Source of the DNA: Selaginella moellendorffii
Lineage: Eukaryota > Plantae > Lycopodiophyta
Assembly (NCBI RefSeq): GCF_000143415.4
Contig: NW_003314282.1
Location: forward strand, 655,700 to 719,699
Reading direction: 5' to 3'
DNA length: 64,000 nucleotides
The position numbers and the translations under genes were made by a program. How positions within the stretch are numbered: position 1 is the stretch's first letter; each line of letters begins with the position of its first letter. Positions 1 to 64,000 of this stretch are shown one piece after another. The notes under the pieces are model-generated. The model saw nothing but the letters and a program-made list of their open reading frames with translations, had not been told where the DNA came from and made no database searches.

Positions 1-596
1 GCCTAATCAGACGACAAATCAGATCAACAACACACCAACTTGATCTGCCCAATTGTGTTTTTAAGCTAGGGACAGCATCTTTGCTTCTGCACGCTCTGGA
101 ATTCTTCCACCAGTGATATGAAACTATGATTTCGGATTTGCAGCAAAAGCTCCGTGTATGAGTGGGAAAAATCTGTGCCTTGGGAATTTAGTAGTGTTAG
201 ATATTTCATCCAAATGATGATTATTGGTGATTTCGTGAATATATCTTTCTCCTTTTCCTATTTTGCATTTGTAGCCGGGGAACCACTTTTGCTCGCCATT
301 CAACGTGCAGCATGGGCCAACACCCAAGGAAAAAGTTGGCGAGGGACAGCGACAAAACCTTGTCAAATTTTTCACTCATCACTTCACATGCCAAAAAATC
401 CATCCATCCAACCATGCTTTTAGACGAGGAAAACAAAGAATACATACAAATCTCAGTCATACATAGCTTGCGGACAAGACTCTTTTCTAGCTTTTGACCG
501 CGCCTCTCCACATTCCCGCGAGCTGGTAAATCTCGCTACTTTTTTTAAAAATTAGGGCTCTTCACAAGTGCCCTAAAAACAGGGCTGCTCGTCGCG

Positions 597-3500
597 ATGC
601 TGCTCCTGGCCCTGTGGCGTCGCCTCGGCCGGCGATCCAGCGCCGCCGGCCATGTACGATGCTTCTCCTCAGCTCAGGCGCTGCCATCGGCGGAGGATTT
701 CGCGGCGCGGCGCCGCGAGGATGCTCTTCTCGGTGAGATCGATGCGCGCTACCCCGCATTCATGGTTTGGGGATGCAACACCGACGTCGGCAAGACGCTC
801 GTCTCCACTGGTATGGCGGCAGCGCTTCTTTCGCCCGGAAAGAGCCAGAAATCGCATGTCCTCTATGTGAAGCCCGTCCAGACGGGATTTCCAGATGATT
901 CCGACGCCAGGTCTGTGACGCAGAGGATAGATTCTCTCGTCGGGAGGAGCGAGAGCATCTTTCTCTCCAACCGGACAATGTGGCTGTCCGATGAGGCTTC
1001 CAAAAAGGCAGCATTGACGAAAAGATCCACAGACTCCTCGGGTTCCTGGAAAAACTCTGCGAATTCAGTGAAAAGCTCCTCCAGTCTGACTTGCGAGACG
1101 CTGTGGAGCTGGTGTGCGGCTGTTTCTCCACACTTGGCCGCTCAGCAGGAAGGTGGCGGTGCTAGCGACGACGAGCTGCGAAAAGTTTTGCGAAGCTCGC
1201 TGTGGGAGTTCGGCGCTGGCGCGTCTCAAACGGGACGGAGCTGGGCTTTCGTTGAGACCGCGGGTGGTGTTGCGAGTCCGGCTCCCTCAGGAACTTTGCA
1301 GTGCGATCTTTACAGGTAGTAAGAAGTATATTGTGAGAAATCACTAACCTTTTTGGTTTTTCGCTTTTCTTTTTGAGACAGGCCTCTTCGACTACCTGGA
1401 ATTCTAGTCGGAGATGGAAGGCTAGGAGGAATATCGACTACTCTAGCGGCGTATGAAAGCCTTCTCTTGCGAGGATACGAGACAATCTGCATTGTAATTC
1501 AGGACATGGGACTGGGAAACAATCAGCATCTGTCCAAACAGCTCCATAACAGGTATATCTTCCATACCATGCGATTCCGATGCTAGTTTAGCTCGTCAGA
1601 GTGCCGGTCTTTGTGATCCCTGCCGTACCAAAGAATCCAGGTGACGATCTTGCGGGCTGGTTTCACGACACCAGCAGTACGTTCGTTCAAGTGGTGTCAC
1701 TGCTCGAAGATGCGTACCATAAGCGAATACAAAGGCTGCGTGAGATGCCCAAAAAAGCATCGGAGCTTCTCTGGTGGCCCTTCACGCAGCATAGATTGGT
1801 GCCCGAGGAGAACGTGACGGTTATAGACTCTCGATCGGGCGAATTCTTTTCAGTTTATGAGGTTTGTATTATACTGCTTTCTTTTAGTTGCGTACTGACT
1901 TTTCAAACTGTGCCAGAATAAACACGGCCGCTTTGCTCAGCAGTTTGATGCTTGTGCAAGCTGGTGGACGCAGGGGCCCGATGCATCACTGCAGGTAAGT
2001 TTTTGAGTTTTTCCAAAGCTCTTCTAATCATTACACACCAGTCTGCCTTCGTCTAACAGACGCGTTTGAATTTTTGAGACTCCAGCATGAGCTTGCGAAA
2101 CAAATTGCGTATGCTGCGGGCAGATATGGTCACGTTATGTTCCCCGAAAATGTCCACGAGCCTGGCCTTCGCTGTGCTGAATTACTACTCCAAGGCGTTG
2201 GACGAGGTAAACACTGCTCTGGCTTAATTATATCTTACGAAACTTTTATTTTTTCAAGGCTGGGCACATAGAGTTTATATTTCTGACAATGGATCGACCG
2301 CTACTGAAATTGCTCTCAAAATGGCTTTGAGAAAATATGCTGTTGATCATGGCTTTCTAACAAATCAAGGAGATAAGAAACCGGACTTCAAGGTAATCTT
2401 CTCTAAAGTTTCGTTGTGTTTATCATTTTGCCGATTGTGCTGCTCAGGTTCTTGCACTCAGAGGCTCCTATCATGGAGACACTTTGGGAGCAATGGAAGC
2501 GCAAGCGCCATCTCCTTACACAGGATTTTCGCAGCAACCTTGGTATTCTTCTTACTTTTTTAGCTCCTTTTGGGTTTCAATAATCTATGCGCATGCTTGC
2601 TTTGATGATTGAACAACAGGTATTCCGGAAGAGGCGTCTTTTTAGATCCACCGACCGTGTGCTGCCAAAACAGGAAATGGCAATTGCGGGTGCCAGAAAG
2701 ATATGGCACTATAGCAACTGGTAAACTGCTATCTGTTTATCTCGTCCTTGCTGATTATTCTTTACGATGAATGGCAGAACTTGCATGGGATGCCAGAGAA
2801 GACGTGTTTGCTTTGGGAAGGGATAATACGGAGCTGGCTAAGATCTACTCGTCCGCGATAGAGAAGGAGATTATGAGTAGCCAAGGCAGTTTAGGCGGAC
2901 AAACAATTGCCGGTCTCATCATCGAGCCGAGTAAGACAAATTGGAACATGTGTTAAATCTCATCGTGACGTTTGCAGTCATCCACGCTGCTGGTGGAATG
3001 GAGCTCGTGGATCCTTTGTTCCAGCGCATACTTACACAGCAATGCAAGTGTCACAAAATCCCAGTTATCTTTGACGAGGTGTTCACTGGATGTTGGCGAC
3101 TTGGTGCCGAGGTAGCATATCGTTTCAAATTTTTCTCGTTTTTTTCTGAAGTTTGGTTTTTTTGACGAACGTCTATTTGCGTGCAAGTCTGCTTGGGAGC
3201 TTTTAGGATGCAAGCCAGACATTGCCTGCTATGCCAAGCTTTTGACTGGAGGAACTGTTCCTCTAGCAGCTACTCTCGCCACTCAAGACATATTTCAAGC
3301 TTTTGAAGGGGCGTCCAAGGTACGTAAAATTTTCTCTTCAATGAATCTGTTCTGAAAGAAAGCTTCACAACCGCAGCTCGATGCTCTCTTGCATGGTCAT
3401 TCCTACACGGCACATCCGGTCGGCTGCTCTGCCGCTGTTACAGCGCTGGAATGGTTCAAGGACCCGTCCAAGAATCCAAATCTATTGCCTGGCACAAGTC

Positions 3501-3845
3501 GTCTCCAGGAGGTTAGCGGTTATAACTTTCCGTGTTCTAAAGAACTAATACTTTCGCCGGTGCCAGCAATGGGATCCAGAGCTGGTGGCCGAGATATCAA
3601 GCCGTTCTTCCGTGGAAAGAGTGATCTCTCTGGGAACGCTCATGGCGCTAGAGCTGCGATCAACCTCATCAAGCCAAAAGGGCTATAGCTCGCTACTCTC
3701 CAGCGGCGTCGTGAAGGAACTTCGCCAAGAGCTTGGGATCTACACTCGACCACTGGGAAATGTGGTCTACTTCATGTGTGGCCCATTGACAAAGCCCAGT
3801 GTGTGCTCATCGCTACTGAGAAGAATGCTCAAAGTGTTAGAATAA
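597..3845 (+). CDS. BIO3-BIO1: Bifunctional dethiobiotin synthetase / 7,8-diaminopelargonic acid aminotransferase, multi-exon, with mitochondrial-type presequence
   Basis: DTBS motifs WGCNTDVGKT, YVKPVQTG, VETAGGVASP; aminotransferase motifs WWPFTQH, DACASWW, YHGDT, IFDEVFTG, PDIACYAKLLTGG, HGHSY, RPLGN; many short GT-AG introns. Confidence 0.96.
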
Positions 3846-4208
3846 CGATCCATGAAGGTATGTGAGATCTCACTTTCACCACTTTTAAGTTTTCTATGGT
3901 GTGTACTAACAAGGACAAACGCAGCTTCAGTGTGCAAGCGTGTATCTCTTCACTGGCATCCAATTTGGTTGTTTTTCCTGTCATGCCAACCTTACCGCCC
4001 AACAAACAAACAAGCGCTAAACAATGGAAAAAGGTGACAGAAGGTGGCGAAAGTGGATGGAACGATCGATCATGGCGCTTATAATTCTTAACTCCATGAT
4101 ACAACGACATCGTTCTTTCCTAACCATATCAAAATATTTTTTTTGCAAAAAAAAGTCATTTACAAAGAAAAGAAAATCTATGCCACCGGTCCACCACCTT
4201 TTGATATA

Positions 4209-5645
4209 CTAATGCGAATGGACGAAGAAGGTGGCGAAGGTGGCAGCGATGATCACACCAAAAGTGGATGATCCGCGAGCGATGATCGAAGAGGATGGCG
4301 ACGGCGCATAGTTTCCTACTTGGAATGCCACTGGCAGCGTGGATTTGTCGCAAGGATCCAGCATTCCTTGCGAGGAAAGCGAGGAAGAAGAGCTCTGCTG
4401 GATCATGGAGAGGATTTGGGGAGGATAGCACAGTCCAGTGTTGTTGCCCAGCTTGAGCTTGCTGCCGAATCGCGTGATGGAATCGATCGAGAATGGCACC
4501 GGCCCAGCGAGCGAATTCTCGCTGAGATTGATCTCCGCGAGCTGGTCCAGGCGCGCGAGCTCGCGCGGGATGGCGCCCGTGAGCTCATTCCTGGCCAGCC
4601 CTAGAAACCGCAAGCTCGGGAGCGCGCCTAGATTGCTGGGAATCGCGCCGCGGAGCTGGGAATCCGAGATGTCCAGGCTGATCAAGCTCGCCCCCAGTCG
4701 CTCCCACCCGATCGATGGAATCGCCCCCTGGATTGGATTGCTGTGGAGGTAGAGCTCCCGCAATGTCGCCAGCCCTAGCAGTGGCTCGAGGAAATTCCCC
4801 TCTCTTCCTCCTCGCAAGAGATTGTGGCTCAAATCCAGGAGCTCCAGCCCCGGCGGCAGCGATTCCAGCGATCCCAGCGTCGCATTGATGCGATTGTTGC
4901 TGAGGTCGAGCTTGCGGAGGCGATCGAGGCCGGCGAGCGAGAGATTGGCGATGGAATCGAGGGCGTTGTGGCTGAGGTCGAGGATGACGAGACTGGAGAG
5001 AAATTTTAGGGTTCTTGGCAGCGCGCCCAGGATCCCCGGATTCTGGCTGATGACGAGCTGCTGGAGCGACGTGAGATCGCCCAGCTCGGCTGGAATCTCT
5101 CCTGCGAGGCCGTTGCCGACCAGGATCAAGCGCTCGAGGTTGCGCAGATTGGCGAGCTCGGCAGGGATTGGTCCCTGGAGCGCGGGATTGTTTTGGAAGG
5201 TGAGAGTGGAGAGAGTGGCGATGGCGGCGATGGAGGCGGGGATCATAGCGGGGGATTTCGTGAAGCAGCCGTAGAATGCGAGGGATTTGAGGTGGGAGAG
5301 CTTGGCGATGGAGGGATGGATTGTCGCGTTGGCGCTGCAAGAGGGCGTGTTGCTCTGGATCTTCCCCACGCTCAAGCCCACCAGATGGATCGAATTGGGG
5401 AAGCTAGAATTCGCGTCGTCGACGACGTCACAGATCATCCCCTGGAGCGTGTTCTCACCGCAAGGATCCGGGAGCAAGCTCCTCCAATCCCACTCGGAGT
5501 TTAGAGACTCCATCACCTGGAAGAAGGCTTCCTTCTCCGCGGGATCCATGCTCTGTTCGTCCTGCTGCCCGGAGATGGCGACGATGATCCACATCCACAC
5601 CAGGAAAGAAATCGCGGCCGCGCATGAGATTGGCGACGCCGGCAT
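4209..5645 (-). CDS. Intronless LRR receptor-like protein without kinase (PII-2/RLP29-like), signal peptide and hydrophobic C-terminus
   Basis: Plant extracellular LRRs (LxxLxLxxNxLxGxIP), N-cap W..PDPC...C, C-cap NxGLC, Ser-rich tail; likely start ATG 5645. Confidence 0.9.
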   Translation of the reverse strand: MPASPISCAAAISFLVWMWIIVAISGQQDEQSMDPAEKEAFFQVMESLNSEWDWRSLLPDPCGENTLQGMICDVVDDANSSFPNSIHLVGLSVGKIQSNTPSCSANATIHPSIAKLSHLKSLAFYGCFTKSPAMIPASIAAIATLSTLTFQNNPALQGPIPAELANLRNLERLILVGNGLAGEIPAELGDLTSLQQLVISQNPGILGALPRTLKFLSSLVILDLSHNALDSIANLSLAGLDRLRKLDLSNNRINATLGSLESLPPGLELLDLSHNLLRGGREGNFLEPLLGLATLRELYLHSNPIQGAIPSIGWERLGASLISLDISDSQLRGAIPSNLGALPSLRFLGLARNELTGAIPRELARLDQLAEINLSENSLAGPVPFSIDSITRFGSKLKLGNNTGLCYPPQILSMIQQSSSSSLSSQGMLDPCDKSTLPVAFQVGNYAPSPSSSIIARGSSTFGVIIAATFATFFVHSH

Positions 5646-6883
5646 CGTGACTTCCAGCGCTCCCAGATCATCCAAGTTCAAGAGTAGTGGAGGAAGAGGA
5701 AGAGGAAGATCATCAAGAAGACGCGAAGAACTCTCCTAGAAATCCCACGCTATGTGGAGAGAGGGGGAGCTACTAGACAATGGGAAGAGAAAAGAGTGGT
5801 TATGGAGTATAAGAAGTTGGATGCTTTTGGCTGGCGCGATCGATCGCTAGCTAAGAGGAGACGAGCAAAGTGGAAAAGAATGTCAAATCAAATGGATTGT
5901 TTACTCGAGAATCTTCACTGTAGCCCCCACTCGCGATCGAAGGCGCATTGTTTTCTCGAGTGGATGGACAAATTCCGGAGGAGAAATTCTTTTGCTCGCG
6001 ACTTCCTCCCCAATGATCACTGCGCTTCAACCACCAAGCGCATATGGGTGGGGGCGTGCGCGCGATTAAACAATGCCCGGCTGCCCAGCGATCGATCGGT
6101 GGAGCTATACGCGCCCAGCGCTCGATCAATCGATCATGACGAAAAGAAAGGAAAGAGATTGTTAAAAAAAAAGAGGGAAGAACTGCGCGAAAGCAGGGGA
6201 GGGGAGGGGGGAGTCGAATCACAGCTGGAGCGAATTTCTCTTAAAGAAAGGAAGAAATCGCGCTTGAATTGGATCGATCCGTGCGGCAGTGAATGGATCG
6301 AGGCGCATTAACGAAGCCAGTAAAAGCCCAAAGCAGGGGAGATTGGTGGTATCCATCCCAGGAGAGAAATGTTACAAGCGATGGATGGATCGATCGATGC
6401 GATCGATTCGATCGATTAGAAGGGATCGAGGTGGACGAATCGTTCGAAAGATTTGGGGCTTTGTTGCAGCGCTTGGCCTCCAATGCCAACGCGCCAGGCG
6501 ATGGTCGTCGTCGTTGATTTTTCAGGGATCTATGAGCAGCTCCAGAAAATCCTGGAGACGACAACAATGCGGCAGCGCGCGGCGTGATCAATCAGGATCA
6601 TCGAGCGTGAAATTTCTTTTATTTTCTCCTTTAAGAGCGTGAAAGAGAGATTCGTTTTCGTTTCGTCCGCATCCAAATGGAGAGAGGTCGCTGTAAAAAG
6701 ATGTAAGTAAAAATTCGTGGGGCATTCAAGGCAGCCGCGCCAGGGCGGCGGTTTCCTTTCTCCATGCTTGAGAACGATATAAGCCGCCAGAGAATATTCC
6801 ATTCATGTAAAAACAAGTCAGTAACGGTAAATTAATATTTACCTAGGGTTTTAATATTGCCCTTTTAGGGTTCTTGCGAAGCT

Positions 6884-9008
6884 ATGGCGCAGAGCAAGTA
6901 TGAATATGTCAAGGGATTTGAGAGCGACGATGCGCTGCCTTCGGGAAACTGGATCGTCGTCCGGATCCAAGGCCGGGATTTCAAGGAGTAAGCGATGCGC
7001 GATCGATCTTTGTAAGTGATTGGGCAAATATTTGCAGGCTTCTCAAGGGTCATGGCGTCGAGAGGGATGATTCGCGAGCTCTAGCGCTCGTGGAGGATTG
7101 TTTGAAGACACTGGTGTGGAATTTCTTCGACATTGTTTGTGCGTATGGAGTCATCTATGAATCGAGGTGAAGGTTTTCTTTCTTTTTTTTCTTTGCCTTC
7201 AAATCCAATGCGATTCTTCTTTTTGTTCCAGCTTTGTATTCCACGAGAGTACCTCCTTCTTCAGACGACGAGAAAGGTTTCTTAGTTTTTTACGTACTTT
7301 CGCTAAGAGCTTAGCTCATCAGTGGTTTTTCCAGCAAGCTCGTATCGGTGCTTGTATCATCCTTTACATCGCTATACGTGAGGAGCTGGCCCTCGTTTTT
7401 CCCAGAGACAAATCTCTTGAGTACGCCTGTGTTCTCTGGAGCTGCGTATTGCTATCCGAAGAATTCACTGGTGAGATCCTACTTATCTTCGCTGCAGGAA
7501 AACTGTATGTCCTGATTCTGTATTTATTTCATCGATAACGATGTCGTGAAACAGGGATATCTGGTCTTCAGGCTAGTAACGATCAAATGGGAGCTTTCGT
7601 CTTCAAACGAAAGGTTCGTAGCTGTTATGGTTTCTAGTTTTCATTGGACTGAGAATAGATTTCAGGTTGGAGAACAGGTTGATGTCTGTAGTATGCGTGG
7701 CGAAATTACGTCCGATGCGTTCTGGATGGAGCATTCTTTCATTCTAGAGAAGAAAAAAGTAAGTCTTTTTTTTGCTTAGAACACTGTTTCTTTAATTTCT
7801 AGAGTTTCTACTGCTGAACAGAGTAAAAGAAGCATTATCAAAGCCAGGCAAGCATGCTGCAGCAATTTTTACGTGGCCTTTTTTCTTACTTAGTAAGCTA
7901 TAGGCAAAGAGGTGTTGAGCAGAGTCCGACCATGGTTGAAAGAGATCCTGTAAGCTTCTCTTTGCACTTTTCCACTAGTTACTAACTTCCCATTACAGAT
8001 GAAAGTTGACCTCGGGGTTACGACAGGGCAGTTTTTGCAAGCCAACTGGATCGTTGTTCGAATTGATGGTCGCGGTTTTAAAAAGTATGCATTTGAATCT
8101 TTCGTTTCTTGTTGAAGCTGTTGTCTAACTGACTGCTTTTCCCAGATTTGCTGATCTTCATGGGTTTCAGAAGCCAAACGACGAACGAGCTTTGCAGCTA
8201 ATGGACGAGTGTGCAAAAGCAATTCTAGAAGAAAACACAGACATCGTTTGCGCCTATGGCATCAGCGACGAGTACAGTTTCTTGATTCGAAGGGGTGCAC
8301 ATCAACAAGCAAGGTAAGTGACCGTGGCCATAGGCAGTGCTTACCCCTTTTTTTCTTTTTTTTGCAGCAACGAGCTCATTTCCGCGACTGTTTCGCTATT
8401 CACATCAAAGTATGTAATGCTGTGGCCCAAGTTTTTTCACGACAGGGAGCTTGAATGTGCTCCGGCCTTTGATGCAAGAGCAGTGTGTTACCCCACAGAA
8501 ACAACAGTTAGAGATTACTTGGCTTGGCGCCAAGTGGACTGTAAGTTCACATTTTCTTTCTCTTCTATCCAGCATGCTTGCTTAGTTTCTGGTTTGTATT
8601 GCTTGCAGGTCATATTAACAACGTGAACAATACGTGCTTTTGGAAGTTGCGAGAGCAGGGTTTGAATCCGAGCAATGCGCACAAGACACTCATGGTATAG
8701 ACTTCAAATTTTGATGTTTCTCGTGTAAAGGCCTTGTTTCAGGGAACAAGGTCGAGCGAGAAGAAAGAACTTCTAAGTAACGACTTTCGGATAGATTACA
8801 ATGCGTTGCCGGCAAAGTATCGCAAGGGATCCCTTCTTGTACGAAAGGTAGAAAAATGTCTTCGTTTTTTTACAAAGCTGTTCATAAGTACTTATGTATA
8901 TATTTCCAGCCTGACCAAACCATCTTCCACTACCATGACTTCGACGTTATTGGCGATGATTTCTGGAAGGAGCACTCTTACATTCTCCAAAAGGCAAGAT
9001 TCTCATAA
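6884..9008 (+). CDS. THG1: tRNA(His) guanylyltransferase with two tandem Thg1 units, multi-exon
   Basis: Unit 1 [13 protein letters not shown]...[11 protein letters not shown]; unit 2 [60 protein letters not shown]. Confidence 0.88.
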
Positions 9009-9169
9009 TATCATACGTTTAGATTATATTGATATTCTGCAGTGGGTTGCAATGATCTCTGCGCATGCTTGAGAATTAATACGAGAGCTACGAATGGATT
9101 GCAGCAGCACTGCTAAAGAGGACGTGGTGCTTCGTACAAAAGGCATTTGAGCAGTGTCCAAAAGGTATT

Positions 9170-10082
9170 CAAGCTTCATGTAGCATTCTTTTGGTTTTCT
9201 AACGGAAAAGCCTTCCTTTTTCCAATGCGTCCTCGTGGAGCAAGTTCGATGAAGCCCGAAGGGCGTTCAAAAGAATGCCACAGTTCAGCATGGAGGCTTC
9301 CATTTCAATGTCCATCGCCTGCGTCAACAAAGGGAAGCTCCAGTCCGCCCAGCAAGTCTTCGAAAGTGCCACCACATCCTGGACTCGCAGCATTTGCACG
9401 GAGCGGGCATCTCCCGAGGCCAAGCTTAGATATGGGAGAGCAAGGGCCTGTGATGAAAGTAAGCCTCAACCAAGCGCTTTGTACGGGGCTGCCACGGCCG
9501 AGTGCTACGTGAAGAAAGTCGATTGATCCAAGCCATTGGAGTGGAAGCCGGGGACTTCGACTCCGGCAGGAGATGCTTCGATGGTTTTCGCTCTCAGGAT
9601 CTGGTGTGGAGCTCTGGAACAGCTTGGACATTCTCATGGCTTTACGAACGACGTAGCAAACGACGAGACGGGCCGGAATCCATCCATGTCCATGAGCTCG
9701 AACTGCCTCAACGCTTGAGCCAGTGTACGCGGAGATCATCGACTGCTCGACCAGAATCCTCGACTCCCCGACGCTCTTGAGCGCTCGGGTATGGCGTCAA
9801 ACACCACCTTTTCAAACTCCAGCTTGCCGACGGCAGGAAAGTTGAAGTAAGGCTCTTCTAGGCCTCTCATCCCCGCGTTTTGGGGTGGCGACCATGCACC
9901 GAGCCCGAGAGACCGATCCAGTCGACATTGCTTTTGCACTCGATCTTGGGACCGAGTTACGAGCTGGATCTGCACGAAAGCCACTAATATCGAAGAAAGA
10001 ACAGCAAAAACTGAAAGGAGGCCGTTCTTACTTTTGGTGGACGATAAAACTTTACAAGCTCTCACAAAAGCTGGAAGATCTT
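9170..10082 (+). pseudogene. Deleted and internally inverted copy of the PPR gene at 28.6-30.0 kb
   Basis: Blocks nearly identical to about 28667-30020 with many deletions and frameshifts; about 9623-9832 is the reverse complement of about 29437-29774. Confidence 0.88.
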
Positions 10083-10705
10083 TGACGCATCGTCACTTCT
10101 TGTCTACTGAGCCTGATGATATTGTTGAAAGCATCCTACACAAAATACACCTATAACTGGGGAATTCTTGGATGATTATTATGGTGACGAAATATTTATA
10201 GAGTGGCTGAAAATCTCATAAAAAAATATAATAACATATATTTCGGGAACAAACTCAAAGACCAAAAATTAGGGTGGGCTTAAAGATACCTTTAGTTTAA
10301 GAAAGTTTATATGCATTCTTCGTTTTTTACGGTGTTTACGTTTTGTGGCAAAATAGTTATTACCTCATAATAGAGTTATATTCTGCAGAGCTACATGCTT
10401 GGACTGACTATCGAAGCACCGCTAAAGAAGCATCATTGCCTGCTGCAAATGCCCATTCCAGGCAAGCGCTACGAGCATGCCATTCCCTGAAACAACGCTC
10501 AGGTGCTGAATTCTGGCGAAGCACTGCCATGCATGTTGAATGCTGCCACTCTGTCCATACATCTTTGTTGGATTGTGGAACTATGGACACTAGAGAGATG
10601 TATATTCTACATTCAATTCATAAGAAGCACGCCATACTTCATAGAATATAACAAACCAGCTCCTCTTTATTTACGTATATGAGTCCATGTCAGAGGAGCA
10701 TAAGC

Positions 10706-11437
10706 TTACATGATTCCATAGCTAGACATTGGGTTGAAGCCCACAGGCACAACAGCAGCACTGAAGATCTGAACCTCCTTGAGTTCACCATGAAAGTAGC
10801 GTTTGTTGTCACGGGGGTCGTAACCAATGAAGACAGGTAGGCTGGAATTGAGGTTGACTATCTTGGAGCCGTTCTGTGACTTATCAAGTTTAGAATCAAC
10901 GTAGATAGACCCAACAGTGCCATTTCGGACTGCAGCAACATGGTGCCAAGTTCCATCAGTGACTGGCACTGTTCCCTTAATGTTGAACTGGTACTCACGA
11001 TTGTACACCGTAAACCATAGATTGCCATTGAGGATCCATAGCCACCACTCACCATAGAAATGATCAGAGCGTTGCTGGATGACGCACAGTTCCTGCTTGA
11101 TGCGGGGTGGGACCTTCACCCAAGCATGAACAGCAAAATCAGTCTGCCCAGAGAGAGAGGGCGTGGTGCCCATGGAAATGTATGTTGCACCATCAAACAC
11201 AATACCATCAGTTGTGTGAGCAAGTTGGGACCCGGCCTGCTCAACAAGCCCAGTTGCCTTGTTCCCAGACGAGTCTGCGACCAGGTAGCCTATCTTCTCA
11301 TCCAGCTTCCACCATGCAAACAGTGACTTAGAGATGCCCACATTCTCATCTGATGTCGAAGAAATGGAATTCGAAGCATCCACCACAGTGGCCAGAAGAA
11401 CAGCAAGAGCAAAGTAGAAAGAGAGACGGGAAGCCAT
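10706..11437 (-). CDS. Secreted, intronless LamG / concanavalin A-like jellyroll (Laminin_G_3-type) protein
   Basis: Signal peptide MASRLSFYFALAVLLATVVDA; motifs WKLDE, DSSGN, FDG, FAVHAWVK, DGTWHHVAAVR, IYVD, FIG, YFHGELKEVQIF; TATA about 30 bp upstream of ATG. Confidence 0.85.
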   Translation of the reverse strand: MASRLSFYFALAVLLATVVDASNSISSTSDENVGISKSLFAWWKLDEKIGYLVADSSGNKATGLVEQAGSQLAHTTDGIVFDGATYISMGTTPSLSGQTDFAVHAWVKVPPRIKQELCVIQQRSDHFYGEWWLWILNGNLWFTVYNREYQFNIKGTVPVTDGTWHHVAAVRNGTVGSIYVDSKLDKSQNGSKIVNLNSSLPVFIGYDPRDNKRYFHGELKEVQIFSAAVVPVGFNPMSSYGIM

Positions 11438-14400
11438 TGTGTTATGATTTTCACTTGCTGCTGCATTCTTATATATCCTTCTTGTGGCCACGTACTTACG
11501 GAGAACTCCAGAATGCCTTAATGCATTAATTAACAAGGAAAATCTGAAAACTTAGAACAAACAACAGTTCGTACATAGACCCTTGTGGAGCGTGTGGGAA
11601 GGTGTAACAACTTATGGTACATAATATTGAATGTCTTGTGACTTTAGGACACGAGACATGAATATCTGGCCAGACCTTTAGAAATATTCCACGTGACAAT
11701 TGTGTCTTATGGATGGCCATATATATATATGGATATGTATATGCTTGCTGACAACTATGGTAGAAATAGAACCTAAGACTATGGCATAAATATCATCCAT
11801 CTATGGAATTTTGAAGAGCTAACTACAACCTCATATGCAACTAACAAACTCTTAAATCAATCTCAAAACCATAACTTTAAACTGAAGCAAGGGAATTTAA
11901 GAGTTATTGCAATCCATAAAATACTATAATAACAAATAATACATCCCATTTCTAATTTTCTTGCTAGCTAAAAACTCCATGAACTTATGAGTCTCAAAGG
12001 TTGACAAAAGGGAAGATATAGAGACAAGTTTTACTGATGGTCATAAGTTCGAGTTAATAATAGTCTTAAATTATTACTTATTTTGCATTGGCTGAAATAG
12101 TTTTATAATAAGATATCCCTTGTTATCTAGCCTTTTTGTTTGGACAAAGCTTTATATACAAGGAGGTCTATTATTATCCAAGATTTCTTTTGTATTATTT
12201 TTCCATTTCCATCTTGACAACTATTAAAAAATTTCCATCTAATGCTTTTTTATCCACTGGGCACTTTCCTTTTATATTTGAACCTCTATGAATCATCTTT
12301 TGAGTCATTCCCTTTAGTTGTTTACAACTCCAATGCAATGAGGCTAAATAAATATAATAAAGGACAAGTATAACAAGTCCAAATAAAATTAATGCTTTAA
12401 AACTTATTTTCCTTTAAGAAGGGGATAATGAAGATGCAGAAGATAAACAAAGTGAGTGCAACCTATCATATGTAGTGTTGGATAAAAACAAAAATCATAA
12501 GTCTGAGTTAATATAATTGTCATTGAAAGTCTTTACCTTATTATTTCTAGTGAGGAGTTCATTCTCTTGAGAGTATTAAATTTTTCTTTAATTTTCCCAT
12601 GTCAAATATTGTTAGGGAAAATGCACTCAACTTGAAATTTTAGCAAAAGTTACTCAACCCTTGAAACAAAAGCATACTCAACACCAAAAACAATCTACTA
12701 ATAAAACAAAAGTAAGATTTTTGGTTTCACGAATATGCTCCATATCTCTATATTACTTAACTCAACACCAAATTGAGAATAAGAATCATAAGTCATAAAT
12801 TATTGATATATTATGAAAAACAAATGTTGTAAATAGGGAAATATATTAGAAATTTGAAAAGATGGCATAGGCCAAGAAAATAACAAAAAGGTTGGGAAAG
12901 AGAAAAAGGCAAAGAGGAAGAATCATGTGGCATATTTAAAGATTGACACTTATCTTGTGAAATCTTCAGTTTGTCCTCATATCCATCTTTAAAGCAATTA
13001 AATTCCTTATCAATGGTAGGAATCCTACATTTCTATGTCTTTTGAAATTCTAATATGTGCTTCTTTATGTATTCACTGAGGCTTGACATGAAATTAAAAT
13101 ATAAATGATTTACTTGAGCTTATACACATCATCTTATTATAAGCTTGATCATTAAATATCCTCCAAGAACTAAACTGCATTATCCATAACTCTGTAATTG
13201 ATATCATGATCACAATCCATGTCAATGGGAAATAATAGGACATCAAGAATAGAAAACACTGTGTAATCATATCCTATAGATGTTAATATTGGCAATATAT
13301 CATAGACAAACACAACATTAATATGATCACACTTTACAGGACTTAAAGCTTGACCTAATATTGGAACAATCCTAAAGCATTCAACATCCTAATACTAAAA
13401 CCAGCATACAAAATAGAGCTAAATAGAGTTTGGCACTATTTCATCATACCAGTGGCTTAATATGAGGATATAAAAACTCCACTAGATAACATGGTATGGA
13501 GTTTGGATTTAGACTATACCATATATGAATTTTGAGCCAAAATTCAATTTTGTTGTACTATAAAACAAAGATTCAATACGCATTTAAATCCCTTACAAGC
13601 ACTAGCTCTCTGTATTCAACTTTTGCATACAAAATAGTGTCAAACAGTGTTTGACACAATTTCAACATATTAATGGCTTAATGCAAGGAGATGGATACCT
13701 TATAGACTAGAGGAGCATGGAACTTAGGCTTATACCCAAAGCAAACAATAAAAAGCAATACATCCCAACAAAAGTTAAATTAATGTCTCAAATGGTCAAT
13801 TATACTTCTAACCTACTATATATTTAAAACCCCTTTAGCCCCCTTTCCCCCCTCTATATGAATGTATGCTGTAGGCTTTCACCCCAGTCCAAGGAGTTAA
13901 GGATGTACTTAAAGGATGAATTAACATTCTTATAATACAAAAGGATGCTCATCAACACCACCACTAGGTTAAGGCCCCAAAGCATATCTATCTACTAAGT
14001 CCCACTAACTTTTGAGACTTCTTCACCACATGACTATACTTTTGGTTATTCAATAAGAGAACCATTGCATTTTAGGATTTTGGGATAACATTTTAAAACA
14101 TCATAGCCTAACGTGAGCCTTTTAAATACTCTCCCCACCTTTTGCCACCAAAGTGTTCTAACTATATGGCTAAAGTAAAGTTTTAATGAGCCAAGTAAAA
14201 TAGCTAAGTAAGCAGTGCCACTTACACTTAGATTGAAAGCATTGACCATTTAATCTCCCAAAAAAGGTAGAATAGCCTTTTGAACATTTTACCAAATTAT
14301 TTCACTTGTCCATTCATGTTTGCCTTAGTCTTGGACTCTCTAACATTTATATCATCACTCATCATATAACATAGCTATCCTTAGTCACATTGGCCTTCCT

Positions 14401-17400
14401 TAGCCACACAAGTTTTACCCATGTAAGGACTTTAGGGTTTGAGAAACAATCATTTAGGCTTTCACCTCAAACCTGAGCTTGGTTTTAAACTTGGTTTCTT
14501 GGTATTAGTTTTGGTCTCAACCTTAATCTTAGTTTCAATCTTGAACTCCATCTCAAGTTTAACCTTGACACATAACACTTGCCATATGTTACTCATTTTT
14601 TTATCTTTTATTTGAGACTCACTTACCAATGATTTGTGCTTGTTCCTTAAGCACTTCTTTAGAAGTTCCACTTATGTTTTTAACTTTTTAAGTTGATGCA
14701 AATGTGTTACACTTGTTAAACTTTTACCTTGGCCACTATCACATTCAACTCCACTTTGGGATTTAGGGATTTTTGTATTATATAGAATTATGCTGCTACA
14801 AAGGAGGAGTAAATTACTCTACCATGAAACTGAATGAAAAGAAGAAAACAAAAATGACAAAATGGAAAACCTACAAAAAAAAAGAGATTTAGGCAATGGA
14901 AAAGTTAGATCTAAATCAAAAAATGCAAATCTAAGCACTCCTCAAAGATCAATGAGAGAACAAAATATAATCCAAAATTATTAAATTATTTAGTCTAATC
15001 TGAGTCCTACTATGCTAATAATAACATTTAGCATTGTAGTTGTATATCTAAACTTCACAGAAGATAGTGATTAATTTATTAATTAAATATTTGTAAAACT
15101 TTTACTAGTTTTAAATTTAAATTTTATTTATGAATTATAATTATACTAATTATTTCATTTAAATCTAATTAAGATACTAAAATAAAATAATTATTTATTG
15201 TAATTTTACATATAATTTTTAAAACTAAATATAATTATGAAATATTATATAATAAAGTTTAGGTAGTTATTATTTTTTAATTAAGAAAAATCACTTTATA
15301 CATAGCCTAGAATTTCTTTACATACATTTAAACACCTTTCTTTACCTATCTAATATAGTAAATTTCTAAAAACTTCTTATTGAATCTGAAATGATATTTA
15401 ATAAATTTAGTGAAGTGTTAAAGAGCCACTTTAACTCCCCCAAAAATCAAATGATCAATGCTCCCAATTTAAGTGTAAGTGGCATTATTTACTTAGATAC
15501 TTAGTGTGGTTCATCAAAACCCCACTCTAGCCACATAGTTACAGCACTTAAGGGCAAAAAGTGAGGAAAGTACCCATGAAATTTGTGTAAAGCCATAGTG
15601 TTTTGAAATGTTATCCTAAAGTCCTAAATGGTGGAAAGGAAGAAGAGTAATCCTCTTGTATAGTGACTAAAGACATGGTTACATGACGAAGAAGTCTTAA
15701 AGGTCAGTGGGATATAATGGTTGGGCTTTTGAACCTTTACCCAATGGCAATGTTAGTGAACACAACCATAGATGGAGAAGGATTAGTGTTTTTTATATCT
15801 TTAGGCATCATAAGGATGCTAAGGGGTGATTTTAGAATGATTACTCATGGATGAAGGACCCATTCTTTGAAAAACAAAACTATAGCATAGCTTTAGATTA
15901 TATTTATTTACCCTTGTCTCATTGGTGAGCACTTGGATCAAGTGCAAAGGTTAAATGGTGCCATTTATGGGGTTAGCATACCCCTAAGTCCAGAATAAAA
16001 CTCATAAAGGTTGTGAGTGAGACTTATTCAAGTGGTCAAAAGTGTAATTAAGTGAATAGAAAATTTAATTGCTTACATGATAACAATCTTTTATAAAAGT
16101 GATTTTGTGATGTATTTATGTTTTTTCTTTTTGTGGAAGTCAAAATTTGTGTGTAGCTCCTACTTGAATGATTGTAGTGATGGTGATAGTAGTAGAGTTG
16201 GTGACTATGATATGGGGAAAGGGTTTTGTAAAACTTGGAGAAGGGCTACTCTATTGTGGAGTTTGTGTGATTGGCCATACCTTAGTAGCTTGTATTGACA
16301 ATAAATTTGGCCTATCAAGATTTCCATTAAAAGGCTCCCAATCAAACATTCTTTAATCCTTAGTGCAATTTGAATCCCAGACAATGTGCTTCAAGGTAAG
16401 GAATCTTGTATATGCAATTAATTCTATTTGCTAATAGATTTTTTCTTATAATAAGAATAATGATTGTTGAGACTATATTCATGATGAACTTACGGGTTTA
16501 TTTATTTGTTTTGTGCAAATATCTCTATTAGCTGTTTAAAAATATAGCTAATTCTTAAATAGAGGTATTACAACCCACCTTTATGTATTTTTTGGTAAGA
16601 GTAGTTGTTCTTTGTTTTCCTTGGCTAAGTCTAATTTTTTATTTGTTTAGAATATAATATTCTTAACTCTTTCACTAGCAACACTCTCTAGTTTTCCTCT
16701 AAAGATAGACAAAAGCCAAGTAAGATTTCTTAGATTTCTCAAAATAAAGAGACTAACTTGTAAATTATAATTTTGCACTAGTATTGCATTAATGCTTCCA
16801 CAAAAAAATTCAATTTTTATGTGTGATTGCATGATTTAGTAATTTGTTGTAGCCTATGAGGTTTGAGGACAACAAGAACATCATAATGATGCTTCCACAA
16901 TGATCTGAAAGTGATGTTCTCGTCAAGTCTTCCTTTGCTAGTGATCAAGAGTTAAGATTTTCCTAGAAACTAGGGTCTAACTCTAGTTCAAATTGGGGGG
17001 ATTTACAAGAGATTTGTCCGGGAAAGTGTGTGCTACAACTTGTGTAGACAATTGGAACCATTAGTTCACTGGATGAGAGAGGAGCAAGGCAAGATTGGTC
17101 AAGTGAGGAAGTGGAGAGTGTTTTGAAAGGAGGTTGATAATCCGATCTACATTCAAATGGGTTGTAGCAATCACAAAGACATTTTTTGGATTGTGACAAT
17201 AGTTGATTCTGATCTTTTTGATCTTTGCACTGCCTTTTAGAGAAATACAGACACGTTCTACTGGAACTAGTGTGTTTTGCGGAAACAAAATAATCTTGAA
17301 AGCTATAAGAATTTCCTTAAAGCAAAATTTTATACTTGACCACATGGTAAAATCTTTTCCTTTTAATTTACATTCTCCCAGTCTGTGGGCTTTAGAGTTA

Positions 17401-17473
17401 TATTTCTAGTATGATAAAGTTTTTGGTTGTGCAGGATTGCATCAAGATCTCTTGAGGTGGACCAGACGCTCAC

Positions 17474-17500
17474 ACTCTCTCTCTCTCTCTCTCTCTCTCT
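17474..17500. repeat. (CT)n microsatellite
   Basis: Direct reading. Confidence 0.95.
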
Positions 17501-17635
17501 TAAATGGGGAAATAAATTTTAAAAAAATATATTCAAATAACTAAATAAAAACTATAAACTGGAAATGATGTACTCTTTTAAAGTTTTAAATTTTAGCCAA
17601 ACAACTTAGTGATGAGCCTGTGCTACCAACTTCAC

Positions 17636-17781
17636 AAAGAACAGCCAACTCGATCTCATGAACTTTAGCAAGCCTATATGTTTGAGTGTCTCCCTTGGAA
17701 AAAGTTCTTAAAGAACAGCCAACTCGATCTCATAAACTTTAGCAAGCCTATATGCTTGAGTGTCTCCCTTGGAAAAAGTTC
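17636..17781 (+). repeat. Near-perfect tandem duplication, period 74 bp
   Basis: aaagaacagccaactcgatctcat...cccttggaaaaagttc at 17636 and 17710. Confidence 0.9.
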
Positions 17782-18385
17782 CTCCACTTGCTCATCATTC
17801 TTCAAAATAACTGCCTTTCCATGGAATGCTTTGTTTGTGGCCAACAGTTCTTGGTCCTCAATCATTGCAACCGCATCCATGGCTTGAGAGCAAGATGGTC
17901 TTGAGAACAAGACAATGTTATGTTCTCATGAAAATCTTTATAAACAATTTTAAAGGCTAGCCAATTCCTATATAAGTTTATGTCATTTGCCTATGAACTA
18001 AATATTTGTTTTGTTTATACTAGTTATTGTGGGGTTTGACCTGCAATACTTTTGTGAGTGTGAGTTGATAATGTTCTCAAAACCATAGGTCAAGTGCTGC
18101 AAACAACACCACAAAAGAGCCCTCTTCACCACATACTTGCTCTAGTACTATACAAAATGTGCTTTGAACTCTTCTTTTGCTTGTTTCTTGCTGTAAAGTT
18201 GTGTTTCACAAGGTTTGCTATTTTGTGTTTGTTTTGTTTTGTTTTGTTTTTTCTTTTTATATTTGCTTTTTTCCTTTCAGCTATTTTAAGTTTGGATTTT
18301 TGTGATGAATTATTAGGCTGGCTTTGTGAGTGTGGTGGTCCTTAATCATGAAAACCTGGAGACATTCCAGTCATAGCTATGATAT

Positions 18386-19545
18386 TGTAAGCCACAAATT
18401 TTTCCTTTCCAATTTGCCAACTTACCTCATCTATCCGTCCAACGCTGCCTTGGCTTTTGCTAAGTTCCCTCGCCAAGGTTCTCGCCTATGGTACCAGCTC
18501 CTACTTGGTTTCAGCTACTCACTGCACGAGCAACGGAGTGTTAGCCATCCTTCCACGGATTCCCAAATCATTCCCAATCCCCCTCCCTGGGTTAGACTGG
18601 ACTTAAGGTTCGGCTACACTCCCCGCAAGCACAAGCAGCCAAGCACACCAAGCTTCCAGGTTCCTAACATCCCTTGGTACCACAAGACTTGATCATGGGA
18701 CCCTCTAAATCCCAAGTCTTGAGTGCAACACTTGCTTCGGGATGCCGGGGCGAAACACCGTGGCCTAGCGGCCCGGTATGGGTACCTCTCGCCCCCCACT
18801 TCCATCCCGAAGGAAGGCCCAAGCCCCTAGGGAGGGCGAGGACCAATGAGCCGCATGGTACTCAAGTGGGGCACCACTCCACATGAGCCGGGAGCACCGC
18901 AATCGGTTTCCCTTTCGGGAGTGGGAGCTGCTCTTGAGCACTTCCTTGGATGGCCCCTCCGGCACCAGCCAAGTCCATGCTCACTCCCACCCAAGGCCCC
19001 TCGGTCCCAGTCTCAACCTCAAGTCGGTTTGGAAGCCCAACTGGAGAGTCCCTTCAAAACTGGTTCCTGGACCTCACTATCCCTACTATACTTTTGGAAC
19101 CCCCTGCAGCCCCCCCCCCCCCCACCAACGTTTGCGAGAAAAAGGCTTTGTGTTTTCACCCCTTGACCCGTATTAGTATTTGGACTTAGTCTCTGGCTCG
19201 ATCTCGGACCCGATTTCGGATCCGACTTCGGAGTCGGTTTCGGACTCGATCTCGGACTCGATCTCGGACCCGATCTCGGACCCGACTTCGGACTCGACCT
19301 CGGACTCGGTCTCGGACCCGATTTCGGATCTCGGACTCCGTCTCGAACTCGGTCTCGAACTCGGACTCGAACTCGGTCCCCGAGTCGGTCTCGGACTCGA
19401 TTCCGGACTCGATCTTGAACTCGGTCCTAGAGTCAGTCTTGGACTCGATCTTCGACTTGGTCTCATCCGATGAACTCTTTGTCATTTTGGTCATGCTTTC
19501 GGGGTTCCTTTAGCCTACGACACCTCGGCGAGTTGGTTCCTTACA
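18386..19545 (-). repeat. 3' LTR of element 1, containing a TCGGACTCGATC-like tandem array (about 19190-19460)
   Basis: Near-identical to 24774-25930; polypurine tract (TATGGGGTGGTGGGAGT on minus strand) adjacent on the internal side. Confidence 0.95.
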
Positions 19546-19941
19546 ACTCCACCACCCATAGAAGAAGTTCGATGCCCACATCGAACGTCTCGTTTTATCC
19601 TACGACTTGTTGACCATGTCTCCGGGGGCATCCCCCCACTTAGCGGTGTGCCTAAGTTAGCCTCCCCGGCCAAGAGCCCATGACAACGGAATATAGGTGT
19701 CCCTATACTCCTCACCTCACCACGCCCTAGTATAGGGTCGGGACTTGAACCCAGCCTTGCTTTACTAGGGGTTGGGAACCCAACCTCCGTAGAATACGTC
19801 TACGGATTCGACATCCCCGCAGGGAGTCGGGCGTAGCTCCCTACGCCTGGTCGACCTAGCTAACCCATGCTAATTAGCTTACCTTCGGCGCGCCTTCGGG
19901 TCCCAACATATGCCATTGCTCAACTTCTCAAATTGATACTT

Positions 19942-22900
19942 TTAATTGAACTTTGCATAAGTACATAGAGTTCTGCCATGTAGAAATTCCTCCACTAGAT
20001 CTTGCGCGTTCGCTAGGTTCTCCTCCGGTTCCCAGGTTGCTTCGCAGTGTGGAAATCCTTTCCACTTCACATGGAACTCTCTCACCTCGCGTCCTTGTCG
20101 CTTGCTCTTGCGCGCATTGAGGATGGCTTTGACTTCGTATTCCTCCTCCCCTTGGATAACCTCAGGTAAAGGTCTTACTTGGTCCTTGCGAAGCGGATCC
20201 TCAAAATACGGCTTGAGTAAGTTCACGTGGAACACGGGATGCATCTTCCCCATCTCTCAAGGAAGTCGGAGACGGTAAGCCACTTTACCGATTCGAGCCT
20301 CAATCTCGTAAGGCCCCGCGAACCTGTTTAAGGAACTCAAGATCAATTCATTTACAGGAATACATGCATTTTTACCTTTGGGTCAACTTCCAGCTGATCC
20401 CACTTGGTAGCCTGAGGTTCTTGGTGTTCAGCCACACCTTCTCCCCAGCTTGGAACTCCACATCTCGACGCTTTTGGTTCGTGTACTTAGTTTGCCTTTG
20501 TTGAGCCTGTTCCAAGGAATCCCTCACTAGATTCCAAATGTTGAGTCTTTCCGCCGTGAATGCCTCCACTGCGGGTAACTCTCCATGATACTCGGCCACG
20601 CCGAGTTCCACAGGACCTTCAATAGCTCGCCCATTGATGACTTCCCATGGACTCACCCCGATGCTCGAATGTGGTGAGTTGTTATAACACATTTCCGCAA
20701 GTTCCAAATGACTTACCCAGTCGGTCTGGTCTCCCGAGACATAGCATCGCAAATAATCCTCCAGCTGCCTATTCACCCTTTCCGTTTGTCCGTCTGTCAA
20801 GAAGTGTTAGTGCCATCAATCTTGACTCAATACCCATTACCTGTCTGTGGGTGATAGGCCGTGCTGAATTTCAACTTGGTGCGATACTGTTCTAGGAGTG
20901 TCCTCCAGAACCTACTGGTGAAGATCTTATCTCGATCTGAGATAATCTCTTCCGGCCTTCCCCGCACTCGAACCACTTGTTCAAAGAACAGCTTCGCCAC
21001 ACCTTCCGCATCCACATCCGTTGTGGTGGGTATGAAATGTGCCATCTTTGAAAATCGGTCCACCACCACGAATATCGCATCGAACCCCTCGCTTGGGGGT
21101 AGTCCCGTGATGAAGTCCATCGTGAGACATTTCCATGGACGATCTGGAATGGGGATGCTTTGCAACAAGCCCCCACTAGCCTTCGTCACGGCTTTGACCT
21201 GCTGACATGTTGGACATGTCTTTACATAGTCTTGGACGTCCTTAGCCATATCTGGCCAGTGATACTTCCTTTTGAGTAAGCCCATCGTCTTGGGCACTCC
21301 GCCGTGTCCCGCGAGAGGTCCGTCATGACACTCTTCCAAGGCTACTTTCCTTAGTTCCCCTTCTGGAACATACACCCTCGTTTGCTTGTAATATATGAGT
21401 CCGTTGCGTTCCGCATAGCCCGTTTTCTCTTCCGTTGGCAGCTCACCTCTCTGGTGAGCTTCCTGCGCCTCCAGGTTCCTCAGCAACACTTCTTGTGCTA
21501 GACCATCACTCTCGTATGCGGTCCGCACATCGTCCCAAAAGGTTGCTGTCGCGCTAGATATCGCCAACTTCAAGCTCGCTTTTCGACTTAGCGCATCTGC
21601 CACGATGTTGCTCTTCCCAGGCTTGTACAGGATCTCGCAATCAAACTCGGCCAAAGCATTGGCCCACCGACCTTGTTTTCCCCTTAGGTCGGGCTGTGAC
21701 AAGAAGTGTTTCGTTGCCACATTGTCCGTGTAAACCTTGAAGTGTCTCCCAAGGTAGTGTCGCCACTCCTTGAGCGCCTTGACCACCGCAAACAATTCCT
21801 TCTCGTGGGCAGGCCACTTCCGTTGAGCCTTGTCCAACTTCTTCGAGAAGAACGCTACTGGATGGTTGTCTTGCTTCAAAACTGCGCCCAACGCAAAGTC
21901 CGAAGCATCCGTGTCTACCTCAAAGTCCTTACCAAAGTCTGGTAATGCCAACACCGGAGCCTTCCTCAACTTCCCTTTGAGGTGGACGAATGCTGCCTCG
22001 CATTCCGCTGTCCATACCATCTTCCCTTTTCCTGTTTGGTCCGTTAAGGGCAGGGCTACTCTCGAATAGTGTCTGATAAACTTTCGATAGTAGTTGCATA
22101 GCCCCAGGAACGCCCTCAACTCATGTACATTCGATGGTCGTTCCCATTCCTGGATCGCTTGGACCTTCTCCGGGTCCACCTTGAGCCCGTCCTGGCCCAC
22201 CACATGCCCGAGAAACTTTACCTCTTGTTGAGCAAAGTCACATTTGCTCTCTTTAGCATACAGTTTGTGTTCCCTTAGTTTCTCAAACACCTTCGCCAAG
22301 TGTTCGGCATGCTCCTCTAGCGTCTCGCTATAGATCAGGATGTTGTCAATATAGACGACTACGAAGCGATCCAGATAGGGTATAAAGATGTGGTTCATCA
22401 ACGCCGAAAACGTTGCCGGCGCATTGCACAGCCCAAAGGGCATCACCAAAAACTCAAAGCTCCCATACCTCGTTCGACAGGTTGTCTTCTCGACATCTTC
22501 CTCAGCTACCCTGATCTGGTAGTATCCTGACCTTAGGTCAATCCTCGAGAAGTATTTTGCCTTTCCCAACCTATCGAACAGGTCCTCGATCCTTGGCAAA
22601 GGGTACTTGTTCTTCTTGGTATACTTGTTGAGCAACCGGTAGTCTATGCACATGCGCATAGATCCATCTTTCTTTTTCACAAATAGCACCGGCGCCCCAT
22701 ACGGCGACTTGCTCAACCTAACATACCCTTTGTCCACCAACTCCTCTAGTTGGCTCTTGAGCTCCTTGAGTTCTTTTTCGTTCAATCGATAGGGTGGACG
22801 AACCACCGCCTCAGCACCCTCGACCAGCTCAATCTTATGTTCTATCGGTCGTGCGGGGGGCAACCCCGCCGGTAGCTCCTCCGGCATCGTATCCTGGAAT

Positions 22901-24714
22901 TGGTCCAGCACCTGCTGGATCACTAAAGGTACTTCTTCCGTTCTTGTCTTTTTGTCACTCTTCACCGAGAGTAAGCACAAAAAGGCTGCCTTAGTCCCTT
23001 TAGTGAGTTGTCCTCTCGTGGACACCAGGTTTAAGCATGACTCTTTGGCTTTGCTTTGCCCTACCTTTAGATCCTGGGCCTCCACCCTAGATCTTCTTCC
23101 TTGGGCATTCGCCAATACCACAAGGTTCCTACCTTGTCCATGCAGGGCTACCACGAACCGATTAAACCAATCCATTCCGAAGATCACGTCAAATCCCGCC
23201 ATGTCCAACATGGTGAAATCCATGTCCACTTTCCATGTCCCCACTTCGACTCTCGCTTGTCGAAGTACCTCATCGGTGCTTTGGCTACCTTGAACAAACT
23301 CTATAGTCCTTGGTTCGCCTAGCCGCTGCACCGTTAGTCCGGCTTGCCGGACTATGTCTGCAGCCACAAAATTATCCAAAGCACCCGTGTCAATAAGGAT
23401 CTTAACAAAGCTACCTCCGAACTTCCCTCGGAGGGCTAGTAGATGTCGCGAACGACTTTCTACCAAAGTTGCTCGTGTAATGAGTAACTTTGAGTTAGGG
23501 ACTGGATCACATACCTCAGTTTGGACTTCACCCGACTTGATGGCCATATTGGCTCTGGCCTTCTTCGGGTAGGGACATTCCCTCGAGAAGTGTCCCGCTT
23601 CGCCGCAGTTGTAGCATACGTTGTTTCCCACGCTGCTATACGACTTGACCTTCTTATCCGTGGGTTTGTCTTTTTTCGCTTGACTCCCCCACGTACTCGC
23701 TCGCTGGCCACCGGATTTGCCTTTCCGGAACCCCGAGGACTCATTCTTAGAGAAACTCTTTTTGAATTTCCCCTTGCTATACGTTCCCCTTGGTTTGGCC
23801 CCTTTGCTAAATGTGAATCCCGACCCCGTCGTGTTCCCCTTTCGCAGGTTATCGTTGAAATGCACCTTGATGGCCGCATCCAACGCTTCCTTGTAGTTGG
23901 TCGGGTTCCACCGCATCACCTCACCGCGAGCCCAAGTTTGCAAACCTGATATGAAGGCATGGAACGCATCCATATCCCCCATGTCCGTGACAAGTATCCT
24001 CTTTGCCATGAACCCATTCACATATTCCTGGATGGTTCCAGTCTGCTTCAGCCTACTCAACTCATCTCTCAGATGCAGAGTGGCATTCGGAGGAACGTAT
24101 GTTGCGCGGATCCTCGCCTTCATCATATCCCAAGTGGCCACTGGTCCTTCGTTGGCCTCCATCGTTCTCCACCAAGACTTGGCATTATCTGCCAAGTATG
24201 GTTTTGCACATGGGACCTTCTCCGAGCTCGGTAACCGCAACGCTCAGAAGTAGTCCTCCATATCGTAAAACCAATCCTCCACCACCTTATAGTCGTTCAC
24301 TCCCTTGAAGACCGGTGGGGGCTTTGGTTTGTACTTGGGAACTGCCTGAGGGACTGATTCTACTTCGGTCTGTTCGACCTTGTCTGGTTTTGCCTCAGTC
24401 CCAGCCGAAAGATCCACACCTTCTGCGCTGCCAGCATCCGCAGTCTTTTTCTTTTTCTTCCGCCTCTCGTCACGTTTTAGCTTGCGTACGAGAGTTTCGA
24501 GCAGGGCATTGGTCTGTGCCAACTGTCCTTCTAGCACGTCCAATCGAGCCTTGGACGACCGAACCTCGCCACCGGACTCCTGTTTGGAAGTTTCCTCACT
24601 AGAGTCCTCCTCATGCAAGGATTCTTCATCCATAGCCTCTTGTTCGACCGGAGGCTCTAGCTCCGGCGGAGGTTCCGTCTCCGCCTGGGTTTGCTTATGC
24701 CCTGCCCTTGCCAT
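19942..24714 (-). pseudogene. Single-frame gag-pol of element 1 with two introns (20794-20840, 20324-20375), two in-frame TGA stops and RT YIDD>YIDN
   Basis: Splicing restores HPQT/DGQTER and KLTQR/FAGPY; stops at about 24244 (DYF*ALR) and about 20258 (RLP*EMG). Confidence 0.88.
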
Positions 24715-24758
24715 CTCCCAGCAATCCGCCTCTATCCTTCGCTAGAACTGAGATAAAG

Positions 24759-24770
24759 GCTCCGATACCA
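24759..24770 (-). promoter_or_regulatory. Primer binding site for initiator tRNA-Met
   Basis: TGGTATCGGAGCC three nt inside the 5' LTR (consensus TGGTATCAGAGC). Confidence 0.9.
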
Positions 24771-24773
24771 AAT

Positions 24774-25930
24774 TGTAAGCCACAAATTTTTCCTTTCCAA
24801 TTTGCCAGCTTACCTCGTCTATCCGTCCAACGCTGCCTTGGCTTTTGCTAAGTTCCCTCGCCAAGGTTCTCGCCTATGGTACCAGCTCCTACTTGGTTTC
24901 AGCTACTCACTGCACGAGCAACGGAGTGTTAGCCATCCTTCCACGGATTCCCAAATCACTCCCAATCCCCCTCCCCGGGTTAGACTGGACTTAAGGTTCG
25001 GCTACACTCCCCGCAAGCACAAGCAGCCAAGCACACCAAGCTTCCAGGTTCCTAACATCCCTTGGTACCACAAGACTTGATCATGGGACCCTCTAAATCC
25101 CAAGTCTTGAGTGCAACACTTGCTTCGGGATGCCGGGGCGAAACACCGTGGCCTAGCGGCCCGGTATGGGTACCTCTCGCCCCCCACTTCCATCCCGAAG
25201 GAAAGCCCAAGCCCCTAGGGAGGGCGAGGACCAATGAGCCGCATGGTACTCAAGTGGGGCACCACTCCACATGAGCCGGGAGCACCGCAATCGGTTTCCC
25301 TTTCGGGAGTGGGAGCTGCTCTTGAGCACTTCCTTGGATGGCCCCTCCGGCACCAGCCAAGTCCATGCTCACTCCCACCCAAGGCCCCTCGGTCCCAGTC
25401 TCAACCTCAAGTCGGTTTGGAAGCCCAACTGGAGAGTCCCTTCAAAACTGGTTCCTGGACCTCACTATCCCTACTATACTTTTGGAACCCCCTGCAGCCC
25501 CCCCCCCCCCCCCCCCGGGAGACGCACGCTTTGGGCTTTCACCCCTTGACCCGTATTAGTATTTGGACTTAGTCTCTGGCTCGATCTCGGACCCGATTTC
25601 GGATCCGACTTCAGATTCGGTTTCGGACTCGATCTCGGACTCGATCTCGGACCCGATCTCGAACCCGACTTCGGACTCAACCTCGGACTCGGTCTCGGAC
25701 CCGATTTCGGATCTCGGACTCCGTCTCGAACTCGGTCTCGAACTCGAACTCGAACTCGGTCCCCGAGTCGGTCTCGGACTCGATTCCGGACTCGATCTCG
25801 AACTCGGTCCTAGAGTCGGTCTTGGACTCGATCTTCGACTTGGTCTCATCCGATGAACTCTTTGTCATTTTGGTCATGCTTTCGGGGTGTTCCTTTAGCC
25901 TACGACACCTCGGCGAGTTGGTTCCTTACA
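24774..25930 (-). repeat. 5' LTR of element 1
   Basis: TG...CA ends; PBS follows on the minus strand. Confidence 0.95.
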
Positions 25931-26989
25931 GATATGTAAACCTGGGGCCTTTTAACTTATACTCAGCTAATCTTTCCACTTGGAAGTTGGTAAGCTGATG
26001 TCTGTGCATAAGCCATCTTGAAGAAATTTCAAGAGCAAGTAATTTGAATAAAAATATGACATTATTTTATTATTTATTTTGAAATTTCCAGTTTTATATT
26101 TTAAATTTGTATTAATTGGTAATGATCTGCGTGACTCTAGATCTGGATCAATGCCTATGAAGAATTAAATGGATTGCAACTGCTTGTCTGAAGGAATGGG
26201 GTTCATAGCTCCTATTTGTGTGCTAACCTAGCAAAATCTTAGCAATTGTTATAAAAATTGACACACTACAAGTGCATCTTATGAAATTGTCTATTCAGAA
26301 AATCACTCCCAGATCCATGAAGCCGCTGCTGAGAACAAGGGCAAGGGTAGCAAAGACAGTTCCCTCATGAATTTCTGGAAAGTCCTCACTTCTAACCTGC
26401 AACCCCTTCCAGATCATGCAATCTGGAGCATTCCATTTTTTCCTTCAAAGCTTCAAAGCTTTTACATCATAAGCAAGCTTGAATAGTATTGAGTTTATTG
26501 AAACCATATAAACTATTTAGTATGCCCAAAGAGCACTAAAGGTGCATTCATCCCAATCTTTTTAATTTGTTTTCATAATCTTTTTAAGTGTTTTATTTGT
26601 AAATTTGAGAGTAGTATGATGTTAAAGCTTTGTGTTTGATCGTGAATTCTTCAATTAGAATCTTGATTATTTCATTGATTCAAACCTTCTTACCAAATTA
26701 TAAACTTTTGAATTTAAACTTTTTGGAAAGCCCAACTTAGTATTACTTAAACTCAAAGACCCTTAACCTTAAATATTTCAAGACCCTTAACTAATTGGGA
26801 AAAAGGGTGCACTTTTATTCATGGGCCTTTTCCCTTTATACTTAAACCCTTATAAATCACTCTTAAACTTATCTCAACTCATCAAAACCTTGTCCCACCT
26901 CCTGATTAACAAGTATATATTTGAGAGAACAATGTAGGCAATCGTGCATCCAGTCTCCAGTGCTCTCAAAGATCTTTACTACGACTCTT

Positions 26990-27364
26990 TGTAAGGAACC
27001 AACTCTCCAAGGTGTCATAGGCTAAAGGATCCTCGAAAGCATGATTGAAATGATAAAGAATTTATCAAATGAGACTGAGTCCGAAATTGAGTCCGAGACC
27101 GACTTTTAGACCGAATTTAATACCAAGTCTAAGATCAAGTTTGAGACCAGCTCCGAGACCGAGTGCGAGACCAAGTTAGAGACCGAGTTTGAGACTGAGT
27201 CCGAGATCCAAGATTGGGTCTGAGACCAAGTTCGAGATCAAGTTCAAGATCAAGTCCGAAGTTGGGTCTGAGATCGAATCCAAAATCAAGTGTGAGACCG
27301 AATCTAAGTTTGAGTCTAAGAACAAGCAATGAAGACAATATTATTAATTGGGGGGGGGGAGGGG
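26990..27364 (+). repeat. Diverged partial LTR of the element-1 family in opposite orientation
   Basis: tgtaaggaaccaactc...ggctaaagga...gaaagcatga is the reverse complement of the element-1 LTR end, followed by the degenerate array and a poly-G run. Confidence 0.85.
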
Positions 27365-27463
27365 ACAGTGAAAGATGCCCAAGAGAAATATCTGCCTCAG
27401 TACTTAACCAGCAGGTTGAGTTTCTAAGCTGTGAAGGCTGAGATACCATGTCTCATCAAAATT

Positions 27464-27682
27464 AGTGACTGGAATCCACATGCTGATTTGCAGGCTCGTG
27501 CTCATAGGTCAGACGAGCAAAGTAGGTATTAAAACTTGTTCCAGATGCTGTTACTCAAATTTTTTCATATGTCCAGGTGATGATCTAGATAGGCTCCGCT
27601 AATCAGTGCTAGGGGAACTATTGAGGAGAGGATGATGCAGTTAACCAAGAAGAACATGGTGGTTGAGCATCTCGTGGCTGGA
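27464..27682 (+). pseudogene. Fragment of a CHD3/PICKLE-type chromatin remodeler (helicase C-terminal part)
   Basis: SDWNPHADLQA..RAHR, intron, then VMI*...RGTIEERMMQLTKKNMVVEHLV; deletion and stop present. Confidence 0.8.
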
Positions 27683-28720
27683 CTATTCGCTAAAAATGCT
27701 TGGAAATGAGGGCTCGGGGTGTGAATACCTGAGCTGTCTAATCTCACAGTTGAAGCTTTGGCTTTGCGGTGATATGGATGTCAAGAACCGGACCTGGAGC
27801 CACTGCCGCCAGTGGGGTAAGATGATATGATCTGGGGCTTGATGTCGTGGAGGCGCGCGCTGCTTTACACTTGTTACAACCTTCCTTATGTTGGATTCTC
27901 ATTGTCTTGTTAGAAAATGCAAGTTTAAATCAATGTGCAAGACAGTGCCGGTTTGATCAGGGTGTTTTGGTCTACAAAGAAGATCAGATCAAATTGGTGC
28001 TTCAACAGGTGCGTGAGAACAAACGATTTGACTAGTTCATCACTGCTTTTGACCCGTTTTCTCCTGTGCAGATCCTTGGCGTATCAGCACACTGAGCAAG
28101 AATTATTTGAGCAGTACTTGTGGGGGCGACAATATAGGCAAAGTCTGGTAAGAACATTATGAATCTCTTGCATCAAACACTGTCACCCCTCGACATCATT
28201 GCTACCAAACTCCATGGACCAGAACCTCCTCCAGATCAACAACAACAACAAGCAACCCAGCAAGCGATGATAAAGTTTTTTTTTTTTCTCTGTTTTTTAT
28301 TTTATTTTTCATTTTTAGAATAAAATAAAGCTGCTTAGTACATAAAACTTGAAAAACTATATCGATACAATGTTAGCGCGGAGGCCCTCCAAGGGTAATA
28401 AGGTCCAAGAGTGACCAGAGGTTTAAATTCAGTATTGACATGATATAACACAAATTTGTTTTCAAACAACAAATACAAGAATTAAAATTTAAGACCACCT
28501 TAGCCATGAAAATGTCTGTCAGATGATGGAGATCCACATTGCTCACATTCATCTTCTGAACAGTTCTATATGGAGTCTAAAACGCCCCTCAAAGTACCTA
28601 TTCAGCGAGTAGATCGATAATACTGTTGTCCAGGCATGGCAGTTGCGTGACGTGATCAAAAGGCAAGCTTCATTCTTTTGGTTTTCTCACGGAAAAGCCT
28701 TTTCTAGGTCATGGTTGGCA

Positions 28721-29953
28721 ATGAGTCCTCCCTTGTGGAACAATCTTCTCGCAGCTTATGCAAAGGAAGGGCACTTCGATGAGGCCCGGAGGGCGTTCAA
28801 GAGAATGCCACAGTTCAGCATGGAGGCTTGCATTGCGATGTGCATCGCCTGCGTCAACAAAGGCAAACTCCAGTCCGCCCAGCGAGTCTTTGAGAAGTGC
28901 CACCACAAAGATATCCTATCCTGGAACTCTATCCTCGCAGCATTTGCAAGGAGCGGGCATCTCCTCGAGGCCAAGCTGGTGTTCAAGCGAATACCAAGAC
29001 GTGATTTTGGATCCTTCAAAGGGATCATCGCAGCGTACGTGAAGAAAGGAAAGCCTCACAAAGCCAGGATGATCTTCCGAAGAATCCCGCAAACCTCACG
29101 GGTGTTGGATCCCGAGATATCGGAGATGCTGATCCGGGGATATGGAAGCCAGGGAATGGTGATGGAAGCCAAGAACGTCTTCGAGAGTATGCCTCAACCG
29201 AGCGCTTCGTGCTGGGCTGCCATGGTCGAGTGCTACGTGAAGAACAAGCTGCTCGTCCAGGCCTCGTTGCTGCTAAACATTGCACCTCCACTCCAGGCTG
29301 CAGCTCTCGGGCGATTGATCCAAGCCTTTGGAGTGGAAGCCGGCGACTTCGACTCCGCCAAGAGACTCTTCGATGGCTTTCGCTCGGGATCCGGCGTGGA
29401 GGTCTGGAACACGATGCTTCGACTTTGCTGCACGGACGTCGGCAAGCTGGAGTTTGCAAAGGTGGTGTTTGACGCCATGCCCGAGCGGAACTTCTCGACG
29501 TGGGACTCCATCTTTGGTGCTTACTTGCGGCTCAAGAGCGTGGAGGAGTCGAGGATTCTGTTCGACAGTGTGCCGGAGAGAACAAGTAGCTGGTGGAGCT
29601 CGATGATCTCCGCGTACACTCGGCAAGGCTATCCGGCTCAAGCGTTGAGGCTGTTCAAGCTCATGGACCTGGATGGATTCCGGCCCGACTATGGAACTTA
29701 CGGCACGGCTCTTTTCGTTTGCTCCAGCGATGCGGACAAGGATGTCGTTCGTAAAGCCATGAGAATGTCCAAGCAACAGAGAGCCCGAGAGACCGCTCCA
29801 GTCGACATTTCTTCTCCAGTCGATTCTCAGTCGATCTTGGAACCATGTTACGAGTTGGATCTACCATCGCCACAGCTTGCAAAGAAACAAACCAGACAAA
29901 AGCCACCACCTGGGACAATTTCGAAGAAACAATTCAAAGAACGGGAGAGCTGA
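28721..29953 (+). CDS. Intronless PLS-type pentatricopeptide repeat protein without E/DYW domain
   Basis: Repeats such as WNNLLAAYAKEGHFDEARRAFKRMP, SWNSILAAFARSGHLLEAK, WSSMISAYTRQGYPAQALRLFKLMDLDGFRPD; first ATG 28721. Confidence 0.85.
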   Translation: MSPPLWNNLLAAYAKEGHFDEARRAFKRMPQFSMEACIAMCIACVNKGKLQSAQRVFEKCHHKDILSWNSILAAFARSGHLLEAKLVFKRIPRRDFGSFKGIIAAYVKKGKPHKARMIFRRIPQTSRVLDPEISEMLIRGYGSQGMVMEAKNVFESMPQPSASCWAAMVECYVKNKLLVQASLLLNIAPPLQAAALGRLIQAFGVEAGDFDSAKRLFDGFRSGSGVEVWNTMLRLCCTDVGKLEFAKVVFDAMPERNFSTWDSIFGAYLRLKSVEESRILFDSVPERTSSWWSSMISAYTRQGYPAQALRLFKLMDLDGFRPDYGTYGTALFVCSSDADKDVVRKAMRMSKQQRARETAPVDISSPVDSQSILEPCYELDLPSPQLAKKQTRQKPPPGTISKKQFKERES

Positions 29954-30058
29954 AAGGAGGCCGTTCTTACTTTTGGTGGAGGACGAAACGTTACAGGCAC
30001 TCACAAAAGCCCGAAGATCTTCTTGGCTAACTCCTCTTTTCTCTTCTTTTTTTTCCTT

Positions 30059-31558
30059 CTACTCGACAACAGCAAGGCTGGAGAGTAGCAGGCTGGCCTT
30101 TTGTATCGCTCTGGGAAGCTCTTGCATCACCTGAGAAGATTAAAAGGCAAAGTGAAGAAGGGAAGAGCGAATTGCGAAGTTACCTCCTCGCGATCGTCTT
30201 CAGCAGTGATGAGGTGGCCAACTTGGTTGAAGGCAGCAATGAGAACTTTGATCGGATCTTTCACGCCCTGTGCACGAGAAGAACTTTGCTGGAGCTTTGA
30301 AAAGTTTCGGTACGTTTACCTCTGGATAGACGTGGTAAAACGAGAATGCCTTGCGCTCGGACAAAACTGGAAGACACTCTACAGCCTTGGCACCAATTCT
30401 CATTCCTGTTTTCCAGCACAAGAAACTTGTCAAAACTCTATCAAAGTTTTGTTCTTCTCCTACCTGTTGATAGATGTGATACGTTTACGCCAAAAATGTG
30501 TGCCAGGAGTCTCAGACGTTTCTCTCTCGACTTTTCTTCGCTTTGGCCCGGCGATGGATTTGCTAATTGCTCAATGTACTGCAGAAAAAGTAGCCACCAT
30601 TTTTCCAAGTGTGAGTGTTTCATACCTTCACATATGCAAGCGTTTGAGTGTTTGGTTCTGGCAGAGTGGACAACGAGCTCTCTTTTTGCATCGCTGTTAG
30701 ATCCGCTTCAATGGCCTGTTGGTTTTCATAGTTTCGTGGTCTCATGCATGCTTACGAGAACAAAAAAAACTTGGAGGAAAGCTTACCGAGGAACGATTCA
30801 AGCCTAGTTTGTCGTTGAAAATGGCAACGCTGTCTTCGATAGCAGCACAGATTTCGATGGCACTGCCTAATGCGCGGTACACTGCGCGCTAAGAAATACC
30901 ACGAATCCATCAAAGTTTTCGTACAGAAAGAAAAAGAGAAAACACTGACCTGGTCGACAAGGTATTGCACGTATTTCTTCTCTCCAAACTTCCATTTCTC
31001 GAATGGAGGAAGCTTTCGCGGCTGCACAACCGCAATGTCTCCCTGCAAAAACAAATCTCATTAACTTCGTTCTTATTGTTCTTTTTTTCTAGCAAAAATA
31101 CCTTGCTTTCCAAGAGCTGAATTCGCTTCACAAGTTGCTCGTAGAATGGCAAGTCATTCCCAAAAGAGCTGGCCGATGGACTAAAACTCTTGAGCTTGAG
31201 CTTCTCAAGGTCCTCTGGATTCTCTCCTCCGTCCCACGACTCTACTTGCACAAAATCCACCTTTCCTTTCGCTGCGACCTCGGGATCAATGTGCAGCCTT
31301 CTCTTCCGGTGCTTCACTTCCTACAAGTTGGGGAAAGAAGCAATTGCTTCTGCAAAGAACAAACAAAGCACAAAGAAAGTTCTATACCTTCTCCACTTCT
31401 TTCACCACACTCTTGAGCTCCTGCTGCTTTTTCGTAGCTGCCTCTTTCTTCTGTGGAGCACTCTGGCCAAATCCTCGTTTCGGAGGAATAGAATTTGTCA
31501 CAACGAGCTTAAGTTTCACTGTCGGGGGCATAAGCGTCGAGATTGCAAGATGCGCCAT
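30059..31558 (-). CDS. Divergent plastid heme-oxygenase-like protein, multi-exon
   Basis: Transit-peptide-like N-terminus; YVQYLVDQRAVYRAL, LGLNRS..IEADL, LPEP, LAHIFGV, TGMRIGAKAVE, FY and a terminal helix are colinear with plant HO1/HY1 blocks (YLKFLVDS..VY, GLER...DL, IPEP, FICHFYN, GGRMIG). Confidence 0.65.
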
Positions 31559-31749
31559 GGTGAGAGGACCTATATCCACAAACAAAACCGCAAAATCTAC
31601 ATGGGCGGGCCAGAAATGCCAATGCAGGATCCGAGAGTGATCTCGCTCACCGAAATGCGCCTACTCCAAGCTTCTTTTTGGTTGATCCATCCAGATAGGT
31701 TTTTTCAGAAAGGTGAGTTTCTACATTGAATATAAATTTAATATAATAA

Positions 31750-34700
31750 TTTTCTTGAGTTCAACAGATTCTTTCATCTTATAAAATTAAATTCTAAACA
31801 TTGTGAACTTCTTTGTGGAAGCTTTAGATACATTAACTTTTAAAAACTAAATGACATAATTGAAATTATTATTATATACTTAAGATCACCTGTCTTTGTC
31901 ATGAATGTGATTATTGGTACTATAAGTTATGTGTCAATGAGTCTTTTTAGATATTATTATCTTCTATGACAGCAAAAAATTAGTATTGTTATACTCTCTA
32001 TCAATTTCATTTGTAGGTATTCAGCATGGCATTAGTGGATTGCTTTTAAACATGATTATGGTGATCAATTAAGGATGTATGGATGAGCTTATTAGTTCAA
32101 TTAGTTATTGTTATAAACTTTTATTAGATTGATATTTTTTTTCGTAAGTTTAAGGTTTAGTCAAATTGAGTCCCAAAAGAAAATTATCAGAGATAAAGGA
32201 TTAAATATGTAAATCATCTTCTTTTATTTAAGAAATAATTTGCAACAAAGTGTAATTTCATTACTCATATTTACATTATGCAATCAAGAGTCCCTACATG
32301 TTAATTATAATTGTCCTACAAGTGGTGTGCCATGGATTAAATAGTGGTGAAGTGCTAAACCATTTTGCTTAAACATGCTAACAAAAGGTTTGTGTTGTAA
32401 TGCTCAATTCTTTTTAGTTGGGTAACTTAGTGTTAGATTATTTTTTAGTTGGTCAGACAAAGAATAATATATATTTGTTTACATTATAAATGAAGTAAGT
32501 GGTATTAAGTGTTATAAATCTATATCAATGGGATATGGCATTTATGCTACATTTTATCATTTGAGTTAGCACTTAATACTAGTATAAACCTTTATAGTAG
32601 TGGTATAGGCTTAGTTTGTGATATCATTTAAATGATTATCAAGTTATTTGATTTCTATATCATGTTTTTGTGATCATAAGCAATGTATTTGCAAAGTTGC
32701 TTAGTCAAACAATAATCAACCCCAAAAAGGTTGATCATGATGCTGGTTTACTTACAAGTAATAGCATTGTTTTTCATGATCCATCATGTTAAGCTAGTGT
32801 TAATACTTTGGTTCCTTGAGATTTTGTCCATTAAGGTTTTAGAAAAATTGTAGTATTTATTTGCTATAACTTGTTGGTGAATTTATAAATTGTTGATTGT
32901 TCATAGGTAAATTGTAAACTAAAGAATGTGTGAAATTAAGGCATTTACATTGCTAACACTTATGATAATAAAAGTGGCATTATTACATCAAATGATAAAG
33001 AGTTTTTCTTAGAGCTTGATTTTCATGTTATTTCTCTTGTTATTGTTTTGGTTACATACTAAATTTTAAAAGTGATTGAAGAAGAGTATTAGTGCAATAT
33101 AAATATCCAAAGATATGATCTTTGTGATTGAGTCTTAGGTATTCATTTTGCATTCTAGCAGATGTCAATATCAAATATTGAATATATAAGTATATTTTTA
33201 AATATTTATGCATTCTCTTGAGTTATGGGAGTTTATATTAAGGTGAACTTATATGAAGTTGGTTAACAATTGGGAATTTGTATTTCTGAGCTAAAATGTT
33301 TTTTATAATTTTTTAAAAACTTTTCCAGTAGCTGATTTATTTTTGCCTGAAAACCATTCCATTTTTATAAAGCTATTACAAACTAATCAAGTTGAATTAC
33401 CAATCAAATTGAATGAAGTTGAGTTTAAGTGGCTTAAACTTTATGTGGTAATTTGAATGATGCAGCTTGAAAGGGATACTAACTTTATGTGGTAATTTAA
33501 ATGATGCAACTTGAAAGGGATGCTAGCTTTTGGGGTTAAGGCAATTAAGTTGAATAAAGCTTAGAGTTAGCATAGAAAGTGGTTAACATTTATACCTTCT
33601 TCTTTAGCATTATGCATAGTGGCAAATTGTATTTTCTATTGGACTAAACTCTAGGAAAGTAGTAAACTTTCATTAGTTTTGACTTAGTCTTTGTGGCCTT
33701 ACATCTTAATTGAGGATAATGACATTTAACTTAGTTGTTTGTAATGAAAGTATTAGTATTCACACTATAACTTTGTCTATTAAAAGGTTATATACATATA
33801 TAAATCTTATCTTATAGTTTTCATTTTAGGTTCAGCTAAGTGTTGATTATTTATAATTAGCTCATAAGTTCTTTAGTTATGCTTGGAGCTATTGACTAAA
33901 CATGTTATAAATTCTTGTTGTATAATTAAATTCAAGTAATTCATAAAAGTATAATCTAGCTAAATATTGGTTCTTATAGTTACACTCTTTGGAAGAAATT
34001 TTCTAGAGGTTTAAAAAAAAGTATTATAAATACTTAAAAACTTTGTAAATATAAGGAAGAGAAAGTTAGAAAAAAATTTATTTTTCATATTACTACATTA
34101 AATTTAGAGCTTGTATATTATAGTGGTACATAAAAGTGATAAAAATTCTTATAATTACCCTATAACTACATTATAATTTTCATATAAAACTATTTAATTA
34201 ATTTCTAAACTAGTTTTATGATGTTCACATTTATTTGTAGAATAAAACTAGTTGCATAATTTTAAATTTTTTCTATAATTAGTTGATTTTTATAAATAAA
34301 ATTTTGAAATTTTTATTACTTTATACCTGTTTATGTACTAATACAATCACCCCTTTGGAAATATAGATTTTTATTGTTTATAAATATTTAAGATTCAAGG
34401 TTTAGGGTTTATAAAAAATGATTAATACTTAGATTCTTTCATTCATCTAGAGGGGGGTTTTTTATTAGGAAGGAGAGGATTTTTATTTCTTTTTAAGAAG
34501 GGAATTTAGTTTTGTTTTGGACTACTTGGATTATTAGGTAATGGTGAAAAATCATTTAGTGTTTGGTAAATTAGTAGTTGATGAATCTTAAGTTTAGAAA
34601 ACCTGAAAGGTTGAAAAGCATAAGTAAACATACATTGCCTTCTCCCACCTTGAAATGCTAATATAAAACTTAAAGAATATATGTTAAAAGGTAAAATGCA

Positions 34701-35200
34701 TTAATATGGTTATTCACAAAGTTTTGGCTTGAGTTTGCAATCTTATTGACTGTCACTACCCAATAGTTCTAACACTTATAGAGATTGATACACATTCAGA
34801 ATGTGATTGTTAGCTTTCTTTAGCACATGTATCTATATAACTAAAATTAAACTTTCAATCCATAAATTTTTTTTGCCAATTGTAAACCTATAAAATACCA
34901 TTAATCTTACATGGATCCTAACCTTCACTCAAAATAATTTGTTGCATGCTATTAAAAAGTTGAGAGGGTCCCCATTAAGAATTGAAGGAACAATCCTACT
35001 AAATGGGAATAGAATTGAGATAAGAGTGAGCAATAAGTTCTCAATTTTATTCATGCTTTATGTGTGCATGTCATATGTGTTAAATTTCCTTCTCTCCTCT
35101 CATAACAACCAATGCACATGCAAGCTTTACTAGACAGCTATTAAATAAAACAAAACTTTATCAAAATATTTCAACAAGACATAGTTAAAGAAATTATCTT
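31750..35200. repeat. AT-rich, CpG-depleted decayed-repeat tract
   Basis: Very low GC, almost no CG, no ORFs; includes a 44-bp tandem duplication at 33437-33524. Confidence 0.5.
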
Positions 35201-35582
35201 TTGACAGTTACTGTCAAGACCCCCAACAAGATCAAGACTAGAAAATGCTAAAGACAAAGAGAAAAGCTAGTGAAAACAAAGAAGAGGCCTTAGACTGGTG
35301 TTGATTCAGATTGTGGAGAAATGGAACAAGGCTAACCTATATATACTATAGGTTGATGAAGCTCCACCACTCTTGGATCGAGGACGGCCTAAATACAGCT
35401 GAGGTCGAGGAGGCGCCACATCATCATCAGGAATGTGGCTCGAGACTCAGGAATCGGGAAGTGTCTCGAGAGTCAGGAATAGGGAAGTGTCTCGAGAGTC
35501 AGGAATGTGGTCTGCAGGTCAGGAATCCGGCGAGAGTCAGGAATGTGGCAAGAATTGGGGGATTCCTGACAGCACCCCCTCC

Positions 35583-38500
35583 TCAAGAACGAGTGGAACG
35601 AGGATGTGAACGAGAACGAAGAGGAGGATGAGATGAGCGGCGAGGGATGGGAGATGGAGAAAAAGAATGAGGACTGGGACGAGAAGGATAGCGGCGGTGG
35701 AAGTCCTGAACAAGGTCAGGAGAATGAATCAGGTTGTCCGCAGGTTCCCAAGTGCGTTCCTCAGGTCCATAACCCTTCCAGTCCACCAGATAGTAGAGTT
35801 TAGACCGTGAAATCTTGGAATCAAGGATGTCTTGAACTTCGTACTCAGACCCATCCTCGAGCTGCACTGGTGGAGGCGGAGGAATGACCCGATTTGGAAT
35901 AGGACTGGGAATATAAGGCTCAAGGAGAGAGGAGTGAAAAACGGGGTGAATTTGATATGAGGAGGGAAGTGCAAGGCGATAAGTGACAGGATTAATGATG
36001 GCAGTGATAGGGAAAGGACCAAGGCGTTTGAAATCGAGTTTTGGACAGGGCCTGGTGGTAGAGATATTTCGCTTGAGGAGCCAGACTTTATCCCCGATAT
36101 TGTAAGGGGGACAATCCTGACGATGGACATTGGCAAATATTTTATGAGATTCCTGAGCACGATGAAGGTGGAATGAGATGGAGTTGTGGATTTCCTGGAG
36201 GGTGGAGATAAATGCCTCAGAGCGGGGATTTGAACGAGAGGATTCAGATGGAGAAGGAAGTGAGAGATTGAATCAGGGATTTCGGCCAGAGTTCGCAAAG
36301 AAGGGGGAAACTCGAAGAGAGGAGTGAACAGAGTTGTTATAGGAGAACTCAGCAAGGGGAAGGATATCGAACCAGTTATCCTGATGATAGTTGATGAAGC
36401 ACCTCAAAAATTGTTCCAACGTCTGAATCGTTCGCTCGGACTGCCCATCAGTTTGAGGATCATATGCCGAAGAGAGGTTGGCCTTCACTCCAAGCAGCTG
36501 CAAAAACTGTTGCCAGAAATGAGAGATGAACTGAAGCCCCCGATCCAAAACCACATCTGTAGGAATCCCATGAAGTCAGAAAATTTCCCTAAATACTAGT
36601 TTTGCCATGTCCTCGCCCGAAAACTCCTTGGTACATGGCAAGAAGTGCGCCATCTTTGTGAAGCGATCCACCACGACTAAAATGCTGTTGAAGCCTCCAG
36701 AACTCGGAAGATCACTCAAGAAATCCATGGAGATGGATTCCCAAGGACCTGAAGGGACCGGAAGGGAACGAAGCAAACCTGAAGGAAGGTGGCAAGGTAC
36801 CTTATTTCGGGCACAAGTGTCACAGGAGGTAGCAAAAGCTTTGATGTAGTCGTCCATGTGAGGCCACCAAAAGTCCCGTGCAACTAGCTCATAGGTTTTC
36901 GCAATGCCAAAGTGACCAACAGTCGGGCTATCGTGGCACGCCATCAGGACCAACCTTCGAGCATCACCTTTAGGAACGTAAAGCTGCTCCCCACGGTACA
37001 ATAAGCCATCTAAGAACTCGAACTCGTCAAATCGCCGGTAGTCGGGAGTCACTGGGTGTCCAGCCTGAAGATGGGGGAAAATGTCGCTAGCGAGATCATC
37101 GGATTGAAGATCGTTTCTGATTGCATCCATCAAGGAGGAGTCCTGAGGGGCCAGGGAAATTGCCATAACTTGAAGCCGATCAGGACCGAGGATAACTTGA
37201 TCCTGTTGATCGAAGGCAGGATTACCAGGCCTGAGACTGAGATAGGAGCGCCTTGAAAGAGCATCAGGAAGGCCTTGAAACTTTCCAGGTCTGTACTTGA
37301 TAACAAAGTCAAACCGACTCAGGAATTGTGCCCACCTTGCTTGACGACGGCTTAAAACTCGGGAAGTGGCAAAGTACTCGAGATTTTTGTGATCCGTCCA
37401 GACTGTTGTTTGATGGCTCGCCCCCTCCAAGAAACGGCGCCACTCTCCAAAGGAATCCACGATGGCAAGGAGCTCCTTGTCGTGGATTTCGTAATTGATC
37501 TCCGCAGGCTGGAATTTCCGAGAATGGAAAGCGACCGGATGAAGTTCGTGATCCACTCCAAGTTGAGACAGCACAGCACCAATGGCAAAGTCGGAGGCGT
37601 CAGCCTCGATGAAGAAAGGTTGTGAGGAATCAGCATGGATCAAGACAGGAGCAGAACTGAAGGCCGCCTTGAGTGTGTCGAAGGCCTGCTGGGCAGCAGC
37701 AGACCAAGAGAAGGGAACATCCTTGCGAGTGAGATGTGTGAGAGGAAGGACAATGTCAGAGTAGTGATCAATGAATTTGCGGTAGAAGTTGGCGAAGCCA
37801 AGGAAAACCTGAACGTCCGACATTGATTGTGGAGGCTCCCATTCGAGAATAATCTTGACTTTAGCAGGATCCATCGTGATACCCTCAGGAGTGACAATGT
37901 ACCCAAGGAACTCCACAGACTGCTGATCAAAGGAACATTTCTCAAGCTTCGTGTATAGGCCGTGTTCTCGCAGCTTCGCTAGCACCTTGCGAACATGTTC
38001 GTCATGCTCCTCCTGAGTTTTTGAGTAGATGAGGATGTCATCGAGGTAGACGATCACCATCTGATCAAGAAACTCCCGAAAAACGTCGTTCGCCATGTGT
38101 TGGAAAACCGCTGGAGCATTTGTTAAGCCAAATGGCATGACAGTGTACTCGAAGTGGCCATAGCGGGTTCGGAACGCAGTCTTCCATTCATCACCAGGCC
38201 GGATCCGGATCAGGTTGTATGCTCCACGGAGGTCGATCTTGGTGAAGAAGCGGGCACCGCCGAGGCGTTCCAACAGGTCCGAGATCAAGGGCAGCGGATA
38301 ACGGTTCCGAACAGTCACCTTGTTCAAACCTCGGTAGTCGATGACTAGCCGCAAGCTCCCATCCTTCTTCTTGACAAAGAAGACAGGCGCTCCAGCCGGG
38401 GACTGCGAATGCTGAATGTATTGCTGGTCTCGCAGCTTCGAGCGGGATTTCTCGCCTTGGGTCGGGCCATGCAAGGTGGCGACTAAGGTACGGAGAGCGT

Positions 38501-40309
38501 GAAGCTGCATGTGTCGGAGGTTCTTGGCGACTTGAGTCGTGGAAACACGACCAAGTCTTGGGAACTTTGTTGACTGGTGGAGGACAGTTCGGGACAACAT
38601 CCCGACAAAGCGAAGTGTCCGAGGTGGATGGACGTGGAAGACACTATGGGCGCATTTTTGGATCTAGTGACAGGGAAGTGCTGTCACAAAGGGGGCCAGT
38701 GGCAGATGGCCGAGTTGGTTTGCTCGCGGAGGGGATCCCACATGGTTCTTGCTTCAGGGCTAGTCCTTTGAGGAGGTTCGCGGAGGCTTGCAAGTCTTGT
38801 GATTGTCGCGATGCCGGCAACGGGGGCTCGTATATCATTGAAGGGGGCCAGCGCACTTGTCTAGTGTGGGAGGCAAGGTAGTACGCTCTAGTCTAGAGCT
38901 GGAGGAGGCTCACACCTTGCTTGTTCTACGCCTTGGAGTTTGTTCGCAATGGGCACCGACTTAGTGCTGGAAGTACACTGGGGAGGTAGGCACTCCGAGA
39001 CACAGCATCACGTCTTGGGGCGTAACAAGTGGCTTCAGCTTGTGCAGTGGAATCACCTTGGAGGCGAGTGACCCATGAGCGACGCCGGGTCATCGTGCTC
39101 GAGTTGGACTGCTTGGCTGCGATGACGTCGAGCTAGATCGACATGGTGTTCGTCCGGCTTGACATCATTGTGACCGAGTGGAGGAGTGGCGAGGCGAAGC
39201 AGGTGGCTTCAAGCTCCACGGTGGAGTCACTTGGGAGGTGGACGGCCCAAGAGCAGCGCCGGGCGTTCGCACTCATAGTTTCACTAGTTTCTTCAAGAGT
39301 GCGCTCTCAATGTTGTTTTGATCCCTTTGGGATTGGGGTAATGTACATATATGTTTAGCGAATGCTGAATGTAGCCTGAGGCAAGGTTCTCATCCACGTA
39401 CTCTTTGAGGGCCTTAAGCTCGGACGGGGATAACCCGTAGATAGGCCCCCACGGAGGTGACGCTCCTTCCTGTAAATCAATGGGACAATCATAAGGCCGA
39501 TGAACAGGAAGTACACTAGCTTTTTTCTTGTCAAACACATCCCCAAAATCATGATACTTCTCAGGAAGACTGACAGGAGAAACATGCAAAGCAAAAAGAA
39601 AAAGAGGTTCTTCATGAAGGAGTTCTTTCATAGTGATTGTGGAGATAGGAGGAGGGGTACGACTAAATGGAATGATGAAACAAGGATACTGTCCAGTGTA
39701 AGATAGAAGAGAGGAAAAAGAAGAGGATGAAAACATCGTAGAGTCAAGAACAGAATCCCGACTTGAGTTTAGGGAACTTTTCCTGATTTGGACTCGATGA
39801 ACACCAAGGGAAGCCATGGGAGATGGTGATGTGGGAGAGATGAGCTGTAAGTCCTTCCAACAAATCTGAGGCTGATGTAGTTGGAACCAAGGAAGACCGA
39901 GCACCACAGAGGAGGACTTGCTGTTGATGATGTTGAAGGCGATATCGGTGACGGTGGACCCGATGTGTACTCAAACGGGCAACGTTTCCCTAAGTCCAGA
40001 AGATGGAGACACAAAATGCCTGCCGATGCCTTCAACCCTCAGATCCCGTATGGTAGGAGAAAGAGGAACGTGATGTCGGGCAGCAAAGTCCGTGTCCATG
40101 AAGCAGGAAGTTGCACCTGAGTCCAGTAGCGCCAAAGCCTTGAGTCCTGATTGTCCGGTGAAAGAAAGGAGACATGGGATGCGGAAGTTGCGGGAATTGG
40201 TGGTGGCTTTGATGAAAGGTGGTGAGGAGCTTGATAAGGAAGAAAAGTGATTTTTATTTGGGGAGTCCAAACAGACAGCTCCTACTCTGTTTGGACAGGG
40301 TCGTTTCCC
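35583..40309 (-). pseudogene. Pol of element 2 (-1 frame to gag), interrupted by three TGA stops and a 937-bp insertion
   Basis: Segments are in one frame once the insertion and one TSD copy are removed; stops at 39971, 36576 and 36273. Confidence 0.88.
38421..39357 (+). mobile_element. Nested insertion with 16-bp TSD, probably a 5'-truncated decayed non-LTR (LINE) element
   Basis: GCGAATGCTGAATGTA at 38405-38420 and 39358-39373; Trp-rich frames and a CxxC (CKSC) reminiscent of L1 ORF2 ends; no TIRs or LTRs. Confidence 0.65.
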
Positions 40310-41289
40310 AACTGCAACAGAGGTGGACTTTGAGGCAAAGTGAACTCGAACAATCGGGGAGGCTTCCTGGGACACACAGCTGCTTTGTGATTAAGATCAG
40401 CACAGTAGAGGCAAAGATTATGAGATATTCGACGTTGCCTCTCAGCAGGACTCAACTTCCCTCTAATGAGTCGGGGAGTACCAGAAATATCCATCGGGAC
40501 CGGAGCAGTAGGTTCAGGACTATGCCCCGAAGACTCAAGCTGGGATTCCTGAGTCTGGGACGGAAAAACAGCGGCGCGGCGACTTTCCTGACGACGTTCA
40601 AAGAGATGATTGTCACATCGAACAGCTTTGTTGATGGCGTCCGACAGGTCCTTGGGATCCTCCATGGTGAGCAATAAATCCTTGACACCGTTGTTGAGGC
40701 CGAAACGAAATTGGTCAATCAGGGCCCGCTCATCCCACTGAGTGTCCAAGGCAAGGAGTTGGAACTCTGCAGCGTAGATCGAGGCAGGACGAGACCTCTG
40801 AGAGAGACGTCTCATCTTTGTGGTAGCAGCCCGAACCCGATCCGTCTCGCCAAAACATGCTTCGAGCTTCTCTTTGAACAATTGAAGATCCATCAGCTCC
40901 GGAACCACGACCCCTTTCATGCTCTTCTCCAGAAGAGGAGAAAACCATGACAAAGCTGCACCCTCAAGCAACGTCCCAATCGCGCTGATTTGAGACTCGG
41001 GAGTGGGGTACCGCCGATGTTGAAGTGCAAAGATCAGCTCCATTTGGTTCAAAAATCCACGAAGCTCCGAACGCTTGCCTGAAAATTTCGCCGGGAAACT
41101 CACCTTCGGTTCAGGAACTTTGCTGGATCCTTGAGCCGAAAGTGAAGCAAGCTCCTGCTGCATGCGAAGAAGGGTCGCCTTCAGCTCGGTATTCTCAAAC
41201 TGGATTTTTGCAAGGACTTCGGCAAAGAAATCAGGATGGCTTGGAGACTCCATTGGCAAGAAGAAAGAAAAGAAAGGGGGAAAAAGCAA
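40282..41289 (-). CDS. Gag of element 2
   Basis: PAKFSG..SELRGFL, LLEGAALSW, LIDQFRFGL, PMDI, CLYC...HKAAVCP. Confidence 0.9.
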   Translation of the reverse strand: MLFPPFFSFFLPMESPSHPDFFAEVLAKIQFENTELKATLLRMQQELASLSAQGSSKVPEPKVSFPAKFSGKRSELRGFLNQMELIFALQHRRYPTPESQISAIGTLLEGAALSWFSPLLEKSMKGVVVPELMDLQLFKEKLEACFGETDRVRAATTKMRRLSQRSRPASIYAAEFQLLALDTQWDERALIDQFRFGLNNGVKDLLLTMEDPKDLSDAINKAVRCDNHLFERRQESRRAAVFPSQTQESQLESSGHSPEPTAPVPMDISGTPRLIRGKLSPAERQRRISHNLCLYCADLNHKAAVCPRKPPRLFEFTLPQSPPLLQLGNDPVQTE

Positions 41290-43078
41290 TCAAATAACCA
41301 AAACGAGCTAAAAGAAAAGCAAAAAGCACAATCTGAATCAAACTGTCAAGACCCCCAACAAGATCAAGACTAGAAAATGCTAAAGACAAAGAGAAAAGCT
41401 AGTGAAAACAAAGAAAAGGCCTTAGACTGGTGTTGATTCAGATTGTGGAGAAATGGAACAAGGCTAACCTATATATACTATAGGTTGATGAAGCTCCACC
41501 ACTCTTGGATCGAGGACGGCCTAAATACAGCTGAGGTCGAGGAGGCGCCACATCATCATCAGGAATGTGGCTCGAGACTCAAGAATCGGGAAGTGTCTCG
41601 AGAGTCAGGAATAGGGAAGTGTCTCGAGAGTCAGGAATAGGGAAGTGTCTCGAGAGTCAGGAATGTGGTCTGCAGGTCAGGAATCCGGCGAGAGTCAGGA
41701 ATGTGGCAAGAATTAGGGGATTCCTGACAGTTACCCCTCTACCTTGGCTGGCCTAAAAAGTTTGGCAACTCTTCATTATTATAGAAGATTAGTATTGCCT
41801 AACAAATGCTGGGTGAATACAAAAATCTAGAATTGAATGCAATTTATTTTTATAATTTTCATATTTTTATGAAATTGTCCTCTTTTATTTGGCTTGTCTT
41901 CTATATAAAAAATATAGTCATAATTTTCATATATCTGGACAATATGAACCATCTGTTGTATTATGAGTCTTGATATCTCACTATGTTTTAAAATTTTAAG
42001 AACATTAATATATTACTTAGACAAAGCAGAAGAAGAATTATAAAGAATAATTTTATTAATATAGATGCAGTATTACTCCAACATATTACTATCTAAGCAA
42101 AAGTAACCAGGAATAATTGTTATTAATATAGATGTAGGATGGAAACTTAATTATATGGAAGTTTTATAGCACTAAGATTTTAAGAATTTAGTCATGGCTC
42201 CATATACTTACATGTCATTCCCAAGTAAAGAGCCATACCCAAACTTCTATATACCCAATCTTAGATTGCAAGCAAAAGCTACATCCAAGCCTCCTTGAGC
42301 AAAGATCCCATGGCAATGGGATTTGTAATTATTATCTTTCAAAATCTTGCATTAATTAGTAAAATACACAATGTTTTCTTAAGTAGACTGAAATCCTTCT
42401 AAGACATTTAAATTTAAATGATAGTCTACCTGTCTACTTATTTGCCAGAATTATTTTTACTTTTGTAATACTTAATACACTTCATAGATTAATATTAAAA
42501 AAAATACATCTATTTTTAAGGGTTTTTTTGTTGGAGCTTTGATCATGGAGCTACATTCTTGATAAGACCAAGCCAACCCAGCCATGTTTGAGCGGTGGAA
42601 TGTCATCTTGGTTTTAAATTTAAATCTGATACCTAGATTACAGGAAAATGCATATTGCTGGATCAGTACAGACAAAGGAATGAAGAATTGTCATGTAGGA
42701 TTGCTCAAAGCAAAACACCCTGTGATGAGCAGAGGCATGGCTGCCAGGTTCAAGGTGACAGGACACTCACCGCCATAGTCATGGAGCTTGCATACCGAGA
42801 CTGTGGCTTGGAGAGTGTGCTGGGAGCTTCAAAACTGTAGCTGTGCAAAAGTTTTACTAGTTTAGTTTATTATAACCTCCCTGTTTATTCTTCGGATTCT
42901 CAAGGTTGACGAAGCCGAAACACTTCGACTTTCCATCGGAGTCCCCGGAGTACTCCTCTACTGTACTCCTTCAGTTGATTTTTATCTTTTTCGTTGCTGT
43001 CTTAGGTAAAGGTCCGCCTCTGTCTAATCTAAGACCTAGCCTTAATACACAGGATTTCCCCATCTCTTAGGATCGACT

Positions 43079-44735
43079 ATGAAGCTGGGTGGCGTGGCTG
43101 GGGCGGGAGGAGTGATGGGCATGGAGGACTGTGTGGTTTGTGTCGATGGCACCCCGGGTGACTGTAGGCGTCTGCCGTGTGCGATGGCGTATACATGGTG
43201 CCTGGCTGCCTGGCGGGCTTACGAGGAGTCTCCAGGAGGCATCTTGAGAGAAAAGGCGGAGGAGGATCTGCGGGAGTCGCACGCAGTGGCAATTTGTTGT
43301 GTGGCCGGACACTTTATGGGTTCTTGCCTCGGCTCCATGTTCGTCACTGACAACGAGCTCTTCAAGCTCGTTGCTCTCCTCTACTTGTCTCGCCGTCTCC
43401 AGCATTCCAGCCGCTTCAAGGATTGTGCCCGTTGTCTGGACGGGAGTGGCTGTGATGGCCCCAAGCTTCGTGCTTTCTCTGAGTTTGGTACCTCCCTCGA
43501 GGTGAAACTGGCAGAGCGTGACCCGAAGCAGCGCCTCACTCATTGTCTGGACGAACTGTGGGGTGAGTCAAACTCTTCTCTTGTTCATCCGATTCGTCTC
43601 TGCTTTCGCATTGCAGGTGACTGGCGCTCTGTTTTGGACAGCATCTTGCACACGGATTTCGTCTTCCTGATGCCTCCTCGCCATGCGGTAAGCTTGTAAA
43701 CTCACTTGCATTTATTATTGCCACCTTATAGGGCCCTGCAACCAGCTTGTTGCTGAAGCAACTTCGAAAGCATATCAAGGCTCTCAAAGGCACTCCCAAG
43801 AAGCGGCCGTTATGCAAAGTGAGGGACAAGGTAGCCTCTCATTACGAAGCCGAATTGGGCCGCAATTGGAGCGCGTCATACAGGCTCCATACTCAAAATG
43901 CGTCAAGGGAGTACATTTGGGGCAGGGACATTGGAGCGACTTGTGGATTACCGTATCCCAATGACGCCGAAGAATGGTCCAGGTATGGTTTTCTCACTGT
44001 CGGCCAAGCCGTGGAACTCCTCAAGGCTGCCAAGGACAACCAGCTCTTGGAGGCCCTGGTCATGGAGCCGCCTCCAAACTCCGTGCTCATTTCCAACATC
44101 ATGGCAATCCTCGACTGCACTGAGCATGCCCGGCTATGGTTGGCGAAGTCGAAGCTCCCAGTCTACTACAACTTCCCGCATCTGACATGTAAGTCATTCC
44201 TTCCATTCATTTCTCTTTCCGCCAGGTACCGCTCACTGCAATCGCAGATGCCAAGCTTCGGGATGAGCAATCAACCTCCACTCTTTCTCAAGAGTGTAAA
44301 TTGGCACTAGAGTCTCCCCTGGGTTTTGCAGCGCGCATTCCGTCACCTGTGGAGAAGTTTCTGAGGCGTTTGGCTATAGATGCAAACGGGTAAACAAAAA
44401 TCACACAAACTGGCATTGGCTAAACCGTGCTTGTGTTGTACAGAGAGTTGCTTGATGACGAGGATGTCTCTGGCTGGTTTGCCGTGCTGCCGGAGGGCTT
44501 CAACTCAGGCAAGTTTCTTCTTCGCCGTCTCCAGATACCGAGAGGTCTGGGAAACGACCTCCAAGACAAGGACTGGCTTCGTCAGGTGGCTCACACAGTC
44601 ACCCTGCTATCGAAGTGTGAGCCGCTCGACAAGCTCAGGTATATTCTACGCAGCAATGTACCGCCCAAGGAACACGTCTCCGACTTTGTGCGCACAGCAC
44701 AAGGCACGTCCGAAATAGACTGGCCTGAGTGTTAG
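43079..44735 (+). CDS. Unknown Cys-rich multi-exon protein
   Basis: Long GC-rich ORF segments joined by short GT-AG introns (for example 43563-43617, 43688-43731); CVVC...C...C N-terminus; no recognised family. Confidence 0.5.
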
Positions 44736-47352
44736 TGTGCTGCATCGTAGAATACGCAGAATCTACCTTGATATTCCGGATTCCCCGCTAGATAAAAGAT
44801 TGAACTAAGAAGATCCAGTTTCTAGTTCCATTACATATCCCCGAGTCTCTGACGAAGGAATCATCTTGAGACGAGAAGGCCAGCGTTCAGCACCACCTTT
44901 CGGCCTAGTGCGTTCAGATCCTTGCCGCCGCCGCCCACCAGGATTTCTCCCCGGGGCTCGCCCCAGGAATTGCTGGATCTCCGCCGCATCTTGCATCGTG
45001 CACAGCGGCGAGCTTGATCACGCTCCGGGGACTCGTGGAGCATCGTATCGGACCTCGCACTCAAGCGGCTGGTCGTCACGGAGGGGAGGTCGGTCTCTCG
45101 CCTCCACCTCGCAAGCGAGCGTGCCGTGTACCGTGGAGGGCCGGCGCAGCTGGTCGCAACTGGGGGATATTGTTGTAGGTTTTAGAGTTATTGAACTGAT
45201 TGAACCCTAATTGAAATCACTCACAATCTGCTTATCAGTCTATTTAAAAGAGCAAGGGTATAAAACCAAGGCTCTTAGGCTATATTTGTTGCATTTTTTT
45301 TTTTTCTTGTTTTTGAGTGGAAGCTTTCCTACTGATTTTGATTTTGAGCAGCTTTCCTTCTCAGATCTATGAAATGAATGGCGTCTATCGTCAGAATTGG
45401 GAGGCAGGGCATTCTTCTATATCATGGTAGCAGTTTTTTTACTGAACCATATTCTTGCAACGCTTTTCCAATCTTAAGTTTTGGACTGTTCTTGGGCTAC
45501 AAGATACCCACCTTGGCTGAGGAAAGCAAAGCTGGACCCATCTGGAACTGGTGGACTTTACACTCCCAGAGTGGCTCCAAGCAAGGAGGGGAAGCACGCT
45601 TGATCAGGGAAGAACACTACTGCCAGAAGAGCTCTACCGCCACCCTTAGATAAATCCGCACTAGGTCGTGAGCATCGTGAGATTATGAGGATGAGGAAGA
45701 GGCTCACATGAGCAAACAAAGATGTCCAAAACATCCACGAGCTTTTGAGGAAAAAAATCACCTATGATCTTAACAACGTTTTTTTTCCAGGCCTGCAAGT
45801 TGAATTATCTTTGGTCTAAAGAAGAAAAGGTTCAAACTGAGAATCTAACCACAGATACCCGGATATCATGTTTTCCTGAAGGAATCTAGACTAAATCTTA
45901 TAATTAATTGTTAATAAGTCTTTAATTCTTTATCACTTTGGCTGCACAAAAACAAGGAGGTTATGGTAGCCATGTTCTTATATCTCCATTTTCTTAGTGT
46001 AATTATAACCTTCATTTACTATGCACAATGACAATGTTTTGTAATTGTTCTTTACTGCCAAATTAAATGCTAAATTCTTTGGGGGTCTTGTAAAAGACTT
46101 TGAGGCTGATCATTAATCATAATAAAGCTATATAAAATAAAATTGTTATATACAGTGACTATAATAGATGTGTTTATATTAATATATTGCCAGGGAGCTA
46201 ATTTTATATCCCTAATGAGGCTCACCTAAACACATTGTCTATTAACCTTAAATACATGAATTTTATTATATCTGTTTTAACAGATGAGGTAAAGTAGACA
46301 TATGGATCACAAAAGCTCACTACTTATTTATTGATTCGCTTAAGCAAACTTGTAAGTGGTAGTGGATATTCCAGATATATCTTAGGATATTAGAAAATAC
46401 TATCATCATGATGTTTATAAATTACAAACATATTTATAATTTATAAAATTTCTTAAACTTGGTGTAATATTCTATATTTATTCTTTTCATTTTTTTCTCA
46501 CGATATAAATCCTTGCTCAAAGAAAAATTGAGTTTAAGAAGAGTAGATTATCATCTCTCTTGTATTTTTTTTTCATTATCTATCTTCTTAATCCAGAACA
46601 TGTCTGACAAATCTCACATTATCATCCGCTCTTTCTTTGCTTTTATTCTGGATTATCCACGAAAAAAAGAGGAGGATTTTTCTTTGACACATCCAACTGC
46701 ATTGTGAGAGAATTGATTTGAGTCAGGAATTCTCCTTGTTGCAGGCTCTATAGGCCTTCCTCTCCCCCTGGCACCTTTTCTTTCTTGGATCTCTAGAAAC
46801 AAAAATCACTTGTTCTTTGTTTTGTATGCAATGAACCGTTGACATTGGCATGCTTTGCCTCACAGAGTTATGAGAGGTTTCATAGCTCCCTTAGCACAGC
46901 CTCATGGGAAAGTTTTCAAGTGAGCTTAACTTGAGTCAATGAAAGTATAAATTGATACCAACAATCAAAACAAGAACGAAAAACTTGACACCACCAGATT
47001 CAGCACTTATGCTGTCAAAAGACTTGCTTTATGTATTTATATCCTGTTTTACATCTTCTTGTTAATCTTGTTGTTGCACTTGTTCCTCCTAAAATATTGA
47101 TCCTCCTTGCGCTGATCTTCTCTCCTAGAGGAGATTCATAAGCAAGAGTATAATTCAGAGAATCACTAACATCACTGCTGAAAACATTGCTCCCTTCTCA
47201 AAGAAGAGCAATATAACCCGCAAAAGAAAAACAAAGAAAACTACACCACTTTTCATGCTGATTGGAATATACAATCAAAATTCAAACTCAATGATTGTTA
47301 GGGCCAGTGTCTAGGTCTCGCCGAGCGGTAAGACTTATCGACCGATTCAAGC

Positions 47353-48814
47353 ATGGCTTCTTCACGCATTTCGATCCTATCAGCTCGGTTACCGTCCACA
47401 AATCTCAATGTAGGTGGAGCTTCTCCGATCGAATCAACTATTGCCTTTTTCTTTCTCTCGCAGGGCTCTCATCAAAGTTTGGGAGCGGCAATGATGGACC
47501 TTCTTCCAGCGCTCCATAATCACTGTAAGAACAGGAGCGCTACTCTTTTAAGATGTTCCAGAGCTGCTGCTGCTACCAACGGAAACTCGGCAGTTTTGAT
47601 GCAAAAGAAGAAGGAAGAAAAAGACGACGAGAAAATCGATCAGTCGCCCCGGCATCTCTTTCAGTATCCAGATGGGCCGTCGCAAGCAACGTTTTTTCGA
47701 TTTGACGATGTGGAAGAAGTTTCTTCGGCGCTGGCCGAGTATATCGTTCAAGTTTCCAATGAGGCTATCAAGCAGCGAGGTAAGTTCACTTTCGTGCTCT
47801 CGGGTGGTTCCATAGTGAAGGTAACTGAAAGTTCCCTCTTCATCTTCTTCGTTTTTCGTTTTTCATTTCGTTGTGAATGATTTTCTTGCATCCAGGCTTT
47901 GCGATTTCTCGCGGAAGGCCCCGTTTTTCACAGCATTGCTTGGGACAAATGGAATGTTTTCTGGGTGGACGAACGAGTGGTGCCTTTGAACCACGAAGAT
48001 AGTAATTACAAGCTCGCCAAGGTGAATGAATTGTGTGCTTTTTTGCACGTTAATTTTTTATTTTTTCTCTGTGATTTTATTTTTCTACAGGACGAGTTTT
48101 TGTCCAAGGTGCCAATTCCTCACGAACAAATTCATGCAATCCAGAATTTCCACGATGAAAAGGCTGCGGCCCATGCATACGAATCAAAGCTAAGGTTGTT
48201 TCTCTATCTTTTGTTCTTTAGTTCTTCGATGGAAATGGCCTGGACAGGGAGCTTGTGAGGAAGAAAGTGATCGCAACGAAAACCACCAAGAAGTTCCCAC
48301 GCTTCGACTTTGTAAGTTCGCTCGTTCGCTGCTCTCCTTCTCAGCTAAATTCAAGATGGTATTTCACAGGTACTCTTGGGACTTGGTCCAGATGGCCATG
48401 TCGCCTCGCTATTTCCAAATCGTCCCTCGCTAGCTGAAGAAAAGCTATGGGTGCTTCCAATATCCAACTCTCCAAAGCCTCCATCGAAACGAATCACAAT
48501 GACACTTCCATGCATCAACGCTGCCGAGCATGTAAGTGGTGACGAGGAGATCTCCCAGATTTCATTTTTTTTCTTCTTCTCTACAGGTTGCGTTTGTGGC
48601 CTTGGGCTCTGGAAAAGCTCATGTTCTTCACAGAGTTCTCGAAAGACCAGCACTCCCAGGCTCGTTACCAGCTCAAATGGTTAGAGTGGACGATGGAAAC
48701 TTGGTGTGGTTTGCCGACCAAGGCGCCACTTCGGAGCTCCACCTGGAGAATTGGAACAACGCAAAGCAGTTCCCCTTCTTCGATTTCAAGCAACCCGCGA
48801 GCGTTTCAAGCTAA
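47353..48814 (+). CDS. PGL: 6-phosphogluconolactonase, probably plastid-targeted
   Basis: [69 protein letters not shown]. Confidence 0.95.
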
Positions 48815-49025
48815 GTCGAAAACTTTCCTTTCTTCATCCAACGCAATAAAACTGTTCGTGCTAAGAAGCTCTCCCGAGTTAAAAGAGTGAAGGAATTCAC
48901 ATCGGCTTCCAACGTCATCCTAAAGTGGCTAGAAGATGAAAGAAAATACAAGTTGTGTGTACCTATTCGTTCGTAGCTTGGCGACTTTGTCTTCGCTGCT
49001 CCTGTGAGATCTCTTCTCGTCGTCG

Positions 49026-50643
49026 TCAAGCAGGCAGAGGCTCGCTGGTTTCCGGTTCTGGTGCCTCTGCCGACGAGACTGCTGATGGACCACTTGTGGG
49101 AATGAAGGACTTCACTGCTGGAGTGACACCACCGGGGGCGATTGCACGGTTGACAGCAGGAGCAGGCTCGGGACTGGGTGCTGGAGCTGGAGTAGTCGCC
49201 GAAGGAGCCATGATAATCTTCTTTTCTTTGATGATGTGTAGCACCTTGTTTGCTTCGTCGATGAAGGCTTCGTATCCCTCTATGTTCCGGATGACTATAT
49301 CGATCTGTGATAGGCATAAGATAAGCCAGCTTCTTCTCATAAGGAGTATAAAAGAGATATCTACCTGTAGGAAACCTTCACAGTTTGCCTTCAACGTTCT
49401 CAAAGCTACCTCTGCTCCTTCCGAGTAGGGGTATCTGCAGTAGCAAGTTTTCTTAAGCTAAAAACGCCTTGAAACTCTATAATCATACCCATAGATTCGG
49501 CACGAAAGTGGAGGAAACGCCAAGTACTTCAAGTTTTCTCTCCTGGCGACGAGAAGAGCAGCCCTGAAAACAAAGACATTTGGTCACATCCAGCAAGATA
49601 ATATTGAAGAGGAGAGATAGTTACTTGTAGGCTTTCTCAAGGTAAGGATCCGACTCTCTCACGTTGGTCGTCTCGTCTTTCTTATAGACTGGTCCAACAG
49701 TGTGGATGACACGAGCTACAGGCAAGTTGAAAGCTCTGCAAGACATCTATGCCTGTCAAGTTCGCTTGAAAAGAAAAACTAGCAGACCTGGTGCTGATGG
49801 CATCTCCAACCTCGGCCTTGATGCCTTGCGGAGCAACATCGGGCAGCCTCTGAGTAGCGTCCAAAAGTCTCGATCCAGCAGCTTTAAACAAAACTGGACC
49901 AAGAAGAAACCAAGTTACGAGAGGAAAACAAAGCTTTCGCTTTCATACCGGCATTCACAGCAGGTCCGGTGTTGAGCCTCTTGTTGCCCGGAGCAATCTA
50001 TAACAAAACCACATAAAACCATCAAAAGGAGAAGGAGAGAAAAAAGAATGGTACGTACCACAGCATCATACTTGCCATCGACATGCCACTTCGAGAGATC
50101 TCCAAAGTAAATGGTAGTGAAGCAAGTCTCAGACATCTTATAGTGGACGCGCTGGAGGAGCTCGGTTGGCGCTGGAGGAGGAGTGAGCCACTCCATGACT
50201 TTGGACTTCTGCTTGGTCGGATCGTAGGGCCTTGGAGTTCCTGGCTTTGGCCGCGGAGTTCCTGGAAGCCCAGGAATCTGTGTCCCCGGAAAGTTAAGTC
50301 CCAGAGCTCCAGTGAATCCCGGGGACATGGTGGGAGGCTTTGCGCAAGTCGATTGCTTCTCGATCGGCGCCACCGGAGCCATGGACGATGCTCGTCCCGG
50401 CGGCTTGGCCTCGGCGTTGCTGCTCTCGGAATCGACTGGCGGCGGAGGTGGCGGCGGCTGCCTGGTGCGATTATCCGTTGGAGGCTGGCTGACCCTCTTT
50501 GGCACCGCTGGAGTCGACGATGGCAGTGGAAATTCGCGACTGGCGCTCGTCTGGAAGGCACGGGCAGCGCCGGAGAGGAGATAGACGCTGCTACCGCTGC
50601 CGCCATGGCCGACTCTTCGCCGGAGCGCCTGCATTGCCTGCAT
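49026..50643 (-). CDS. Macrodomain (ADP-ribose-binding) protein with presequence-like N-terminus and Pro-rich linker
   Basis: YFGDLSKWHVDGKYDAV, AAGSRL, GDAIST..FNLPVARVIHTVGPVY, LAFPPLSCRIYGYP; multi-exon. Confidence 0.85.
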
Positions 50644-50896
50644 TGGAAGGGATTTCCTGCAAGGGATGCGCAGTAGAACCCTAGCGCTGGACAGAGAAAA
50701 GCTAACCCTAGCTGGACGCGCTGCCGCCTGGGATGCGCTGCAAGCCGCCTTGGAAGAGAACACGCAGCACCGGAAGAACCCTAAACCCTCAGGGTATGGG
50801 GGAGGGTTTATGTGTCAGCCGTCCGATCAAAAGCATATTCTCCTGGGAGAGATATTTTACCGTTTAGGGTTTTTGGGGAGAAAATCGACCGGAGGG

Positions 50897-53717
50897 ATGA
50901 AGAATGCGTCCTCGTCTTCTCTCCGCTACTGCTGGCGGCACCGGATTTCCTCGCGGCATTCTTCGTTTGTAGGTTGGAGTAGAGTAGGATTGCTCGATTC
51001 TTGCGTCAATCGCCGGTTTTTGAGGCGCGGGAGCTTCGTCCGGCAAGCGAACGCTGGATTGTCCTGGCGGGATAACCAGGCATTCGCGGAGAGGCGAGCT
51101 TACGCGACATCGGCCAAGATCAAGCACGGCTTCGTTTGCGAGAATTGTGGGACGATTCACGCGAAGTGGCATGGATTTTGCAACCAGTGTCGGCAGGCCA
51201 ATAGCTTGAAGGAGTTTACAAATGTAGTGAGTAGTGGGAGCAGTGGAGGAGGAGGAGGAGCTGGGGCGAGGGCAGTGGAAGGAGTGGGATTGGCCGATAG
51301 AGCCAGTGCCAATGGTGGGATTGTAGAGTTTGGAAAGAGGATGAATAGGCCTTACTTGGGAGCCAAGGCCGAGCTCAAGCCTCAACGCTTGGCCGAGATC
51401 ACAGCGTCCAAAAACCACTTGCATTGGCGGCTTTCACTGTAAGTTTCACTCCTTTCTAGCTGGTTTTGAAAGTTTCTTAATGGATTCTTCCACAGGCCTG
51501 GGAAGACGGGCTCGGAGATAGCCAGAGTTCTTGGAGGAGGTCTTGTTCCAGGTTGATTGAATTACTCCATCATTCAGTCTTTTCTTATGCTTACATCCTC
51601 CATATATTTGCAGGCTCTCTGATTCTCGTCAGTGGTGATCCTGGAGTTGGCAAAAGCACGTTGCTCTTGCAGGTTTGTGCTGGAATTTTTTTTGTCTCGC
51701 TCGAATGCATGTATTTTAACAGAACTATCCCAGTTGGCGGAGATTGTCTCAGTTGGGGCCGATGAAGCAGCTCCGGTCCTCTACATTTCTGGGGAGGAGG
51801 TAATAAATTTCAAAGTTGGATCCTTAAACATCAAGTCTTACTTTTTGTTCATTGTAGAGCGTTGAGCAAATCGGAAACAGAGCGGAGCGGCTAAAAATTG
51901 AGTCCAACGAGATCTTTATCCTGTCTGCTACAGATCTTGATGTAAGTTGTGTCGAGCTTTCAACTTTTATGACATGGTGGGTCTTGTAGGTTGTTCTTAC
52001 GTGGATTCAAGAAATTGTGCCGCGTGCTGTTGTGCTAGATTCTATCCAGACAGTCTATCTACCAGATGCTTCTGGAAGTGCAGGAAGTATTTCTCAGGTA
52101 CGCGAGAAAGCCCGAGCATTTTATTTAATCTCTTGCTTACCACGTAAGAGTTTTTCAGGTCAGAGAATGCACTTCGGCTTTGCTACGGGTAGCGAAGAAG
52201 ACAAACACTGCCATTTTTCTGGTGGGTATGTATGCTGGAATTTCTACCTGATAGACCATAACTATTGGCGATATAAAGATTGGGCATGTAACGAAATCTG
52301 GAGAAATAGCGGGGCCACGTACATTGGAGCACATGGTTGATGTTTGTCTTCACTTGGAGGTAAATGGTTTTTATCTTTGTTCGTTTGAGGTTGCCAAATA
52401 TTTATTGTCTCCAGGGAGACCGTCTTTTGTCTCAACGGCTTCTAAGATCACTAAAAAATCGCTTCGGTTCTACGAAAGAGGTGACTGTCTTTCAGCATTT
52501 GATTTTAAATTGAATCTTGCTGTTTTATCTTTATCACAGGTGGGCGTGTTTGAGATGGTCGACAACGGTTTACGAGCGGTAGAAAATCCCAGTTTGATGT
52601 TTCTCTCTGATAGAACTGGGGAGGACAGTAATGCATCAGCCACCGTTGGGGTGGCTTTGGAAGGATCTCGGCCGCTGCTGGTTGAAATCCAGGTAAGCGA
52701 CTTCTAGGATATACGTTGGGTGATGATACTTTTAGCCAAATCTGAGCGTTGTCTGGCTGCTCTAGCTTTCCAGGTTCAACGAGAGACTGGTGGTAGATTC
52801 TTTGGAATTTCCCGAGTTTCGAGTGAGCTGGACTGCCAAGAACAGTTTCTCTGACTTGCCATGATCTGACTTTAAAACCGAGAAGCGTATCTGACAACGA
52901 TCAAAAGCTAAAGTTTTCTCCGGCATGAACGCGCGTTTTGCAGGCCTTATGCTCTCCTGCCACTTCACTGCCAAGTAAAAGAACGTTCACTGGAGTGGAT
53001 CCATCTCGATTCAATCTGATTGTTGCCGTAAGTCACTCCATAAATATTCTCCACTCTTGTGAGGCTTGACGCTGTGATGCCAGGTCTTACTCAAACAAGC
53101 GCGCTTGAGACTTGCAAGACAGGTGCGCTTTGTACTTTGTGCTAGCAAAAGTTCTTTATGCTGAAATACTGCTCTAGGATATTTTTGTTAATGTTGTTGG
53201 AGGCTTTCGTTTGGAAGAGCCCGCTACAGATATTGCTGTTGCCGTCGCTATTGCCAGCAGGTACTTTCTCTCGACTAGCTGGGCTCACGAGCTTCGTCTT
53301 GCTTGCAGCTATATAGAAAGGCCGGTTCCTCGGGACACAGTCTTTGTTGGTGAGCTAGGACTCGGGGGAGAGCTGCGCTTTGTAAGTTCTTACGTGGTTT
53401 CTCACTTTTCAATGCTGGAAATTCCGTCCATGCAGGTAGCTCAACTCGAAAGGCGACTGTTTGAGGCATCCAAGCTGGGTTTCAAGAAATGCATCGTCCC
53501 ACAGGGTGCCAAAGGAGTCAAGGTGGACGGGATGGAGCTTATTCTTTGCTCGAGCCTCAAGGACGTTCTAGAGAAAGTCTTCAACTACAAGAGCCTGCCC
53601 CAGCAGCGAAAGAGTGGAGCCACGGTTCATTTGGATGCGTTTCCGGAAGAAGACGGGGTGTGTGGTGAGGTCCAAGTCGGTCAGGACGCTCTTGACGATG
53701 ATCTTGCTAATGGGTAA
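50897..53717 (+). CDS. RADA: Organellar DNA repair protein RadA/Sms
   Basis: C4 zinc finger FVCENCG...CNQC, GDPGVGKSTLLLQ, YISGEE, DSIQT, GHVTKSGEIAGPR, KNRFG, EGSRPLLVEIQ, GELGLGGELR. Confidence 0.96.
52714..52899 (+). ncRNA. Candidate intronic box C/D sno/scaRNA with U2 snRNA-complementary guides
   Basis: Terminal stem CGTTG/CAACG; C box GTGATGA 52720-52726; D' CTGA 52742-52745 after TTAGCCAAAT; D CTGA 52891-52894 after CCGAGAAGCGTAT; lies in an unusually long 251-nt intron. Confidence 0.75.
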
Positions 53718-54291
53718 TAAGCTTTTGCATCGTAAATTTTTTATCTCACAGGTGTACATATAATTTAGCAATTTTAAATGTTCCAAGGCTAGATCTAGCA
53801 ATATGATTGGCGGTCTTGATTGTTCTCTTAGCCTCAACAAGCATCACCCAGAAGAGGGTGGAGGGGCTGTGATTGTCTCCTACCTTGGACAGTGCTCGTG
53901 TGATCCCCTTCCTCGTTGTGTAGAGCTAGAACATTGCAACGCTGGAGTGGCTGCTTGGAACCAGTGGCACGTAGAGGATTGAGCCACAAGAAGAAGAGTG
54001 CATTGGAAATAAGGAGAGGCAGGTGAGGACAATCCATCCTTGACTGACTTTAAAGCAATGCAATGAATATGCTTGTTATTAATAATGTAGAATACATTAA
54101 TGTTTTTTAGTTTTATAGTTTTATATAAAAATAAGAAATTAAAAAAACATTATTTTAATTAAAATTATTTCTCCATAATATTTTCTTTAATTTTTTTTAT
54201 AAAAATGTTACTATTAATTGTCCATATCTTCTATTTTTAAAATTGCAAATACTATGTAATTTGAGAAAAATACATTATTTTTTTATATAAG

Positions 54292-54860
54292 TGTAAGTTC
54301 CTACATTTAGACTTCTCGGGAGATCATCAGAGCTTAGTACTATTTAAATCCAAGGATGTTTAACTCCAACTATCCCAAGACCCTTAACCGTTTGAAAAAA
54401 AAAATGCATTCATAAGCCTTTTCCTTTTATATTTGAACTTTATGGATAATCTTTTAAATTTGTTTATAATCCACCACGCTTTCCTGCAAATTCATGCTCT
54501 CGTGAATAAAAGTTGAAAGCTACAACTCTCCTGAGAGCCCTGCTCTCTTGACACCCTACCCCTCAGGTCAAGTCTAGCTGAATCAAATTAGACTAACCAG
54601 ATGTCAATCAACATATAATGTGATTCTCTTATTCAACCAATAGAATTAGACTTGAGACTGCTCTGATACCAAATGTAAGCTCATGAATTTGGATTTCTCA
54701 GGAGGTTATTTATTATTCAAATCCAAAAATGCTTAATCCCAAATATCCCAAGACCCTTAATCAATTAGAAAAAAGGTGCACTTTTATTCATAGGCCCTTT
54801 TTCTATATATTTAAACCCATATAGATCATTTTTCAAATTGTTCCCTTTAGTTGTTTATAA
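54292..54860 (-). mobile_element. Degenerate TRIM-like miniature LTR element
   Basis: Related repeats starting TGTAAG at 54292 and 54674, the first ending TGACA at 54553; 120-bp interior with PPT AGGGGTAGGG and perfect Met PBS TGGTATCAGAGC (54660-54671). Confidence 0.65.
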
Positions 54861-55180
54861 TAAAGTTTTGATGATGGAGTGAGGATGAGTAAATATGGTG
54901 ATGGAGTAAGGATAAATAATATGTATTATGGAATGAGGATAAATATAATGAGTTTAAATGAAATATTTATAACCCAATGCAATGACGTTAAACAAATACG
55001 ATAGTGGAATGAATTGAGGATCAACATAATAAATCCAAATGAATTAATGCTTTAAAGCTCTTTTTCTTTTGAGAAAGGGATAACAGGGATGTAAAAGATA
55101 ACCCAAGTGAGTGTGAACGAAAATAAGAGCTGTAGTTATCCTGAAAATTTTATTATAGGCTTTTTTTCTTAAATTTAAAT

Positions 55181-55681
55181 NNNNNNNNNNNNNNNNNNNN
55201 NNNNNNNNNNNNNNNNNNNNNNNNNNNNNNNNNNNNNNNNNNNNNNNNNNNNNNNNNNNNNNNNNNNNNNNNNNNNNNNNNNNNNNNNNNNNNNNNNNNN
55301 NNNNNNNNNNNNNNNNNNNNNNNNNNNNNNNNNNNNNNNNNNNNNNNNNNNNNNNNNNNNNNNNNNNNNNNNNNNNNNNNNNNNNNNNNNNNNNNNNNNN
55401 NNNNNNNNNNNNNNNNNNNNNNNNNNNNNNNNNNNNNNNNNNNNNNNNNNNNNNNNNNNNNNNNNNNNNNNNNNNNNNNNNNNNNNNNNNNNNNNNNNNN
55501 NNNNNNNNNNNNNNNNNNNNNNNNNNNNNNNNNNNNNNNNNNNNNNNNNNNNNNNNNNNNNNNNNNNNNNNNNNNNNNNNNNNNNNNNNNNNNNNNNNNN
55601 NNNNNNNNNNNNNNNNNNNNNNNNNNNNNNNNNNNNNNNNNNNNNNNNNNNNNNNNNNNNNNNNNNNNNNNNNNNNNNNNN
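55181..55681. other. Assembly gap
   Basis: Run of N. Confidence 1.
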
Positions 55682-55970
55682 CCTCACTCGCCACCCATCG
55701 AGCCCATCTCCAGATGCAAATCGCGTATCTTCTCCCTGCTCCGGAAGATTATACTGTAAAACACTTCAACCATACACAAGACCCTGTATATGCATAGCTT
55801 ATCTCTATTTATCCCCTAAAGTTATAAGGATCCACACTGACAGTCTGTTGTAATCTCATCCCATAATCATATACGCTATAAATAAAGTATAAATATCATT
55901 TAACTATGAAATTTTAAAGAGTTAACTATAGATATCCTATTTCTACTGGCCATAATTTATGGGTATTAAA

Positions 55971-55982
55971 TATGTATGTATG

Positions 55983-56077
<95 letters not shown>

Positions 56078-56116
56078 GTATATGTATATGTATATATATA
56101 TGTATATATATATGTA

Positions 56117-56185
<69 letters not shown>
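55971..56185. repeat. (TA)n / TATG microsatellite
   Basis: Direct reading. Confidence 0.97.
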
Positions 56186-56559
56186 TACCTTACTTGGGAA
56201 TTATAGTACCATAGCATATAAATTGTTCAATTGGGCGTGAATCTAATTCATCCATTCCTGTATATAAGCAGGGTTCTAAACCCCATTTAGTATACTTATA
56301 TCTCAAAGCTTTATATTTTTAATTTATTAAATAGCTTATTTCTCAATTTTTAATTCAAATAGAGTGGAGCTAGTGAATTATTTTTTCTTTATTTGCACAT
56401 TATTTCTTTATTTACCATTTTCTAGTGGTAGTGATAAATATTAGCCAATGAAGGTTTACCCTAACCTTTGCATTATTTTATTTTAAATGTCTTTTAAACC
56501 ATTATCATTAAAGACTTATTTCTATCCTCTCAAGATAAAATTATCCCTTCAAAATATTC

Positions 56560-57801
56560 TCATTGATCTTTGCTAAAAAAGCCATCGGAAGTGACTGGAA
56601 AGGGAGGTCTGTTGCTCCGACAAGATACGTAGCAATCATAATCCAAAAACGCAAGGAGGTCTGTTGCAGCTACCCAGGCTCTCCAGGTGGGTTCGTCCTT
56701 TATGACAAAGTGAACCTACAATTTCAAACAACAGAATAACAAAGGCATGTCTAAGCCAGGGCAGGTTACCTCAATGGACGCTTCAGCACTTTTGAGTGCC
56801 TTTTGTACGCTTTCTACAGCAATCCGTGCCACTTTATCCACTGGAAACCTGAAACACCATGCAAACTCAGTATACACAAGAGGTAAGGTGTGAGTACAAA
56901 CCCGCCAGATCCGCATGAGATAGCTGGGAGTGCTATATGCTTAACGCCCTCCTTGCAAGCAAATGTTATAGCGTTCCTGTAATAGCAAAAGCACAATGTA
57001 TCAAATTTGCTACACACTCCAGCGTACCCGTAAGTGAGACCAAGTTGTCTGGCAGCTTCCGTCTCCCTGTCTTTGGAGTATCTTGTGCCTGGAGTAGCAA
57101 TGATTTTAGATAGTCCCTCTGAAGGGCTGAGAAACAAGTCAGTTAAAAAGTTAAAATATAAGGAAAGACAGTTACATGATCTCCAAGGCAGTAAACCTCG
57201 AACCAGTAGTAGCAAAACATATTTCTGAAAAAAGAAAAGTCAAAAGCTCTAAACACCCTTTTGCCTTACCCTGGTGTATCTGACCTCCAACAGGAATTAC
57301 GATAGCATCATTCTTTCCGTCCACAAACCACTCTAGTATGTCCCCACTTTTAATCACAAACTTGCAAGAGCCGACTTTACAAACAAGCTTGAGGTCCTTT
57401 TCCTGATCAAAAGCCACTATATTTATTCGGAAAAACAAAAAAAAAAGAGAGGTAAATTTGAAGCATTATTACCTTGAGGTCCATCAGCCTTATGCAGGGG
57501 TCCCTGGGACGTCGGGGCTCGCAAGAGGTAACGGATTTGGGTACTTGAGGGTTCCCATTGACTGAGAACAGTAATATCGTTATATAGCTATAGCTAGTTT
57601 ACTGTACGTACCTAGGGGGCGCAAACCATGGGGTCTAACACCATATAACTCTACCATCTCTTCTTCGTCTTCAGGCTCATCTTCGTCTTCAGACTCAGAT
57701 TCATCAGGAGGCTCGGAATATATATCGATTGGGCCTTCCTCTTTGTCCTCTGCGGCACTGTGTAGCTGTCCACTCACATCTTGAGTCATTCCAGAGGCCA
57801 C
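56560..57801 (-). CDS. Second, highly divergent macrodomain protein with acidic N-terminus (5' end uncertain)
   Basis: KSGDILEWFVDGKNDAIV, IIATPGTRY, HIALPAISCGSG, FPVDKVARIAVESV, VHFV; short GT-AG introns. Confidence 0.75.
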
Positions 57802-58089
57802 TTTCTGTCGCAGCAGCTCTCCAACGGGAACTACTGCGAATGTCCTGCATTCATCGGTCCCTACATCGGCAATCTGGCAGCAAGCTTCCTCGAGGCCCTG
57901 TACTAGTTCGCACGTTACAAGCTGGTTTGCAGATCGAAACTATACAATACTCACAAGTGCGTCAATCCGAGTGGTGAAAACGCTAGTATAATCACTATCC
58001 ATGTGACACTCTAGGTGTCTTGATGCAACAATAAGATAGGAGTCTGCTGTAGTCAGCCGCTCCTGTGTGCACAAAGAATAACAAATTTC

Positions 58090-58703
58090 AACGAAAGGGT
58101 GAGTACCTTGTGGTAGTAAAAAGGTAGACTGCTGCTTTGCGGGGGACTAGCATTTTTCAGACGGTAGAGAGAACTTGGACGGGTCAGCCTCTCGTCCTTC
58201 CCACTTCGGCACAGTATCACCGACGCAAGGGCCTCGCCAAACACATACACATGTGCGTCTCCAAGCACCACCACCAAGGACCTGGTTTGGGCACACCAAT
58301 CCTATAACCAAAACCAAACCAAACATTCACAGCAACAGAAGTAATCAAACAAGAAGAGAGATTACCACATACCCAGCAATCTGATGTTCCCACCAGAGCC
58401 CGCAGCTCGTAATTCATGCTGCAAAAGAACCGCCCGTCTTTTTAAAAAGTACAACGCACATATTCTTACTTTCTGAATGCGAGCTCCAAAGCTTGTGGCG
58501 TACCGCACGTTGACTGCTCGAATGTGGTCCATGAGTCGATATCGGCGTAACTTGAGAAGTTCGAGATGTACAGAATACAGGTGCGTATCTCTTACGTCCG
58601 GGTAAGCTGCATGGAAAATTACCACAACGCGCTCCTGCACTCTCCCTATCTCTGCCAAGCACACCACACAACTCGTCATATCCTGGGCCGGCTCGACCAT
58701 CAC
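58090..58703 (-). CDS. Unknown spliced gene (or upstream exons of the macrodomain gene)
   Basis: ATG just beyond telo-box-like motifs, CVVC motif, plausible short GT-AG introns; frame not resolved. Confidence 0.3.
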
Positions 58704-58796
58704 TGCCTCCGTCGCCAGCCTTCTGTTGGGTTAGGGTTATTGATTAAATACCCTAAAACCCTGAAATTAGGGGCTCAATCCATACCCTTTTGGGTA

Positions 58797-60355
58797 ATGG
58801 CGGCGGATAAAAAGCGCCTGGATCCAACAATGGAGCCGGGCTACAATCCTGCTCAGGCTGGGTAAGTGTCTCGGTCATTTAGCAATCTCATCCGCTTCTT
58901 CTTTAGCTGGTATTCTTGGTGGGAGGCGTGTGGATTTTTTGGAGCGGATGCGGCCAATGCGTTTGAATAATTTGGGAACTTGGTTGAAGGACGCAAGCAG
59001 CTGTACAGAATTTTGTTTCTCCGTTCATGCTGTGATTTATTTTCTTTCTCGTCCAGGCAACACTCTGCAGGACTTTCAAGCAGTCCAGAAGAAAGAATTG
59101 GAAGCAGTGTATACACCCTTCGTCCCTGAAGCCTTCGAGGTACTTGCTTGATCACGTAAATCAAGTTCCTGATTTCCAGCTTCTTATTACACAAACCTTA
59201 CTTCAGTCGAGAAGATCGTACGTCAAACAGCTTGATTGATCCGCCTTCCATAGCAACAGCAAATACCAGGCCTTGTTGATCATACGCCATAGACGGCCTT
59301 CCCCGGACTCTAAGAAGATCCTCGCTTTCCAGCCGCAGAGGTTATCAAAGGCGCGTGCTATGGGAGAAATGCTTACAGCCACATACGTAAATCTTGCTGG
59401 CCACAAACTTTGCGTGCTTTCCAGACATCCAGGAATAGAACAGCAATCAATCGCAAAAGCCACCAGTACCAGCGGACGCATCAGAATGTGCAAAGATTTC
59501 TTGCAGCAGTGCTTTCACTTGGAAGACCGACTGCGAGCCAAGTACAATCCCAATCCCGTGCTAAGCTGGCGAAACCTTGTCGTTGGGTATACAAGACTGA
59601 CAAGAACACAGCGATTTCGCTAAAGAAACTCTGCAGAGTAAAATACATCGCTTCCAAGTGGTTCTCTCTGACAATCTTACTCTCGTTCTCCACAGCGAAC
59701 TTACATCCAAGGTAGTTCCGCGCCTACTTCATGAACTTGTTCAAGAACTTGCGATGGAAATCACTCCTGATCGTATCGTTGATGAAGCGCTTCACCTACT
59801 TGGTAGCCTGGTGCTTGAACACCACATCGTCCTCTACACGGCAGACGAGCCGCCGCCACCACCGCGGCGACGTCGGTGCCAAATTGCTCTTGCGAGCTTG
59901 AATCTTCGGCATCTGGCCCAAGATGGTTAACGTGGACAAAGTTCGCAACCAACCGCTTCTAGGAACTGTCGTGGTTTGATACTGAGCTGAAGATTGGAGA
60001 AGAGCCTCCCCAGCTTGTCAAGAGGTCCCTCAAGCAGTGCTGTGGTCTTGTGCTGGAAGATGATGGCATGTCGAAGATGGTCTTGCACAGGTACGATGAA
60101 AACTACGGTTGTAATGCACGCTGCAGTGACAGAATCGAGATTCAACTTCTGCAAAGCTCGAGCAATCCAAACGAGCTCGAAGGGAAGGTTGAAGGAGAAG
60201 GGGAGCACATAGCTCCACTCAAGATGACCTCTAGCAACTCCTCTAAGCTCAAGAATCCTAACTTACAACACTATGCTTTTCAATATCCATTTAATGCAAG
60301 AACTTCCTTTGATAGCAACAGTGAATACAGTCTAAGACTAGGAGGGTTGGAATAG
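58797..60355 (+). CDS. Unknown spliced gene or pseudogene
   Basis: MAADKKRLDP start, exon-like segments separated by short GT-AG introns; an apparent in-frame stop near 59236; no recognised family. Confidence 0.35.
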
Positions 60356-60371
60356 CGGGAAAAAGACGGCT

Positions 60372-61353
60372 TTACACCTTCTTGACGCCATTTGGATGGA
60401 TCTCTGCCGCGAACTGGACGCTGTCGACGATCTTCGCCCCGCGTGCGGCAGTGAGATACAATCCCATATGGTGCGCGAGATCCTGCGCATCAATTCACCA
60501 AATCAATCACGGTAGGATATTTGAGGAAATGTTTCATACTTGTGGATGCGCCACAGCTCCAATTTCCTTCGCAACTGCCAGAGGCAAATCATAGGTGGAG
60601 CATCCTTGAGCGTAGACCACGATTTCTTCCAGCGGTGGCGAGATCCCGTGGTTCCTGACCGAGGTCATCGTCGCCACGAAATCTAGCACACAAATGTCCG
60701 TGCAAACCCCCACCACCAAGATCTGGAAGAATTTTAAAGCAAGCCTTTCTTCTTGGACAAAGAAAGAATTTTTCCTTACCCGTTTAATCTTGTTTGCGTT
60801 GATCCAGTCCACGACCGTGTTGGATCCATCTGGTCTCATCGCTCCCACAAATCCATTAATGCAATCCTTTCGCACGAGCACAACCCCGTCATCGTCCTCG
60901 AGCCACTTAAGGTCTGATCCAAGCGAAGAATCACTAGATAGCGATCGAAATCGACGAGATTTTTCGAGGGCACCGACCTGGGACGAGTTCTTCCTCTCCA
61001 GAGCCCACAAGGCAATGCGGAGGATACGGATTCTCCGGCTTGTTTGGGTCGTGGCAATCCATAAACGCGAGAACAGGCAAGTGCCTGGATCGAAATTCTC
61101 TGGCGATCCTCACGGTCTCGTCGACCATGCGCTCCACTTGAGCATCTGGGGCCCGAGGAGCCTGCATAGATCAATAAGAACGTCGAGCGAGAGAGTGGAT
61201 TCCTCTACTGACCAGATTTCCGTGACCAACGGTGCAGAATCCGTTGACTTCGTCGAGGACGACGAGCCCAGTTCGCTCGTCATCCCCAATTCTAATGCAC
61301 AAGTGCTCCATCCGGACAGGGAGCTCCGCCTTCACCCACGAAATCAAATCCAT
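60372..61353 (-). CDS. NIC1: Nicotinamidase (isochorismatase family)
   Basis: GLVVLDEVNGFCTVG.GNLAP, DCH...PENPYPPHC, RKDCINGF, VVGVCTDICVLDFV, CSTYD, HHMGLY...RGAKIV. Confidence 0.93.
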
Positions 61354-62759
61354 GATGCAGCGATGACGGTGACGAACCCTAAATATGTATAAAATTCTTT
61401 CAAGCAAAGCATGAAAGTTTGACTCTTTTACCACTATTATCTGATCTGAGTATCAAATGGAGGGTAGGGATTGAAATGGATTTGCACAACAGCACAACAT
61501 GAAATGTTGTCATTAAGCATTTGTTTTAGTTTATAACTAAGTTAGAGTTTTTGTAATTTTTGCTAATGGTTAAGTACCCTGGAAAAATGTTCTTGAAAAA
61601 TGAATTTTAATAATGTTATGTATACTCAATAAGTGCTATAAAACGTTGACATGTGTTGTTTGATGACTTTTATGATTATTTAAAAACCTATCTAAATATT
61701 TGAATTTATAGCTCAATTTTGTAAAATGTGCTACTAAGATGTTGATAATGGGGATACAATTGGAATATATTATGAGTTGTTTTTGCTAGTTACTATAGTA
61801 ATACCGAACCTGTAGTAATTATTAATAGAATATTAGGTTTTTAAAGCTTTCATAAAATTAGATGGTCATTTACTTTTAATAATAATAATAATATTAAAAA
61901 TAAATAAATAAGAAAATTATATATTTTTATTAAATTGCATAATATTTGTAAAATACCAGAAAATTAATATTAACATTTATAAAATTAATGTGGATGAATA
62001 ATTTTAATTATAATATTAATTAAAAATAATATTTAATTTAATTTCTAGTCCAACAATTATCAAAATCCCACTATGTTAATATTAATATATGGCATTATAA
62101 TTGTATACTTGGACCTTACATCATTCCTTCCTCTCATAATGATGAAAAACAATCAAGGTTCTTTAATATATGGGTTGGAATCTAGAAGAATATTAGGAAG
62201 ATGTATCGGTGAATCTGTAAGTAGTGCCACTTGTTACAACTCTCTTGTATAAAGTGGTTTAGCTATTGCATATCCATAATTTCTGGAGGATCAACCTATT
62301 AAATGTCATACCAAATTTTATAAATTTGCAGTTTAACTTGCTAGAACACTTGATATTAAACAAATTACATACGATAAAATTGGGAAAATAAATTAACACT
62401 AAGTCATTTATTTTATACTTCACAAGGGGATGATAATAGGAGTTATAATGCCATTCTTGTCCCATTTGTAAGCAGCCCAATGTCAAATTCAATTCATTTG
62501 CATTTTTATTTAAAGCAATTCTTATGTATTATAATGATTTACTGTGATAGCAAACATAATATAAAATATTTTGTTAAATGTTATTCCTAGAATCAAACTT
62601 TGAACACTTAATTAGTTTTAATGGCAAAAATTATATAAAATTCAACTGTGTTTAAAACTTTTAATTGTACTTTATTGAATGCCAAATTAATTTGATCATC
62701 TAGATTTAAGGACATTAATACTATGTATTAGAGTGATATAATAATAATATATTCTAATT

Positions 62760-64000
62760 AATATTAAACAAGTCCATCTCCATACTACTTGAGCTTTGGG
62801 CCTCAACTCGGGCGAGAAGGGTCCATCCATCTCCAGATGCATGTAGGCATTCGTTCACGGCCACAACCCTCACGATGTCCCCAAATTCTATGTCCATGTA
62901 TCCCTGAAGAAAATAACCAGTCAAAAGTACAAGAAGAAAAACAATAATACCTGGTATCTCTTGAGAAAAGCTTGAAGTTCTCTCATCTTTGATTTCATTC
63001 GCGCGTGTTCGTTGCTCGCTATAGCGGCACTTACTTCTAAAGGGGAGTGTCCGATCATCCTCTCAACCAGCTGCAAAATCGGAGACTATACTCTTGACTA
63101 AACAGAATTGAAGCTTTACCTCGTGGTTCACTAAAGCTTCTGTTAAAAGGCTTCCATCTTCGATGTATATCGCCAGCCGGTATGCATTGCGATCCTTGAA
63201 AAGGAACTCTTTCACGGCTGTAAGGAAACACTGTATCCAGAAAACGAATCGTGCTTTCTTTTTTCTTTTCTTTTGTTACCTTAACTCGGCCTGATTGAAC
63301 TACACCGGACTCCATAAACCGCCTCTGTAGAACCGCCAGATACGTAAAGGGAGGGGACTCCAGGCTGTCTGCGGCTGAAAAATGGACGGGCATATGTCAC
63401 GAAAATCTGAAGATCATAAAACTTACTGCGCAGTTGTCTTCTACTCCTGGTTTCATTGGATTGGAGGGAAAGCATACGAATACGCGAAGTTCCCAGGCCG
63501 ATAGAAGTCTCGGAAGGTGTGCCAGACGAGGTCCGATGCGTAGTTTCGTCCTGTCCTGGAGGTGAACATCAAAAGCATTAGGCAGGGAGAGAAAACCTGA
63601 AAGGCCTTCTTTGTGTTTACTTGGTGTTTGTTCACTGTAGGAATATGAACCGCGAGAAAAATCTTCTATAGAAACAGGTGCTTGCCTTCCTGAAGACAAA
63701 AAAAGTAGAGACAGAAAATCAAAATACAAGGATAGAAGAACGAAAGAAAGAAAGCAAACACAGTCACTGTGCAAAAGTTAGACCTGTATATGGATGATCA
63801 CGAACAGTCGAAGAAGGTTGCTGCTCACTTCCAGGATTGGCTGCAGCGCCATTGTTTTCTTGGACGTCAGGAGTTCGGGGCCAGGCAGCTTGTGTAAGTT
63901 GCTCTTCCAACGATGGTGGAGTAGTACCACGCGGGTGCCTGCAAATATCCTTAACTAGTACACGAAGAAGAAAACTTTACCTGTTTCCCCGAGGAGGTTT
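62760..64000 (-). other. 3' part of an unidentified spliced gene or pseudogene
   Basis: Exon-like blocks bounded by GT/AG and pyrimidine tracts; no clean continuous frame recognised. Confidence 0.3.

Follow-up and report, generated by a model that had tools for sequence, protein, structure and literature searches.

An intron of the RadA/Sms gene of the spikemoss Selaginella moellendorffii carries a candidate box C/D guide RNA, located at positions 52714-52899 on the plus strand of the window (the whole 64,000-nt stretch of DNA that was analysed). Its boxes, terminal stem, K-turns and G19-directed D' guide together uphold the interpretation, put forward in an initial annotation made from the letters alone, of an intron-hosted box C/D guide RNA gene. 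Judging from these sequence features, we assign a probability of roughly 0.55 to the reading that the element is a working U2-Gm20 guide RNA of the full form first described.

The RadA intron and its box C/D architecture

RadA/Sms is encoded on the plus strand at about 50.9-53.7 kb of the 64-kb window. The initial annotation had named RadA as the host gene, and this identification is confirmed by a database model of a sister copy (P0156, 612 aa), which scores 490.6 bits against TIGR00416 (cutoff 403). The flanking exons match P0156, with residue Q426 of the model corresponding to the end of the window exon that reads ...ATVGVALEGSRPLLVEIQ. The expression data consisted of assembled contigs without strand, and X1, X4 and X2 were taken as RNA runs because they carry spliced joints. 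Spliced contigs in X1 and X4 skip exactly 251 nt on the plus strand (52693-52943; GT at 52693, AG at 52943), compared with 48-59 nt at the six neighbouring RadA introns. The snoRNA intron is accordingly 4-5 times longer than its neighbours, in line with the roughly fivefold excess noticed at the outset.

The element opens with the 5' strand of a terminal stem (CGUUG, 52714-52718), which forms five Watson-Crick pairs with the 3' strand CAACG (52895-52899). A 3-nt bulge, GGU (52719-52721), leads into GAUGA, and box C reads GUGAUGA (52720-52726), which fits the RUGAUGA consensus. There follow the D' guide (52730-52740), complementary to U2 nt 17-27 in plant numbering, a perfect CUGA as box D' (52742-52745), a long spacer hairpin between D' and C' (52746-52859), a degenerate box C' (AUGAUCU, 52861-52867) that keeps the GAU core and has a 3-nt CAU bulge before its GA, the D guide CCGAGAAGCGUAU (DNA CCGAGAAGCGTAT; 52878-52890), whose +5 nucleotide is C52886, and box D (CUGA, 52891-52894), all on the plus strand. 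Judged by sequence, the terminal K-turn reads CGUUG-GGU-GAUGA against CUGA-CAACG, and the internal one comprises the hairpin stem, CAU and GAUCU against CUGA. The 5-bp stem, the GGT-GATGA K-turn and the D' and D boxes named in the initial annotation are all present as described, in position as well as in motif.

The 116-nt spacer between D' and C' (52746-52861) folds as one long hairpin with a minimum free energy of -39.7 kcal/mol (z = -2.1; 7 of 200 shuffles fold as well), which agrees with the earlier proposal that this stretch of about 120 nt can form such a structure. Its basal pairs, G52746-C52859, C52747-G52858 and G52748·U52857, provide the canonical stem of a second K-turn; because they abut D' and leave the 3-nt CAU before the GA of C', the internal boxes also fit a K-turn. 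Variation among the five paralogous copies described below gave no covariation support for the hairpin. The pentamer CGUUG occurs twice in the element, in the terminal stem and directly after D', and the longer string CGUUGUC (52747-52753), directly 3' of D', is perfectly complementary to GACAACG (52893-52899). Pairing of these strings into a 7-bp helix, which takes in the GA of box D, would mask box D in naked RNA.

We scanned both strands of the window (128 kb) for TGATGA followed by CTGA at a distance of 60-300 nt, with a flanking stem of at least 4 bp, and the element was the sole such pair; block shuffles gave a chance expectation of 0.27 C/D pairs with a 5-bp stem per window. Rfam searches at gathering thresholds returned no match in the window or in the four sister loci. 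In E-value mode (E <= 10), only weak generic C/D matches appeared, the best being snoZ6 (E 2.8) and SNORD48 (E 6.9), so that the Rfam check proposed for the element yielded no significant match. A tRNA scan was negative. The chance rate of C/D pairs and the lack of an Rfam match are compatible with the absence of a functional guide RNA, in which case the motifs would be fortuitous or the decaying remains of one, and the intron would owe its length to other causes and have spread by recent segmental duplication. We regard this reading as rather unlikely, since the motif is located exactly in the one outsized intron and the geometry is right in both K-turns.

At least five copies of the RadA 3' half, each with the snoRNA intron, occur on scaffold GL377596.1: one in the window (52267-54000) and the others at loci L001 (7552-9269), L002 (4403-6164), L003 (4273-5990) and L004 (about 4371-5993). 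L004 represents the full RadA gene (model P0156), and the gene models of L001-L003 join a prolyl-oligopeptidase N-terminal domain (Peptidase_S9_N) to the RadA C-terminal ChlI/Lon-like domain. An exon-sized word search for orthologous introns found no match; longer queries (a 150-aa reading-frame stretch and model P0001) recovered only S. moellendorffii copies, followed by Marchantia, Riccia and Chara sequences at about 50% identity. Beyond this gene family, the window contains direct repeats about 6.1-6.4 kb apart and 94-99% identical (18384-19546 versus 24772-25887, and 35210-35739 versus 41342-41739), the first pair carrying arrays of 12/18-nt units of GGACTCGATCTC-like sequence. Downstream of RadA, the AT-rich spacer contains a long (TA)n/(TATG)n microsatellite (55911-56233).

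Among the five copies, 4% of alignment columns are variable in the snoRNA intron, against 16% in the other introns and 7% in the exons. Because the duplication was recent and divergence is low throughout 52481-53083, this conservation is little proof of function and does not indicate RNA-specific selection, a point that also favours the non-functional reading. All five copies preserve the boxes and the D' guide, the latter without a single difference. Position 52720 is A in the four other copies, which keeps the RUGAUGA consensus, and position 52861, A in the window, is G in L004 and still a purine. The D guide is unchanged in four of the five; L001 has a change within it at 52884, together with a stem-breaking change at 52716.

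Predicted pairing of the two guide positions with U2

The D' guide forms 11 bp (10 Watson-Crick and one G·U) with the invariant U2 stretch UUUGGCUAAGA of natural U2 from other organisms. Within the guide, TTAGCCAAA is complementary to UUUGGCUAA of natural U2 genes, and a single nucleotide separates UUAGCCAAA from the CUGA of box D'. Counting back five nucleotides from D' leads to C52737, whose U2 partner, the first G beyond the U run, is numbered G20 in plants and G19 in humans; the assignment of G19 by the +5 rule in the initial annotation is therefore reproduced with natural U2. A random 15-mer of intron composition equals the pairing of the D' guide anywhere in U2 in 0.35% of trials. The annotation had also called G19 a known 2'-O-methyl site, and the equivalent Gm20 of Arabidopsis U2 has indeed been detected by RiboMeth-seq and assigned to SnoR127; the U2 methylation map of that plant comprises just seven positions, G20 among them (Wu et al., PMC8053127).

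Taken together, the pairing supports the prediction that the D' guide selects U2 G20 (human G19). Were the element non-functional, part of its U2 complementarity could stem from the self-complementary sequence of U2 stem-loop I; that the +5 nucleotide falls on a known U2 methylation site, of which there are only seven, and does so from the same box as in the Arabidopsis guide, argues for a functional guide instead.

For the D guide, we used as a comparison set 119 natural U2 loci of other organisms from a metagenome scan with the search pattern UUCUCGGCCUUUUGGCUAAGAUCAAGUGUAGUAUCUGUUC. All 119 loci share UUCUCGGCCUUUUGGCUAAGAUCAAGUGUAGUAUCUGUUC, which is the search pattern itself, and they differ only at the extreme 5' end: most start with AUACCUUUCUCGG, others with AUACCUUCUCGG, a few with AUCGCUUCUCGG, and scattered rarer variants make up the rest. 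The D guide (52878-52890) is the reverse complement of ATACGCTTCTCGG and pairs perfectly only with a hypothetical U2 start, AUACGCUUCUCGG, which occurs in none of the 119 loci; a metagenome scan for U2 starting ATACGC also found none. Within the 64-kb window there is no spikemoss U2 gene, and the D-guide target has no further match there. The literature searched yielded no Selaginella U2 sequence, and the U2 5'-end strings matched no paper.

With the common plant-type start AUACCUUUCUCGG, the D-guide duplex has 11 Watson-Crick pairs and one G·U pair, and its single mismatch, C·C, falls precisely on the +5 position. The energy of this duplex, -14.0 kcal/mol, is unremarkable relative to a null whose 1% tail lies at -15.1 and is in keeping with a non-functional element, whereas the duplex with the hypothetical AUACGCUUCUCGG start reaches -22.5 kcal/mol, beyond all 3000 null trials. 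Two parts of the initial annotation thus need to be separated. The D-guide sequence is present and is complementary to the string that had been likened to the U2 5' end, but that end is not seen in any of the natural loci, and the description of the element as bearing two guides is not supported with common plant-type U2, where the mismatch falls on the very nucleotide to be methylated. Judged by complementarity, methylation of nt 5 by the D guide, and hence a second guide function, would require spikemoss U2 to start AUACGC.

A further string in the spacer, AAGAACAG (52838-52845), lies 6-13 nt upstream of an internal CUGA (52851-52854) and is complementary to U2 CUGUUCUU (nt 41-48). Owing to a U·U mismatch at +5, this pairing does not constitute a canonical guide.

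RNA contigs and the form of the product

RNA contigs revealed that the snoRNA intron is also retained or alternatively spliced. An alternative 3' splice site, the AG at 52764-52765 on the plus strand, lies inside the snoRNA and gives a joint from 52692 to 52766 that skips 73 nt. The depth of this joint is 13.2 in X1 and 63.4 in X4, compared with 51.5 and 262.3 for removal of the full intron, which amounts to about one-fifth of the combined depth. Splicing at this AG takes away box C and the D' guide. The mRNA then retains the other 178 nt of the intron, which contain an in-frame stop (52862).

Run X2 alone contains a short block of very high contig depth at about 52784-52891, with no strand assigned. 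The summed contig depth across three bins of this block is 2172, 9860 and 2796, versus 17-19 in the flanks, although contig depth in X2 is not fit for ranking the parts of one gene. Upstream sequence, from the exons through the C box and the D' guide as far as 52813, is carried by a contig of depth 19.2; a second contig, of depth 17.5, begins at 52862 and extends into the exons downstream. Neither the C box nor the D' guide falls within the high-depth block. About 12% of the X2 depth at 52861 carries both variants typical of copy L004, indicating that the abundant RNA derives from these intron copies. At face value, an RNA of about 52784-52891 that lacks box C would stand hundreds of times above the host mRNA, a figure that reflects contig depth in one run.

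This pattern gives no support to the species of about 185 nt anticipated in the initial annotation, because the sole run with a depth signal is high only over a part of the element that includes neither the C box nor the G19 guide. The full-length RNA was not seen among the contigs, which again suits a non-functional element. It also raises the alternative that the stable product is a shorter 3' RNA of about 105-115 nt (about 52784 to 52891-52899), the full 186-nt form being minor or transient. Such an RNA may be built from a C-like UAGAUUC (52794-52800), an alternative stem (52788-52792 with 52895-52899), the internal CUGA and the same box D, and it would carry the stretch complementary to the U2 5' end without the guide for G19/G20.

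We consider this shorter product unlikely, even though several observations fit it. The high-depth block is flanked by low-depth contigs towards both the C box and the downstream exon, the L004 variants tie its RNA to these intron copies, and the spacing from the internal CUGA to C' is 6 nt, which is canonical. A T-to-C change at 52788 in three copies, which breaks a pair of the long hairpin, converts a U·G into a C-G pair in the alternative stem. Set against these points, the depth is of a kind unsuited to comparing parts of a gene and comes from unstranded contigs of one run, and the block appears to reach box D at most. Of the C-like box only the GAU core is retained, and four of the five possible pairs form in the alternative stem, which is near chance. 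The likeness of the two 5' regions, which would point to an internal duplication of the C-box region, is not significant, and the guide before the internal CUGA has the U·U mismatch at +5 noted above.

The right edge of the X2 block, at or near 52891, is also compatible with descent of the 3' part of the intron from the first ~50 nt of U2, copied long ago in antisense orientation, or with the X2 RNA being a minus-strand transcript that starts U2-like with AUACGCUUCUCGG. From 52890, the minus strand is collinear with U2 nt 1-54 and shares the strings AUAC, UUCUCGG, UUUU, AGAU, CAAGU and CUGUUCUU, giving an alignment score of 15 against a 95th-percentile null of 14. This score is only marginally above chance (null maximum 23), the branch-point-binding GUAGUA is missing, and Rfam U2 gave no match at E <= 10. 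Visual inspection of the minus strand revealed no plant snRNA promoter elements upstream, and the block folds no better than shuffles on either strand. Given the marginal alignment and the missing GUAGUA, we regard the antisense reading, whether as a U2 pseudogene or as a minus-strand transcript, as very improbable.

Counterparts in other lineages and possible mode of action

The closest published counterpart is snoR127 of Arabidopsis, a box C/D RNA of 138 nt that resides in an intron of LSM4 (At5g27720), has been seen by northern blot, is predicted to guide U2 Gm20 through its D' guide and has been called the counterpart of human mgU2-19/30 (Chen and Wu, PMC2685112). Like snoR127, the spikemoss element is intronic, is longer than ordinary C/D snoRNAs (186 nt, compared with 138 nt for snoR127) and would select U2 G20 through the D' guide. 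The two differ in their host genes, LSM4 in Arabidopsis and RadA/Sms in the spikemoss. No sequence or covariance-model similarity to snoR127 was detectable in the spikemoss element by Rfam search at E <= 10, the presence of a snoR127 model in Rfam being presumed from PMC7464842.

Human mgU2-19/30 (SCARNA9), as cited in PMC2685112, is a long C/D RNA that guides 2'-O-methylation of U2 G19. The spikemoss element resembles it in addressing the equivalent U2 nucleotide and in being a long C/D RNA directed at a Pol II snRNA. It differs in that the human RNA has two domains, with a second guide for A30, whereas the second guide of the spikemoss element faces U2 nt 1-13. Because plant and human counterparts for the same U2 site have been published, the element is less novel than first thought; it likely belongs to a known RNA class and not to a new one, with no Rfam match and with a host different from that of snoR127.

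The designation of the element as a scaRNA in the initial annotation is not supported in that form. The predicted target of the element, identified by complementarity, is a Pol II-transcribed snRNA (U2), as expected of a scaRNA. Vertebrate C/D scaRNAs are directed to Cajal bodies by long UG-repeat stems, and no long stem of this kind was seen by eye in the spikemoss element. For plant C/D RNAs, no Cajal-body localisation signal has been defined (PMC8053127, PMC2685112), and the localisation of plant 'scaRNAs' is described as uncharacterised (Wu et al., PMC8053127).

If the element works as a U2-Gm20 guide RNA of the full form, the spliced intron would be trimmed by exonucleases, as in the known class, to a particle resting on two K-turns. 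The first would be formed by boxes C and D and closed by the 5-bp terminal stem, and the second by C' and D' and closed by the spacer hairpin. The D' guide, bound to U2 nt 17-27, would place fibrillarin at G20 (human G19) for methylation. Its role would thereby equal that of Arabidopsis snoR127 and of the G19 domain of human mgU2-19/30.

The D guide most likely serves as a helper pairing. Arabidopsis C/D guides often pair additionally near their targets, including at six snRNA sites (Wu et al., PMC8053127). The spikemoss D guide is similar in that its pairing site would lie on the same U2 molecule, 3 nt upstream of the D' duplex, and differs in that the extra pairing fills the whole second guide position, with 13 nt abutting box D. 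By pairing with U2 nt 1-13, it would hold the 5' strand of U2 stem-loop I, leaving the G20-containing strand free for the D' guide.

More specific proposals build on this pairing, and as a group they seem doubtful to us. In a two-handed U2 clamp, the D guide may seize U2 nt 1-13, including the 5' strand of stem-loop I, and so let the D' guide reach G20; these nucleotides presumably also include the region that forms U2/U6 helix II. In another version, the D guide may specify an undescribed methylation, that of nt 5 in a lineage-specific U2 starting AUACGC. A further possibility is that the abundant 3' form of about 108 nt, lacking box C and made through the alternative splice site, is a separate RNA that binds the U2 5' end.

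The element leaves the general picture of snRNA modification unchanged. Should the preferred reading as a full-form U2-Gm20 guide hold, it would extend the U2 Gm19/Gm20 guide from flowering plants and animals to a lycophyte and would imply a move of the guide into an unrelated host gene, with target and box usage retained. The alternative splice site that destroys the snoRNA suggests competition between splicing and guide-RNA production, and the D guide facing the extreme 5' end of U2 provides a concrete instance in which helper pairing on an snRNA substrate could be tested.
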